Assembly (NCBI GenBank): GCA_045544995.1
Contig: JAZQAE010000112.1
Coordinates: forward strand, 1 to 63,426
Direction: 5' to 3'
DNA from: Eubacteriales bacterium
GTDB taxonomy: Bacteria > Bacillota > Clostridia > Oscillospirales > QAKW01
DNA length: 63,426 nucleotides
Shown here: one piece after another, positions 1-63,426 of the stretch
Position numbering within the stretch: position 1 is the stretch's first letter
How the letters are laid out: the number at the start of each line of letters is the position of its first letter
The notes under the pieces: generated by a model
Databases searched by the model: none
What the model was told of the DNA's origin: nothing
Seen by the model: only the letters and a program-made list of their open reading frames with translations
Translations under genes and position numbers: made by a program

Positions 1-130
1 ATAACGTAGATTCAGACAGTTCCAGATACGGTTTCATGTCTTTGATGATCTTATATCCATAGGAATCTTCATTCTTGATGGCTGCCAAGACGCAGACATC
101 CAAAAGTCCTCGTTTCAACTGAACGTCCAT
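1..130 (-). CDS. PadR-family transcriptional regulator (5' part, runs off window)
   Basis: Manual translation from ATG at 130: MDVQLKRGLLDVCVLAAIKNEDSYGYKIIKDMKPYLELSESTL; QLKRG..YGY..ESTL pattern of PadR; SD GGAGGT upstream. Confidence 0.85.
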   Translation of the reverse strand, partial: MDVQLKRGLLDVCVLAAIKNEDSYGYKIIKDMKPYLELSESTL

Positions 131-150
131 ACAATACCTCCCATCTCGCA

Positions 151-183
151 ATACATCGTATCACGAAGTATAAATTTTGTCAA
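151..183 (-). promoter_or_regulatory. sigma-A promoter with overlapping imperfect palindrome (probable PadR operator)
   Basis: TTGACA-17-TACGAT on minus strand; ATACATCG-N5-CGAAGTAT at 151-171. Confidence 0.6.
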
Positions 184-192
184 TCCCCACAT

Positions 193-256
193 AAAAAACA
201 CGGCAGATTAGCGTGATACTCTTAACGGAGTATCACCCTAATCTGCCGTGTTTTTT
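193..256. terminator. very long hairpin terminator after the Cthe_2159-like gene
   Basis: 29-bp arms including the A/T tracts (28/29 match), 6-nt loop. Confidence 0.8.
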
Positions 257-2097
257 TAATTTGCTGTAAACGTTCCGCTCTCCGTACCGACGACGAGGGT
301 ATATTGCTCCCCTTTTACCAGTTCCGGCGCTGAAAGAATGAGCACCGCAAAGTTCAGTTCCGGTTGATGGGAAAGAAGGACATTTCCTTTTGCATCCTTC
401 AACAGAATTTGCGTACCTGCCGGCTGGTTTCCTGCATTGATCGCAATCACCCCTTGCACGGAATCGCTGAAAGACTGCGCCATTCCGGATGCCCCGGTCC
501 CAATAAAAGTTCCGCCGGTGATAATAGCACTCTTATCATAGTCAAGGGTTGCGGTATCGCCTTGGGTGGGACCCACAACCGTGGTGTGTCCGCCGGATAT
601 TTCCAACGTGCCGTTGGCATCCAACCCATCTCCGGAGGAATTGATATAAAGCGTACCGCCCGAGATCTTAATACTGCCGTTAGAGTTTGCGGACATTCCG
701 CCACCGGGGCCTCCCCCGCCGGGTCGGTTTCCGCCCATTCCACCAAACCCGCCGCCGAACATCCCGTCACGACCGCCTTCCGTACCGCTTTGGTCTGTTC
801 CGCCTGCCGCATTCAGTCCGTCATCACTGGCTTTGAGCTTGATCGTTCCGCCTTGTATATCAATATGTAAAGCCTCCAAGCCCTCATAGCTTTCAGAGAT
901 ATCCATCGTTCCTGCGGTAATGGTCAAGGTCTCCTCCGCATGAATGGCATCGTCACCCGATGCGATGGTAAAGGTTCCGCCGTTCAGCATGATGGAACCA
1001 TCGGAATGGATGGAATCATCTGCGGAATTGATGGTAATACTTCCGCCTGAGATCAGCATACTGTTTGCTGATTTTAAACCTTTCATACTAACGGTTTCTT
1101 CCGTCGCCGTGGCAGTATTCTGGAATTCCCCGGGGCGCTTTCCGCCGGGACCGCCACCCATAAATCCGCCGTAATTACCGGAAGATGCTTTGGTACCGTT
1201 TTCGCTACCGCCACCCACCAAAAGGTCGATCGTGCCGTCTGCAATCTGAAGATAGGAACCGGTGGTAATACCATCCCCCTCTGCTTCCGCTTTCACCGTG
1301 CCGCTTGCCATATAAACAAACCCCAAAGCGGCATCCTCCGTATTCTCGGCATGGATGGCATCCTTGCCGGCATCAATATTCAAAGCGGCGTCTGCAATTC
1401 TTACACTATCATTGGCATCCAACCCATGAGACGCCGAATGGATGGTATAGGTGCCCCCGGTAATGACCAGGTCGTCCTTCCCGACGATGCCGTGGCCGGC
1501 AGGAGAAGTGACCGTCAAGGAACCGGTTCCGTTCAGGGTCAGATCTTGCTTGGAATATATGGCGCCATCAATATTATTCTCATCAATGGCGGTAAAACTG
1601 CCGCCATTGGCAAGGGTATTGGCCGTGCCATCTAAGAGAGTCAAAAACACCTTATCGGCTTCTAAAATATACAACGCAGCCGAGGTTTTACTCGTAATAC
1701 GGACCCCATTAAACACCAATTGCAGTTTCGCCGTCTCCGGGGCATGAACCACCAGCATTCCGTCCGACAGTTCGCCCGAGATCAAGTAAGTTGCCTCTTC
1801 AGTGATAGTCACAGTTGAGCCGGAGATCTTCACGCTATCGGAACTGGCGGATGCCGAAGTCCCGTTCAGTTTGATGGAAACGGCCGTATTTTCCTCGTAC
1901 TCGGTTTTACGGTCCCGTTCCGTGAACATCTCTGAATCGGTTTTTGAAAAATCCACCTCGACAGGCTCTGCGGTTTCATGATTGATCACGGTATTATCGC
2001 CTAAATCCTCAATTTCGTTTTTTTCTTCTGGTCCGCAGCCGGAAAAGAAACCGAGAATTAAGGTCAGGATCAATAGGATTGATAATTGCTTCTTCAT
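256..2097 (-). CDS. Cthe_2159/DUF4353 carbohydrate-binding beta-helix lipoprotein
   Basis: Lipobox FSGC; repeated 'I.GG...I.S.DD.IH' beta-helix turns; Gly-rich GGPGG inserts; typical VTC/DUF4956 context. Confidence 0.85.
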   Translation of the reverse strand: MKKQLSILLILTLILGFFSGCGPEEKNEIEDLGDNTVINHETAEPVEVDFSKTDSEMFTERDRKTEYEENTAVSIKLNGTSASASSDSVKISGSTVTITEEATYLISGELSDGMLVVHAPETAKLQLVFNGVRITSKTSAALYILEADKVFLTLLDGTANTLANGGSFTAIDENNIDGAIYSKQDLTLNGTGSLTVTSPAGHGIVGKDDLVITGGTYTIHSASHGLDANDSVRIADAALNIDAGKDAIHAENTEDAALGFVYMASGTVKAEAEGDGITTGSYLQIADGTIDLLVGGGSENGTKASSGNYGGFMGGGPGGKRPGEFQNTATATEETVSMKGLKSANSMLISGGSITINSADDSIHSDGSIMLNGGTFTIASGDDAIHAEETLTITAGTMDISESYEGLEALHIDIQGGTIKLKASDDGLNAAGGTDQSGTEGGRDGMFGGGFGGMGGNRPGGGGPGGGMSANSNGSIKISGGTLYINSSGDGLDANGTLEISGGHTTVVGPTQGDTATLDYDKSAIITGGTFIGTGASGMAQSFSDSVQGVIAINAGNQPAGTQILLKDAKGNVLLSHQPELNFAVLILSAPELVKGEQYTLVVGTESGTFTAN

Positions 2098-2109
2098 CGG
2101 CTCCCCCTA

Positions 2110-2805
2110 TTACAGTTCTGTGCCGGCTGTTTCTTGCCTGGAGACCGCTATTTCAAGGTTTCCGTTTCGGCAACGAATCCGATCAATCATCTCTTTCTCA
2201 CGGCTAACGTCACGAAGCATGACGTGATACGTAACCTTGAACATACTGCCCATATTGGTGCTCTTCACACGGACGAGATCGTGGGACAGGGTGAATTCAG
2301 CAAAAATATCATCAAAAACACCGGAGTAATCCAGATCTTCCGGAATGGTAATAGTTAAAGTTTTATAGGTGGCGCCATTCTTTTTAGTGCCAAAATCCAG
2401 CCGGTTATAGAGCACAAACATCAGGCACATCACCACCGCAAACAAAACGGCAAAGCCCAAATAACCCATTCCTGCAATCAGCCCTGCCCCCATCGCCAAG
2501 AACAAGGTACAGATCTCTTTTGCCGTACCGGGAACACTGCGAAACCGCACCAGGCTAAATGCACCGGCCACCGCAACACCGGTTCCTACGTTACCGTTTA
2601 CCATCATAATAACGACGCAGACGACGGCCGGAAGCAGTGCCAACGTCACCACAAAGCTTTTGGTATAGCGGGTACGATACATATAGGCAAAAGCCATCAG
2701 TAAACCAATCAACAACGAGGTGCCAAGGCAAAGCAAAAAGTCGGTCACACCGATGACCGCCACCAAGTCGGTATCAAATAATCCTTTAAATAAGTTTTCA
2801 AGCAT
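2110..2805 (-). CDS. DUF4956 membrane protein
   Basis: GAFSLVRFRSVPG motif, several TM helices, C-terminal IRCRNGNLEI. Confidence 0.9.
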   Translation of the reverse strand: MLENLFKGLFDTDLVAVIGVTDFLLCLGTSLLIGLLMAFAYMYRTRYTKSFVVTLALLPAVVCVVIMMVNGNVGTGVAVAGAFSLVRFRSVPGTAKEICTLFLAMGAGLIAGMGYLGFAVLFAVVMCLMFVLYNRLDFGTKKNGATYKTLTITIPEDLDYSGVFDDIFAEFTLSHDLVRVKSTNMGSMFKVTYHVMLRDVSREKEMIDRIRCRNGNLEIAVSRQETAGTEL

Positions 2806-3541
2806 GTTTCGTAACCTCCAACATTTGATATGGGTTTATGATATGAGTTTTAGGGAAGATCAAAGTTTTATAGGCCGTCCCGTATTTGGAAAAAGGGGTT
2901 TTATAGAGCTTTTCTTTCGACAGCACATCGGTCATCCAAAGGGGAATCCCCCCGCTACATTTAATTTCCATCAGCACCTTGCCTTCAGGTAAAATCGGCG
3001 TACCATAGGCTTCCGACGCAAGGGATAGATCCTCTTGCCGACAAAGAATGTGATCGTCAAAAGTGATACGAAAATCGGTGCCGTCCTTTGCATAATAAGC
3101 CTCTCGCTCGTAAGAAAGAAATACTGTGGGATGAAGAGTGCCGTAGAATTTCGCAAAATAATCAATTTCATTTACGATCTGAGTCTGTTTTTCTGGATCC
3201 TTCTCCCCCGAAAGCCATGCCATCGCCTCATGGTTTGGCAATGAGATCCTTCTTTTATATACCACATGCTTATATTTCTTTTTCAGTTCCACAAAAACCG
3301 GACTCTCCGCCGATGCTTTACTATAACTGCGGATACGCAATTTTTCCTTATAGACCGGCTTTTCAATGGAACGGCGAATCAACAAAAAGGAATCGGTATC
3401 ATAATAAAGATTGCGAATGGTAGTCCTACCGTATTGATCTGGTTTCATATAGGGTTCCATCGCCGTAAGAACCTTTTCTTTTTGATCGAGGGTCAGCATA
3501 TATTTCAGTTCGTATCGTTTAAATACGGTTTGAAATGCCAT
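2798..3541 (-). CDS. VTC (polyphosphate polymerase)/CYTH-like domain protein
   Basis: RYELKY, YYDT, KLRIRSY, RITFD, FSKY motifs. Confidence 0.9.
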   Translation of the reverse strand: MAFQTVFKRYELKYMLTLDQKEKVLTAMEPYMKPDQYGRTTIRNLYYDTDSFLLIRRSIEKPVYKEKLRIRSYSKASAESPVFVELKKKYKHVVYKRRISLPNHEAMAWLSGEKDPEKQTQIVNEIDYFAKFYGTLHPTVFLSYEREAYYAKDGTDFRITFDDHILCRQEDLSLASEAYGTPILPEGKVLMEIKCSGGIPLWMTDVLSKEKLYKTPFSKYGTAYKTLIFPKTHIINPYQMLEVTKHA

Positions 3542-3548
3542 AAAAAAG

Positions 3549-3603
3549 CCTCCTGTACCTTGATAGCATCATTGTACAGGAGGAAGATTGAAGTTTTATT
3601 GAA
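3549..3603 (-). promoter_or_regulatory. OmpR-type box and -10 element, overlapping a terminator/anti-SD hairpin
   Basis: Minus strand TTCAAT-N5-TTCAAT-N10-TACAAT; inverted repeat CCTCCTGTAC/GTACAGGAGG followed by CTTTTTT. Confidence 0.65.
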
Positions 3604-4840
3604 AGACAGGAAGTTGCACCCGAAACTCCACAAAGCCTTGATAGCAAAGCACGTCGATCTGCCCTTTATGGGAGATCACGATCGACTTTGCAATGGCAAG
3701 ACCGAGTCCAAAATGCTGATCCTCCCCGTTTCGGGCAGAATCCATGCGGTAGAACCGCTCAAAAATCTGCGTCCGTTGCTCTTGGGGAATTTCTTTTCCT
3801 TTATTGATCACAGATAGTTTGACAGTTCCATGCTCTTGGCTCAAAGATAAATACACCTCGCCGTGTTCGTCGCTATGACGAATGGCATTATCCAGCAGAA
3901 TGGAAACGATCTGCTTCAGCTGCGTGCTATCCCCTTCTAATCCGACGTTTTCCGTGATATGACTATGAAGCGTCAGCCCTCTTTCAAAGGCCACACTCTC
4001 AAAGGGAAGGGCTTCTCCCGCCACCAGACGGCTGAAGTCAAGTTGTTCCCTCTGCGGTGCCACGCTCTCCGTCCGAGCCAGTTGGAGAAGCTGCCCCACC
4101 AGCATTCCCATCCGTTCATTTTCGTACTGAATGTTTTGGAGCCATTGATTCTCCCCAATCTCACGAGACAACAACTCCGCATTGGCGCTGACCACCGAGA
4201 CCGGAGTTTTCAGCTCATGGCCGGCATCGGAGATGAACTGCTTTTGCTTTTGATAGCTCTCTTCCAAGGGGTTTACGATCTTTCTCGCCAGAAACACTGA
4301 CAAAAAGTAGAATAAAACCAAAGCTACACCGCCGAAAATCAACGTATAACGGAATAAGGTTGCGGCGTTTTCATTGATCACGGTATTATCCATAAAGGCG
4401 ACCAAAACGTAGCCGTTTTTTTGCATTTTTAAATAAGCAAGGTTCTTCGTGATGCCAAAACTCTTTTCGCCTTTTATAATCTTTTGCGCTACTTTTTCCA
4501 GTTCCTCATCGGAATATACCGTTGGCGGCTCATTCTTTATTTCAAGGACTTTGCCGTCATTGGAAAACGCCACCGTATAGAAGGTGGACAATTGAAACAA
4601 CGGCGAATCAAAACCGGGGCCATGATTTTCCTCCGGCCTTGGTTTGCTTGGAGGGATCATTTCTTCAAAAGACTGAGAAAGTGTATACCGTTCCGCATGG
4701 GTATGCAACATTCTCTCGTTTTGTTTTTGCATTTCAAAATAACTGGAAGCGTAGATGACGCTGAGAGTACCCACCCATAACAGCACCAGGATCGACATGA
4801 TCGCCGCAACGATTCTTCTACGAGATTTCTTAAACATCAT
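3596..4840 (-). CDS. sensor histidine kinase
   Basis: Two TM helices, H-box FISDAGHELKTP, N-box LLDNA, FERFYR, GLGLAI. Confidence 0.95.
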   Translation of the reverse strand: MMFKKSRRRIVAAIMSILVLLWVGTLSVIYASSYFEMQKQNERMLHTHAERYTLSQSFEEMIPPSKPRPEENHGPGFDSPLFQLSTFYTVAFSNDGKVLEIKNEPPTVYSDEELEKVAQKIIKGEKSFGITKNLAYLKMQKNGYVLVAFMDNTVINENAATLFRYTLIFGGVALVLFYFLSVFLARKIVNPLEESYQKQKQFISDAGHELKTPVSVVSANAELLSREIGENQWLQNIQYENERMGMLVGQLLQLARTESVAPQREQLDFSRLVAGEALPFESVAFERGLTLHSHITENVGLEGDSTQLKQIVSILLDNAIRHSDEHGEVYLSLSQEHGTVKLSVINKGKEIPQEQRTQIFERFYRMDSARNGEDQHFGLGLAIAKSIVISHKGQIDVLCYQGFVEFRVQLPVFQ

Positions 4841-5513
4841 CGCACCTCAATTCATAGCCCACGCCACGCACTGCCTTAATCTCGGTTTTTGCCCCCACAA
4901 AGTTGAGTTTTTTACGAGTGAAGGACATATAAACTTCTACGTTATTGTATTCGGCATCGCTTTCAAAACCCCAGATCTTCACTGCCAACTGCTCACGTGT
5001 AAGGATCTGACCGCTGTTTGCTATTAAATATTCAAGGATGCGGTATTCTTTTTCGCTAAGCCGTACGCTCTGACCGTTTCTAATGCAGGATAGCGAAAGT
5101 GCGCCGGTATCCAAAGAAATATCTCCAAAGGAAAGAATTCCGTCGGTCGTTCCCAGTGTTCTTCTGCCAAGGGCACGCAGACGGGCGAGCAGTTCTTTGG
5201 TCATAAACGGCTTGGTCAAATAATCGTCCGCACCGCTATCCAGCCCCGTCACTTTATCGTCCAATTCTGCTTTGGCCGTCAGCATCAATATCGGGGTGGC
5301 GATCCCTTTGCTCCGTGCCCGCCGGACGATCTCATATCCGTTCATGCCGGGAAGCATCACGTCGAGAATGACAATATCATAAATGTTGCTCTCGATCGCA
5401 GTCAACCCATCAAGTCCGTTGGCGTAATGATCCACTTCATAATTTTCAAGGCGGAGGATTTCGCAAAGTGCCTCAGCCATTCTTTTTTCATCTTCAACGA
5501 GTAAAAGCCTCAT
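4830..5513 (-). CDS. OmpR-family response regulator
   Basis: Receiver domain LDVMLP/GADDY plus winged helix VRGVGY. Confidence 0.95.
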   Translation of the reverse strand: MRLLLVEDEKRMAEALCEILRLENYEVDHYANGLDGLTAIESNIYDIVILDVMLPGMNGYEIVRRARSKGIATPILMLTAKAELDDKVTGLDSGADDYLTKPFMTKELLARLRALGRRTLGTTDGILSFGDISLDTGALSLSCIRNGQSVRLSEKEYRILEYLIANSGQILTREQLAVKIWGFESDAEYNNVEVYMSFTRKKLNFVGAKTEIKAVRGVGYELRCDDV

Positions 5514-5567
5514 AGGGACACCCTCATCTATTATCGCTATACTATTTTTTTATAAAAATATTCCTTA

Positions 5568-6572
5568 TCACTTTTTGCTTTTACGATATACGTTCTTAGC
5601 GGGTAGATATTTCAAGAGGCTATACCGCTCGGTGCCGAGTTTTTCAGAATATACAGACAATTCCATTTTGCTGTAGCAAATCGTTGACACCGGAAAGCAG
5701 TACCAAGAACCACGTTCCCAGTTCTGCTGTTTTTGCAGATCCTGGAATATATCAAAATTCACTTCATCAAATTTTCCGCCGGTATATTGATCCATGCCTT
5801 TCAGGTCGAAGCGAATGGAAAAGTCGGCGGGTGCTTCCTCCGGAATACGAAAATTGAGATACCCATCGTCTTTACTGTAATAAATACTGTTGTACAGTTC
5901 ATCCAAAAACGGTTGCCACACCACCAGAGCCTGCTGGCGCTTTGCTTCATACATGGCATTTTGCGATGCATCATACGGAAGTTCTGCAGAGTCCTTTGCA
6001 ACACGGTAGTAGCGAAGGGTTCCTCCCTTTTTCACCGCCATTTCCTTGTCGGAATAAAGTCGGTATTCTATCGTACTTCCATCCTCGCAGGTAAACGTCA
6101 CCTTCAGTTCAAGATCCTCATTTTCGTCATCCAGCAGTTCTTTTAACAGCCGTTTATACTTTACCCTCTGCATTCCGTCGCAAAGGGTCTGCAACGTATT
6201 TTCATCGGTGATCGTTTGTACCGTTGCAGCGTCGTAATTATAGGATACCTCGACAGAAGTAACCTCCTCTTTTTCGGGGAGAACGGGGCTTGCGGGCAGA
6301 TTTAGGATTATGACCATTGCCAAAAATCCTGCTCCCAAAAAAGCTCCGATGATCTTGATATAATCTACGAGCAAAAAAACGTGTTTTTTACCGCATATAA
6401 GGGCAACGATCAAACCGAGAACCCCCATGGGAAGCAGATACTTCAAAACAAACAGGATCGCTGCCCATATTGATTGAAATACCAGTCCAAAAACACCGAA
6501 AACAACATACACCGGCACCAACGCAATCGCCAGGAAAGCCAAAAGCATTAATATTCCGCCAGCTTCAATCAT
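5568..6572 (-). CDS. hypothetical membrane protein
   Basis: 334-aa ORF with SD, about 3 N-terminal TM segments then a soluble domain. Confidence 0.7.
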   Translation of the reverse strand: MIEAGGILMLLAFLAIALVPVYVVFGVFGLVFQSIWAAILFVLKYLLPMGVLGLIVALICGKKHVFLLVDYIKIIGAFLGAGFLAMVIILNLPASPVLPEKEEVTSVEVSYNYDAATVQTITDENTLQTLCDGMQRVKYKRLLKELLDDENEDLELKVTFTCEDGSTIEYRLYSDKEMAVKKGGTLRYYRVAKDSAELPYDASQNAMYEAKRQQALVVWQPFLDELYNSIYYSKDDGYLNFRIPEEAPADFSIRFDLKGMDQYTGGKFDEVNFDIFQDLQKQQNWERGSWYCFPVSTICYSKMELSVYSEKLGTERYSLLKYLPAKNVYRKSKK

Positions 6573-6600
6573 GAAAACCCCTCCCTTTTAATGTGCTATA

Positions 6601-8121
6601 TCACAATTTCAATCGTTTTTCCAGTTCCTCTGAAAGCGCATGATTTTGAATATGAACCTTCACTTCGTTGGACAGGGCATTCGTTTTAAGGTGCATCACA
6701 AGGCTGGTGATCCCGGCTTTTTGACGAAGCGGCGTCGTGACGTTTTCTGCCGCAATCAGATTTCGCTCCATAAATACGGTGACGTTTTTCGTAAACCCGC
6801 CGTAGTAGGCCGTGATCTTTCCGTTGTTCATAGCAAGGCCGTTGGTTTGATAAGCGAGAACGGCGCTCCATGCTTTCACAATAAATATAACACCAACCGC
6901 TCCTGCCACTGCAAAAGCAACCGTAGCAACAACGGAGGACGACACATTAAATATCAGCATCGGTATGATTACTTGCAATAACAACAGCCCTGTTATAACA
7001 CCAAGAATCAAGGTGAACCAGGATATAAATGAAAAATAAGAAACGGACTTGGTCTGCTTTGAATCCGGAATATAGTCGGGCAATACCCTCCCTAAGATTT
7101 CGTCCACCTCATCATATTTACAAAACGGAACCAATACCCCAAGTTCTGCATTGTTATCATTTCCGCCGTCGTTGGTGTATCCGATGACTTCCAATCTGAT
7201 TTGGGCAAACCCCAATATTCGCTGTACAAGACCTTGCGTGATCTTAACCGCTTTGATTCTATCATAGCTGAAGGTATTGGTATGCCGTTCCAAAAGCCCG
7301 AAGGAGATCTGAATATCATTTCCCCGTTTGGTGATGGTAAAGTTGTGGTATCCGATGAAGGAATGAATCATGCATCCAATAAACGAGAAGGCGGAAAAGA
7401 GCAACATCGCCCCCGCCATAATCAAGACGGAATACAAGAAATACTGTCCCCACGTACCGAGGGCGTCCAGTTGGAGCATCGCCTTACACACACCGATGAT
7501 CACAATGGCCAATATACCAAACAGCGCTGTGAAGAATGCGGTGGATGCAATATTGATGAGCGTATACAGCATTTTCTTACCGGAGGTAAAGCGGTACAGA
7601 CTGTCCTTATCAGAAAGCAGTACCTCCTCTTTTTCATTTTCGGCTGTTCGTATCCCGCTCTCTTTTAATCTGTTCAATTCGTCCAGCAAAGCGTCAACCG
7701 TCTTTGCTTTTTCTATGATAATGATCTCCGCCTGATGGGCAGTATTCGTGGAACCGCTGTCAACGGTCAGAATTGCAATGCCGAAAATTCGATGAAAAAG
7801 GTTTTGCTTCTTATTGATGGCGTGAACCTTTTTGTAGTCTAAGACGGAGTTTTTTCTAAACAGCACGCCTCGATTACACTTGATTTCCTTTTCCGTCAGT
7901 TCGTATCCGGAGGTCTTGTAATATAGAATTCGGTATGCCACAAGGCAGAGATAAATCACGATAAAAGCAATCACAAAAATAGGGATCGCCGCAATAATAT
8001 CTTCCGGATTCGACTCCTCGTCAAGAAAGAAATCTTTCAGAAAGATAAACACGACTACAAGACTACCGAACAAATCCGACAATAAACTGGAATAAATGTA
8101 TCCTTTGTCAAATCTCTTCAT
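6601..8121 (-). CDS. YdbT-like bacterial PH-domain membrane protein
   Basis: Repeated bPH_2-like segments (QNLFHRIFG, QGLVQRILG) between TM pairs; paired with YdbS-like gene. Confidence 0.8.
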   Translation of the reverse strand: MKRFDKGYIYSSLLSDLFGSLVVVFIFLKDFFLDEESNPEDIIAAIPIFVIAFIVIYLCLVAYRILYYKTSGYELTEKEIKCNRGVLFRKNSVLDYKKVHAINKKQNLFHRIFGIAILTVDSGSTNTAHQAEIIIIEKAKTVDALLDELNRLKESGIRTAENEKEEVLLSDKDSLYRFTSGKKMLYTLINIASTAFFTALFGILAIVIIGVCKAMLQLDALGTWGQYFLYSVLIMAGAMLLFSAFSFIGCMIHSFIGYHNFTITKRGNDIQISFGLLERHTNTFSYDRIKAVKITQGLVQRILGFAQIRLEVIGYTNDGGNDNNAELGVLVPFCKYDEVDEILGRVLPDYIPDSKQTKSVSYFSFISWFTLILGVITGLLLLQVIIPMLIFNVSSSVVATVAFAVAGAVGVIFIVKAWSAVLAYQTNGLAMNNGKITAYYGGFTKNVTVFMERNLIAAENVTTPLRQKAGITSLVMHLKTNALSNEVKVHIQNHALSEELEKRLKL

Positions 8122-8602
8122 TCTTCAGTTCCTCAATTCTTGCCTCAAGATGATGTTCAAGTGCGTCGATCATATGATCCGCCTCAACGGTCGTGAGGGT
8201 GGAAATGTCAAAATTCGATCCGGCCGTTGAGATGGTAACACCGCTAAGCTTTAACATCATCATAAGCGGTCCTTGGGTTCTATGGAGATCCTGGATCTGA
8301 CAGACGGGAATGACCACTCTCTTTCGAAAAATCACACCCTGCTTAACGACGATCCGCTTTTCATCGTAACCCCAAGCGTACATTTTGTAGCGCAATGCCG
8401 GCAGTATCAACGTGACGGCAAGAAGTAAACCGACGGGGATTCCTACCCCCAACAAAACGGCAAGCGTCACGTCGTTCGACGCACCCGTTGCATTCAAAAT
8501 GAAAGCAACGCTTGAAAAAACGCCCACCAGTACCAGCGCAATGATCCCTGCACGAACGTACCACAATTTCAGTACGCTTTTATCTAATTTTTTCAGTTCC
8601 AT
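8108..8602 (-). CDS. YdbS-like bacterial PH-domain membrane protein
   Basis: Two TM helices then GVIFRKRVVIP..IQ..QGPL..STAG; start moved to ATG 8602 behind SD GGAGG. Confidence 0.8.
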   Translation of the reverse strand: MELKKLDKSVLKLWYVRAGIIALVLVGVFSSVAFILNATGASNDVTLAVLLGVGIPVGLLLAVTLILPALRYKMYAWGYDEKRIVVKQGVIFRKRVVIPVCQIQDLHRTQGPLMMMLKLSGVTISTAGSNFDISTLTTVEADHMIDALEHHLEARIEELKNEEI

Positions 8603-8681
8603 ACGTATCCCTCCTATGGTTTTTGCTATAAGCAATTATAGCATATTGGGCGCAAAAAATAAAGCATTTCCGGCAAAATAT

Positions 8682-8708
8682 AGCAGACAATGGGCTCCAT
8701 TGTCTGCT
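8682..8708. terminator. 12-bp perfect inverted repeat downstream of the TetR gene (terminator or operator)
   Basis: AGCAGACAATGG-GCT-CCATTGTCTGCT. Confidence 0.45.
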
Positions 8709-8752
8709 TAGGGTTGATAATAAATCTGTTTTCAAAATTGTAAAAATTCATG

Positions 8753-9271
8753 TCATCTTCCACGGTATTCCGATTTTAACACCTCTGCCATTTCTTCGGG
8801 GGATTCCTGACAGCCTCCGGCCAGCCAAAGCTTGATGATCGCATTCAAACCGTTTCTGAAAAATTCAATATGATACTTTAAGTTATGGTCGATCTGTTCT
8901 TTTTCTGCACGGCAATGATCGTAGGTGGAAATCAAATGTTTATCGTCATAACACAGTTTAAAATACGTTTTATAGAAAATCTGGTTTTCCTTAATATGCG
9001 TAAACATCTTAAGTGCACCGCTACGTTCATTCAAATAATCATAATTGGCAAACAGATTGCTGAACTCATTTTCAAGTTTTTCTCTTGTTTTATCGGCAAG
9101 ATCGAATATATCAACGTAGTTGGCGTAGAAAGTACTGCGGTTCAATTCCGTCTTTTTAACAAGGTCTGAAACTGTTATTTCCTTAATATCATGGGTTTGC
9201 AAAAACTCAATAAAGGCTTTTTCAATTTTCTCCTGAGATTCTCTGCGTCGCTTATTATTTTTAACGTTCAT
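8753..9271 (-). CDS. TetR/AcrR-family regulator
   Basis: N-terminal HTH ITVSDLVKKTELNRSTFYANY. Confidence 0.9.
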   Translation of the reverse strand: MNVKNNKRRRESQEKIEKAFIEFLQTHDIKEITVSDLVKKTELNRSTFYANYVDIFDLADKTREKLENEFSNLFANYDYLNERSGALKMFTHIKENQIFYKTYFKLCYDDKHLISTYDHCRAEKEQIDHNLKYHIEFFRNGLNAIIKLWLAGGCQESPEEMAEVLKSEYRGR

Positions 9272-9393
9272 TGTTTTTTACTCCATTATTCCGACATCTG
9301 TTGCAAAATTGATGGTTGTTTTCAATCCTCAAAAGGATTATACTATGAGTGCAATAAAAAAACAAGTGTTGGTTTAATGAAAGGAGAATCACC

Positions 9394-9762
9394 ATGAAAA
9401 AAAGCGGTTTTGTGGCATTGATATTAGGAACTGTAAGCGGGATGCTCTTCGCTCTCGGAATGTGTATGGCACTTCTGCCTGAATGGGATGCCTTTACAGA
9501 AGGTGTAGTTTTCGGAGCCATTGGTATCGTGCTCGGTGTTATCACGGCACTGATCTGGCGCAAAATGGAAGACAAAAAAATGCCGAAAATGAATGCAAAA
9601 AACGTATTCCGCACCATTTACGCCGTCATCGGTGCTTTGATACTTGGGGCAGGAATGTGTATGTGTTTGGTGTGGGAGCAGATCATCTGGGGCACCCTTG
9701 TGGGTCTCTTGGGCATCATCATGCTGATCGCACTCATTCCGATGATTAAAGGCATCAAATGA
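9394..9762 (+). CDS. small 4-TM membrane protein
   Basis: SD AAGGAG; two similar halves each containing GMCM. Confidence 0.8.
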   Translation: MKKSGFVALILGTVSGMLFALGMCMALLPEWDAFTEGVVFGAIGIVLGVITALIWRKMEDKKMPKMNAKNVFRTIYAVIGALILGAGMCMCLVWEQIIWGTLVGLLGIIMLIALIPMIKGIK

Positions 9763-10577
9763 AACTCATAAACTTTGCAAAAAATCCCTATACCCGGCTT
9801 TTCTTGAACTTTATCTATGCAGTAGCCAACTGTATTTTGGGATTTTGGGAATATTCCTGGTGGTTTATTACGGTAGGTGCGTATTATACCGTGCTTGCGA
9901 TCACAAGATTTTCTGTGTTGCAGGTCAAACGAAAAGCAAGTGGCGACTATGATACCGAGCTTTTTGCACGGCGCATTACAGGAATTTTATTGGTTGTGCT
10001 TTCTTTCTGCATAGTAGGTGTAAACATCCTGTCTACTGTTAAAGATAGAGGCACCGCCTTTCACGAAATTGTAATGATCGCCATTGCAACATACACCTTT
10101 ACCAAAATTACCATCGCCATTATCGGTATGGTAAAAGCAAAAAAATCTGCTTCGCCGGTTTTAAAGACACTCCGTAATATTTGACTCGCTGATGCGTGTG
10201 TTTCTATCTACACCATGCAAAGATCCATGCCGGTGTCTTTTCCAGGGATGGATCCGGCGGAAATCTTATTACTAAACATATTTACGGGAACAGCAGTATG
10301 GATCATCGTACTGCTTCTCGGAATCAATCTGATTGGAGGAAAATATACTATTATGGCTAAATCTAAAATTGTTGAAGCAAACGAGAAGATCGCAGAGGCT
10401 GTAACCGGAGGTTACAAGAAGATCGAAAAAGGCGTTGTGGATGGCTACAAAAAGATCGAGCACGGCGTCGTGGAAGGCTACGCCAAGATCGAAGATAAGT
10501 TCGTAGATGCTTATCTCACCAAAGACGGCGAAACCGTAGAGGAAGCAAAAGCAAGATTAAAGAAAGAGAATAAATAA
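9759..10577 (+). pseudogene. membrane protein interrupted by a single in-frame TGA at 10182-10184
   Basis: ORFs 9759-10184 and 10215-10577 share a frame; read-through gives KTLRNI*LADACVSIYTMQRSM with continued TM character. Confidence 0.7.
10353..10577 (+). CDS. 74-aa protein with 11-residue amphipathic repeats
   Basis: ATG 10353 preceded by GGAGGA; VTGGYKKIEKG/VVDGYKKIEHG/VVEGYAKIEDK. Confidence 0.65.
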   Translation: MAKSKIVEANEKIAEAVTGGYKKIEKGVVDGYKKIEHGVVEGYAKIEDKFVDAYLTKDGETVEEAKARLKKENK

Positions 10578-10581
10578 GAAA

Positions 10582-10617
10582 ACGGCGGCAGGGAAACGTT
10601 AAGTTCCCTGCCGCCGT
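10582..10617. terminator. bidirectional intrinsic terminator
   Basis: ACGGCGGCAGGGAA-N8-TTCCCTGCCGCCGT between convergent units. Confidence 0.85.
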
Positions 10618-10686
10618 GCTTCTTTAGTTATAAATTGTATCTCACCGCTACGGATGTTATTCATTTGCAATTTGCTACCGCAACAT

Positions 10687-11474
10687 AATAAACGCCTCGC
10701 TGCATCTGCCACCGGCAGCGCAAAATATAAAAGCCTTGCCCCTTCGGGCAAAGCTTTGAATAAGGTGCCCAGCTGGCGGTTTCCCGAAATAATCTGCGGG
10801 CTTACGCTTTCCTTGATTATTTCGACCGCTGCACAATACACGCCTCGCTGCATCTGCCACCGGCAGCGCAAAATATAAAAGCCTTGCCCCTTCGGGCAAG
10901 GCTTTGAATAAGGTACCCAGTTTGCGGTTCCCCGAAATAATCTGCGGGCTTACGCCTTTCCTTGATTATTTCGACCGCGGCGCAATAAACGCCTCGCTGC
11001 ATCTGCCACCGGCAGCGCAAAATATTAAAGCCTTGCCCCAAGGGACAAGGCTTTGAATAATGTACCCAGCTGGCGGTTTCCCGAAATAATCTGCGGGCTT
11101 ACGCTTTCCTTGATTATTTCGACCGCGGCGCAATAAACGCCTCGCTGCATCTGCCACCGGCAGCGCAAAATATAAAAGCCTTGTCCCTTGGGACAAGGCT
11201 TTGAATAAGGTACCCAGCTGGCGGTTTCCCGAAATAATCTGCGGGCTTACGCTTTCCTTGATTATTTCGACCGCTGCACAATAAACGCCTCGCTGCATCT
11301 GCCACCGGCAGCGCAAAATATTAAAGCCTTGTCCCTTGGGACAAGGCTTTGAATAAGGTACCCAGCTGGCGGTTTCCCGAAATAATCTGCGGGCTTACGC
11401 TTTCCTTGATTATTTCGACCGCAGCGCAATAAACGCCTCGCTGCATCTGCCACCGGCAGCGCTCGGCGTTTATT
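10687..11474. repeat. tandem array of a 148-bp multi-hairpin unit (5 full copies plus a partial sixth)
   Basis: Unit starts at 10687, 10835, 10984, 11132, 11280, 11428; near-identical copies; three internal inverted repeats per unit. Confidence 0.97.
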
Positions 11475-12471
11475 CCCACTCGATGGTGCCGGTGGGCTTC
11501 GGGGTCAAATCGTAGAGAACGCGGTTGATCCCTTCCACCTCGTCGGTAATACGAGTCACGATCTTATGCAGAACCGCATAGGGGATCTCCTCGATGGTGG
11601 CGGTCATGGCGTCGGTGGTATTGACGGCACGAATGATGGCAGGCCAACCTTCATAACGGCTATCGTCCTTCACACCCACGCTCTTAATATCGGGAATGAT
11701 CACGAAATACTGCCAAACCTTCCCTGCCAGGCCGTTCAAATCGAACTCTTCCCGGAGGATAGCATCGGCCTCACGCAAAGCGTTCAGGCGATCCCGGGTG
11801 ATGGCACCCAGGCAACGGACACCCAGGCCGGGGCCGGGGAACGGCTGACGATAAACCATAGCATGAGGAAGGCCCAGCGCCTCGCCCACCACACGAACTT
11901 CGTCCTTAAAGAGCAGTTTGATGGGTTCCACCAGATCAAACTTCAGATCCTCCGGCAGGCCGCCCACGTTATGGTGAGACTTCACGGCCTTCTTGCCTTC
12001 TGCCTGCTTAATGCTCTCCAAAATATCAGGATAGATAGTACCCTGAGCCAGGAAATCAATATCCTCGAGTTTTCTGGCCTCATCTGCGAATACATTAATA
12101 AATTCAGCGCCGATGATCTTTCTCTTCTTCTCGGGATCGGCCACGCCGGCCAAAAGATCCAGGAAACGATCGGTGGCATCTACGTAGATCAAGTTTGCAT
12201 CCAGTTCGCCCTTAAACAGCTTGATCACGTTTTCAGACTCATCTTTCCGCATCAAGCCATGGTTTACATGGACACAGACCAACTGTTTGCCGATGGCCTT
12301 GATCAACAGGGCGGCAACAACGGAAGAATCCACACCGCCGGAAAGTGCCAACAGCACTTTTTTATCGCCGACCTGCGCACGGACGGCCTCTACCTGCTCT
12401 GCAATAAATGCATCGGCAAGTTCTTTATTGGTAATACGAGCCATAGACTCAGGACGTACATTAGTATCCAT
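11470..12471 (-). CDS. guaA: GMP synthase ATP-pyrophosphatase and dimerisation domains only (no glutaminase domain)
   Basis: PP-loop ALSGGVDSS, KSHHNVGG, PFPGPGLGVR, C-terminal KPTGTIEWE; only 333 aa. Confidence 0.93.
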   Translation of the reverse strand: MDTNVRPESMARITNKELADAFIAEQVEAVRAQVGDKKVLLALSGGVDSSVVAALLIKAIGKQLVCVHVNHGLMRKDESENVIKLFKGELDANLIYVDATDRFLDLLAGVADPEKKRKIIGAEFINVFADEARKLEDIDFLAQGTIYPDILESIKQAEGKKAVKSHHNVGGLPEDLKFDLVEPIKLLFKDEVRVVGEALGLPHAMVYRQPFPGPGLGVRCLGAITRDRLNALREADAILREEFDLNGLAGKVWQYFVIIPDIKSVGVKDDSRYEGWPAIIRAVNTTDAMTATIEEIPYAVLHKIVTRITDEVEGINRVLYDLTPKPTGTIEWE

Positions 12472-12487
12472 TTTATTGTCCTCCTTA

Positions 12488-13690
12488 TCAGTTGGTGTAG
12501 TTATCGAAGTAGCCCTGAACCAGAACCACGGGAGTTCCCTTATCGCCGGAACCGCTGGTCAGGTCACAGAGAGAACCGATCAAGTCGGTTAGCTGACGGG
12601 GGGTGGTACCCTGAGCCGCCATATTACCCACCAAGCTGGAGCCATCCTTGGCCTTGATGGACTCGGAGATGGCCTTTTTCAGTTCCTCACCGGACAGATC
12701 CTTATAATCATTATCTGCCAGATATTTCAGTTTCAATTCGTTGGGCGTACCGATCAGACCGTCGGTAAAAGCAGGAGAAACAACGGGGTCTGCCAGTTCC
12801 CAAATTTTACCCTTGGGATCTTTAAAGGCGCCGTCGCCGTAAACCATAACTTCCACGTGCTTCCCGGTCTCCTTAAGGATACGAGCCTGGATATCCAGAA
12901 CCAGATCCTTACACTCACGGGGGAAGAGTTTTACCTTATCCTCGGTGGATTTATTGGAGCCCAGAAGGCCGTACTTTTCATTACAACCGCTGCCATTGAC
13001 GGGGGCGTTCAGGATCTCATCCAGACCGCAAACGACCTTGGCGCCGTTCTCCAGCAGGATCCGCTTGGTACGGGCACGGGTATGAATGTCACAGTTAATA
13101 ATATGATCGGCATAGTCGAGGATCGCCTTCGCCTGATTAGCGAAGATGATCTCCACCTCAGCACCGCAGGAACGAACCAGGTCGGTGTACAGCTCAACAT
13201 AGTCCACACCGGTAAACTCCAGTTTCTGCACGCCGAACACTTCACGATAACGCTCCAAAGAAAGAACGTCGGAATAGGGATTGATGCCTGCTTCGTCGAT
13301 CAGATCCAACGTAGCCAGAGAGTTTCCTACTTCGTCGGTAGGATAGCTGAGCATGATCACGAGTTTCTTACAGCCCTTTGCAATACCTCTCAGGCAGATC
13401 GAAAAACGGTTCCGGGAGAGGATGGGGAAAATGACACCTACGGTGCCGCCGCCCAACTTCGCCTTTACGTCAGCGGCAATATCCTCTACAGTTGCATAGT
13501 TGCCCTGTGCTCTTGCCACGATAGACTCGGTCAGCGCAATTACGTCCCGGTCTCTCAGTTCAAATCCGTCAGACTCACTGGCGGCCAATACGCTTTCTGT
13601 TACGATGGCGGCCAAGTCATCCCCTTCACGGATGATCGGGCAACGAATGCCCCGGGAAATTGTACCGACTCTGCGTTCTTTTGTTTCCAT
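12488..13690 (-). CDS. CofE/F420-0:gamma-glutamyl ligase-like (DUF129) protein
   Basis: PIIREGDDLA, TESIVARAQG, DLIGSLCDLTSGSGDKGTPVVLVQG resemble CofE N- and C-terminal motifs. Confidence 0.8.
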   Translation of the reverse strand: METKERRVGTISRGIRCPIIREGDDLAAIVTESVLAASESDGFELRDRDVIALTESIVARAQGNYATVEDIAADVKAKLGGGTVGVIFPILSRNRFSICLRGIAKGCKKLVIMLSYPTDEVGNSLATLDLIDEAGINPYSDVLSLERYREVFGVQKLEFTGVDYVELYTDLVRSCGAEVEIIFANQAKAILDYADHIINCDIHTRARTKRILLENGAKVVCGLDEILNAPVNGSGCNEKYGLLGSNKSTEDKVKLFPRECKDLVLDIQARILKETGKHVEVMVYGDGAFKDPKGKIWELADPVVSPAFTDGLIGTPNELKLKYLADNDYKDLSGEELKKAISESIKAKDGSSLVGNMAAQGTTPRQLTDLIGSLCDLTSGSGDKGTPVVLVQGYFDNYTN

Positions 13691-13809
13691 TGCTTTCAGA
13701 TCCCTTCTTTATAAACCCTAAAATTTAAAAACTACCGAAAAATATTTTACTGCAACAAACGGCGCAAATCAATATTTTTTTGAAAATTTATTCAAAAATC
13801 CAAATAAAA

Positions 13810-14736
13810 TCACTCAAAAAGCGGGGTTGAGAAGTACCGTTCCGCCGTATCCGGCAATACAGTCACCACCGTCTTTCCCTTACCGAGCTTCTTCGCCAGT
13901 TTGATAGCGGCCGCCACGTTGGTGCCGCTGCTGATACCGCACATGATGCCTTCTTTTGCCGCCAGATCCTTGGATGCCTGAATGGCTTCCTCATCTTTAA
14001 CGATACAAACGTCATCATAGATCTCTTGATTCAGAATAGCAGGGATCACACCATCTCCGATCCCCATCTGCACGTGGGTACCGATGGAACCGCCGGAAAG
14101 AATGGCAGCATTTTCAGGCTCCACCGCCCAGATCGTCATATCGGGGTTGGCCGCCTTCAAGGTCTCGCCGATACCGGTGATGGTACCGCCGGTTCCGATT
14201 CCGGAGCAAAAGCCATGAATGGGGCCGTTTACCTGCTCCAGAATTTCCCGGCCGGTCTGCTGACGCTGGATCGCCGGATTGGCCGGATTTTCAAACTGCT
14301 GAGGAACGAAGACCTTCGGGTCTTCCTCTTTCATTCTCAAAGCCAAAGCCAGACACTCCTCGATACAAGCACCGATATTGCCGGCGTCATGCACCAAGAT
14401 CACTTCTGCGCCATAATGACGCACCAATTTCCGCCGTTCCTCACTGACCGAGTCCGGCATAATGATCTTGACCTGATAGCCACGCACAGCACCTACCAAT
14501 GCAAGGCCGATCCCCTGATTTCCGCTGGTCGGTTCCACGATGATGCTATCCGGGCTGATCAACCCTTTTGCTTCAGCGTCTAGAATCATATTGTAGGCCG
14601 TACGGGTCTTGATGGAACCGCCCACGTTCAGGCCTTCAAATTTCACCAAAATCTCCGCCCCATCCGGATCCACCATATGCTGAAGACGGATGATGGGCGT
14701 ATCGCCCATGGCTTCTAAAATCGTATTGCAAATCAT
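13810..14736 (-). CDS. cysK: cysteine synthase A
   Basis: PLP lysine GGSIKTR, PTSGNQG, QQFENPAN, GTGGT, PDTAERY; start placed at ATG 14736 behind GGAG. Confidence 0.88.
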   Translation of the reverse strand: MICNTILEAMGDTPIIRLQHMVDPDGAEILVKFEGLNVGGSIKTRTAYNMILDAEAKGLISPDSIIVEPTSGNQGIGLALVGAVRGYQVKIIMPDSVSEERRKLVRHYGAEVILVHDAGNIGACIEECLALALRMKEEDPKVFVPQQFENPANPAIQRQQTGREILEQVNGPIHGFCSGIGTGGTITGIGETLKAANPDMTIWAVEPENAAILSGGSIGTHVQMGIGDGVIPAILNQEIYDDVCIVKDEEAIQASKDLAAKEGIMCGISSGTNVAAAIKLAKKLGKGKTVVTVLPDTAERYFSTPLFE

Positions 14737-14802
14737 AGGGTTCTCCATTTCATCAAAAACATACACTTTATTATATAGGAAAATGTAGAATTTGGCAATA
14801 GA

Positions 14803-14830
14803 AAAAGCAGAGTTTTTCAACTCTGCTTTT
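14803..14830 (-). terminator. intrinsic terminator after degV
   Basis: AAAAGCAGAGTT-TTTC-AACTCTGCTTTT. Confidence 0.7.
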
Positions 14831-14832
14831 CT

Positions 14833-14883
14833 CAGACTTTCAAAAAAGGCACAAACCGCAGGAAAAGAACTTTTGAAAGTCTG
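14833..14883. repeat. 51-bp mini-element with 13-bp perfect terminal inverted repeats
   Basis: CAGACTTTCAAAA...TTTTGAAAGTCTG; same end sequence as the element at 28689-28927. Confidence 0.55.
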
Positions 14884-14884
14884 T

Positions 14885-15772
14885 TTAATCTACCCGTTCT
14901 TTACCCCAGAAGAAGAGGGCTACGGTACCCGGGCCGGTATGGCTTCCGATGGTGGTACCGATATTGTTGATAACCACCTTCCCGTTCAGTTTGGGAAACT
15001 TGGCCTCCACAATATCTGCCACCTCACGGGCATCCTCGTAGCAAGCGGAATTACACATATAGCACTTTCCGCTATAGTCCAATCCACCCTCGGCATTTTC
15101 CTCCATCTGCTGCACGATCGCCTTAATAACGGCTGCCTTTCCGCGAATCTTTTTGCGGGGAATCAGTTTTCCATCGTTACTGACGTTCAGCAAGGGGCAA
15201 ATATTCAATACCGTGCCAAACCACCCGGAAACCTTAGAAACACGACCGCCCTTCACAAAGAAGGTCAGATCGGTAGTGAAGAACCAATGATGCATTTTGC
15301 GCTTATTTTCTTCTACCCAGTTATAAAGAGCATCGATTTCCATTCCCTCATCCCGCTTATCAGCCAGGGTATCCATGATCAGACCGAAGCCGGAGGAGGC
15401 CGCCAAGGAATCTACAATATAAAGTTTTCGGTCGGGAAATTCCGCACGCAAAACTTCCCCGGCGATCCGGGCAGAATTAGCGGAACCGGAAATGCCGGAA
15501 GACAAACAAACGTGGAGCACGTCTTTTCCTTCCTCCAGGAATTTCCGGAAATAATTTTCATATTCATCCACATTGACCTGGGAGGTACGGGTCTCAGCTC
15601 CGTCCACCATCTTTTGATAAAACTGATCAAAGGGAATGGTTTTCCCCAAATCATCAGGATATTGCACTCCATCAATCTCATAATGGAAACAAATATATTG
15701 GATATTCCGCTCGGCAAAATGCTCGGCAGAAAGATCGGCAGTCGAACAACAACTCAAGATATAATCTTGCAT
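14885..15772 (-). CDS. DegV-family fatty-acid-binding protein
   Basis: STADL, TSQV, LSSGISGS, GGRVS, IGSHTGPG motifs. Confidence 0.95.
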   Translation of the reverse strand: MQDYILSCCSTADLSAEHFAERNIQYICFHYEIDGVQYPDDLGKTIPFDQFYQKMVDGAETRTSQVNVDEYENYFRKFLEEGKDVLHVCLSSGISGSANSARIAGEVLRAEFPDRKLYIVDSLAASSGFGLIMDTLADKRDEGMEIDALYNWVEENKRKMHHWFFTTDLTFFVKGGRVSKVSGWFGTVLNICPLLNVSNDGKLIPRKKIRGKAAVIKAIVQQMEENAEGGLDYSGKCYMCNSACYEDAREVADIVEAKFPKLNGKVVINNIGTTIGSHTGPGTVALFFWGKERVD

Positions 15773-15874
15773 AAGTACCTCCAAATGGATTATATTAGAT
15801 TACTTATTATTATATCGACCGATCTTTGCAGTTTCAATCGAATGAGAGATTATTTAATCTATTTTTAATCTTTC

Positions 15875-16210
15875 TCACAGCCCCAGACTAACCTGCAACC
15901 CCCGATCCACCTGTTCCATGGTGGCAGGACTGATATGACCCATCTTCTCCTTCAAACGGATCTTATCCAATGTACGCACCTGCTCTAAAAGGATCATGGA
16001 TTTACGTTGGAGTCCACAGGTCTCCTCAATATTGATATGGGTCGGCAGACGGCCTTTATCCACCTTACTGGTAATGGCGGCGGCAATCACGGTGGGGCTA
16101 TACCGATTGCCAATGTCGTTTTGTACGATCAGCACCGGCCTCAAGCCCCCTTGCTCACTTCCCACCACCGGTGAAAGGTCTGCATAATAAATATCACCAC
16201 GTTTGATCAT
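15875..16210 (-). CDS. mazF: PemK/MazF (NdoA-like) endoribonuclease toxin
   Basis: [35 protein letters not shown]...[11 protein letters not shown]. Confidence 0.95.
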
Positions 16211-16307
16211 CGCTTTTTATCCTTTCGGTTTGGTAACATTATTATTTACAGTTTTACTTCCCTTAATTCAGTCTACGATGAAAAAATCCGATGGTGAAAA
16301 ACCGAAA

Positions 16308-16342
16308 AAAACACCCGTGAATTTGATTTTCACGGGTGTTTT
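16308..16342. terminator. intrinsic terminator
   Basis: AAAACACCCGTGAA-N7-TTCACGGGTGTTTT. Confidence 0.8.
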
Positions 16343-16345
16343 CAT

Positions 16346-16786
16346 TTAATAAAAATTATGGAAAAAGAATTGCGACACGCTTTCTTTCATCAAGAGATAC
16401 ACCAAAAACATCGAGACAGTCATCGTCGTCAAAAAGGCCAGAACAGCCAGGATCAGACCGGCGATCGCCATCCCTTTTCCCTGCTTTTTAACGATTCCGA
16501 CAATGCCGAATACCGCCGCCAGAATCTCCGGCACAAAGGTCAAAAACGGAATCCAGCCGAAAATAAAGCTGACCAGACCGGTCACCAACGCCAAAATCCC
16601 CATCAAGTTACTTTGGGACTGAACCGGCTGCGGGATACTGGTATAAGAATAGGGGCTCGGCTCTTTGGCCGGCGCTTCCGGTTCGGGAGCAGGCTCCTGC
16701 TTGGGCATTGCATTCACCGGCATTCCGCATTTTTCGCAATAAAGATCTCCGTCTTTTAATTGATGTCCGCAATTATAACAAAACAA
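16346..16786 (-). CDS. zinc-ribbon plus DUF4190-like membrane protein
   Basis: CxxCG..CxxCG, Pro-rich linker, TM helices with GMAIAGLIL; TTG start behind AAGGAGGT. Confidence 0.8.
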   Translation of the reverse strand: MFCYNCGHQLKDGDLYCEKCGMPVNAMPKQEPAPEPEAPAKEPSPYSYTSIPQPVQSQSNLMGILALVTGLVSFIFGWIPFLTFVPEILAAVFGIVGIVKKQGKGMAIAGLILAVLAFLTTMTVSMFLVYLLMKESVSQFFFHNFY

Positions 16787-16816
16787 CAGTAAAACCTCCT
16801 TCACTTCGTTGCAACC

Positions 16817-16845
16817 ATTATATTAGAAAAGAGACAGCGTGTCAA
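16817..16845 (-). promoter_or_regulatory. consensus sigma-A promoter overlapping the kinase stop codon
   Basis: TTGACA-17-TATAAT on minus strand. Confidence 0.8.
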
Positions 16846-18695
16846 GAAAGTTCTTCCGTTTTGGGAAAGCGCAACGACACTTTAAAAAGATCGCCGTCCA
16901 CCTGAATTTCCAAAGTCCCGCCCTGTAATTCTGCCAGACTGCGGGCGATGGAGAGGCCCAGTCCGCTTCCTTCGGTATTACGGGAACTATCTCCCCGAAC
17001 AAACCGCTCCGCCAACTCCTCTGCGCTGACCTGGATCGGCTCCTTGGAAATATTACGAAACACCAGAACCGTCTCCTCATTCTGCGTCAAAAGATCCAGA
17101 TAGACCCGGGTGCCGGTCTGGGCATATTTCAGAATATTGACCATCAAATTATCCAGGATCCGCCAAAGATGACGGGGATCCGCCCAGATCACGACCGGAT
17201 TTTCCGGCAGACGCAGGATCGTCTCCAATCCCCGCTCTCGGAAGCGCTCGTCAAATTCCCCTACCATCTGGGTCAACAATACCCCGGCATCACACCGCTC
17301 TGTCCGCACCGTTAAGTTTCCGGTGGCGGCTTTGGAGGCCTCTACTAAATCCTCGATCAGTTTTTTCAACCGGGCGGATTGCCGGTCCAGGACCTCCAGA
17401 TACTGACGGACCGCTTCGTTTTCCGGTTCTTCTTTTTTCAGCAGATCTACATAGTTAATAATGGACGTTAACGGCGTTTTGATGTCGTGAGAAACATTGG
17501 TGATCAGTTCCGTTTTGAACCGTTCACTCTTCATACGTTCCTCTACCGCCTTATTCATCCCATCGCCGATGGAATTCAGCGTCTCCCCAAATCGCTTGAA
17601 ATCGCCAACCAGATAGCCAGTCTCCAACCGTTCCTCCAGATGCCCTTCCGCCAGCCGTTCTCCGCCTTTTTTAAGCCGGTGCAACGAAAGTGCCACCCAA
17701 AATACCACCGGGATAAAGACCAACCGTTCCAAAATCCATAGAACCATCAAATTGTCCGGTTCCCAGATGTTAGACACAAATAAAACCAGTTCAAAAAGGG
17801 TCACAACCCCCACCAAGGCCACCGTCTTCCAGATGACGGGAAGGTGGATGAATAATGCAGAAAACATCCGCTTCATCCACAAAACGCATTGGCCGATCAA
17901 GGTATTACGCAACAGCCCGCCCACCTTCAGACGGCTGGCCATACTGAGAAAATACCAAAGAAACAGCAGATAATCCACGGTGCCGAAAAGGACCACAAGA
18001 ATGGCGACGGTCAGATCTCCGTAATTATTGACGGTAGCATATTGAATCCCTACAAACAGATACAGAAAGACCGAAGCCAGATCAAAGGGGATTTTATCCA
18101 CCGGATTCAGGCGGGGTTTCTCCTCCCCGGGATGATTTCCGGCACTGCAAAAGAGATAGATCAGTAAGACAACTTCAAGTAAAACCCCTATAAAAAGCCA
18201 AACGAACACACCATAACGGGCATGATAAAGAGTCTGCAAAATACTTTGGGTCACGGTAAAAAGATCCGGCCCGTTCAACCCACTGGAAAGATAGCCGGTA
18301 ACGGTATAATCTCTGGCTCGATACCCCTCTTCCAAGGAGATATATTCTTCCCAATAAAGATTGGTCTTTTCCTCTGCCTGCACCGTCTGCCCATCATAGT
18401 TTCCGGCAATCACGGTTCCCTGCTCGTCCCTGATCTGAAACAGATAATTTCCGGAATGATAAGCGTCTAACGACGGCTCTTTCCCTTCCATTACCTCGTA
18501 AAAAACTTTGCTATTGCAATCATCCAGCAAATAGCCACAGAGTTCTTCAAAGATAGACTGTTCCGTACGGGTATAGAAATCATTCTTCACCATTACGATC
18601 CCCGCCACCAGAGAAAGGACGGCAGAAAGAAGCACCAATACCGATACGACCACGGCGGCGGCTTTCAGCGAGGTGCGGTAAAAACGGTTTTTCAT
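16842..18695 (-). CDS. multi-TM sensor histidine kinase
   Basis: NVSHDIKTPLTS, NILKYA, ERFVRGD, GSGLGLSI. Confidence 0.95.
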   Translation of the reverse strand: MKNRFYRTSLKAAAVVVSVLVLLSAVLSLVAGIVMVKNDFYTRTEQSIFEELCGYLLDDCNSKVFYEVMEGKEPSLDAYHSGNYLFQIRDEQGTVIAGNYDGQTVQAEEKTNLYWEEYISLEEGYRARDYTVTGYLSSGLNGPDLFTVTQSILQTLYHARYGVFVWLFIGVLLEVVLLIYLFCSAGNHPGEEKPRLNPVDKIPFDLASVFLYLFVGIQYATVNNYGDLTVAILVVLFGTVDYLLFLWYFLSMASRLKVGGLLRNTLIGQCVLWMKRMFSALFIHLPVIWKTVALVGVVTLFELVLFVSNIWEPDNLMVLWILERLVFIPVVFWVALSLHRLKKGGERLAEGHLEERLETGYLVGDFKRFGETLNSIGDGMNKAVEERMKSERFKTELITNVSHDIKTPLTSIINYVDLLKKEEPENEAVRQYLEVLDRQSARLKKLIEDLVEASKAATGNLTVRTERCDAGVLLTQMVGEFDERFRERGLETILRLPENPVVIWADPRHLWRILDNLMVNILKYAQTGTRVYLDLLTQNEETVLVFRNISKEPIQVSAEELAERFVRGDSSRNTEGSGLGLSIARSLAELQGGTLEIQVDGDLFKVSLRFPKTEELS

Positions 18696-19387
18696 CCTCG
18701 ATCCTCCATTTTATAGCCCTGCGCCCAGACCACCTTCAGGTAACGGGGCTCCGCAGGGTCGATCTCGATCTTTTCCCGCAGATGGCGGATATGGACCGCC
18801 ACCGTGCTCTCTGCACCGTAGGGGGTATCCTTCCAGACCCGGCGGTAGATCTCCTTGGGAGAAAAGACTTCACCGGGATGCTTCATCAATAATTTCAATA
18901 TCTCGTATTCGGTAGGAGTCAGGTTGACCGCTTCCCCATCCACCGTCACCAATTTGGCTTTATCATTCAAGGAGATTCCGCCCATGGTACAGATACTCTG
19001 ATCCGCCAAGGAACTGCCGCCCAATTGCAGATAACGGCGCAATTGGCTCTTGACCCGTGCCAACAGTTCCACCGGATTAAAGGGCTTGGTCACGTAGTCG
19101 TCTGCGCCGACGTTCAGCCCTAAGATCTTATCGGTATCTTCCCCTTTTGCCGTCAGCAGGATCACCGGCAGGTTACTTTCCTCCCGGAGACGCACCATAG
19201 CGGTGATGCCGTCCATTTCCGGCATCATAATATCCATCAGCACCAGATGAACCTCTTCCCGCTCTAAAAGTTCCAGCGCCTCCCGTCCGTTATAGGCGCA
19301 AAGGGTCTCATACCCTTCCGCCTCCAGATAGATCTTCAGGGCCGCTACGATATCTTTTTCATCATCACAGATCAAAATTCGATACAT
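18692..19387 (-). CDS. OmpR-family response regulator
   Basis: DIMMP, GADDYVTKPF, HIRHLREKIE. Confidence 0.95.
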   Translation of the reverse strand: MYRILICDDEKDIVAALKIYLEAEGYETLCAYNGREALELLEREEVHLVLMDIMMPEMDGITAMVRLREESNLPVILLTAKGEDTDKILGLNVGADDYVTKPFNPVELLARVKSQLRRYLQLGGSSLADQSICTMGGISLNDKAKLVTVDGEAVNLTPTEYEILKLLMKHPGEVFSPKEIYRRVWKDTPYGAESTVAVHIRHLREKIEIDPAEPRYLKVVWAQGYKMEDRG

Positions 19388-20091
19388 TACGTTGCTTCTC
19401 CTTCATAGGGTAACAAAACATCCTTAGAAATAATGGCGGCATCAAAGCGGTAATGTCCGCTCACCTTGGATCGGCCGAGGATATCCTCCTCCCGAACCGG
19501 CTGACCGCCGTTATGCAAAATATACGGCTGTCCGTCCCGATTGCGTTTATCCGAAACGATGCCGATATGGGCATCATCGTCAAACACCACGATGTCGCCG
19601 GGTTGCCACGCTTCGATGGATTCCACCTCCAACGTCAGACTCCGGGCGTACTTTTCAAAAAAGATCCGAAGATTGGTCACCCGGCGGAAATCGATATTAG
19701 GATCCCGCTCTTTGATATGCCGATAGGCGGAAGGACGGGCCACAATATCCCGATCCACCATCTCTTTCAAGGAGTAACCGGCCTCCCGGAATGCACGCCA
19801 CACCAAATCGGTACACACCCCGATCTCCTCCGGCGGATAACCGCCGGCATAATAGGTGCCGTCATAACGAGGATGGTTTTTGGCATCCTTTTTGGCACCC
19901 CGCAACAGGTCGGTATAGTCGTCCGTTCCGTTGCCATTGAAATCCGCCGTGCTCAGCACGGTATCAATACTGAAATCGGCCGCCGTATAGGTTCTTCTGG
20001 GGATGAGGTGCCAATACCATGCTCCCCACAGTAAGACCGCCAAAAGAACGGTGCCCAAACAGACTAAAACAAGTTTCCAAACTCTTTTCAT
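19387..20091 (-). CDS. DUF1287 (YijF-like) protein
   Basis: GVCTDLVWRA, DPNIDFRRVTNL, WQPGDIV, HIGIVSD. Confidence 0.88.
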   Translation of the reverse strand: MKRVWKLVLVCLGTVLLAVLLWGAWYWHLIPRRTYTAADFSIDTVLSTADFNGNGTDDYTDLLRGAKKDAKNHPRYDGTYYAGGYPPEEIGVCTDLVWRAFREAGYSLKEMVDRDIVARPSAYRHIKERDPNIDFRRVTNLRIFFEKYARSLTLEVESIEAWQPGDIVVFDDDAHIGIVSDKRNRDGQPYILHNGGQPVREEDILGRSKVSGHYRFDAAIISKDVLLPYEGEAT

Positions 20092-20100
20092 TCATATACC

Positions 20101-22776
20101 TCAACGATTTCTTATGGCGTCGATAGGCCGTTTTGCTGCGATGCGATGAACCGGGAAATAGCTGGCCAGAGCCGCCACCGCAAGGCTGACGACAAACAGC
20201 AGCAGAATCTGCCGGGGGCCAAAGGTCAATACGCTGATCAAAATGCCGTTTTGACGGAGGATCCAATTGACCAATGCCGTGGCGACACCTACACCGATGG
20301 AAGAGAGGACAAAGTTGATCATCGCAATGATAAAGCTCTCCGAGAAGAAGATGCGGAAGACGTCGTTGCTTCTGGAACCGATGGCACGCAGAATGCCGAT
20401 CTCCTGTTTTTTATAGGAAATACTGACGGCGATAAAGTTGGCCAACATCAAAGCGGCAAAGAGGGCAAAGCCCAAGCCGATATATAAGAACACCTTTGCC
20501 ATCGTTACCAACACCTCATGGACGGTATCCAATTCATAGGTCACCGAGTTCAAAAGAGGATAGCGGATCCCGCCCTCTTTTTCCTCATAGCAATAAGCCG
20601 TCATATCTCGCAGATCGCTTTTTTCCGCAGGAACTCCGCCCACGGCAAAATCATATTCGCCGGAAACGATCAACTTATCATAATAGGAATCCGCCATGAT
20701 GATGCCTTCTTCCTGTCGAGAAACACGGCCGGTCAAAAGCCCGACGACTTTGAAATCCTTCAACTCTTCATCCACGTCGCCGTTCCAAACGTAGCCATTC
20801 AGACCGGTACATTTTTCAGCCAGATCCACCAGCATCTGAGGATCGGTCACGACCTCACCGCCGTTTAAGCGATCCATCTGATCCACGCTGAGGATGATCT
20901 CATTCTTTTCAAGGGCGGTACGGGCGCCGTCCACCCAAAGGATCGTTTCCGGATTAAAATCGGAAAGTTTACCGATCCGCAAAGGATCGAAATTCATGTC
21001 GTCATTATAGAACCAGATGTTTCCGCGATTAAATCGTTTCAGCGGAACAGACTGCGCTTCCAGCGCCGCATAGGTCTCTTCGCTGACCATCGCCACCTGC
21101 GCCAAACTATATCCGGTGGCATAATTAAATTCCTGTCTCAGGGCAAAACGAACCAGTTCCTCAGCGGTAGTCATATGCTCCGGCTCCTCTGCAAGACTTT
21201 CATAACGAGCCATATCCAGACGGGTATCAACCACGCCGACGATGGTATAGACCGTATCATGCAGCGTCAAGGTTTTGCCTAAAAGAGCGTTATAATCGGC
21301 GATTTTCTCCACCTTATCGCCTGCGGTCAGACGATAACCGCCATCTAAAAATCCATCCGCAACGTACCGGCCGACGGCGATCTCATTTTTAGCGCCCATC
21401 GGCAATCTTCCAGCTGTCAAGGAAAAATCCATTACATCCAATTTCTCCGCATCCACTACCGAAAAACCGGTAAATTGGCCTGCGTACAGATCTTGTTTCT
21501 TGCAGGGACCCATCTGTTCCTCATAGGAAAGGTTCAAATCGAAATCACGGACGCCGGTCAACGCAACGCCGGTCTCTGCTTGGAATTTTTCCAATTCCTC
21601 TTGCTCCAAAGCGTTATAAAGATCCTGCCAATAATACTGTTCTTCCGTCCCCACCTTTTGCTGTTTGCGGATAGAGACGTAGCTGATGTTACTGTCCAGC
21701 ATCGAATTGGTACAGGTCTCCACGTGGTTATAGGCGCCAAAGGTATCAGAAAGACCGAAAAGACCAAAGGCGATACAAGAAAGCAAAATCGTCGTTACTA
21801 ACCGCACTTTCTTATATTTCAGACTGCTTCCGCCGATCCGAAAGGCGTTTTTTAACGGTAATTTGGATTTAATCAGTCGGAAATTAGCACCGTCCCGGTG
21901 GGGGATCCTTTCCACGTCGGTGGGTTGAAATTCCGCAGTGTTATGCGCATTTTGGCGGTGTAATTTTACACTTTCCATAGAACAGTCTGCTAAATATGCA
22001 TTAATTGCCAAGCGATCCTCTTCCGTCAGTTGGTATCCGCCGCGAACCATAATGCCATCCGCTTCAAAAGTGAGATTTTCCGTTGTATCCGTCAAAGGAA
22101 CGGCGACCCGTTCCACATCCCGGATCACAGCGCCGTCTGCCAGTTCAATAATACGGTCGGCATACCGCTCTGCAAAATCCCGATCATGGGAAACCACGAT
22201 CACCAACCGGTCTGACGAGAGCTTTTTCAACGTTTCCAGCACCTGACGGCCGGTGACCGAATCCAAAGCCCCGGTGGGTTCATCTGCCATGATGATCTCC
22301 GGGCTCTTGACCAGTGCCCGTGCGATGGCCACCCGTTGCTTTTGTCCGCCGGAGAGTTCGCCAGGACGACGAGCCCCATAACCCTCCAGATCTACAGCGC
22401 AAAGGATCTCATTGATCGCCTCATCGGTAGCCTTCTTCCCCTGCAATTGTAAAGCCAAGGCGATATTGGCGCCCACGGTGAAGTCCTCTAAAATGTTATA
22501 CTCCTGAAAGATAAATCCCACGTAGGTATTGCGGTAAGAATCAAAATGCTTTTGACGGAAATCCCTGGAAGAGACCCCTTTGATAATGATCTCGCCCCGA
22601 TCGTAACGGTCCAATCCGCCCAGAACGTTTAAAAGTGTGGACTTACCGCTTCCGGATTTACCCAGCAAAAAGACCATTCCCTTATCGGGAAACCGGATAT
22701 TCACGTCCTGCAACGCCGTCACGGGAACCCCTTTTTTCGGTTTATATACTTTATAAAGACCCTTGGTTTCTAACAT
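20101..22776 (-). CDS. MacB-like fused ABC ATPase/FtsX permease
   Basis: [26 protein letters not shown]-terminal EIGILRAIG. Confidence 0.92.
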
Positions 22777-22797
22777 GGCTTCCGCCTCCTTTATTTC

Positions 22798-22853
22798 ATT
22801 GTATCAAAGATACACTTAACAAACCAGTAGGAAAAGTTTTAAGATTCTTTTAA
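22798..22853 (-). promoter_or_regulatory. putative response-regulator direct repeats and -10 element
   Basis: Minus strand TTAAAA-N5-TTAAAA...TTAAG-N11-TACAAT. Confidence 0.45.
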
Positions 22854-22922
22854 TAATCATATCATAGATCCACTGATTTGTCTGTCATTTTCATAAAATA
22901 AAGAAAAAAGTGTGGTGTAAAA

Positions 22923-24287
22923 TTACACCGCACGGATCTGAAAGGTCGTTCGTATGATCTCTCGCATCTCTGCCAGACTCTTTTGCTCTGTCACCATCAT
23001 TTGAGACAGGAGATTTCCGGTCGCCGTTGCTTCCATCAGGCCGATATAGACCTTTTTGCCGGTATATTGCGCCGTCAAACGATTGAGATAGGCGTCTTTA
23101 CTTCCGCCGCCCACAATGTAGATGGCCTCGATCTCTTTTCCGCTGATCGTTTCGATCTCCCGCACCGCCTTATCATAGGCCGCCGCCAGAGAATGATATA
23201 CCGAGGAAAGGACGTCTGCCAAAGGCAGATCCGGCTTTCCAAGATAGGTCCGCACCGCTTCGATCATACTCTCCGGAGCAAGGAACGAAGGATGGGTGGG
23301 GTCGATTTTTTCAGTAAAATCGCTGGACATGGCCATCTGCATCATTTCATCATAGGTATACTTTTTATCCAGATTTTTTCGAATACTCTGGAACAGCCAC
23401 ATTCCCATAATGTTCTTCAGGAAACAAAACCGATAGTCTACTCCGCCCTCATTGGTGAAATTCGCATTCAGTGCCGCCTCATCCAGAACCGGCTTTAAAT
23501 TCTCCGTCCCGATCAAGCTCCAGGTGCCGGAAGAGAGATAAACGCATCGCTCATCCACCGGACAAGCCGCCACCGCCGAGGCAGTGTCGTGAGAGGGGCA
23601 AAGCACGACCTTGGCATTAAAGCCGATCTCCGCTTCCACTTCCTTGGTAAATCCTCCCACCTCGGTTCCGGGCAGAGAAAGAGGCTGGAACAGCGTTTCG
23701 GGAATTTCCAACGTATTTAAAAGTTCCCGGTCCCATTCTTTACTTTCTGCATGAACCAGATTGGTGGTGGTAGCGTTGGTATACTCATTTTTGATCACGC
23801 CGGTCAATTTAAAGAAAAGATACTCCGGCAGCATCAGAAAATACTTTGCCTTTTGCAATTTTCCGCTCCGGCGGTCACAATACAACTGATACAGCGTATT
23901 ATACGTCTGCTTTTGGATGCCGTTACGGGCATAGAGCACCGATTGAGGCAGGAATTTGCCCACCTCTTCTACTCCTTGAACCGTCCGTTCATCCCGATAA
24001 GAGACTGCCGGCATCAATTCCTTTTTATTCTCATCCAAAAGCAGATAGTCCACGCCCCAGGTATCAATGGCTACGGTAGCCGGAATCTTCCCCAAGTCTT
24101 TACATTTGGCGATTCCTGCTTTCACCTCCTGAAAGAGATGCTCCGTATCCCAGACCAAGTTTCCGTCCTGCTCATGAAATCCATTATCAAACCGATGGAT
24201 CTCTTCTAACTGTAACCGGCCATTCTCCAGCCAGCCCAAAATATGGCGGCCGCTGGAGGCGCCGATGTCGATGGCTAAATGATACAT
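22923..24287 (-). CDS. rhaB: rhamnulokinase/fuculokinase (FGGY family)
   Basis: DIGASSGR, DTWGVDY, HDTASA, SSGTWSL, NEGG, EATATGN. Confidence 0.85.
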   Translation of the reverse strand: MYHLAIDIGASSGRHILGWLENGRLQLEEIHRFDNGFHEQDGNLVWDTEHLFQEVKAGIAKCKDLGKIPATVAIDTWGVDYLLLDENKKELMPAVSYRDERTVQGVEEVGKFLPQSVLYARNGIQKQTYNTLYQLYCDRRSGKLQKAKYFLMLPEYLFFKLTGVIKNEYTNATTTNLVHAESKEWDRELLNTLEIPETLFQPLSLPGTEVGGFTKEVEAEIGFNAKVVLCPSHDTASAVAACPVDERCVYLSSGTWSLIGTENLKPVLDEAALNANFTNEGGVDYRFCFLKNIMGMWLFQSIRKNLDKKYTYDEMMQMAMSSDFTEKIDPTHPSFLAPESMIEAVRTYLGKPDLPLADVLSSVYHSLAAAYDKAVREIETISGKEIEAIYIVGGGSKDAYLNRLTAQYTGKKVYIGLMEATATGNLLSQMMVTEQKSLAEMREIIRTTFQIRAV

Positions 24288-24301
24288 CGCAATGCTCCTT
24301 T

Positions 24302-26212
24302 TTATTCCAATTCAAACATTCCGGTGTATAGCTGATAATACTTTCCTTTTTCGGCGATCAGCTTATCGTGATTGCCCCGCTCAATGATTCTGCCGTGTTC
24401 CAACACCATAATAACGTCGGAATTCCGGACGGTAGACAGACGATGAGCGATCACAAAGACCGTCCTTCCCTTCATCAGCCGATCCATCCCTTTTTGCACC
24501 AGAGCCTCGGTGCGGGTATCAATAGAGGAGGTAGCCTCGTCCATGATCATGACCGGAGGATCTGCCACCGCCGCCCGGGCGATGGATAGAAGCTGGCGCT
24601 GACCTTGGGAGAGGTTGGCGCCATTGGCGGTGAGCATGGTTTGATATCCTTCCGGCAGACGGCGGATAAAGTCGTGGGCGTTGGCCAATTTTGCCGCTTC
24701 AATACACTCCTCGTCCGTTGCATCCAATTTACCGTAGCGGATGTTTTCCATTACCGTCCCGGTAAAGAGGTTGGTTTCCTGCAAAATAACCCCCAAAGAA
24801 CGTCGCAGATCGGCTTTTTTGATCTTATTGATATTAATACCGTCGTAACGGATCTTACCGTCTGCAATATCATAAAAGCGGTTGATCAGATTGGTAATGG
24901 TGGTCTTTCCGGCACCGGTAGCGCCCACAAACGCCACCTTCTGCCCCGGCTCCGCATAGAGGGTCACGTCATGCAAGACCATCTTCTCCGGCACGTAGCC
25001 GAAATCCACGTGATCCAAAACCACGTCGCCGGCCAGTTTCGTATAGGTCACCGTGCCGTCCGCCTGATGGGGATGCTTCCACGCCCACGTTCCGGTGCGC
25101 TCAGGACATTCCACGATCTCGCCGTTTTCTTCCCGGCAATTTACCAACGTCACGTAGCCGTCGTCCTGCTCCGGTTGCTGATCCATTAAAGCAAACAACC
25201 GGGCGGCACCGGCCTGCGCCATCACCACCGCATTGACCTGCTGAGAGATCTGGGAAACGTTTCCGGTAAACTGTTTGGTCATATTGAGGAACGGCACCAC
25301 CGCCGCAATGGTCAAAGGAAGCCCGGAGAAGGAAAGGTTGGGGATCTGGAGCGCCATCAGAATACCGCCGACGATCGCTACCGCCACGTAAAGGATATTG
25401 CCGATATTCCCTAAAATCGGCATCAGGATGTTGGCAAATCGGTTGGCACTTTCCGCATCCTTAAACAACTGCTCATTCAAGCGGTCGAAATCCTCTTTGG
25501 AATCCTCCTCATGGCAGAAGACCTGAACCACCTTCTGGCCGTTCATGATCTCTTCCACAAAGCCCTCCATCTTACCGACCGACTGTTGCTGACGGACGAA
25601 GAACCGGGCGCTGTTTCCGCCTACCTTCTTGGTAACGAACATCATGGCGATGACGCCTAAAACGACAACCAGGAACATCCAAAAACTATAATAGATCATA
25701 ATGCAGACCACCATCGTTACGACGATGAGCGCATTGATCATATTGGGCAGACTCTGAGAAACCAACTGACGGAGGGTGTCGATGTCATTAGTATAATGGC
25801 TCATAATGTCTCCGGTATGGTTGGCATCAAAATAACGGATAGGAAGCCGTTGCATCCCTTCAAACATTCTGCGGCGCATCTTATGCAAAAAGCCCTGGGT
25901 CACGATCGCCATCAGACGGTTATAGGTGAAGGAACAAGTCAAAGATACCGCATAAATGCTCAATAACGTGAGAACGATCCGCAGGATTCCGCTGTACACG
26001 GCATCCAGGCCTTTTTTTAAGCCCTCTTCCACCAGCGTGACCGTCTGCCCCATAAAGATGGCCGGCAGGGTGCTGGCAACCGCCGTAAACAGCAGGCAGA
26101 GCAATACAACGGTCAGATGGACGGGATAGTCCGAAAATAGTTGCTTTACCACCCGTTTCAAGGTTCCCTTGGGGACTGAAATAGGTGGACGGGTATCGGT
26201 CTTTTTAGCCAT
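24302..26212 (-). CDS. ABC exporter subunit (TM plus NBD, consensus site)
   Basis: GATGAGKTT, LSQGQRQ, DEATSS; start at ATG 26212. Confidence 0.93.
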   Translation of the reverse strand: MAKKTDTRPPISVPKGTLKRVVKQLFSDYPVHLTVVLLCLLFTAVASTLPAIFMGQTVTLVEEGLKKGLDAVYSGILRIVLTLLSIYAVSLTCSFTYNRLMAIVTQGFLHKMRRRMFEGMQRLPIRYFDANHTGDIMSHYTNDIDTLRQLVSQSLPNMINALIVVTMVVCIMIYYSFWMFLVVVLGVIAMMFVTKKVGGNSARFFVRQQQSVGKMEGFVEEIMNGQKVVQVFCHEEDSKEDFDRLNEQLFKDAESANRFANILMPILGNIGNILYVAVAIVGGILMALQIPNLSFSGLPLTIAAVVPFLNMTKQFTGNVSQISQQVNAVVMAQAGAARLFALMDQQPEQDDGYVTLVNCREENGEIVECPERTGTWAWKHPHQADGTVTYTKLAGDVVLDHVDFGYVPEKMVLHDVTLYAEPGQKVAFVGATGAGKTTITNLINRFYDIADGKIRYDGININKIKKADLRRSLGVILQETNLFTGTVMENIRYGKLDATDEECIEAAKLANAHDFIRRLPEGYQTMLTANGANLSQGQRQLLSIARAAVADPPVMIMDEATSSIDTRTEALVQKGMDRLMKGRTVFVIAHRLSTVRNSDVIMVLEHGRIIERGNHDKLIAEKGKYYQLYTGMFELE

Positions 26213-27947
26213 TCTGCTCACCTCCCTTATTTTGAGAGGTATAGACCTCTTGATAGATCGCATTCCGGGCAAGAAGTTCCTGATGAGTGCCCAGATCGTC
26301 GATCTCACCGCCGTTCATCACCACGATCAGATCCGCATCCTCCACCGAAGAGATCCGCTGAGCGATAATTAATTTTGTAGTCCCGGGGATCTCCTCCCGG
26401 AAGGCCTTACGGATCATGGCATCCGTATGGGTATCGACGGCGCTGGTGGAATCATCCAAAATCAGCACCTTCGGTTTTTTCAAAAGGGCACGGGCGATAC
26501 AAAGCCGTTGCTTCTGACCGCCGGAGACGTTGGTTCCGCCCTGCTCGATATAGGTATCATACCCGTCGGGGAACTGGCGGATAAAATCATCTGCACAAGC
26601 CAGTTTACACGCATGGATCAGTTCCTCATCCGTTGCGGCGGGATCGCCCCAACGCAGGTTCTCTTTGATGGTGCCGGAAAACAGCACGTTTTTCTGCAAC
26701 ACCACCGCCACCTGATTTCGGAGGGACGTGAGATCATATTCCCGCACGTCTGCACCACCCACCTTAACAGCTCCTTCCGTCACGTCGTACAGACGGGAGA
26801 TCAACTGGATCAAGGTGGTCTTGCTACTACCGGTCCCGCCGATGATGCCCACCGTCTGGCCGGATGCAATATGCAGATTGATATTCTTCAATGCATATTC
26901 CTCTGCATTTTCAGAGTATTTAAAACTGACGCCTTCAAAATCCAGGGCGCCGTCGGCCACTTCATAACGGGGAGCCGAAGGATTCTTGATGGTGCTTTCT
27001 TCGTCCAATACCTCTACGATTCTGCGGGCAGACTCTCCCGACATCGTCAGCATCACGAAGATCATCGAAACCATCATCAAACTAAACAAGACCTGCACCC
27101 CATAGGTCAATAACGCAGAAAGCTGTCCCACATCCAGAGCTTTTCCACCGGTGGCGATGATCATTTGCGAACCGAAATAGATCACCGCCAGCATAACGAT
27201 ATTCATGCAAAGCTGCATCAAGGGGCCATTCAACGCTAAAAGCTTCTCTGCACGGGTAAAATCCTGCGCCACGTCTTCGGAAGCGGCCGCAAACTTTTCG
27301 CTCTCCCGCTCTTCCCGAACGTAGGCCTTGACCACACGCATTCCCTGAATATTCTCCTGCACGGAATTATTCAGCGTATCATATTTACGAAAAACCTTAC
27401 GGAAGATGGGCATCGCCTTTCGGGCAATTGCGAAAAGACCAAAACCTAAAATCGGAATAACCACCACAAAGACCCATGCCATTTTTCCGCCCATATAGAA
27501 GGCCATAAAAACTGAAAAGATCATCATAAAAGGAGCCCGGAACGCTGTGCGGACCAGCATCATAAATGCCATCTGCACGTTGGCCACGTCCGTCGTGAGG
27601 CGTGTCACCAGACTGGAGGTGGAAAACCGGTCAATATTACCGAAAGAAAATCTTTGGACGTTATAAAAAAGATCTTTTCGGAGATTTTTAGCAAATCCAC
27701 AGGCGGCAGTCGCACAATAATGACCTGCCAGAACACCGCAAGTCAACGAAAGCGCCGCCATCGCAACCAAAAGAACTCCATATTTCAAGATCACTTCCAT
27801 CTCACAGCCGGCCTTGATCTCATTGACCAGATTGGCCGTCAGGAACGGAATGATACATTCGATCACTACCTCCAGCATTACGATCAACGGAGATAGGATC
27901 GATGCAGTTTTATATTCACGAATACATCCTGCAAGTCGCTTGAGCAT
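26205..27947 (-). CDS. ABC exporter subunit (TM plus NBD, degenerate site)
   Basis: GGTGSSKTT, VSGGQKQR, LDDSTS and AQR, typical of heterodimeric exporters. Confidence 0.93.
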   Translation of the reverse strand: MLKRLAGCIREYKTASILSPLIVMLEVVIECIIPFLTANLVNEIKAGCEMEVILKYGVLLVAMAALSLTCGVLAGHYCATAACGFAKNLRKDLFYNVQRFSFGNIDRFSTSSLVTRLTTDVANVQMAFMMLVRTAFRAPFMMIFSVFMAFYMGGKMAWVFVVVIPILGFGLFAIARKAMPIFRKVFRKYDTLNNSVQENIQGMRVVKAYVREERESEKFAAASEDVAQDFTRAEKLLALNGPLMQLCMNIVMLAVIYFGSQMIIATGGKALDVGQLSALLTYGVQVLFSLMMVSMIFVMLTMSGESARRIVEVLDEESTIKNPSAPRYEVADGALDFEGVSFKYSENAEEYALKNINLHIASGQTVGIIGGTGSSKTTLIQLISRLYDVTEGAVKVGGADVREYDLTSLRNQVAVVLQKNVLFSGTIKENLRWGDPAATDEELIHACKLACADDFIRQFPDGYDTYIEQGGTNVSGGQKQRLCIARALLKKPKVLILDDSTSAVDTHTDAMIRKAFREEIPGTTKLIIAQRISSVEDADLIVVMNGGEIDDLGTHQELLARNAIYQEVYTSQNKGGEQNG

Positions 27948-28277
27948 GAGAAACCTCCAATTCTAACAATTATCATATTCAAATATTATATCAAAAAGCA
28001 TTGATATCGTCAACGATTTCCATACTAAAATTCAAAGCTTTTCTTCCAAAATTTGTCCCTTTTCAAAGCCAGATTTATTTGATATACTACTTTATAGAAG
28101 AGGTCGTTTCTATTGATACTGCCACATTATTTAGAACAAATTTCAAAATCCGCATATTCTCCGACATTTTTTTACACTTAACGAATTTATATGACTTTTA
28201 TGAAATGAAAAGCGTAATATTTTTGCACACTCGACCGCTTTAATTGGGTAAAATATATTTAAGTGAGGTGAAAATTA

Positions 28278-28592
28278 ATGGATACGAAATTCATTCGTGA
28301 CCGTATCACACAGCTTCGCATTCAAAAGGGCGTTTCCGAATACCGCATGAGTTATGATCTTGGTCACAGTCGCAGTTATGTCTACAATATCTCTTCCGGG
28401 AAGGCCTTACCGCCTCTCTCAGAGTTTTTGGCAATCTGCGATTATTTCGGCGTGACCCCTCAACAGTTTTTTGATGAAGGAACCAAATACCCCACCCTGA
28501 TCCAGACTGCCCTCAAGGATATGCAGAAGCTCAACGAAGAGGATCTCCTCTTGCTGATTAGCAATATTCAAAGATTGGCAAAGGACTATTGA
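28278..28592 (+). CDS. XRE-family HTH regulator
   Basis: RITQLRIQKGVSEYRMSYDLGHSRSY..ICDYFGVTP; SD GAGGTG. Confidence 0.88.
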   Translation: MDTKFIRDRITQLRIQKGVSEYRMSYDLGHSRSYVYNISSGKALPPLSEFLAICDYFGVTPQQFFDEGTKYPTLIQTALKDMQKLNEEDLLLLISNIQRLAKDY

Positions 28593-28611
28593 TCCAAACT
28601 ACTTAAATATC

Positions 28612-28963
28612 AAAAAAGAGATGCGAATAGCATCTCTTTTTTGTCAGCGTGTCAAAGAACCCTGTTTTTTATTTTTGACACGCTGGGGAGACTTTCAAAA
28701 ATGTTTCCGAATTCGTGGGGGCGGTCTCGTCGGCGTACATCGGTACGGTAGAGAGCGGCCCCGCGAATAGCAGAAAATTTTAATTAAAATCCGCACTATG
28801 CGGATTTTCCCCTTATAAAGGAATGATGAGAAAGAGTGGCATCTCCTTCTCATCGTTATATTGCAAAATTGGTATATCCCGTTCTTTTTCTTTTATTTTC
28901 TGCGGTCGGGGACTTTTTTGACAGTCTGATTAAAAAAGAGATGCGAATAGCATCTCTTTTTTG
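28612..28963. mobile_element. MITE-like insertion (28644-28931) flanked by a 32-bp duplication of a terminator
   Basis: AAAAAAGAGATGCGAATAGCATCTCTTTTTTG at 28612-28643 and 28932-28963; ends AGACTTTCAAAAA (28689) and TTTTTGACAGTCT (28915) match 12/13; extra palindrome CAGCGTGTCAAA..TTTGACACGCTG at 28645-28685. Confidence 0.8.
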
Positions 28964-28964
28964 T

Positions 28965-30818
28965 TTATTCTTTTCCTTTTCGTTTTTCGTAATCATCCAG
29001 AGCATAGCGGAACTGCGTCTCGTATAACTCCCGATATACGCCGTTTTGCTCCACCAAGCTTTCATGGCGGCCTCGTTCGACGATACGGCCGTTCTTCATC
29101 ACCAAAATCTCATCGGCAGCCAATACCGTAGTCAGACGGTGGGCAATCACGATGGAGGTGCGTCCTTTCAGGAGAGGACCGATGGCCTCCTGGATCAGAT
29201 TTTCCGAAATGGAATCCAAAGAAGAGGTGGCTTCATCCAAAATCAGCACCTTTGGATCCTTCAAGATCGCCCGGGCAATGGAAAGACGTTGCTTTTCTCC
29301 GCCGGAGAGCTTGAAGCCCCGGTTCCCCACTTCGGTATCATAACCTTGAGGCAGTTTCATAATGAAGTCGTGGATATTGGCATCCCGGCAGGCTTGCTCC
29401 AATTCCTCTTGGGTAGCGTCGTACTTGGCGTACAGCAAATTAGCCCGAATGGTATCGTTAAAAAGATAGGTTTCTTGAGTCACTGCAGCGATCTGCCGCC
29501 GTAATGCCGTCAGATCCCATTCCCGAAGATCCACGCCATCCAAGGCAACGGAGCCTCCCTGCACGTCATACAAACGGGGAATGAGATTGACCAGCGTAGA
29601 TTTACCGGAACCGCTGGCACCCACAATGGCAATGGTCTTGCCGGCATCCGCACGGAAGGTGATCTCTCGCAGTAACTCTTTTTCTGCCGTATAGGAAAAG
29701 GCTACGTCATGGAACGCCACGTCTCCCCGTACCTCGGCAGGACGGTATCCGTTCACCGGATCTTTCACGTCCGGTTCCAGATCAAAATACTCAAAAATAC
29801 GGTTGAATAACGCCATGGAACGAATGACGTCCACGTGGATATTCAACAATTGATCAATGGGATGATGCAGACGGTTGACCAAAGAAACGATGATGGTAAC
29901 ACCGCCCACCGTCAGACTGGTATCCCCCAGCTTATACATCACAAGACCGGCTGCCACGTAGATCAATAACGGCACGATCCCATGCAACACCCGCAGGGTC
30001 CGCCAGAACCAAAGACCCATCATCCGTTCTTTGATATGCAGCCGCATGGTCTCCCGGTTAATTCCCTCATAGGTGGCATATTCCCGCTCTTCGTTGGTAA
30101 AGAGCTTCACCAATAGCTGACCGCTGACGCTGAGGGTCTCATTCAGGATCTGATTGGATTTATCCCGCTGACGCTGGGTCTCGTCTGCGATCTGCCAACG
30201 CTTTCTTCCCACAAATCGGGTAGGCAGCACCAAAAACGGCACTAAAAGGAGACTGAGGATCGCCATGATCCAGTTTTCCCGTACCAACGTCACCAAAACG
30301 ATCACCACGGTGGCGCAGTTACTAAAGAGATTTAAAAAGGTATTGGCGATCACCGACTGCACACCGCCGATATCCTCCGTCATCCGGGTAATGATGTCCC
30401 CTTGCATATTGGAGGTGAAGAAGCGATGTCCCATCTTTTGCAGGTGGGCATACATTTTATTGCGCATATCAAAGGTGACATGCTGACCGATCCAAGTGGT
30501 CAGATACACCTCGCCGGCAGAAATAATATTAGAAATAATCAGAACCAACAGAGAGAAGCCTGCCAGACGGATCAGCAACGGTACGTCACCGCCGTAAAGA
30601 CCTTTATCAATCATCTGTCCCGTCAAGAGCGAAGGGACCACGCTGAGAATTCCTGCTACCGTGATGCAGAGCAATACCAGCAATAACCGAAACCAATAGG
30701 GCTTCAGCCAGGAAAGCACCCGTTTTGCCAACGCCCAGGTCAGCTTAGGGGCATTCTTCTTTTCTTCTTCCGTTAGTTCCGGCCGGGGTCCGCGCCGGCC
30801 GCCGGGGGGAGGTGCCAT
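28965..30818 (-). CDS. ABC exporter (TM plus NBD, probably homodimeric)
   Basis: GASGSGKS, LSGGEKQR, DEATSSLD, AHRL. Confidence 0.93.
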   Translation of the reverse strand: MAPPPGGRRGPRPELTEEEKKNAPKLTWALAKRVLSWLKPYWFRLLLVLLCITVAGILSVVPSLLTGQMIDKGLYGGDVPLLIRLAGFSLLVLIISNIISAGEVYLTTWIGQHVTFDMRNKMYAHLQKMGHRFFTSNMQGDIITRMTEDIGGVQSVIANTFLNLFSNCATVVIVLVTLVRENWIMAILSLLLVPFLVLPTRFVGRKRWQIADETQRQRDKSNQILNETLSVSGQLLVKLFTNEEREYATYEGINRETMRLHIKERMMGLWFWRTLRVLHGIVPLLIYVAAGLVMYKLGDTSLTVGGVTIIVSLVNRLHHPIDQLLNIHVDVIRSMALFNRIFEYFDLEPDVKDPVNGYRPAEVRGDVAFHDVAFSYTAEKELLREITFRADAGKTIAIVGASGSGKSTLVNLIPRLYDVQGGSVALDGVDLREWDLTALRRQIAAVTQETYLFNDTIRANLLYAKYDATQEELEQACRDANIHDFIMKLPQGYDTEVGNRGFKLSGGEKQRLSIARAILKDPKVLILDEATSSLDSISENLIQEAIGPLLKGRTSIVIAHRLTTVLAADEILVMKNGRIVERGRHESLVEQNGVYRELYETQFRYALDDYEKRKGKE

Positions 30819-30844
30819 AGGATCAACTCCTTTTCAAAACAATT

Positions 30845-30890
30845 TAGTTAACTAATTAACTATTTTATAGAACAAATGCCTATCTGTCAA
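30845..30890 (-). promoter_or_regulatory. sigma-A promoter with palindromic operator
   Basis: TTGACA-17-TAAAAT; TAGTTA-N6-TAACTA at 30845-30862. Confidence 0.7.
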
Positions 30891-30907
30891 GAGAGGCGGA
30901 GAAAAAT

Positions 30908-30953
30908 TGTCGCCCTGCATAAAAATGATCGTTCATTTTTATGCAGGGCGACA
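30908..30953. terminator. long hairpin closing the nusA-infB operon
   Basis: 21-bp perfect arms TGTCGCCCTGCATAAAAATGA / TCATTTTTATGCAGGGCGACA. Confidence 0.75.
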
Positions 30954-30958
30954 TACGT

Positions 30959-31486
30959 TTATTTTTTGATTTGAATTTCAGAGACTAATAATTGTTGCTC
31001 CGCCAAATAAGTGTAAAGGGCTTCCTGGATCCGAGGATCCTTCCCTTCCTCAAACTTCTGATCGCAGAGAAGATAGAAGGTATCCTCTTCCCCGTCCTGA
31101 ATATAAGGATTACGAACCGCCCGCACTGAGCCGGAGGCCGGCGCAAAGCTTCCTGCATACACCAATTGGTTTCCTAAGGTCAGGATAAAGCAATCGTCTG
31201 CTTCCGCCTGGAAAAGACGGCTGCCGCCATCCTGATCACCGCCCAACACGGCGATGTTCTTCAGTTGGACCCGGTGGGTCTCCCATTGCCATCCGGCAAG
31301 ATCCTCCCCGGTGAAGGCCACACGCCCCTGTTTCCGTGCCACGTTCAGCAATACGCCGTCCGCCATGCCGACGGAGACCAGATCGCCGTCTACCACGTAG
31401 AATTTCAAATCTTCTTTTGTTTGTTTACATCCGGCGAGAGAGAGTACCATACTCAACGCCAGAAGAAGTGCAAGTATTTTTTTCAT
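30959..31486 (-). CDS. hypothetical lipoprotein
   Basis: MKK signal peptide, lipobox LAGC. Confidence 0.8.
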   Translation of the reverse strand: MKKILALLLALSMVLSLAGCKQTKEDLKFYVVDGDLVSVGMADGVLLNVARKQGRVAFTGEDLAGWQWETHRVQLKNIAVLGGDQDGGSRLFQAEADDCFILTLGNQLVYAGSFAPASGSVRAVRNPYIQDGEEDTFYLLCDQKFEEGKDPRIQEALYTYLAEQQLLVSEIQIKK

Positions 31487-31495
31487 AACTACCTC

Positions 31496-32530
31496 TTATT
31501 TTAAGGTATAGTTTACCACTTTCCCATTGGCCTTTTGCAAAACCACCGCCGTCAGTCCCGTATGGTTGGGGCCAAAGTCCAAATAATAGACCTCTCCGCC
31601 CAGCAACATATAGGCATCCCGATAATGGTCTGCAGAACCTTCCAACCAATCCGGTGCGCCGAAACGGCGATAGATCTCCGAGGGCTTGGCATTTTTCTTG
31701 AGGGTATTGAAGACCGACTGATTTCTGGTGAAACGGATATAGCCTTTCGGCTTTTCTTCCTGACCCCAGGTACCGATATAATCCTTCACCTTACCACCCT
31801 CCGCTTTTTGCACCGCCCGAAGGGTCTTTCGATTATAACCGTAGTCTAGATAAAGAGTACTGCCGTCCTCCATGTTATAAACGTCGATCAGATAACTATC
31901 CTTGGCAAAGGTGATGGAACTAAAAGAATTGGGTTTGCCAAAAGCAGACACCACCGTCTCCCGCTCGACCCCTTTTTTGAGGATCTGGTCCGCCATCAGA
32001 TAAGTATATCGCTTAGAAGAAAAATAATTGCCGTCTGTTTCCGGTGCCGGTGTTTCATCCGGCTTGGATTCCGGGGTCGGCGTCTCATCCGGAGTCTCCG
32101 GCTCTTTTTCCGGCTCTTTCTCTGTTTCTTCATGATCCGGCTTATAATTGGAGATAATTCCAATATCATTCAAATACTGAAAAAAGTCCTGCTTTTTGCC
32201 GGCGGTATCCGTCCAGACTGCACCGGAGATCTTATCATTTACATTATAGGTCAGAACCAAAGTCTCTCCGTCGGTCAGCCGATAGGTATCGGTGGCACTC
32301 TCCTCCAAGGCATTGGCCAGAGAACTGCCTAAATTTTCCGCCACCACACTGCGGTTGACACCGGGACGCAGAAAGTATAGATCCTGCACCGTTAAAACGC
32401 TTTTCTGGCTGACACCGTAGCCGGTTCCGCCGCAATCCTCTTGCGGCACTTCAACCGGCGCTTCTTTACAACCGGAAAGGCTGCAGAGCAACAGTGCAGT
32501 CAGCGCAAGCGCAATCCATCTCTTTTTCAT
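31496..32530 (-). CDS. hypothetical lipoprotein with three internal domain repeats
   Basis: Lipobox LSGC; three copies of L..G/N.....V/I...(L/F)G....D.Y....G...L.(Y/F); Glu/Pro linker. Confidence 0.75.
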   Translation of the reverse strand: MKKRWIALALTALLLCSLSGCKEAPVEVPQEDCGGTGYGVSQKSVLTVQDLYFLRPGVNRSVVAENLGSSLANALEESATDTYRLTDGETLVLTYNVNDKISGAVWTDTAGKKQDFFQYLNDIGIISNYKPDHEETEKEPEKEPETPDETPTPESKPDETPAPETDGNYFSSKRYTYLMADQILKKGVERETVVSAFGKPNSFSSITFAKDSYLIDVYNMEDGSTLYLDYGYNRKTLRAVQKAEGGKVKDYIGTWGQEEKPKGYIRFTRNQSVFNTLKKNAKPSEIYRRFGAPDWLEGSADHYRDAYMLLGGEVYYLDFGPNHTGLTAVVLQKANGKVVNYTLK

Positions 32531-33390
32531 CGTAGCATCTCCAATCTCGCTAAACTCTGTTCCCCGTCCTTTTGGATCTGCAAAAACAACGCCTCTTCAT
32601 TCTCAAAGGTACGTTCCCGGCGGAGATAGGATTTCAATTCTACCCGGATCTCTTTGCCGTAAAGCTCCGGCACTTCACCCAGAAGATGCGCTTCTAAATT
32701 CATTGTTCCCCCGGTCTCCACCGTGGGGCGGACACCGATATTGACGGCAGCCGGATAGCGGATGCCCTCCACCTCCACCCAGGAAGCATATACGCCGTTA
32801 GGAGGTAATAATTGGCGTTCTGTAAGGGCCAAATTGGCTGTAGGCAATCCGAACTGCCGGGCAAGTCCTTTGCCGTGGCAGACGGTTCCCATCAGGCAAA
32901 AGGGATGACCCAAGCGGTCTTCAGCCCGAGGAAGGTCTCCCTCTTCGATATATTTACGGATGGCGGTAGAACTGATCCGCACATCCTCCGCCGTTACATT
33001 ATCCAATCTTTTGACGGCAATGCCACGGCTGATCAAGGTGAATTCATTTCCTGCCCGCCCTTTTCCGAAATGGAAATCCTGGCCGGAAACCAAACCCACC
33101 GTATTTAACTCTTCTTTTAAAAAACGTTCGGTAAACTCCTCGGCCGTCACGTCTTTCCATTCCTCAAAGGATAATTTCCGCCAGGAGTGAACTCCATACT
33201 GGCGAAAGTAATAATCCTTTACGTTGTCCTCAGAAATGATCTTCCGGCCTTTGGTGTTGCTATCAAAGGAAAGAACCAGTGCTTCGGCGCCCAAGGCTTC
33301 CGCCCATTTATTCAATTGGCTGAGGATCTCCCGGTGACCCCGGTGAACCCCGTCAAAATCGCCCAGAGCGACCACACGGTTTATTCCCAT
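32527..33390 (-). CDS. ribF: bifunctional riboflavin kinase/FAD synthetase
   Basis: GDFDGVHRGH, ISSTAIR, PTAN, NIGVRPT. Confidence 0.93.
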   Translation of the reverse strand: MGINRVVALGDFDGVHRGHREILSQLNKWAEALGAEALVLSFDSNTKGRKIISEDNVKDYYFRQYGVHSWRKLSFEEWKDVTAEEFTERFLKEELNTVGLVSGQDFHFGKGRAGNEFTLISRGIAVKRLDNVTAEDVRISSTAIRKYIEEGDLPRAEDRLGHPFCLMGTVCHGKGLARQFGLPTANLALTERQLLPPNGVYASWVEVEGIRYPAAVNIGVRPTVETGGTMNLEAHLLGEVPELYGKEIRVELKSYLRRERTFENEEALFLQIQKDGEQSLARLEMLR

Positions 33391-34268
33391 AAATGCGTTA
33401 CCACCTTAAATAAGGTTTCTCCATCCTTTTCAAATTGATGTCCCAAACCGATAAATTCATCGTTCTTATAGACCCTGCAAAGGGTATCCGGGACGTTTTT
33501 CATCTTTTTAACGGCAATCTCACAGCCGTTTCTCATCAAGGTTGCAAAAAAGTCCTGCGGTACAAACCGAGGAAGAAAATCCAAGGCCTTTTCCGCCGGG
33601 ATCAGATCCTCCGCATCTCCTTCGGCAAGGCGGTTCATCAACTCCTCCAAGGGGATAGCCTCCTCCAGGGAGAAACGGCCGGACTTGGTCCGTCTGAGGG
33701 CAGACATGGTTCCTAAGGTTCCTGCCGCCTCCGCCATATCCATAAAAAGACTGCGAATGTAAGTACCTTTGGAGCACTCCACTTCCAGTACCGCTTCTTT
33801 TTTCTCAGGATCAAAGGAAAGAAGTTCCAGCCGGTAGATCTCCACCGTCCGTGCCGGAATTTCCACGTCCTTTCCGGCTCGGGCTAATTTATACAAAGGA
33901 ACGCCGTTGACCTTGATGGCGGAATAGGCCGGCGGTCTTTGCTCAATAGCGCCGGTAAACTGAGGCAGTAATGCCCGAAACTCTTCCTCTGTGGGCATCT
34001 CCTCTGCTTCTCCCAGTACTTCTCCGGTAATATCGCCGGTATCGGTACAAACCCCGAACCGCAAGGTCCCGACATAGCCCTTTCTGCCGGCGGTGAATAA
34101 TTCACACAGCTTAGTGGATTTCCCCACCATCACCGGCAAAAGCCCGGTCGCCAAGGGATCTAAGGTACCGCTATGACCGCACTTCTCCCCCGTCAATCTG
34201 CGGAGTCTTGCCACCACCCCGAAAGAGGTCATGTTCTCCGGTTTGTCCACTAAAAACAGTCCGTTCAT
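33381..34268 (-). CDS. truB: tRNA pseudouridine(55) synthase
   Basis: GHSGTLDPLATG, PPAYSAIK, CSKGTYIRS. Confidence 0.96.
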   Translation of the reverse strand: MNGLFLVDKPENMTSFGVVARLRRLTGEKCGHSGTLDPLATGLLPVMVGKSTKLCELFTAGRKGYVGTLRFGVCTDTGDITGEVLGEAEEMPTEEEFRALLPQFTGAIEQRPPAYSAIKVNGVPLYKLARAGKDVEIPARTVEIYRLELLSFDPEKKEAVLEVECSKGTYIRSLFMDMAEAAGTLGTMSALRRTKSGRFSLEEAIPLEELMNRLAEGDAEDLIPAEKALDFLPRFVPQDFFATLMRNGCEIAVKKMKNVPDTLCRVYKNDEFIGLGHQFEKDGETLFKVVTHLWE

Positions 34269-35221
34269 CGAGTCTCCAATGCCTTTTTCAAGGCTTCTAC
34301 CATTACTTCTTCGATTGTTTCAAAAGCCCCGGTCATGGTACAGCCGGAAGCCTGACGATGTCCGCCACCGCCAAAAAGTCCACAGATCTCTCCGCCGTGA
34401 ACGGTGCCGTCGGTCCGCAAGGAAACCTTATGGCTTCCGTCCGGATTTTCCTTAAAGGTCGCAGCAGCCGCCACGCCCTCGATCTGGATGGGCAAAGAAG
34501 AGATCACTTCCAGCTCATCCGCACCGGCACCGGTCTCTTCCAGCATCTTCCGGGAGATCCGCATGGTGACGATCTTACCATTTTCAAAATAATGGATCTG
34601 CTCCATGGCCAGGCGATTGAGTTCAAACTCCGCCTTCCGCTTGGTCTGGAACAACCATTTATTGACCGATGCCAGATGAAAGCCGGTCTCTGCCAATTCT
34701 GCCGCCGCCCGATGGCTTCGGGCGGTGGTATTTCCGTATTTAAAGCACCCGGTATCGGTAGAAATGGCGGTGTAAAAATACACTGCCGCCTTCTGAGGCA
34801 GGGCGCCCAGCAGTTTAGAAAGATCAACCATGATCTCTCCGGCAGCAGCCGCCGTATCATCAATAAAATTCAGTTTCCCATAGCCCGGATTGGTCGTATG
34901 ATGGTCAATGACCGCATCCGCCGTCAGGGCGAATTCTTTATAATCCCCGGCCATTTCCGGAGAGGCTACGTCCAAGCAAACCAAGGCACCCTTCGGCTCC
35001 CCGGTCAGATCCTCTTTTCCCTCACTCAAAAAGAGATAACGGGGAGAGACCGGATCGGCGCAAAGAACCTGCACCTCTTTGCCCAACGCTTCCAAAACGG
35101 TTTTCAGTCCAAACGCACACCCTAAGGTATCACCGTCCGGCCGGGCATGGCAAAGCAGGGTCAGTGTTTGCTGACCCTTTAAAAACTCTGCAATTTCGAT
35201 GAGGCTGTTATTCTTGCTCAT
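34265..35221 (-). CDS. nrnA: DHH/DHHA1 phosphoesterase (NrnA-like)
   Basis: HARPDGD, IDHH, TDTG, GGGGH; start at ATG 35221. Confidence 0.88.
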   Translation of the reverse strand: MSKNNSLIEIAEFLKGQQTLTLLCHARPDGDTLGCAFGLKTVLEALGKEVQVLCADPVSPRYLFLSEGKEDLTGEPKGALVCLDVASPEMAGDYKEFALTADAVIDHHTTNPGYGKLNFIDDTAAAAGEIMVDLSKLLGALPQKAAVYFYTAISTDTGCFKYGNTTARSHRAAAELAETGFHLASVNKWLFQTKRKAEFELNRLAMEQIHYFENGKIVTMRISRKMLEETGAGADELEVISSLPIQIEGVAAAATFKENPDGSHKVSLRTDGTVHGGEICGLFGGGGHRQASGCTMTGAFETIEEVMVEALKKALETR

Positions 35222-35576
35222 CGTCCTGTTCCTCACCGGTGCCGTCAAGGCCCAGTTCGTGGAGCTTTTCATTGATATGCATACCGTACTTAATAGACGG
35301 ATCTGCATAGAAACTCAATTCCGGCGTATAGCGCAGTTTCAAATTTCTCGCCAGGGCGCCACGGATATAGCCGCCGGAGGACTTCAGTCCCCGAAGCATC
35401 TCCGCCTCATCCCCGATCAGCGCAGAAACAAATACTTTACACTCTTTCAGATCGCCGGTGGTCTCCACCGCTGTAATAGAGATCAGAGAGGGAACCCGGG
35501 GATCCTTCACCGTGGGAAGGATCCGGGCCAATTCCTTACGGATCTCCTCGTTCACTCGTGCAATACGATGTGCCAT
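35208..35576 (-). CDS. rbfA: ribosome-binding factor A
   Basis: KDPR, LRYTPELSF; position after infB. Confidence 0.95.
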   Translation of the reverse strand: MAHRIARVNEEIRKELARILPTVKDPRVPSLISITAVETTGDLKECKVFVSALIGDEAEMLRGLKSSGGYIRGALARNLKLRYTPELSFYADPSIKYGMHINEKLHELGLDGTGEEQDDEQE

Positions 35577-38122
35577 TATTCTTTAATCTCCTGCATTTCA
35601 TAGGCTTCGACCATATCGCCCTCTTTGATATCGTTGAAGTTCTCAATGGTCAAACCGCATTCAAAGTTTTCCAATACTTCCTTGGCATCGTCCTTAAACC
35701 GCTTCAAGGAGGCCAAAGCACCCTCAAAGATCACCACGTTATCACGGATCAAGCGAACGGATGCATTCCGAACCATCTTACCGCTCTTGACGTAGCAACC
35801 GGCAACGGTACCGATTCCGGAGACCTTAATAGTCTGGCGCACTTCGGCAGTACCCAGCACCACTTCCTTGAACTTGGGCGCCAGCATCCCCTTCATAGCC
35901 GCCTCGATCTCTTCGATACAGTCATAGATCACACGATACAAGCGAATATCCACGTTGGCTTTTTCCGCAGAAGCCTTTGCATTGGCATCGGGACGGATAT
36001 TGAAGCCGACGATGATGGCGCCGGAGGCCTCTGCCAGCATGACGTCGCTTTCGTTGATACCGCCTACGCCGTTATGAATGACCCGTACACGGACTTCCTC
36101 GTTGGTCAACTTCTCCAAAGAAGCCTTGACTGCCTCGGCAGAACCCTGCACGTCAGCTTTGACGATGATGTTCAGATCCTTCATGTTGCCTTCCTGGATC
36201 CGGGAGAACAGATCGTCCAAAGAGACCTTATACTGGCTCTGTGCGGCCAATTTCTGGTCATTCTTACGCTGATCTGCCAACTCACGGGCCAGACGCTCGT
36301 CTTCGACGACGAAGAAGTTATCACCCGCCTGGGGAACCTCTGCCAAACCGATGATCTCCACAGGAGTGGAAGGACCGGCGGTCTTCAGTTTACGACCCTT
36401 ATCGTCGGTCATGGCACGGATCTTACCGACTGCCGTACCGGCGATGATGATGTCGCCCATCTTCAAGGTGCCGTTCTGTACCAGAACCGTAGCCACAGAG
36501 CCACGACCCTTATCCAGCTTCGCCTCGATGACGGTACCCTTGGCCAGACGGTTGGGGTTGGCTTTGAGATCACGCATCTCTGCTACCAAAAGAACCATCT
36601 CCAAGAGGGTATCAATATTTTCATGCTTCAAAGCAGAAACGGGCACACAGATGGTATCGCCGCCCCATGCTTCGGGAACCAATTCATACTCGGTCAATTC
36701 CTGCATTACCTTATCCGGATTGGCAGCAGGTTTATCCATCTTATTGATCGCAACAATGATGGGAATTTCAGCTGCTTTGGCGTGGTTGATCGCCTCTACG
36801 GTCTGAGGCATGATACCGTCGTCCGCAGCCACGACCAGGATGGCAATATCCGTAGCCAGTGCGCCACGGGCACGCATGGCGGTAAAGGCCGCATGTCCCG
36901 GAGTATCCAGGAAGGTCAGGTCTTCGCCGTTGCACTGCACTTTGTACGCACCGATATGCTGGGTAATACCGCCGGCTTCTCCGCTTGCCACGTTGGCATT
37001 ACGGATGGCGTCCAAAAGGGAGGTCTTACCGTGGTCAACGTGACCCATGACCACCACAACGGGACAGCGCTTTTCGAGATCGGCTGCATCGTCCTCCCGA
37101 TCGTCGATCAAACGGTCCTCGATGGAGAGGATGATCTCTTTCTCTACCCGGATATCAAATTCCTCTGCTACCAGATAAGCAGTATCGTAGTCGATGATCT
37201 GAGAAGCGGCGGCCATAATGCCGAGGGTCATCAACTTCTTCACGACCTGCGCTACGTTGACTTTCATTCTGAGCGCCAATTCGCCCACCGAGATCTCCTC
37301 GGGAACCTGAATCTTCATCTTGGCCTGCTTTCTCTGCAGTTCGATCCGTTTCAGACGCTCTGCCTCCGTTTCCTTTTTCTTCTTGGTGCCGTACTGGCCG
37401 GGACGCTGATTCTTCTTCTGGATCTTCTGCTTGGAAGCGCCAGCGGTATTCCGTCCCTCATGGCTATTGGCCAGATCCATCAGCTTATCGTCATACTTGC
37501 TGAGGTTGATATCCTGAGTACGGGTATCCACCACACGCACGGTACGCTCGTAGTTTTGCACCTGACGGGGTCCTTTTTCCTTTTTCTTGGGCATCTGGAC
37601 CGGCTTGACAGGGCCGGGCTTCGGTTGCTGAGCCGCCGGCTTTTCGGCAGGCTTCGGTGCCTCTTTTTTGGGCTCCGCCTTGGAGATCAGGCGAGGGCCG
37701 GTCTGCTTGGGAGCTTCCTTTTTGGGGAAGTCCTTTTTGGGTGCCTCCGTCTTGGGCGCTTCCTTCTTAGGCTCGGCCTTCTTGGGCGGCTCGGCCTTGG
37801 AAATAAGACGAGGACCGGTCTTTTGGGGTTCCGGCTTCTTCTCTTCCTCTTTCTTCACCTCGGCCTTGGGTGCTTCCACCTTGGGCTCCGGCTTCTTTTC
37901 GCCCTCGGGATCGGGGCGGTTTGCCAATTCAAAATAGGCATTGAAGTCTTTAACTTCATTCTTTTTGGTGTAATAGTTAAAGAGATAATCCAACTCTCTT
38001 TGGGTCAGCACCGCCATATGGGTGCGTTCCTTAGTCTCCAGTTTATCCAAAAGCGTCATCACGTCGGTGCTTTTCAAACTGAAATCCTTTGCAAATTCAT
38101 GCACTCTGTATTTCTGATCCAA
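35576..38122 (-). CDS. infB: translation initiation factor IF-2
   Basis: [31 protein letters not shown]. Confidence 0.98.
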
Positions 38123-38124
38123 TA

Positions 38125-38427
38125 TTATTTACCCCCTTCGATAGATTGCGTCAGGCTGCGGGCAAATCCCCGATCGGTCACACCGATAATGCCCACCGGC
38201 TTGGTACCGATACTGACGCCAAGTCGCTCCTTGGTAATCGGCAATTGCAGAACCGGAATTTCATAATCTCCGGCTGCTAACTTTATATTCTTGCAGGTTC
38301 TGGGCGCCACGTCCTCTGCCAAGATCAGCAGCTGCGTCTGTCCCATGCCTGCCATGACCATATCAAAGCCGTAATTCAACCGTCCTGCCCGACGGGCAAG
38401 GCCCAGCGTTGATAAAACCTTATTCAC
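38125..38427 (-). CDS. ylxQ: L7Ae-family RNA-binding protein
   Basis: [14 protein letters not shown]; operon position. Confidence 0.88.
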
Positions 38428-38692
38428 TTACGACCAGCTCCTTTTGAAGCCGTTCATAGATCGCCTCCGGCACCGCTCTGCCAAAGCCCCGATCCAATGC
38501 GCGGGTCTTGGTCAGCTTTGCCACGCATTCCGGCTCCCTGCAAAGGTAAGCCCCTCTGCCCGGCGCCTTGCCGGTCAGATCCACGGAGATCTCGCCTTCT
38601 TTATTGAGTACCACACGGACTAAGTCCCTCTTCGCCTTCATTTCTCGGCAGCACAGACACATCCGCATGGGTATTTTGCGTTCTTTTGCCAA
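38420..38692 (-). CDS. ylxR: YlxR/RnpM RNA-binding protein
   Basis: PMRMCLCC, GRGAYLC. Confidence 0.92.
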   Translation of the reverse strand: MAKERKIPMRMCLCCREMKAKRDLVRVVLNKEGEISVDLTGKAPGRGAYLCREPECVAKLTKTRALDRGFGRAVPEAIYERLQKELVVSE

Positions 38693-38695
38693 GGT

Positions 38696-39742
38696 TTACT
38701 CACCTACTTTAGAGAGCGGCTTAATGTCGATCTTATAACCGGTCAGCTTGGCAGCCAGACGGGCATTCTGACCTTCCTTACCGATGGCCAGAGAAAGCTG
38801 ATCGTCGCTGACGACCACCACGCAGGTGTGCGCCGCATCATCTGCTGCTACGCTGAGGATCTTGGCAGGAGCCAAAGCAGAAGCGATATAGGCCTCGGAA
38901 TCCTCACTGTAACGAATGACGTCTACCTTCTCCCCCTTCAGTTCTTCACAGATCTTGGTGATACGCATTCCCCGGGCACCGATACAAGCGCCGACGGGAT
39001 CCACGTTTTCATCCTCGGACCAAACGGCGATCTTGGTACGGCTACCGGCCTCACGGGCAATGGCCTTTACTTCCACGGAGCCGTCAAAGATTTCGGGCAC
39101 TTCCAGTTCAAACAGCCGTTTGACCAGACCGGGATGGGTCCGGGAGATCAGAACCTGAGGCCCCTTTTGAGCGGAGCGAACCTCCACTACGTAGATCTTT
39201 ACGAAATCGCCGGGATTCAGCACTTCACCGGGGATCTGCTCGTTGCGAATGAGCATCGCCTGGCTCTTGCCGATATCCAGAATAGCGTTTCCGTTGGGCT
39301 CCACCCGATTGACGGTGGTGGTGATGATCTCACTTTCCTTACTATTGAACTCTTGATACAAAAGACCGCGCTCGCCGTCCCGGATACCATGGATGATGAC
39401 CTGCTTTGCATTCTGCGCTGCGATCCGGCCAAACTCCTTGGTCTTGATCTCCATCTTAGCTTCGTCGCCCAGTTTCAATCGCTTGGAAACAGTGTCGTGC
39501 GCCTCCTCCAGAGTGATCTCCAGAGCGGGGTCGGTCACCTCTTCAACGACGGTCTTTTTGATGATCAGTTTGATCTCGTTTTTCTCACGATTTACGATGA
39601 CCTCGGCATTATCGGAGGTGCCGTAAGCTCGTTTGGCGGCGGCCAGAAGGGCGGCCTCTACCTTTTCGATCATGTAGTCTGCGGGGATTCCTTTCTCCGC
39701 TTCGATCAGATCCAATGCCTTAAAAAATTCTGCGTTCTTCAT
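38696..39742 (-). CDS. nusA: transcription factor NusA
   Basis: FGRIAAQNAKQ, AREAGSRTK, AIGKEGQNARLAAKLTG. Confidence 0.98.
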   Translation of the reverse strand: MKNAEFFKALDLIEAEKGIPADYMIEKVEAALLAAAKRAYGTSDNAEVIVNREKNEIKLIIKKTVVEEVTDPALEITLEEAHDTVSKRLKLGDEAKMEIKTKEFGRIAAQNAKQVIIHGIRDGERGLLYQEFNSKESEIITTTVNRVEPNGNAILDIGKSQAMLIRNEQIPGEVLNPGDFVKIYVVEVRSAQKGPQVLISRTHPGLVKRLFELEVPEIFDGSVEVKAIAREAGSRTKIAVWSEDENVDPVGACIGARGMRITKICEELKGEKVDVIRYSEDSEAYIASALAPAKILSVAADDAAHTCVVVVSDDQLSLAIGKEGQNARLAAKLTGYKIDIKPLSKVGE

Positions 39743-39768
39743 TTCTTTTTATTCTATCCTCCTAAATA

Positions 39769-40230
39769 TTATGAAAAATCAACCCAGGGACGGATGAGAC
39801 GGGCATCCTTTACTGCCAACTCCAAGACAGTCCCTTTGCAATCGACGGTAAAGCGACCGTCCTCATAGCCGGTCAACTGCCCTACCCAATAATCACTGCC
39901 CTCTACGGGGCGGAACAGCTTAATCTCAATCTTTTCGCCCATAAAATAGAGGAAGTCTTTCTCTTTTTTCAACGGACGATCCAGTCCCACGGAAGAGACC
40001 TCCAGGTAGTAATGATCCTTGATGAGATCGGCCTCGTCCAACAGCGGATCCACTGCCCGAGACATGGCTTCGCAATCCTCGATGGCAATTCCTTCGTCTT
40101 TGGTGATATACAATCTCAAAAAGAAATCCGGCCCCTCCTTGACGTACTCTACGTCAAACAGCTCGTAGCCCAAGCCTTCCGCCACCGGCTTTGCCAGGAC
40201 TTCTACCTTCCCTGCAATATTTCCTTTCAC
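39769..40230 (-). CDS. rimP: ribosome maturation factor
   Basis: YYLEVSSVGLDRPL; GTG start at 40230 behind AAAGGA. Confidence 0.95.
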   Translation of the reverse strand: MKGNIAGKVEVLAKPVAEGLGYELFDVEYVKEGPDFFLRLYITKDEGIAIEDCEAMSRAVDPLLDEADLIKDHYYLEVSSVGLDRPLKKEKDFLYFMGEKIEIKLFRPVEGSDYWVGQLTGYEDGRFTVDCKGTVLELAVKDARLIRPWVDFS

Positions 40231-40255
40231 CTTCTCAGTCCTTTCACCCAAAATG

Positions 40256-40332
40256 CAAGGAGGTTCGTGTTTCACGAACCTCCTTGGTATTCAATCTGGT
40301 ATTAGTTTACCACAAACTTTATAAAAATGCAA
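40256..40332 (-). promoter_or_regulatory. rimP-nusA promoter and leader attenuator hairpin
   Basis: TTGCAT-17-TAAACT, then 14-bp perfect hairpin 40256-40286 with weak CATTTT tract. Confidence 0.7.
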
Positions 40333-40362
40333 GAGTTTTTTCCTATATTTATATAAAGTCCA

Positions 40363-41763
40363 TTACCACTCCAGCGAGATGACGTCGCCGTCGTAGAGTT
40401 TCTGGGCGTTGGAGAGGATCTTATCCACGTTCAACGTACTGACCCAAAAGTTTCCTTTTCCGTTCAGTTCCACAAAGCATTTCAGTTCCGATACGGAATA
40501 GAATTTCATATATTCCTTCGTTCCGTTCTTCAAGGTAAAGGTGATGTCGAGATAGGAGTTCTGCTCCTCCCCTTTCTGACCCAGATCGGTGATGCCGATG
40601 GTCAGAATATGGGCATAAAAGTCGGAGAACAATTCACTGTCTACCTGCTTATTATTGATGGTAACGTAGAAGTTACCCTCCTCATCCTTCTCACCCACGG
40701 CGATCTCAAAGGTCTTTCCGCTGCCGCTGATAGTAACGTGAGAAAGGGTGTCGGCGGCACGGGTATAGATCATATCCTCGCAATAGCTCTTGAGGGGTTT
40801 CCCCAGACACTCGGTATACGTTTCCGGAATGTAGTGAACGAACTTTCCACCGGGGACGTAGCAATAGCGATACCCACTGTCGTTGACCTTGCCGAAGTGA
40901 ACCTCCACCGTCTCTTCGTCCAGCACGTAGGTCAAGATATAAGACGGATCGTCCAGCCCGAATTTCTTCAGTGCGGCGTCACCGGTGTCGTCTCCGACCA
41001 CCGTACTGGTACCGAGATAGATCATCAACTCATTCAAGGAATCCTGAATGGCGCCGGAGAAAGACTGGTAGATGGGGGCAGTCATCATATAGGAAGTGCC
41101 GACCTCATCGTCCCCCAGGATATTCATCTCAATGACGATCTCCTGCTCCCGTTCCTTTCCGCCGATCTTAATATCGGTGAGTTTTTCCAGTTCATCCGCC
41201 TCACCGGTATATTCGATCAAGGTATTGGTATAGAACTGATACCGGGCCAACAAGGCCACGTCCGGCACGGTGCTGTCAATGAGATACACCGCCGGATCTC
41301 CCTCCATCTGCAGGTAATAGTTCCCGGAGGAAGAGGTAGTGCCGAAGGAAAAACCATAAGTCTTATCGTCGTCCTTCACTTTCAAGGTGCCGAAGGGCGT
41401 CTTTAAGCCATAACTTTTCAACTGCTCCTCAGAAGGTGCGTCGATGACCTTTTTGGTGGCCGTCAGACTGCCCAACTCTTTCAAGAGTTCCACTACGGAT
41501 GCACTGTTTACCTTATAGCCTTTTTTACCTTCGATATAGTAAGAGCCAATCGCCTCTTTGGTCAAGATATAGGTGTCAAAGGCGTTTTTAATCTCAATGG
41601 AATCCGCCTCGGTCAGATTGGTCTCCATCAAGACCACGCTATTTCCCTTTTCCTCTCCGGTCTCGTCCTTGGGCAGAACAAAGGCCACCAGCACCCAAAG
41701 AATAATTCCCAGAACAACGGCAGAGCCGGCCAGAATGAGTAAGGGTCTCAAACGCTTCATCAT
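40363..41763 (-). CDS. DUF4340 domain protein
   Basis: N-terminal TM, two LKSYGL/LKKFGL..P repeats, Gld-like ABC context. Confidence 0.8.
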   Translation of the reverse strand: MMKRLRPLLILAGSAVVLGIILWVLVAFVLPKDETGEEKGNSVVLMETNLTEADSIEIKNAFDTYILTKEAIGSYYIEGKKGYKVNSASVVELLKELGSLTATKKVIDAPSEEQLKSYGLKTPFGTLKVKDDDKTYGFSFGTTSSSGNYYLQMEGDPAVYLIDSTVPDVALLARYQFYTNTLIEYTGEADELEKLTDIKIGGKEREQEIVIEMNILGDDEVGTSYMMTAPIYQSFSGAIQDSLNELMIYLGTSTVVGDDTGDAALKKFGLDDPSYILTYVLDEETVEVHFGKVNDSGYRYCYVPGGKFVHYIPETYTECLGKPLKSYCEDMIYTRAADTLSHVTISGSGKTFEIAVGEKDEEGNFYVTINNKQVDSELFSDFYAHILTIGITDLGQKGEEQNSYLDITFTLKNGTKEYMKFYSVSELKCFVELNGKGNFWVSTLNVDKILSNAQKLYDGDVISLEW

Positions 41764-43220
41764 AGGTATCTCCTCCGGATATAAACGATCAGACCGATCA
41801 CCAGGAAGATGGCAGGAATCACGGCGATAAAGAGGATGGAACCCCAACGCACGGTGGCGGTATCCAACGTCATGGAAGTGGAGGTGGCCACTTTGGAGGC
41901 ACCTACGATCTCCGACTCATTCTCGCCCACCATCATCTGGTAGATGTTATACAAAAATGCGCCGTTTCCGTTATAAGTCATATAATATTCGCCCAGCATA
42001 TCCACAGAACCTGCGGCAAAGAGATGGCTTTCCACCGCTACGTTATTTTGGAATTTATACCGAGTTGCCGCCGCAGCCACCGTAAAGGGGCCTTTGGCAT
42101 CCCCCTCCGCCTGCTGATAGCCGGCATTAATGGCATCAAAGCTCTTGGCATAGGACTCCTCAGAGGTGGTCATCAAGGCCGCCGTCTCGGTAATGCCGGA
42201 GGTTTCAAACAACAGTTCAATAGACCGAGCATTAGGTACAACGCTGAGATAGTCTGCGGCCAGGGTCACTTCGCTGACCGTCTTTTCCGTATAGGACGGA
42301 ATCAGATATAAAGGCACTGCATCGGTGGAACTGGCATAGGTAGCGGCGCTGTATTTATCAGACTCCAACACCACGTTATTGCCAAGACCGATCCCCCACT
42401 CGGCCAAAAAGGCTTCCAGATTGGGGAGCTTGGGAGACTCAGGATCCGCAAAGAAGAAAAGATCCCGTTCATAATTATAATCGTTGGTCAAGAATTCCTG
42501 CAGGATACGGATCTCTGTTTCGGAATAGTCGATGGCCGGACCTGCAATCACCATCACCCGTGCCATATCATCAAAGGTAGAAAGCTGGCTCAGCTTCACT
42601 TCCTGCACGTCGGCACCGTTATTGGCGATCAGGCTCTTGAAGGAATCGTAGCCCCCCTCGCCGTGACCGGTCACGAAATAAACCAGAGGGATCTGCTCCT
42701 TGGTCACGTGGAGCAGGGCTGAAGCCAGGCTCTCTTCCACTTTATAGGTCACCGTATAGTTTTCACTATCCTGCTCATACATATCGTTGAAGTTGATGAC
42801 CCGGATCCGATCGCCGTTTTCCACCACGATGGCACCCTCGGTGATGCTGTATTCAGAGCCGAATGCCGTCAGGGCATTGGGATTCACGTCAGGATCCACG
42901 TAGGTATATTCCACGTTCTCCGAAAGGTTCGCAAACCGCTTGACCGTCTCACGGAAGACTTCCGGATAGTTTTCTTCGTTATACATAATCGTCAGTTTGA
43001 TCTGATCCTCTTTGGTCAGGGAATTGACGATCTGCTTGGTGCTGTCGGAAATACTGTACAGATCATAAGAGGTCATATCCAGTTTCCAGGAATAGGCATC
43101 CGCCAGAAGAGAGAAGATGATATTGACAATGATGACCACTGCCACGAACGCAACCGTCAGACCGGTCGCCACGGAACCGTACTTGAATTTACGGCTTTTG
43201 AAGAATGTATTCTTGGCCAT
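41760..43220 (-). CDS. GldG-like ABC auxiliary protein
   Basis: LDMT....YSIS..T, YFVTGHGE, C-terminal TM ending RRR. Confidence 0.85.
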   Translation of the reverse strand: MAKNTFFKSRKFKYGSVATGLTVAFVAVVIIVNIIFSLLADAYSWKLDMTSYDLYSISDSTKQIVNSLTKEDQIKLTIMYNEENYPEVFRETVKRFANLSENVEYTYVDPDVNPNALTAFGSEYSITEGAIVVENGDRIRVINFNDMYEQDSENYTVTYKVEESLASALLHVTKEQIPLVYFVTGHGEGGYDSFKSLIANNGADVQEVKLSQLSTFDDMARVMVIAGPAIDYSETEIRILQEFLTNDYNYERDLFFFADPESPKLPNLEAFLAEWGIGLGNNVVLESDKYSAATYASSTDAVPLYLIPSYTEKTVSEVTLAADYLSVVPNARSIELLFETSGITETAALMTTSEESYAKSFDAINAGYQQAEGDAKGPFTVAAAATRYKFQNNVAVESHLFAAGSVDMLGEYYMTYNGNGAFLYNIYQMMVGENESEIVGASKVATSTSMTLDTATVRWGSILFIAVIPAIFLVIGLIVYIRRRYL

Positions 43221-43924
43221 CAGCTCCACCTCCTCTTATCAATGATGCGGACGATGAGGAACAAAAACACCACCGTCAGACTGATGAAATAAAAGATTGC
43301 CGAGAAATCGAAAAGACCGCCGGCCAATTTTTCAAACCGGGTGGAAACAGAGATCACGTTGACGATCTTGGTCACAAACCCGACGTTGATGACGTTTTTC
43401 AAAATGTCACAGATCGCAAAGATCAAGAGGGTAAAGAATCCCATCATAAAAGCGATGATCTGGCTTTCCGTAATACAAGCCATCAGCATGGCGATGGCAA
43501 TGTAGGCAGCGCCCACCAGCAAAATACCGATATAACTGCCGGCCAGGATGCCGTATTCAATATTTCCTTTGATGGAAAGGAAGCCCATGCAAAAGACGCT
43601 GGGAACCAGACTGATCAAAAACATCGTGTAGGCCGCAAAGAATTTTCCCAGTACCATTTTGGTGATACTGATGGGTGCGGTAATGAGGATCTGGTCGGTC
43701 TTATTTTTGCGCTCTTCAGGGAAGAGCTTCATGGTAAGAATGGGTACGACCAAAATCAAAATATAGCAACTGTAAAAGAAATAGTAGGTCACGTCGGAGC
43801 TATAGTTCGCCAGATTAAAAATACTGAAAATGGTTCCGGCGATGATCAGATAAAGAAACAGGTAGACGTAGCCCACCGGGGATTTTAAATAAGAGCGTAA
43901 TTCTCTTTTCCAGACAGCGGTCAT
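43220..43924 (-). CDS. ABC-2 permease (GldF-like)
   Basis: KRELRSY..SPVGY, EERKNKTDQILITAP, LGKF. Confidence 0.9.
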   Translation of the reverse strand: MTAVWKRELRSYLKSPVGYVYLFLYLIIAGTIFSIFNLANYSSDVTYYFFYSCYILILVVPILTMKLFPEERKNKTDQILITAPISITKMVLGKFFAAYTMFLISLVPSVFCMGFLSIKGNIEYGILAGSYIGILLVGAAYIAIAMLMACITESQIIAFMMGFFTLLIFAICDILKNVINVGFVTKIVNVISVSTRFEKLAGGLFDFSAIFYFISLTVVFLFLIVRIIDKRRWS

Positions 43925-44868
43925 TCGGTCACACCTCCCTCACCGGTAATCAGATTAACGAATACGTCTTCCAAAGACATATCCATGGATTTGAGTCCCA
44001 TCAAAGCCCAGCCATGCTCGGCGAGCATCCGGAACAAGGGTTTCCGGATATCCACGCTGGGTTGGCTTTCGATGAGATAATCAAAGGTCCCCTGCTCTTT
44101 CTGGCCGAGATCGTCCACAAAGAGGACGCCGTCCATGGCACGGATGGCTTTCTTCACCTCCGTCTTTCCGCCGGCGATCCGGGCGACCAGACGGCGGTTG
44201 CCTGCCGTCTTATAAGTAAGGGTGTCTGCCGTGCCGTCTGCCACCAACTGTCCTTTATTGATGACGATGATCCGGTCACAGACCGCCTGAACCTCCTGCA
44301 AAATATGGGTAGACAGGATGACGGTATGCTTTTTCCCGAGCCGCTGGATCAGATTGCGGATCTCGATGATCTGCCGGGGATCCAGACCCACGGTGGGCTC
44401 GTCCAAAATCAAAACCGGGGGATTGCCCACCAACGCCTGGGCGAAGCCCACACGCTGACGGTATCCTTTGGAAAGGTTTTTGATCATCCGGTTATAAACG
44501 TCGGTGATCTTAATGAGTTCGCAGATCTCTGCCAGATGCTCCTTCCGGGGAAATTTACAGCCTTTGAGATCATAGACGAATTCCAGATACTCCCGAACCG
44601 TCATATCCATATAGAGAGGGGGTTGCTCCGGCAGGAATCCGATCAGCCGTTTGGCGACGGTGGGATCCTCCAGAATGTCGATGCCGTCGATAATCGCCGT
44701 ACCGCTATTGGCCGAAAGATATCCGGTCAGAATATTCATCGTGGTGGATTTACCGGCGCCGTTAGGGCCGAGAAATCCCACGATCTCGCCGGTCTCGATC
44801 TTAAAGGATACATCGTTGACGGCGAATTTATCGCCATACTTTTTGACGATATTCTTTACCTCGATCAT
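43921..44868 (-). CDS. ABC ATPase (GldA-like)
   Basis: GPNGAGKST, LSKGYRQR, DEPTVGLDP. Confidence 0.93.
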   Translation of the reverse strand: MIEVKNIVKKYGDKFAVNDVSFKIETGEIVGFLGPNGAGKSTTMNILTGYLSANSGTAIIDGIDILEDPTVAKRLIGFLPEQPPLYMDMTVREYLEFVYDLKGCKFPRKEHLAEICELIKITDVYNRMIKNLSKGYRQRVGFAQALVGNPPVLILDEPTVGLDPRQIIEIRNLIQRLGKKHTVILSTHILQEVQAVCDRIIVINKGQLVADGTADTLTYKTAGNRRLVARIAGGKTEVKKAIRAMDGVLFVDDLGQKEQGTFDYLIESQPSVDIRKPLFRMLAEHGWALMGLKSMDMSLEDVFVNLITGEGGVTE

Positions 44869-44942
44869 AAGGGGTTCTCCTTAGAAATATTTTTTCAAAT
44901 TCATTCTAACATACATCCGCCGAAGGCGGTGTAAACAATTTG

Positions 44943-46712
44943 TTAATTCTCTTCCTGAGGAATGATGGCAATTCCCAGTTCCTTCAACTGCTCGGGAGAA
45001 ACTTCGGAGGGACAGTTGCTCATCAGTTCGGAAGCATTCTGTACCTTGGGATAAGCTACCACGTCACGCAGGTTCTTGAGACCCAGCAACTGCATCACCA
45101 ACCGGTCCAGACCCATGCCCAATCCGCCGTGGGGAGGAGCGCCGTACTGGAAGGCGTCGGTCAGGAAGCCAAACTTCTGATGGGCTTCTTCGGGAGAAAG
45201 ACCCAGCATATTGAACATTCTTCCCTGCAGTTCGGGATCGGTGATCCGGATGGAACCGCTGGCCAGCTCCACGCCGTTGAGAACCAGGTCGTAGGCCTTG
45301 GCGCGGACCTTGGCTTTATCGGTCTCCAGATATTGCAGACATTCATCCATGGGAGAGGTGAACGGATGGTGCATTGCCACCCAGCATTCATTGTCTTCAT
45401 CCCACTCGAAGAAGGGGAATTCGGTGATCCAGAGAAGCTGATAGCCTTCTCTCTTGATGCCCAGTTTATCTGCCACCAAAAGACGCAGGGCGCCCAAGGT
45501 GTTCAAAACGATGCTGTTCTTGGTGTCGGCCACAAAGAGGACCACGTCCCCTTCCTTAGCACCGGCACGTTCCAGAATGGCTTTGAGTTCTTCCTCGGAG
45601 AGGAACTTACTGAAGGAGCAGTTGATGCCCTCCGGCATCCACCGGATAAAGGCCAGACCCTTGGCGCCGATGCCACGGGCGTGCTCAGTCAATTTATCGA
45701 TCTCTTTCCGGGTCAGGATAGCGGCACCACCCTCGGCGGTGATGCCACGAACGCTGCCGCCGGCTTGCACCGCACCGCTGAAGACACCAAAACCGCAGTC
45801 TTTCACAAGGTCGCTGACGTCGAAGAGTTCCATCCCAAAGCGGGTATCCGGCTTATCGGAGCCAAAGCGGTCCATCGCCTCCTGATAGGTGAGGCGGGGC
45901 AAGGGCAACTGAACCTTTTCGCTCAGAGCATCACGGAACACCCGCTCCATGAAGCCTTCCACCATACCGAGGACGTCCTCCATCTCCACAAAGGACATCT
46001 CCAGGTCGATCTGGGTAAATTCCGGCTGACGGTCGGCACGCAGGTCCTCATCCCGGAAGCACCGGGCGATCTGCATATAGCGGTCAAAGCCTGCCACCAT
46101 GGAAAGCTGTTTATAGATCTGGGGAGACTGGGGCAGTGCATAGAAACTGCCCGGATGGATCCGGCTGGGAACCAAATAGTCCCGTGCGCCTTCCGGCGTG
46201 GATTTCATCAGCATCGGGGTCTCGATCTCGATAAAGCCGTTTTCATCAAAATAGTCCCGGGTGATCTTGGTGATGCGATGGCGCATCAGGATATTGCCCT
46301 GCAGATCCGGACGGCGGAGATCCAGGAAGCGGTATTTCAACCGCAGTTCCTCATTTACGTTACTGTTCTCCACAATCTCAAAGGGAGGGGTCTTTGCACG
46401 AGACCAGACCTTGACGGTATCTGCCAGAATTTCCAGCATACCGGTCTTGAGATTTTCGTTGACGGCTCCGCCACGCTTGGCAACGGTTCCGGTCACTTCT
46501 AAAACGTATTCGCTCCGGACGGTAAACGCCACGTCAAAGGCTTCTTTATTGACCGACTCGTCAAACTGCAGCTGCACCAAACCGGTACGGTCACGCAGGT
46601 CGATAAAGATCAGACCGCCCAAGTCACGCTGACGCTGAACCCAACCGCAGACCGTTACTTTCTGACCGATCTGCTCCGGGGTGATAGTTCCGCAATAATC
46701 TGTTCTTCTCAT
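44943..46712 (-). CDS. aspS: aspartate-tRNA ligase
   Basis: RDLGGLIFIDLRDRTG, LPQSPQ, FRDEDLRADRQPEF, PPHGG; start at 46712. Confidence 0.98.
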   Translation of the reverse strand: MRRTDYCGTITPEQIGQKVTVCGWVQRQRDLGGLIFIDLRDRTGLVQLQFDESVNKEAFDVAFTVRSEYVLEVTGTVAKRGGAVNENLKTGMLEILADTVKVWSRAKTPPFEIVENSNVNEELRLKYRFLDLRRPDLQGNILMRHRITKITRDYFDENGFIEIETPMLMKSTPEGARDYLVPSRIHPGSFYALPQSPQIYKQLSMVAGFDRYMQIARCFRDEDLRADRQPEFTQIDLEMSFVEMEDVLGMVEGFMERVFRDALSEKVQLPLPRLTYQEAMDRFGSDKPDTRFGMELFDVSDLVKDCGFGVFSGAVQAGGSVRGITAEGGAAILTRKEIDKLTEHARGIGAKGLAFIRWMPEGINCSFSKFLSEEELKAILERAGAKEGDVVLFVADTKNSIVLNTLGALRLLVADKLGIKREGYQLLWITEFPFFEWDEDNECWVAMHHPFTSPMDECLQYLETDKAKVRAKAYDLVLNGVELASGSIRITDPELQGRMFNMLGLSPEEAHQKFGFLTDAFQYGAPPHGGLGMGLDRLVMQLLGLKNLRDVVAYPKVQNASELMSNCPSEVSPEQLKELGIAIIPQEEN

Positions 46713-47977
46713 TTGATAAATTCCTCCAACCATTTGCTATCCAAGGCATCCAGCGCCACTTTTTCCTGACGTCCGTCTGCCATATTTTTCACCGTGATAC
46801 TGCCTTCATCCAATTCGCTGTCCCCCATGACGGCGGTACAAGCGGCGCCGATCTTATCGGCATACTTCATCTGCGCCTTGACCGAACGGCGCAGAAGATC
46901 ATACTGCACCTTGGCGCCCTGATCCATCATTTTTCCGGTCAGGCGAACGGCTTCCTTGCAAGCCCGGTCTCCCAAGGGAATGAGGAAGAGGTCGCACCCC
47001 CGTTCTGCCGGCAGTTCCACGCCGGCCTGCTCCAGCACCAGCATAAACCGCTCCATCCCCATGGCAAAACCAATGCCGGGCTGGGGAGCCCCGCCGAACT
47101 GCTCGGTCATACCGTCGTACCGACCGCCGCCGCAGACGGTGCCTTGGGCGCCGATCTGGTCGCTGACGAACTCAAAGACTGTCCGGTTATAGTAATCCAG
47201 ACCGCGCACGATCCGGGGATTGACTTTATAGGTGATGCCCATGGTATCGAGGTATTCTTTCACCGAAGCAAAGTGCGTATCGCACTCCTCGCAGAGATAG
47301 TCGGTGATCAAGGGAGCATCCTTGGCTACGTCCCGACAGATCTCGCTCTTGCAGTCTAAGATCCGCATGGGGTTTTTCTCTAACCGTTCCCGACAGGTGG
47401 GGCAAAGCTTTTCCCGATCCTTTTCAAAATAGGAGATCAAAGCTTCCCGATACTTGCTGCGGCACTCCTTACAGCCGATGGAATTGAGTTCCAGAGAGAT
47501 CCCCTTCAGACCAACCTTTTGGAACAGGCGATACGGCAGGGAGATCACCGTCGCATCTGCGATGGGATCGGGAGCGCCGAAAAGCTCAATGCCAAACTGA
47601 TGGAATTCACGCAACCGGCCTTTCTGGGGTTTTTCGTACCGGAAGCATTGAATCATATAGTAAAGCTTAGTGGGCAGGGCTTCATTGAAGAGACCGTTCT
47701 CCACAAATGCCCGAACGATCCCCGCCGTCCCTTCCGGACGCAGGGTAACGGACCGGCCACCCTTATCCTCAAAGGTATACATCTCTTTGGTGACCACGTC
47801 GGTGGTCTCCCCCACGCCCCGTACGAATACTTCCGTATGTTCAAATACCGGGGTGCGGATCTCTTTAAAACCGTATTGGGCGCAAAGCGCACGGATGATA
47901 TTCTCTACCTGCAGCCAGCGACCGGAGTCACGGGGCAGAATGTCCTGGGTGCCCTTCGGGGCGGAAATCTGAGCCAT
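46709..47977 (-). CDS. hisS: histidine-tRNA ligase
   Basis: LRPEGTAG, FRYEKPQKGR, RGLDYY, GGRYDG; start at 47977. Confidence 0.98.
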   Translation of the reverse strand: MAQISAPKGTQDILPRDSGRWLQVENIIRALCAQYGFKEIRTPVFEHTEVFVRGVGETTDVVTKEMYTFEDKGGRSVTLRPEGTAGIVRAFVENGLFNEALPTKLYYMIQCFRYEKPQKGRLREFHQFGIELFGAPDPIADATVISLPYRLFQKVGLKGISLELNSIGCKECRSKYREALISYFEKDREKLCPTCRERLEKNPMRILDCKSEICRDVAKDAPLITDYLCEECDTHFASVKEYLDTMGITYKVNPRIVRGLDYYNRTVFEFVSDQIGAQGTVCGGGRYDGMTEQFGGAPQPGIGFAMGMERFMLVLEQAGVELPAERGCDLFLIPLGDRACKEAVRLTGKMMDQGAKVQYDLLRRSVKAQMKYADKIGAACTAVMGDSELDEGSITVKNMADGRQEKVALDALDSKWLEEFIK

Positions 47978-48134
47978 TTTAGTCTTTTTTCTCCTTTTTT
48001 GTCTTGTTTCATTGACGAGTATTTTAACGATGGGTGAGCGGAAATCCACCTTTTTAAAACAAGGTTCGGATTACTTTTATCACCTTAATAAACAGAGCAA
48101 ATCCCCGCTCACCAAAGAGAGCAGGGATAAAAAA

Positions 48135-48533
48135 TTATTGTCTGGAGATCTCTCTCCAATCGAGATCACCACGCTCCAGTGCCATGATAATGACCTCAGC
48201 GGTAGCGATATTGGTCGCCACAGGAACGTTATGCACGTCACACAGCCGGAGGATATTCAGTTCCTCCCGTTCCCGGGTGGTGGGAGTCAGAGAATCTCGG
48301 AAGAAGAGCAGTACGTCCACCTCGCCGTAGGAGATACGTGCTGCGATCTGATCTTCGCCGCCGTGAGGGCCGCTCAGAACTTTATTGATCTCCAATCCCG
48401 TCGCATCGGCAATCAAATTGCCGGTGGTGGCGGTGGCGCAAAGGTTATGCTTCGCCAGAATACCTGCGTAAGCAATACAAAACTGCACCATCAATTCTTT
48501 TTTCTTTTCATGGGCAATCAACGCTATATTCAT
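48135..48533 (-). CDS. mgsA: methylglyoxal synthase
   Basis: IALIAHE.KK, SGPHGG, LRLCDVHNVPVATN. Confidence 0.9.
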   Translation of the reverse strand: MNIALIAHEKKKELMVQFCIAYAGILAKHNLCATATTGNLIADATGLEINKVLSGPHGGEDQIAARISYGEVDVLLFFRDSLTPTTREREELNILRLCDVHNVPVATNIATAEVIIMALERGDLDWREISRQ

Positions 48534-48551
48534 CTATTTCTCTCCTCCCGA

Positions 48552-49304
48552 TCACTTTTTCTTTCTCCAGAACGGCGCCAAAGGAATGTCTTTTCCCTCC
48601 AGCCGTCCTGCTATATTCTTGAACGCTTCTGCGGTCACGGATTTTCCCTCCGGCAGGATGCCCCCGCCATTGGAAGAAATTACCACTGCATCGTCGTGGG
48701 GAACCAGTCCCAGTAACGGCAGGGAAACGGAATCCATCACCTGATCCACGTTCTGCAGATGCCCTTTTCGGATCATCTGTTTGCGTACTTTATTGATCAC
48801 CAGTTCTGTCCGGATGGGACGAAGCCCTGCAATAATTCCGGCAGTTCTGCCCGCATCCCGTACAGCGGTCAGATCCGGTGTCGAAACCACGATACACCGC
48901 TGTGCACAGTAGATCGCATCCCGGAACCCCTCTCCCACACCGGCCGGTGCGTCGATCAGTACGTATTCATAATGGTCGCTCAGCCAATGGCAAAGCCGGC
49001 GGAGTGCGCCCCGGTCGATCTTGGCGGTATAGTCCTCCACGCCGGGGATAAAATGCAGGGACGGCACGGTATCATGCGCCACGATGGCTTGACCCACCGG
49101 ACATCGGCCATCCAGAATATCCAAAAGATCATACGGCGCTTTACTTTCCAGCCCCAAAAGGATATCCAGATTTCGAAGTCCCATATCGCCGTCAATTGCA
49201 ATAACAGAATGTCCGGACAGCGCCAATGCAAACGCAAGATTGGCACACAGGGTCGTCTTCCCGACCCCGCCCTTGCCGGAAACAATACTGATGACAGTTC
49301 CCAT
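48552..49304 (-). CDS. minD: septum site-determining ATPase MinD
   Basis: SGKGGVGKTT, DMGLRNLD, DAPAGVGEGF, AVRDA. Confidence 0.88.
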   Translation of the reverse strand: MGTVISIVSGKGGVGKTTLCANLAFALALSGHSVIAIDGDMGLRNLDILLGLESKAPYDLLDILDGRCPVGQAIVAHDTVPSLHFIPGVEDYTAKIDRGALRRLCHWLSDHYEYVLIDAPAGVGEGFRDAIYCAQRCIVVSTPDLTAVRDAGRTAGIIAGLRPIRTELVINKVRKQMIRKGHLQNVDQVMDSVSLPLLGLVPHDDAVVISSNGGGILPEGKSVTAEAFKNIAGRLEGKDIPLAPFWRKKK

Positions 49305-49373
49305 GCTATGATCCTTTCAACAATAAATGATAAAAAATTATAACATAAGTTTCACTATTAGTAAAGTATTTTT

Positions 49374-50621
49374 TTATAATATTGAGCAGAACTCCACCGT
49401 CCGTGGCAAATGAGCCGGATTCATCTCTTTTCTGCAACAGGCGATGAGCCGTTTTCCGAGGATGCCGTTCGATACTTTTCCGTCCGGCAGGACCCGCACC
49501 CGAATCCCTCCGTCATCCGCAACGCAACGGCATTTTTCTACCCCGGAAAGGGCAGATAGCATCGCCTCCATCGCCGATAGATCCACGCCGTAATCCTTCA
49601 CCGGAACTAAAGCCTCTTTCCGCAGTTTTAAAGGGACCGGAGAGGACGCTAAGGCTCCTTGACCGCCCACTGCCTGAAAGGCTCGTTCGGCGAATTTCTC
49701 CATCAACGGCGTTTTTGCTTTTCCGATCTGAAATCCACCCCGCAGGTTCTCCCACCGATTGCCGAAAAACGCTTTTCTTTGGCGGAACTCCCAGAAAAAC
49801 TCTTCCGTTCCCACCAAAAAATCAGGACGCATCTTTTTCAATAATTTATAGGGTTCCCCCACACTCCAAAGGATGGTTTTCCCGTTACACAATGCGCTGT
49901 GCGCCGCCAAAAATCCGCCCTCTGTGGCAAAAGAATTCTCGATAAAAACCGTATGAACATAGTCTTTTTTCTTCCAGAATTCGGCAGAGGTATCCGCCAA
50001 TTCCTCCGGGAAATAAGAGATGAATTTCGGGGCGACGAAACTGCTGATCCCGCCCAAAAGAACCGCATCCTGCCCCCGATCCCCAAAGGGGATATCCATA
50101 GCATTATAGCGGTTTTGCGCCATCATTTCTTCCAGAAAAGCGCCGTCGTTTTCCTCGTCTTTTTGCCGCTCCATGGTGCGGTAAATACGCCGATCTTTCC
50201 CCTTCATATCCCGATCCGGACGGCAAAGCACCACCCGATTGGGCGGCAGGGGAGTTCCCTCTTCGCAAAAGGCTTCATAGCGCCCCTCGGTGGTGATCAA
50301 AAGTTCACTTTCCGTGGCACGCATCTGCCGACGCACTTCTCCGGCAGTATCCGACGGATGAACTAAAACGGCAATAGCGCCCAGACGGGAAAGACCGTAA
50401 AAACTCGCCATCAGATCCGGGCAGTTGGGAAGCCACAGGCAGACCCGGTCACCCGGTTTGATCCCCATCTGGCAAAAGGTATTGTAGGCATACTCCACCC
50501 GACTGAGCAAAACACCGTAGGAAAGGAGCTTTCCGCCGTACCAGAGGGCGATCTCATATTTATTTCGATAGGCGCTGATCCGGAAATCCCGGTAGGCCGA
50601 AGAGCGTTCGTTTTGTTCCAT
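49374..50621 (-). CDS. degenerate AMP-binding (acyl-CoA synthetase-like) protein
   Basis: GIKPGDRVCLWLPNCP...LGAIAV matches the ANL N-terminus; P-loop not canonical. Confidence 0.65.
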   Translation of the reverse strand: MEQNERSSAYRDFRISAYRNKYEIALWYGGKLLSYGVLLSRVEYAYNTFCQMGIKPGDRVCLWLPNCPDLMASFYGLSRLGAIAVLVHPSDTAGEVRRQMRATESELLITTEGRYEAFCEEGTPLPPNRVVLCRPDRDMKGKDRRIYRTMERQKDEENDGAFLEEMMAQNRYNAMDIPFGDRGQDAVLLGGISSFVAPKFISYFPEELADTSAEFWKKKDYVHTVFIENSFATEGGFLAAHSALCNGKTILWSVGEPYKLLKKMRPDFLVGTEEFFWEFRQRKAFFGNRWENLRGGFQIGKAKTPLMEKFAERAFQAVGGQGALASSPVPLKLRKEALVPVKDYGVDLSAMEAMLSALSGVEKCRCVADDGGIRVRVLPDGKVSNGILGKRLIACCRKEMNPAHLPRTVEFCSIL

Positions 50622-50677
50622 TTTTACCCTCATATTTCAAAAAAGAGTGGCCAAAGGACACTCTTTTTTGAGAAAAA

Positions 50678-51502
50678 TTAATCGTTTTTATCGGTTTTAT
50701 CGGTATCGCCGGAAATCGTCTCATCCACCAGAGCACAAGAGGTGAAGAGATAGTTCGTTACCGTTGTATCCGCATCGTTGATGGTCATAATCTCGTCCAC
50801 TTTCTGGACAGTGATGGAAAGCCGTTTGGCAAATTTGGTGGGATCCTTGGTGGCGTCCTCTTCGCTGAGCGCTTCCTGATAATAGCAGTCCACCGTCAGA
50901 GTATAAAGCTGGGTCGCTTCGTCAAATTTGACGTCGATGACCTTCGGCACCATATAGGTGACGTTCATGGCTTCGCTTCCTACCCGATAGCATCCGCTCA
51001 ATGAATCATAGTCGAACTTTCCGCAGACCTCCACGTCGTGATGGTCGATCTTTCCGGGATAGTCAAAACTATAAAGCGCATACTTCTCCACATCGGATTT
51101 CGGCACCAAAAAGCTTCCGTCCTCTTTCATATGGTAAACGCCCTGGCCGTTGACCTTAATGGCCTGCCAGATGCCGAAGGAAACGAAGTAATCGGTATTC
51201 AATCCCAAGGGATTGGTAAAGCCGGGAAAATCCTGCCGGACGAAGTTGGCGAGATAGAGATCGAAATATTCTTTGGAGCCTTCCTCCAGACCGGAGGCAC
51301 GGACTTCATCAAAGGCGGTTCCCTCCCAGATCAAGTCCGGATCTACGTTTTCCAAATAGATATCTGCCGGTTTAAAGAGATGATAGATCCGGTTGATGCC
51401 CAATCCTACCATAAATACGCAGAAGGAAAGGAACACCAAACCAATGGAAAAGGTAAAGATCTTATGGCCGTATTTGCGAAAAAAGACAGCGAATTTATTC
51501 AT
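50678..51502 (-). CDS. hypothetical membrane-anchored protein
   Basis: Single N-terminal TM, SD GGAG. Confidence 0.7.
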   Translation of the reverse strand: MNKFAVFFRKYGHKIFTFSIGLVFLSFCVFMVGLGINRIYHLFKPADIYLENVDPDLIWEGTAFDEVRASGLEEGSKEYFDLYLANFVRQDFPGFTNPLGLNTDYFVSFGIWQAIKVNGQGVYHMKEDGSFLVPKSDVEKYALYSFDYPGKIDHHDVEVCGKFDYDSLSGCYRVGSEAMNVTYMVPKVIDVKFDEATQLYTLTVDCYYQEALSEEDATKDPTKFAKRLSITVQKVDEIMTINDADTTVTNYLFTSCALVDETISGDTDKTDKND

Positions 51503-51635
51503 GTCACTCTCTCCAAAGTCAAAATATTACATCTTATTTTACCCTTTTTTTCGCCTTTCGTCAAGTTGCGGTTGAAATATTCTCTATTTTTTAATATAAT
51601 GTTGCTGTAAAAGAACGAAAAAGGAAGAAAGATCT

Positions 51636-53672
51636 ATGGAAATTTTAGCCCCTGCCGGGGATTTTGAATCCGCCAAAAGCGCAGTCCATAACGGTGCAGA
51701 CGCCATCTACGTGGGCGGCCGGATCCTCAACGCCCGACGGGCTTCCAAGGGCTTTGACGGATCGGAACTCAAAGAACTGGTCCGCTACTGCCGTTTGAGA
51801 AACGTCAAGGTCTACGTGACGGTCAACACCCTGACCCGTGAGGATGAACTGCCGGACCTTTTGAAGCTGGCGGAGGAGATCGCAGACTCCGGCGCAGACG
51901 GCGCCATCGTCTCGGATCTCGGAGTGGCAAGAGTCCTGCAAAAGGTCTGCCCCTCTCTCCCTCTCCACGCCTCCACCCAAATGAATATCCACTCCCTTTC
52001 CGGCGTCCGCTTTTTGGAAAAATTAGGTTTTAAGCGGGTGGTTCTGGCACGGGAATTATCCCTTAGAGAAATTACGGAAATTTGCAAAAATACCACCATG
52101 GAGATCGAAGTGTTTGCCCATGGCGCCCTTTGCATGTGTTACAGCGGAAACTGCTATTTATCCGCCGTCATCGGGCAAAAAAGCGGAAACCGAGGACTCT
52201 GTGCCCAGCCTTGCCGTCTGCCCTATGAAAACGGACAATATCCTTTAAGTCTGAAGGATCTTTGCACGCTGAAAGCCTTGGAACAACTGCAAAAAGCCGG
52301 GGTGGTCTCCCTCAAGATCGAGGGGCGGTTGAAATCGCCGGAATACGTAGGGAGTGTGACCGCCGCCTATCGTAAGGCCTTGGACGGCACCACCCCCACG
52401 GAAGAGGATCTCACCCGCCTTGCCCACATCTTCTCCCGGGACGGTTTCACCAACGGATATCTCAAAGAGGAGTTGGGTCCCTCGATGTTTGGCACCAAGA
52501 CCAAAACCGAATATGCCGATTATAAAAACGCAGTCAAAGAGGTCAAAAAGACCTTGGAAGAGGATTATGAACTCAAGAAAAGAAAGATCTCTTTCCACCT
52601 TTTTATGCGGGAAGAGCTCTGCCGTCTGACCGTGACTTGCGAAGATTTCAAGACCGATATCATCGGCCTGCCACCGCAGGATGCCTTGAAGAAAGAGGTC
52701 ACCGAAGAGGATGCCGTCCGCAGTCTCTCCAAGCTGGGCGGAACCCCCTTTGAACTTCGGGAATGTACCGCTTTGGTACGGCACGATCTCTTCTATCCCG
52801 CCGCTGCCTTCAACGCTCTGCGCCGAGAAGCTTTGGCCGCCGTTGAGGCGCATTTTGCCCCTCAGCCCCATCCTTTTTATCCCCAATTGCCGGACGTTTT
52901 CGCTCCTATAGAACAGGGAGACCGGCCGATGCTGGAGGGTTGGTTCTGGGATCCGGAAAAGGCACTCCCCACTCCCGATCCCCGGCTCAGACGCTACTGG
53001 CTCAATGCCAAGGATCCGGAAAAATGCCGTCCCTTGGGGAAAGATCCCCGTGCCGGTGTCTTTTTCCCGGCGGTATTGGAAGAGCGGGAACTTTCCGAAC
53101 TGGGGACGGCTCTCGCAGAGATGGGCTTCCGCCGTGCTCTGGTACGAAATCCCGGACAGATCGAGCCTTTGAAAACCTTAGGGTTTTCCGTACACGGCGA
53201 CTTCTCTTTCAACGCCGGAAACAGCCAAACTTTGACGGTTTTAGCGGAAGAACTGGAGAGCATCACCCTTTCTTTTGAGTTGACTCTCAGCCAGATCCGA
53301 CGGTTGGCAAAACCGCTTCCCGCCGGGATCATCGTCTACGGCCGGCTTCCCTTGATGGAGACCAGAAATTGCTTTATCCGCAACTACTCCGCTTGTAAAA
53401 ACGGAAAAGGCGCCACCCTCACCGACCGCACTGGAAGAGCCTTTCCGGTGGCCTGCGGATTTGGGTGCAGAAACACCCTTTTCAATGCTACACCTCTTTA
53501 CCTGACGGATCGCAGCCGGGAATGGCAGGAGGTCGGCGTTTCCTTCGGCCGGCTCCTTTTCACCGACGAAACTCCGGCTCAGATCGCCCGGATCATCGAC
53601 GAATATGCTCTGGGACGGGGACTTCCGCCCTCTGACCACACCCGAGGTCTTTATTATCGAGGAGTATTGTAA
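51636..53672 (+). CDS. U32-family protein, RlhA-like (probable 23S rRNA hydroxylation)
   Basis: EILAPAG, HASTQ, HGALCMCYSGNC, NRGLCAQPCR, KIEGR; long form with LSKLGGTPF (DUF3656-like). Confidence 0.85.
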   Translation: MEILAPAGDFESAKSAVHNGADAIYVGGRILNARRASKGFDGSELKELVRYCRLRNVKVYVTVNTLTREDELPDLLKLAEEIADSGADGAIVSDLGVARVLQKVCPSLPLHASTQMNIHSLSGVRFLEKLGFKRVVLARELSLREITEICKNTTMEIEVFAHGALCMCYSGNCYLSAVIGQKSGNRGLCAQPCRLPYENGQYPLSLKDLCTLKALEQLQKAGVVSLKIEGRLKSPEYVGSVTAAYRKALDGTTPTEEDLTRLAHIFSRDGFTNGYLKEELGPSMFGTKTKTEYADYKNAVKEVKKTLEEDYELKKRKISFHLFMREELCRLTVTCEDFKTDIIGLPPQDALKKEVTEEDAVRSLSKLGGTPFELRECTALVRHDLFYPAAAFNALRREALAAVEAHFAPQPHPFYPQLPDVFAPIEQGDRPMLEGWFWDPEKALPTPDPRLRRYWLNAKDPEKCRPLGKDPRAGVFFPAVLEERELSELGTALAEMGFRRALVRNPGQIEPLKTLGFSVHGDFSFNAGNSQTLTVLAEELESITLSFELTLSQIRRLAKPLPAGIIVYGRLPLMETRNCFIRNYSACKNGKGATLTDRTGRAFPVACGFGCRNTLFNATPLYLTDRSREWQEVGVSFGRLLFTDETPAQIARIIDEYALGRGLPPSDHTRGLYYRGVL

Positions 53673-53677
53673 AAAAT

Positions 53678-53706
53678 GATGGCAGACACAAAAAGTGTCT
53701 GCCATC
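53678..53706. terminator. terminator between convergent genes
   Basis: GATGGCAGACAC-AAAAA-GTGTCTGCCATC. Confidence 0.8.
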
Positions 53707-53760
53707 GTTATATTTATAAATCAATACGATAAAAATGCATTCTTTCCAAAACCGATCAAA

Positions 53761-54705
53761 TCACTTTAGCAGGTCGGCTAAAGCTATAAAAATTGGCATG
53801 GTCAAAATAGATAAAACACTGGTGAATCCGCTTGCTTTGGACGCAATTCCCGTATCCCGGTCGTACTTAGCGGCAAACATGACGGTATTATTCGCCGCAG
53901 GGGCGCTGCACGCCACCGCCGCCGCCAACAAAAGCGGGCCCCGGATTCCCAAAAGATAGCACCCGGCCAAAACCACCGTCGGGAACAGAAGAAGTTTCAA
54001 AAAGGCGACCATATAATTTTCTTTCTGACGGAACATTCCCGGCAGATCCGTATTCGCCAGATACGTACCGAACATCAGCATCGCCATGGGGGTATTAAGA
54101 GTGCCGATATAGTTGATAGGACTGAGGATAAATTCCGGCAGTCGGAAGTCGAAAAATCCCTGCAAAAGGCAGAGGGGCAGGCCGATCAAAATACCAAGGG
54201 AGCCGGGGTTGATGATGAGCTTGGTCAACGGCAATTTTCCTTCACTCCGGCGCATCAGGCTGATGCCGTGGGTAAAGGCGAAAACGTTGAAGACCACGAT
54301 CGCCGCCGAGCAATAAAACACGCCGATTTCTCCGGCTACCGCCTGCGCCAGAGGCAGGCCCATATAGCCTACGTTTCCATAGACGGACGCATATTGAAAA
54401 ATCGGCCGATTCTCTCCGGATTTTTTGTACAACTGCCAGACCGCCAAAGCACCACCTGCATGAAAAACCGCCATGATCACAGCCATCTTAAAGAAAGAGA
54501 CTGCATTCTCGGCATTAAAATCCACGTTCAAAAAGGAGTGAATGACGACGGCGGGGGTAATAATATAAAACAGCAAATTATTGCAATCCTTTGCGATCCG
54601 CTGGGTAAAGAGCCCGGCTTTATCGCATGCAAAGCCCACTGCCACCAGCATCGCCAGGATCAAAACCTGGCCAAAAGCGGCAGACATATAATTGAAAAAC
54701 AGCAT
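53761..54705 (-). CDS. AEC-family transporter
   Basis: GNVGYMGLP, about 10 TM, PAA..TVMFAAKY, TSVLSILTMP. Confidence 0.9.
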   Translation of the reverse strand: MLFFNYMSAAFGQVLILAMLVAVGFACDKAGLFTQRIAKDCNNLLFYIITPAVVIHSFLNVDFNAENAVSFFKMAVIMAVFHAGGALAVWQLYKKSGENRPIFQYASVYGNVGYMGLPLAQAVAGEIGVFYCSAAIVVFNVFAFTHGISLMRRSEGKLPLTKLIINPGSLGILIGLPLCLLQGFFDFRLPEFILSPINYIGTLNTPMAMLMFGTYLANTDLPGMFRQKENYMVAFLKLLLFPTVVLAGCYLLGIRGPLLLAAAVACSAPAANNTVMFAAKYDRDTGIASKASGFTSVLSILTMPIFIALADLLK

Positions 54706-54828
54706 AGAATTCACCTCTTGCGGTGTATTATATATTTTTTTGTGTTTCTTGTCAAATAGTATCTTGAAATATTTTGTAGAATACTTTATAATAATAACTT
54801 AGTAAACTATCTTTATGGAGGGAATCCC

Positions 54829-55218
54829 ATGGGTAAAAATAAAATCAGCGTTTCCATCGCAGGAAGTGAATTTGTCGTTACGACAGACGAGGAGCGGGAA
54901 TACACCTTATCTCTCGCCCGGACGGTGGACAACAAAATCCGTAACCTTTTACAGGAGAGCACCAAACTGACTGCCGGTCTGGCGGCGATTTTGACCTGTC
55001 TGGACCTTTGCGACGAGAACGAAAAGAATAAAGAATCCTGCGCCCGGCTTCGGGATGAGATCCGGCAATACCTTGCTCAGGTAGAGTCTGCCGGCATCGA
55101 AAAACAGATGATCCGTCAGGAATATCAGGAAAAATTAGAGCGTCTGGAAAAAGAGAACGATCTGCTTCGCGGTCAGTTGGCTCAATATGAGGCCGGTCAG
55201 ATCGGCTTCCATTCATGA
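54829..55218 (+). CDS. zapA: cell division protein ZapA
   Basis: VSIAGSEF, VDNKI, AAILTCL, C-terminal coiled coil. Confidence 0.85.
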   Translation: MGKNKISVSIAGSEFVVTTDEEREYTLSLARTVDNKIRNLLQESTKLTAGLAAILTCLDLCDENEKNKESCARLRDEIRQYLAQVESAGIEKQMIRQEYQEKLERLEKENDLLRGQLAQYEAGQIGFHS

Positions 55219-55757
55219 GAATTTTACTGGCATCCGCCTCGCCCCGACGCAAGCAATTACTCTCGGAGCTGGGGTACGAAATTGAGGTGGTCCGTCCAGA
55301 CTTTGACGAATCCTCCGTGCAAGGAACGGAGCCGGCCGCCTTGGTCGCCTCTTTGGCAGAGGGCAAGGGGCGGTCTGTGCCAAGTCAACCCGGTGTTCTC
55401 ACGGTGGCGGCGGATACCATCGTTGTCTATGAAGGGAAGATCCTCGGCAAACCTGCCGACGAGACCGAAGCCTTTCACACCCTGAAACAGCTCAGCGGAA
55501 ACCGCCATGAAGTTTTTACCGGCGTCTATCTCTGCCGGGACGGCAAAAGCCGTACCTTTACCGCCCGGGCTGAAGTCTTTTTCCGTCCCTTGACGGAGGA
55601 AGAGATCCGCGCTTATATCGCCACCGGTTCTCCTATGGACAAAGCAGGGTCTTACGGCGTCCAAGACAGTGGATTCGTGGCACATATTGAGGGGAGCTTT
55701 CATAACGTCATGGGCTTCCCCACCGAAGAGTTTGAAGAAATTATCAAAGAGTTTTGA
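55215..55757 (+). CDS. maf: Maf nucleotide pyrophosphatase
   Basis: LASASPRRKQLL, ADTIV, GKP, DKAGSYG. Confidence 0.95.
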   Translation: MRILLASASPRRKQLLSELGYEIEVVRPDFDESSVQGTEPAALVASLAEGKGRSVPSQPGVLTVAADTIVVYEGKILGKPADETEAFHTLKQLSGNRHEVFTGVYLCRDGKSRTFTARAEVFFRPLTEEEIRAYIATGSPMDKAGSYGVQDSGFVAHIEGSFHNVMGFPTEEFEEIIKEF

Positions 55758-55769
55758 AAGGAAAACGCT

Positions 55770-56813
55770 ATGCTGGAATTTATGAAGAAAAAAATGAAGG
55801 GCCTGAGAAAATTCTCCGGCTATACCGATATCGGCATTGACCTGGGAACGGCCAACACCATCGTCTATCGAAGCGGAAAGGGCATTATCCTGCGGGAGCC
55901 CAGCGTGGTTGCCATCGACACTCACGCCAATCGAGTTGTGGCCGTAGGTCAGGAAGCCAAGGAGATGATCGGCCGTACCCCCGACAGCATCCGTGCCGTC
56001 CGTCCTCTGAAGGAAGGCGTTATTGCCGATTTTGAGAGCGGATCTGCTATGCTGCGCTTTTTCCTGCGCAAGACCATGGGTACCAATGCTTTGATCAAAA
56101 AGAGAATTCTGATCTGCATTCCCTTCGGCGTTACCGACGTGGAGCATCGTGCGGTGGAGAATGCAGCTTATGAAACCGGCGCCAAGGACGTCCGGATCAT
56201 CGAAGAGCCTTTGGCAGCCGCCATCGGTGCCGGTCTGCCCGTGGGCGAACCCACCGGCAGCATGGTGGTCGATATCGGCGGCGGTACCTCTGAGGTTGCC
56301 GTCATCTCCTTGGGCGGTATCGTTTCTTCCCGTTCCGTCCGTGTGGCCGGAGACGCTTTTGACGCTGCCATCGTGGCTTACGTGAAAAAGCATTTCAATC
56401 TTCTCATCGGTGACCGCACCGCAGAAGAGATTAAATTTGAGATCGGTTCTGCCTATCCCTACGACAACGAAGGCACCATGTCTGTCCGCGGTCGGGATCT
56501 TATTACCGGTCTGCCCAAAAACGTGGATATCAGCGCCGCCCATATTCGGGAAGCGTTGGCTGAGTCGGTACAGTTGGTCATCGACGCCATCCGTCAGACG
56601 CTGGAGGATACGCCCCCCGAGCTTTCTGCAGATATTATCGACCACGGCATCACCCTCACCGGCGGCGGTGCTTTACTGCGTGGCTTGGATGCCCTTATCA
56701 ATAAAGTGACCGGTATGCCGGTTCACATCGCCAAGGATCCCTTAGACTGCGTTGCCTTGGGTACCGGCAAGAGTTTGGAAAACCCTGCTCTTTGGGCTAG
56801 TCTGACCCGGTAA
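55770..56813 (+). CDS. mreB: rod shape-determining protein MreB
   Basis: GIDLGTANT, EPSVVA, DIGGGTSEVA, LTGGGALL. Confidence 0.97.
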   Translation: MLEFMKKKMKGLRKFSGYTDIGIDLGTANTIVYRSGKGIILREPSVVAIDTHANRVVAVGQEAKEMIGRTPDSIRAVRPLKEGVIADFESGSAMLRFFLRKTMGTNALIKKRILICIPFGVTDVEHRAVENAAYETGAKDVRIIEEPLAAAIGAGLPVGEPTGSMVVDIGGGTSEVAVISLGGIVSSRSVRVAGDAFDAAIVAYVKKHFNLLIGDRTAEEIKFEIGSAYPYDNEGTMSVRGRDLITGLPKNVDISAAHIREALAESVQLVIDAIRQTLEDTPPELSADIIDHGITLTGGGALLRGLDALINKVTGMPVHIAKDPLDCVALGTGKSLENPALWASLTR

Positions 56814-57652
56814 TGAAACAATTTTTTAAAACGAAAACTTTTATTGCCATCTGCATCGTGGCGTCCTTGCTTTTGGGGATGACGGTTCTGGATACCGCCT
56901 CCAACGGCCATCTTTCCTTTTTGGAGAATTTGGCCGGTACGTTTGTGACCCCCATTCAGAATTTTTGCGCCACCGTCGCCAAATATAACGGCAATCTCAT
57001 CCGTGCCTATACGGAATACGAGGCCTTAGAAGCAGAGAACGCCAAGTTAAAAGGCGAACTGGCCAGTATCGGCGCTCTGATTCGGGATGCGGAGGAATAC
57101 GCCAACGAGAACCAGAGTTTAAAGGCTATGCTGGGCATTGCCGAAAGCCGTCCCGACTTTAAATTTGCCTCCTGCTTGGTGGTGGGAAGCGATCAGAACG
57201 GCTACTCCCACACCCTGACCTTAAACAAGGGTTCCGCCGACGGACTGCAGAAAAAAGATCTGGTCATGACCGCCGACGGTGTGGTGGGCTACATCAACGA
57301 GTTGGGGCTGACCTGGAGCAAAGTGACGACGGTTTTGGACTCTTCCTGTGAGATCGGCGCCATCGTGACCCGCACGCAGGACATCGGCGTTTTGGACTGG
57401 GACTATACCCTCTCCGAGGAGGGCTTGCTCAAGTTGGCCTATCTGGATACCGGCGTAATCCTGACCGGCGGAGATGCGGTGGAGACCAGCGGTGTGGGCG
57501 GTGTTTTCCCCAAAGGAATCCTTTTGGGCCGTGTCCGTGAGTTGAGAACGGAAAGCCACGGCATCTCTCAGTATGCCGTTCTGGAACCTGCCGTTAACGT
57601 GGAGACGGTACGCACTGTCTTTGTGATCACCAATTTTGAAAGTGAGAACTGA
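56813..57652 (+). CDS. mreC: rod shape-determining protein MreC
   Basis: TM, coiled coil, LNKGSADG, TSG.GGVFPKGI. Confidence 0.93.
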   Translation: MKQFFKTKTFIAICIVASLLLGMTVLDTASNGHLSFLENLAGTFVTPIQNFCATVAKYNGNLIRAYTEYEALEAENAKLKGELASIGALIRDAEEYANENQSLKAMLGIAESRPDFKFASCLVVGSDQNGYSHTLTLNKGSADGLQKKDLVMTADGVVGYINELGLTWSKVTTVLDSSCEIGAIVTRTQDIGVLDWDYTLSEEGLLKLAYLDTGVILTGGDAVETSGVGGVFPKGILLGRVRELRTESHGISQYAVLEPAVNVETVRTVFVITNFESEN

Positions 57653-58176
57653 TGTTTAGCAGACCCCGTAGTTATTGGAAATTGATCTTATACGTTGTCT
57701 TGACGCTGGTATGCTTTCTCCTGCAAAGCGTACCGGCTTTCGGCGTGCGCTTTTTAGGGTGCGCGCCTTCTCTTTTATTGCTTTTGACGGTGGGGGTCTC
57801 CTTTTTTGAAACTCCGGCTTTTTCCGCCTGGTTCGGGCTTACTATGGGGCTTCTCTCCCAACTGACCACTGCGGTTCTCGCCGGAACTGACGGCATCCTT
57901 TTTATGTTTATTGGCTATTTTGTCGCCGCAGCCTTGGAGGTCTTTCTGCAACGGAAATTCTTCGTTTATCTCGTCGTTTCCTTAGGGACTGTTTTTCTCC
58001 AGCAGATCCTGGATTATTTCTGGCACCTTTTACTCTGGGAACGGCTCCCCTTAGGCGCAGCATTGGTGAACCACATCCTTCCCACGTTCTTTTTCACCGG
58101 TCTGTTTGCCCTGCCCATTTATTGGCTGCTCTGGCGCTATGACCGAAAATTCCGGGAAAAGGAGGAATTGCTTTGA
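57652..58176 (+). CDS. mreD: rod shape-determining protein MreD
   Basis: Hydrophobic 174 aa after mreC. Confidence 0.85.
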   Translation: MFSRPRSYWKLILYVVLTLVCFLLQSVPAFGVRFLGCAPSLLLLLTVGVSFFETPAFSAWFGLTMGLLSQLTTAVLAGTDGILFMFIGYFVAAALEVFLQRKFFVYLVVSLGTVFLQQILDYFWHLLLWERLPLGAALVNHILPTFFFTGLFALPIYWLLWRYDRKFREKEELL

Positions 58177-60224
58177 CCTTTAAAAACGGACGGACCCGTT
58201 CCATCCTCGTTGCAGCGGCGGTGGCACTGGTCTTTTTCTGCTATTTGATCGCCTTGATCCGTCTGCAATTGGTCCACGGGGACGACTATAAACAACAGTC
58301 CACCCAAAAGATCTATTCCACTGAAAACATCACCGCCTCCCGGGGCAGTATCTACGATTGTAACGGCGTCAGCCTGGTGGGAAATACTACCGGCTTCTGC
58401 TTAAAATTCACCCGTGCTTTGATGCCCAAGGCACAGCAAAACGATATCATTCTCCGTCTGATCCGTCTGATGGAAGAACATGAGGCTTCTTACTATGACC
58501 GTCTGCCCATCACCAAGACCCTCCCCTTTGCCTATACCACGGAGGATCCGGCGGATGCGGGATTGAAAAAACTCTTTTCTACTTTAAAGCTCAAAAATCA
58601 GCCCACCGCAGAGACGGCAATGGCCGCTTTGATCGAAAAATATGATCTGCAGGATTATTCCCCCGAAGAACAACGGCTGATCGCCGGCGTACGGTATGAA
58701 ATGACGCTGACCACCTTCTCCCTCTCCAATCCTTACGAATTTGCCGAGGACATCAGCGTGGAGCTGGTGGCCATGGTCAAGCAATTATCCGATGAATATC
58801 CCGGTGTGGATATTGATACCAAGCCCCTGCGCTCCTATATTGATCCCTCTATTGCCCCTCATTTATTGGGATACGTAGGAAAGATCTATGCAACAGAATA
58901 TGAGGAACTGTCCTCCAAAGGATACAAGCTCAACGACACCTTAGGAAAAGCCGGTATTGAAAAAGCCATGGAATCTGTTCTCAAAGGTAAGGACGGCACC
59001 CGGGTCATCGAGCGGGATTCCAACGGTAAAGTTTTGAACGTAACCGTCCTGAAAGAAGCACAAAGCGGAAACAACGTGGTGCTGACCCTCGACAGCAATC
59101 TTCAAAAGATTGCGCAAACCTCGCTGGAAAACTGCATCAAGACCATCGCCCGCCGAGCCTCCGAGCCGGGACGGGACGGTGAAGATGCCAACGCCGGTGC
59201 GGTGGTGGCAGTCAATATTCATAACGGTGCCATTTTGGCCAGCGCCACCTATCCCACCTATACCCAAGATCAATTTGAACAGGACTACACCGCCCTGGCG
59301 ACAGACAATATGAGACCCCTCTGGAATCGGGCGTTTTACGGCACCTATGCCCCCGGCTCTACCTTTAAGATGGCCACCGGCATCGCCGCCTTGGAAGAGG
59401 GGGCCGTTGGGCTAAACGAAGTCATTCGAGATACCGGTATTTATACCAAATATGCCCCCAGCTATTCCCCTCGGTGCTGGGTCTATTCCGACTACGGACG
59501 GGGACACGGCAATCAGGACGTGGTGGCGGCTTTGAAAAACTCCTGTAACTATTATTTCTATGAATCCGCAGATCGCTTAGGGATCGAAGCCCTCAACCAA
59601 TACTGCCGGAAACTGGGTCTTGGGATTAAGACCGGCGTGGAGATCGGAGAAGCCTCCGGCATCCTGGCGGGACCGGATTACCGTGCCACCATCGACGAAT
59701 ACTGGTATCCCGGTGATACCCTCCAGGCCGCCATCGGTCAGTCCGACAATCTTTTCACTCCCCTGCAGTTGGCCAACTACGTGGCTACCATCGTCAACGG
59801 CGGAACCCGCTATACCACCCATCTGGTCAAGGGCGTTTACGATGCCGCCAGCGGTGTCTGCGTGGAAGAGGAAAAAATTCAAGCAACCGACACCTTGAAA
59901 ATGAAGGACGAAAACTACCATGCGATCATGCAGGGAATGCTGGAGTGCGCCACCACCGGTACGGCGGCCGGCGTCTTCGGCTACTCCTATTCCATCACCG
60001 CCGGTGCAAAGACCGGTACCGCATCGGTTCCCAAGGGTACTGCCAACGGTATTTTTGTGGCTTTTGCTCCTTATGAGGATCCTCAGATCGCCGTCTCGGT
60101 GGTGGTGGAACACGGTGCCCACGGAAACTACGTAGGCTCCGTGGCAAGAGATATTTTCGACGCTTACTTCGCCAAAGTACAGGTCAGCGATCCCATCACC
60201 GAGGAGGACGTATTATTACCATGA
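58173..60224 (+). CDS. mrdA: class B penicillin-binding protein (PBP2)
   Basis: RGSIYD, PGSTFK (SxxK), SCN (SxN), KTGTA. Confidence 0.92.
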   Translation: MTFKNGRTRSILVAAAVALVFFCYLIALIRLQLVHGDDYKQQSTQKIYSTENITASRGSIYDCNGVSLVGNTTGFCLKFTRALMPKAQQNDIILRLIRLMEEHEASYYDRLPITKTLPFAYTTEDPADAGLKKLFSTLKLKNQPTAETAMAALIEKYDLQDYSPEEQRLIAGVRYEMTLTTFSLSNPYEFAEDISVELVAMVKQLSDEYPGVDIDTKPLRSYIDPSIAPHLLGYVGKIYATEYEELSSKGYKLNDTLGKAGIEKAMESVLKGKDGTRVIERDSNGKVLNVTVLKEAQSGNNVVLTLDSNLQKIAQTSLENCIKTIARRASEPGRDGEDANAGAVVAVNIHNGAILASATYPTYTQDQFEQDYTALATDNMRPLWNRAFYGTYAPGSTFKMATGIAALEEGAVGLNEVIRDTGIYTKYAPSYSPRCWVYSDYGRGHGNQDVVAALKNSCNYYFYESADRLGIEALNQYCRKLGLGIKTGVEIGEASGILAGPDYRATIDEYWYPGDTLQAAIGQSDNLFTPLQLANYVATIVNGGTRYTTHLVKGVYDAASGVCVEEEKIQATDTLKMKDENYHAIMQGMLECATTGTAAGVFGYSYSITAGAKTGTASVPKGTANGIFVAFAPYEDPQIAVSVVVEHGAHGNYVGSVARDIFDAYFAKVQVSDPITEEDVLLP

Positions 60225-60832
60225 TCCGCCAGTTTTTATTTGATTGCGGGGACGTCCTTGCCCACATTCAGTTTGACAATCTTATCACTGAAATCACCGG
60301 CGATCCTGCCATGGGGCAATTGGTTTTGGAAAAGATGTGGGTCGAAGGGTCTCCCTGGTTACTTTACGATCGGGGGCTTTATAAAAAAGAAGAGATGCTC
60401 CCTTTGCTCATCGATTACTATCCGGAGATCGCCCCGGCACATCTGGAACGCTTTATGCAACTCTGGCCCCGTCGGATGCAACCCATGGAAGGGATGGAAA
60501 CTCTCATCCGGCAACTAAAAGAGGCCGGATATCCCTGTTACCTTCTTTCCAACTTCAATCCTCAATTTGAAGAATTACGTCCCCATTGTCCGGCGCTTGC
60601 CTTGATGGACGGCGCCGTTGTTTCCTATATTATAAATATGATGAAACCCCATCGGGACATCTTCGACTATACTGCTGAGAAGTTTGGCATCCGTCCCGAG
60701 GAGACCCTCTTTATCGATGATTCCCCTGCCAATATTGAGGCCGCTCAAGCTGTCGGATTTCAAGGGCATCGCTTCACCGAGGAAGCAACTCTGCGTATCT
60801 TCTTGAGAAAAATGAATATTTTAAGTGAATAA
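60221..60832 (+). CDS. HAD-family phosphatase
   Basis: FDCGDVL, LSN, KP, FIDD. Confidence 0.88.
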   Translation: MIRQFLFDCGDVLAHIQFDNLITEITGDPAMGQLVLEKMWVEGSPWLLYDRGLYKKEEMLPLLIDYYPEIAPAHLERFMQLWPRRMQPMEGMETLIRQLKEAGYPCYLLSNFNPQFEELRPHCPALALMDGAVVSYIINMMKPHRDIFDYTAEKFGIRPEETLFIDDSPANIEAAQAVGFQGHRFTEEATLRIFLRKMNILSE

Positions 60833-60838
60833 TTGCAT

Positions 60839-60871
60839 AAAATACGAGTTTTTTCAAAAAACTCGTATTTT
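60839..60871. terminator. intrinsic terminator
   Basis: AAAATACGAGTTTTTT-C-AAAAAACTCGTATTTT. Confidence 0.75.
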
Positions 60872-60874
60872 TTA

Positions 60875-60903
60875 TTGACATCTATAATAAATAGTACTAA
60901 AAT
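60875..60903 (+). promoter_or_regulatory. sigma-A promoter
   Basis: TTGACA-17-TAAAAT. Confidence 0.75.
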
Positions 60904-60938
60904 TTAACCATAAAATTTCAATCAAAGGAGTTATTCCC

Positions 60939-61898
60939 ATGAAACTGAAAAAATGGATCGCTTTACTACTTATTGCCGTCCTGTCCATCACTTGTCTGGC
61001 CGGCTGCGGTGCAAACAACGACAAGGTCACCATTGGGATCTGTCAGCTGGCACCACACGAAGCCTTGGATGCAGCTACCCAAGGGTTTAAGGATGCTGTT
61101 ATCGCCGGTCTGGGCGAAGACAAGGTGGAATTCTTAGAGCAGAATGCTACCGGCGAAGCCAACGTCTGTGTTACCATCGTTAATGACTTCGTCTCCAAGG
61201 ACGTGGATCTGATCCTAGCTAATGCGACCGCCGCTTTGCAGGCTGCCGCCAATGCTACCGAAGAGATCCCCATTCTGGGCACCTCCATCACCGATTACGG
61301 CACCGCTTTGGAAATTGAAAATTTCAACGGCACCGTAGGCGGAAACATCTCCGGCACCTCTGATCTGGCACCCTTGAACGATCAGGCACAGATGGTTCTC
61401 GATCTGGTTCCTACCGCAAAAAAGGTCGGCTTACTTTATTGCTCCGCCGAAGCCAACTCTGCTTATCAGGTAAAGGTCGTTCGCGCCTATCTGGAAGGCA
61501 AGGGCATTACGGTAACGGATTATAAGTTTGCCGACTCCAACGACGTGGCGCAGATCGCCACCTATGCCGCTGAGCAATGCGACGCCATCTACATCCCCAC
61601 CGATAATAAGGCTGCCGACTGCGCCGAAACCATTCATTCTGCTATCGCAGATAAAAAGATCCCCGTCATTACCGGCGATACCGGCACCGCCAAGGCCTGC
61701 GGTGTTGCGACCCTTTCCAGTGATTATTATAATATCGGAAAGAAAACCGGCGAAATGGCGGTTAAAATCCTGAACGGCGAAGCGAAGATCGCTGAAATGC
61801 CCATCGAATACGATGAAGCACCTCAGTACCTCTACAATAAGACTCTTTGCCAAGAACTGGAAATCACCGTTCCGGCAACCTATGGCGAACTGAAATAA
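60939..61898 (+). CDS. ABC substrate-binding lipoprotein (ABC_sub_bind, putative aromatic amino acid)
   Basis: Lipobox LAGC, H.ALD...GF, NISGTSD, YIPTDN. Confidence 0.88.
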   Translation: MKLKKWIALLLIAVLSITCLAGCGANNDKVTIGICQLAPHEALDAATQGFKDAVIAGLGEDKVEFLEQNATGEANVCVTIVNDFVSKDVDLILANATAALQAAANATEEIPILGTSITDYGTALEIENFNGTVGGNISGTSDLAPLNDQAQMVLDLVPTAKKVGLLYCSAEANSAYQVKVVRAYLEGKGITVTDYKFADSNDVAQIATYAAEQCDAIYIPTDNKAADCAETIHSAIADKKIPVITGDTGTAKACGVATLSSDYYNIGKKTGEMAVKILNGEAKIAEMPIEYDEAPQYLYNKTLCQELEITVPATYGELK

Positions 61899-61904
61899 CG
61901 TTTT

Positions 61905-61943
61905 AAAGAAGAAATTTTTTCGTTTTGAAAAAATTTCTTCTTT
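61905..61943 (+). terminator. intrinsic terminator
   Basis: AAAGAAGAAATTTTTTC / GAAAAAATTTCTTCTTT followed by T run. Confidence 0.7.
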
Positions 61944-61959
61944 TTTTATCAAAAACCTA

Positions 61960-62010
61960 TTGACTTTCGTAGGCGAAAGTGTTAAAGTACTAAACAGTAA
62001 AAGACTTAAA
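61960..62010 (+). promoter_or_regulatory. promoter with palindromic operator in the spacer
   Basis: TTGACT-17-TAAAGT; ACTTTCG-TAGG-CGAAAGT at 61963-61980; recurring TAAA. Confidence 0.6.
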
Positions 62011-62030
62011 ACCCTAAAGGAGAATTAAAA

Positions 62031-62993
62031 ATGAAAGCAAAAAGATTAATTGCCATCATTGCCATTCTGGCAATGGTCCTCACCTGCCTGACCGCTTGCG
62101 GTAAAAAAGATGACGGAAAGTTTACCATCGGTATCTGTCAGCTGGCTCCCCACGTAGCGTTGGATGCCGCTACTCAAGGCTTTAAGGATGCCATCGTCGC
62201 CGAACTGGGCGAAGAGAACGTAGAGTTCCTGAGCCAGAATGCTGCCGGCGAAGCCAATGTCTGCACCACCATCGTCAATGACTTTGTTTCCAAGGACGTG
62301 GATCTGATCCTGGGCAACGCTACTGCCGCTCTGCAGGCCGCTGCCAATGCTACTACTAAAATCCCCATTCTGGGTACTTCCATCACCGAGTACGGCACTG
62401 CTTTGGAACTTGAGAATTTCAACGGCACCGTGGGTGGTAACATCTCTGGTACTTCCGACCTGGCTCCTCTGGATGAACAGGCTCAGATGATTATTGATCT
62501 GGTTCCTACCGCTAAGAAGATCGGTCTGCTGTATTGCTCCGCTGAGCCCAACTCCGCTTATCAGGTAAAGGTCGTCCGTGCTTACCTGGAAGGCAAGGGT
62601 CTGACTGTTGAAGACTTTAAGTTCTCTGACTCCAACGACGTTTCTCAGGTAGCTGCTGCCGCCGCTGATAAGTGCGACGCTCTCTACATCCCCACCGATA
62701 ATAAAGCCGCGGACTGCACCGAGACCATCAACAATGCAGTTCTGCCCACCAAGACCCCCATCATCGCCGGTGAGGCCGGTATCTGCGGCGGTTGCGGTAT
62801 CGCTACCCTCTCCATCGACTACTACAATCTGGGTCAGACCACCGGTAAGATGGCTGTTAAGATCCTGAAGGGTGAAGCCGACATCTCCGAAATGCCCATC
62901 GAATATGATAAGAGCCCTGTTAAGAAGTACAACAAGAGCATCTGCACCGAGCTGGGTATCACCATTCCCGAAGGCTATACCGCTTTGGAGTAA
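62031..62993 (+). CDS. ABC substrate-binding lipoprotein, paralog of the upstream gene
   Basis: Lipobox LTAC; long identical blocks shared with 60939-61898. Confidence 0.9.
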   Translation: MKAKRLIAIIAILAMVLTCLTACGKKDDGKFTIGICQLAPHVALDAATQGFKDAIVAELGEENVEFLSQNAAGEANVCTTIVNDFVSKDVDLILGNATAALQAAANATTKIPILGTSITEYGTALELENFNGTVGGNISGTSDLAPLDEQAQMIIDLVPTAKKIGLLYCSAEPNSAYQVKVVRAYLEGKGLTVEDFKFSDSNDVSQVAAAAADKCDALYIPTDNKAADCTETINNAVLPTKTPIIAGEAGICGGCGIATLSIDYYNLGQTTGKMAVKILKGEADISEMPIEYDKSPVKKYNKSICTELGITIPEGYTALE

Positions 62994-62999
62994 AAACTC

Positions 63000-63059
63000 T
63001 TGCAATTCGACAATGAATGAATTATAATGTTATGTGCCGCCACATAAGTGGCGGCACAT
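63000..63059 (+). promoter_or_regulatory. sigma-A-like promoter followed by a 12-bp hairpin
   Basis: TTGCAA-17-TATAAT; ATGTGCCGCCAC-ATAA-GTGGCGGCACAT at 63032-63059. Confidence 0.65.
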
Positions 63060-63095
63060 TTCGAGTTATTTTAAAAGATCGTGTGAAAGGGGTCC

Positions 63096-63426
63096 GAGGA
63101 ACGAGCGACGAAGAAGGACTCGTTTTCAATAAGATCAAAAAAACAGACCGTTTAAAATGACGGCATTTTTCGTTGATCGGGACGAAGGCGTATGCCGATA
63201 CGCGGAGGAACGAGCGACGAAGAAGGACTCATTTTCAATAAGATCAAAAAAACAGACCGTTCAAAATGACGGCATTTTTTCGTTGATCGGGACGAAGGCG
63301 TATGCCGATACGCGGAGGAACGAGCGACGGAAAAGGACTCATTTTCAATAAGATCAAAAAATAGACCGTTCAAAATGACGGCATTTTTCGTTGATCGGGA
63401 CGAAGGCGTATACCGATACGCCGAGG
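63096..63426. repeat. tandem array of a ~109-bp structured unit (3 copies plus the start of a fourth, truncated by window end)
   Basis: Unit starts at 63096, 63205, 63315, 63423; internal IRs GATCAA/TTGATC, CCGT/ACGG, GCGTAT/ATACGC. Confidence 0.95.

Follow-up and report, generated by a model that had tools for sequence, protein, structure and literature searches.

The tandem array that follows guaA in this Eubacteriales genome is best read, with a probability of about 0.7, as a non-autonomous mobile element of REP/PATE-like type that inserted at the guaA stop codon and was duplicated in place together with a predicted terminator. The array is likely not a new RNA gene but a locally duplicated mobile element, and the element behind it belongs to a dispersed family in gut Clostridia with conserved, covarying stems.

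The array behind guaA and its units

The window, that is, the whole stretch of 63,426 nt analysed here, is one complete contig of a 2.18-Mb assembly in 186 contigs, and the array lies well inside it. Tandem Repeats Finder delimited 5.2 copies with a period of 148 and 95% matches at 10687-11462 on the minus strand, one unit having 149 bp, in agreement with the tandem array of 148-bp units reported in a preliminary description of this DNA. The units differ pairwise by 3-11 nt and are 93-98% identical over their whole length; exact repeats within the array reach 100 nt at most. As that description also held, this is unlike CRISPR, since the units are near-identical throughout with no unique spacers between them. 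Sequence comparison placed unit 1, which adjoins the gene, at 11315-11462; model matches and unit alignment placed units 2 (11167-11314), 3 (11019-11166) and 5 (10722-10869), and a model match placed a partial sixth unit with the core of hairpin 1 only (10687-10721). Unit 4 (10870-11018), the one of 149 bp, has three diagnostic variants in common with the single copy of a relative, genome G007. The 5' outer arm of hairpin 1 is missing from all of units 2-5. The three stems described for each unit are present: three units folded on both strands gave z values of -2.9 to -4.0 in 6/6 folds, with at most 1 of 200 shuffles equally stable. Short ORFs across the array had no Pfam match.

The gene upstream encodes a GMP synthase of 333 aa (11470-12471, minus strand) with GMP_synt_C and PP-loop matches and no glutaminase domain match, and a search of the assembly with a guaA query returned this gene as the single match. 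It stands directly behind an F420-ligase-like gene, and the pair covers 11470-13690 on the minus strand. On the array's other side, two adjacent in-frame plus-strand ORFs of 141 and 120 aa (9759-10577), with one stop between them and no Pfam match, may represent a gene for a membrane protein, cut off by an early stop, and a short gene after it. Other repeats were also seen in this genome: a different 109-bp tandem repeat in three copies at the end of the contig (63096-63426), a 108-bp relative of which ends contig C144, and apparently non-coding tandem arrays with periods of 39, 49-50, 65, 137 and 248 on contigs C40, C56, C58, C66 and C83, some of which share an AT-rich palindrome.

Each array unit consists of two parts, about 100 nt from a dispersed two-hairpin element of about 113 nt and a terminator-like hairpin. 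On the guaA strand the order is hairpin 1 core, hairpin 2, spacer, and terminator-like hairpin with its T-tract; the terminator-like hairpin is the middle stem of the preliminary description, and the other two stems belong to the dispersed element. The only complete copy of the element in the array, at 11362-11474 on the minus strand (model match of 80 bits), has its ends set by the family rule of 13 nt before the core and 7 nt after hairpin 2. It overlaps the guaA stop codon and, by the same rule, starts after GG among the last guaA codons. The stop codon (11470-11472) is predicted to pair within the outer arm of hairpin 1, and we infer an adaptation of this arm to the target sequence at the guaA end.

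In the terminator scan, the middle stem was terminator-like on the minus strand in 5/5 units and on the plus strand in 0/5, and the array region held 8 terminator-like sites against 2.2 in shuffles. The stem folded 1.3-5.2 kcal/mol better on the minus strand than on the plus strand. The first predicted hairpin of this kind, at 11323-11350 on the minus strand (-19.8 kcal/mol), lies about 120-150 nt past the guaA stop, and further copies follow on the same strand at 11175-11202, 11027-11054, 10878-10905 and 10730-10757. Like an intrinsic terminator, the middle stem forms, on the gene strand, a hairpin of 9-12 pairs with a T-rich tract after it, and by prediction a GC-rich hairpin with a U-tract appears on the transcribed strand in 5/5 units; unlike one, its T-tract is interrupted after 3-4 T, and it occurs in five tandem copies. 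The hairpin at 11323-11350 is the likely, computationally predicted 3' end of the guaA mRNA. The preliminary description erred in placing the first minus-strand terminator at 10582-10617, where a separate two-way terminator-like hairpin stands behind a convergent plus-strand gene. Its proposal that the guaA mRNA carries a 3' extension of 850 nt is unlikely, because the middle stem of each of the five units itself resembles a terminator when read on the guaA strand. The variants of this stem were as claimed, with a C-G pair in copy 2 and T-A in copies 4-5, while copies 1 and 3 have a single C.A mismatch apiece, both of which become G-U on the minus strand. These variants sit in the terminator hairpin, in which G-U pairs are to be expected on the strand that is transcribed, and two of two wobbles falling on one strand has a chance probability of 0.25 by simple arithmetic. 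Copy 3 could be a recombinant of neighbouring copies.

A dispersed family of two-hairpin elements

Model R1, built from 44 aligned copies of the element, had 17 matches in the source genome. Six fell within the array, and of the 11 dispersed copies 7 lay within 700 nt of a tRNA gene, such DNA making up 2.6% of the genome. An 18-base core pattern was found in 23/30 genomes of the genus (one match for the reversed control), and a 23-base pattern in 35/301 genomes of the order (0 control matches), with at most 19 per genome. At least 121 stretches matched in the species collection; the 80 listed carried mainly Acutalibacteraceae, Oscillospiraceae, Faecousia, Ruminococcus and unclassified Clostridia titles, together with three Lachnospiraceae and two proteobacterial rows, taken for chance. 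Viral contigs gave 35 stretches, a count that includes at least three resembling chance matches in coding DNA, and two of the stretches held three tandem copies. A phylum-wide model search, in which only 27 candidates were scored per genome, was positive in 1/120 other genomes. The 861-kb replicon NZ_AP023416.1 of Vescimonas fastidiosa had 37 model matches, 29 on the plus strand and 8 on the minus strand.

The element was mostly 109-117 nt long with two hairpins. From 248 loci we obtained 220 distinct cores, of which 32 had a second core within 450 nt; at L080 and L126 element copies stood head to tail with no spacer. A longer, gene-carrying form was sought among 52 cores without a near end, and none was found. 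At three loci (L089, L171 and L114), element copies were split by palindromic inserts of about 100 nt in a nested layout.

The preliminary description had suggested searching the unit against its own and related genomes and scanning Rfam. The former yielded the 11 further copies and 35/301 positive genomes given above; the latter gave nothing at the gathering threshold of Rfam 15 in the window, only sub-threshold matches at chance level, and in 20 loci with dispersed copies only tRNAs reached the gathering score. Our literature search found no description of the family, which may sit among unnamed candidates in the alignment files of PMC8040213 or PMC5737381; four 14-base core words were present in one unrelated human-mRNA paper.

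When 107 distinct sequences were placed on the model, in an alignment fitted to the model structure, 87.4% of cells were paired, compared with 65.2% in shuffled sequences and 30.5-58.2% in slid controls. Changes on both sides occurred in 25/30 pairs, so that covariation is far stronger than the three variant observations on which the preliminary description had relied. The 11-12 core pairs were almost pure Watson-Crick (525/528 and 994/1023 cells), as expected of a DNA hairpin. The claim of a strand-specific structure is weakly supported: the two wobbles in the array are G-U on the minus strand, but the strand-neutral test gave little G-U bias, with 22 G-U and 17 A-C among the 1x1 mismatches when 137 sequences were folded without G-U pairs. 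A structure-blind realignment of 93 non-seed sequences gave -12.8 for the sense and -12.05 for the antisense strand, and the seed alignment alone gave -18.05 and -12.97, respectively. Raw wobble counts of G-U against A-C (90:9 and 95:16) favoured the gene strand and were rejected as strand evidence, since the structures had been fitted on that strand and the neutral tests were weak. The fold of the element is well supported, and folding does not settle the strand or the choice between RNA and DNA.

Insertion sites and candidate mobilising enzymes

A tRNA gene lay within 600 nt of 92 of the 220 cores, with 8 tRNA types represented, and 92/92 were on the strand of the tRNA, a figure that overstates independence as many of these copies are orthologous. 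Among the 80 complete tRNA-linked copies, 47 were preceded by a tRNA fragment of at least 8 nt, mostly from the D-loop, which ended 13 nt before the core in 31/47 and 12-14 nt before it in 38/47. In 26 complete tRNA-linked copies tRNA sequence flanked the element left and right, and as a rule no more than 0-2 of its bases were lost or altered. Over the cores, G was found at -15 in 79% and at -14 in 87%. Twenty of the 37 V. fastidiosa loci (L383-L402) were examined; 16 right junctions ran into a GTAG-type REP, and the other 4 led into a different palindromic repeat, the second repeat. Empty forms of that REP and of the second repeat occurred 14 and 19 times in the same loci. Filled and empty sites together show that the element inserts right after GG without a clean target duplication; the chemistry of this step is presumed. 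The copies on NZ_AP023416.1 were seen to sit in the loops of the GTAG-type REPs and of the second repeat. The 128 cores away from tRNAs were weakly oriented relative to flanking long ORFs (36:24 upstream, 31:29 downstream), and 106 neighbouring proteins, from 123 picked, had no common family. A prophage locus ahead of an HUH replication gene was also observed with the element only in some close relatives (L326 and L329 versus L327, L328, L330 and L331).

Enzymes of the HUH/Y1 type mobilise REPs and IS200/IS605-type elements in the form of folded single-stranded DNA and leave no target duplication. Searches for a mobiliser were carried out in metagenome assemblies, which lose mobile genes, so a missing match does not imply absence. 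The preliminary description had suggested looking for a RAYT/HUH transposase near other copies; RAYT genes were not associated with the element, occurring in 9/35 positive and 61/266 negative genomes (p 0.68) and in 0/15 genomes of this genus; the element was present at 2/30 RAYT loci, both from one genus and with the query locus included. In five high-copy genomes, IS110 was found in 0/5, reverse transcriptase in 1/5 and stand-alone GIY-YIG in 1/5, and Y1 matches, some of them broken, in 4/5 of an overlapping high-copy set. The single Y1 gene of the source genome has an internal stop, and a strong model match was found at 1 of only 10-12 Y1 loci; it lay within a REP, at a distance of about 600 nt from the transposase match. 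RAYT, IS200 TnpA, IS110, reverse transcriptase and Ssn-type GIY-YIG were all rejected as partners, none being supported. The phage HUH replication gene (PF23343), next to which five viral copies lie, was rejected as well, as the element occurs at only 2/10 related loci, which points to an insertion site; two of the empty loci keep a few core-like bases and may be deletions. No clear rolling-circle bias was detected among 128 cases in total, with 10 partial heads downstream and 5 upstream and partial tails at 6 and 7.

Like REP/BIMEs of the GTAG and CGTC families, the element is extragenic, palindromic and dispersed, and some of its copies are tandem. According to the available text of Di Nocera et al. 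2013 (PMC3733652), REP clusters are reiterated in tandem with flanking DNA and their termini supply stop codons to flanking genes; 'Clostridi' does not occur in that text. Dispersed extragenic copies and tandem reiteration agree with membership of the GTAG/CGTC REPs; the tetranucleotide, the length and the RAYT link do not, as 10687-11462 contains no GTAG or CGTC on either strand, the element has about 113 nt and two hairpins where a REP is a single palindrome of 20-40 bp, and no RAYT link was found. The element also inserts into REP loops and is not itself the REP. The third option raised in the preliminary description, a REP/BIME-like element amplified in tandem, was right in kind.

The PATEs and SMRs of Haloquadratum walsbyi, as presented in the accessible part of PMC3119063, are transposase-free and leave no target duplication; PATEs have near-terminal palindromes and no terminal inverted repeats, and SMRs have other palindromic elements as their targets, with no mobiliser known for them. 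The element resembles PATEs in its palindromes near both ends, its lack of terminal inverted repeats, a length too short to code, the absence of target duplication and insertion 3' of a fixed GG, with 0-2 target bases changed in most resolved junctions. Likeness to IS200/IS605 ends, as in PATEs, was sought at a small number of Y1 loci and not found; one of these loci had a strong match inside a REP. In contrast to both H. walsbyi families it is bacterial and tRNA-linked, and SMRs, not the element, have terminal inverted repeats. It differs from MITEs in that its ends are not complementary and there is no clean target-site duplication. The NTS/SRM repeats of Ssn nucleases, in the portion of Chenal et al. 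2025 (PMC11893778) available, are likewise oriented hairpin repeats readable as single-stranded DNA; unlike them, the element is much longer, the array had 0 matches to the published degenerate SRM pattern on both strands, and stand-alone GIY-YIG was present in only 1/5 genomes.

Origin of the array and its significance

Thirty guaA-homologue loci were recovered in the genus, 25 of them with readable DNA after the stop, and the element was present in three (the source genome, G007 and G018). In genome G005 it stands behind a copy of the last 12 bases of guaA (11470-11481 in the window, minus strand), without the gene and with the downstream genes of G018. This 12-base end is like an att-core duplication, and the arrangement fits later insertion of an island at a known type of site, guaA 3' ends being integration sites according to the available text of PMC4701971. 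A single unit is present in each of the genomes G005, G007 and G018, and behind it come 7-18 nt of a unit start, with the same junction as in the array, and units 2-5 begin at the same junction point as these single units. Amplification would have taken place between these short direct repeats. The variants of the G007 copy are spread across different units of the source array, which suggests an older array with turnover or a collapsed G007 assembly; the single copies in relatives could be collapsed arrays. A diverged copy of the element was detected behind guaA in another organism (L188), and a true pre-insertion allele of the guaA site was not found. Separately, a different hairpin-rich repeat follows the stop of the same gene at L024, L025 and L035, two of which have similar genes next; the guaA 3' site collects several repeat families.

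The element inserts after GG in tRNA copies and in REP loops, always on the tRNA strand in the tRNA cases, and we propose that it also entered the last guaA codons in this way and that it would move as folded single-stranded DNA through an HUH/Y1-type enzyme acting in trans, like REPs and PATEs. A second, partial copy of hairpin 1 past the terminator would have created a pair of short direct repeats, and element and terminator would have been amplified to five units when these repeats recombined unequally or slipped. Most transcripts are predicted to stop at the first terminator about 150 nt past the stop, which would leave the extra units mostly unexpressed and neutral. Where hairpin 1 covers the stop codon, it may have an effect on translation or on the stability of the mRNA.

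The complete same-strand tRNA bias (92/92) fits an RNA intermediate as well, in which case the family would spread by reverse transcription of a structured, possibly circular RNA and the array would be an RNA-templated concatemer of a processed guaA 3' end. The unit junction at the end of the terminator T-tract, near the expected transcript end, the head-to-tail copies without spacer at L080 and L126, and the better sense fold of the seed alignment (-18.05 versus -12.97) are in keeping with it. With reverse transcriptase in 1/5 high-copy genomes and none in the source genome, partial heads not clearly biased downstream (10 versus 5), near-equal folding of the 93 independent sequences on the two strands and 1x1 mismatches of 22 G-U and 17 A-C, we regard this as unlikely. 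The preliminary description proposed a selected multi-module extension; the element would then be a domesticated cis-acting RNA structure such as a 3' UTR stabiliser or a tRNA-processing signal. Strong covariation, the same-strand tRNA link and retention behind guaA in a clade of four genomes, with a diverged form at L188, can be cited in its favour. It is nonetheless decidedly unlikely, given that the element is not behind 22/25 homologous genes, splits tRNA copies and has 106 neighbour proteins without a shared family, that every unit carries a terminator-like hairpin, that units 2-5 are 5'-truncated, and that Rfam has no match. The terminator-like hairpins and truncated units, with the single units in relatives and the unrelated neighbour genes, likewise leave a processed-ncRNA array or protein scaffold, two further options of that description, unsupported.

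A stack of integrative elements at the 3' end of guaA, whose attachment-site remnants were multiplied by repeated site-specific integration, is a very improbable source of the array. The record of integration at guaA 3' ends, the downstream DNA of guaA that differs among relatives and the 12-base end without its gene in G005 speak for it, but the 12-base core is missing from units 2-5, which largely refutes the idea, and the element is also present, unconnected with any integrase, in REP loops, in tRNA D-loops and between phage genes. An assembly artefact in the copy number is scarcely credible. The assembly is split into 186 contigs, and no public contig among those found spans the entire array, but the units differ by 3-11 nt, no exact repeat exceeds 100 nt, and unit junctions are bridged by contigs from other public runs, namely X2 (178 nt, 11040-11217, 3 differences), X3 (174 nt, 10840-11013, 4 differences) and X6 (133 nt, 11286-11418). 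A small share of the sequence words was present in 24/24 sequencing runs searched, and one RNA-library contig covered 11405-11507 with 7 differences, which says nothing about transcription.

On the preferred reading of a mobile element duplicated behind guaA, the array itself is probably a neutral and inconsequential local amplification, and the family behind it matters more. It extends across Oscillospiraceae, Acutalibacteraceae and Ruminococcus-type genomes and their prophages, where it splits tRNA copies and rides inside REPs. A bolder and, in our judgement, doubtful extension is that the element founds an undescribed transposase-free class of gut Clostridia that would home on GG in loops of folded single-stranded nucleic acid (tRNA D-loops, REP loops and a stop-codon region) without target duplication, by an enzyme outside RAYT, IS110, Ssn and reverse transcriptase, and that would become tandem through a circular or RNA intermediate capturing a neighbouring terminator. 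The strong covariation of the family would lead RNA-discovery pipelines to take it for a new ncRNA, which makes it a useful warning case. In E. coli, REPs that lie no more than 15 nt from a stop have been reported to affect translation (cited in the accessible part of PMC12306157), and the element copy over the guaA stop codon tests whether this effect extends to Clostridia. With 37 copies on one replicon of a cultured host, V. fastidiosa MM35, the mechanism by which the family spreads is testable.
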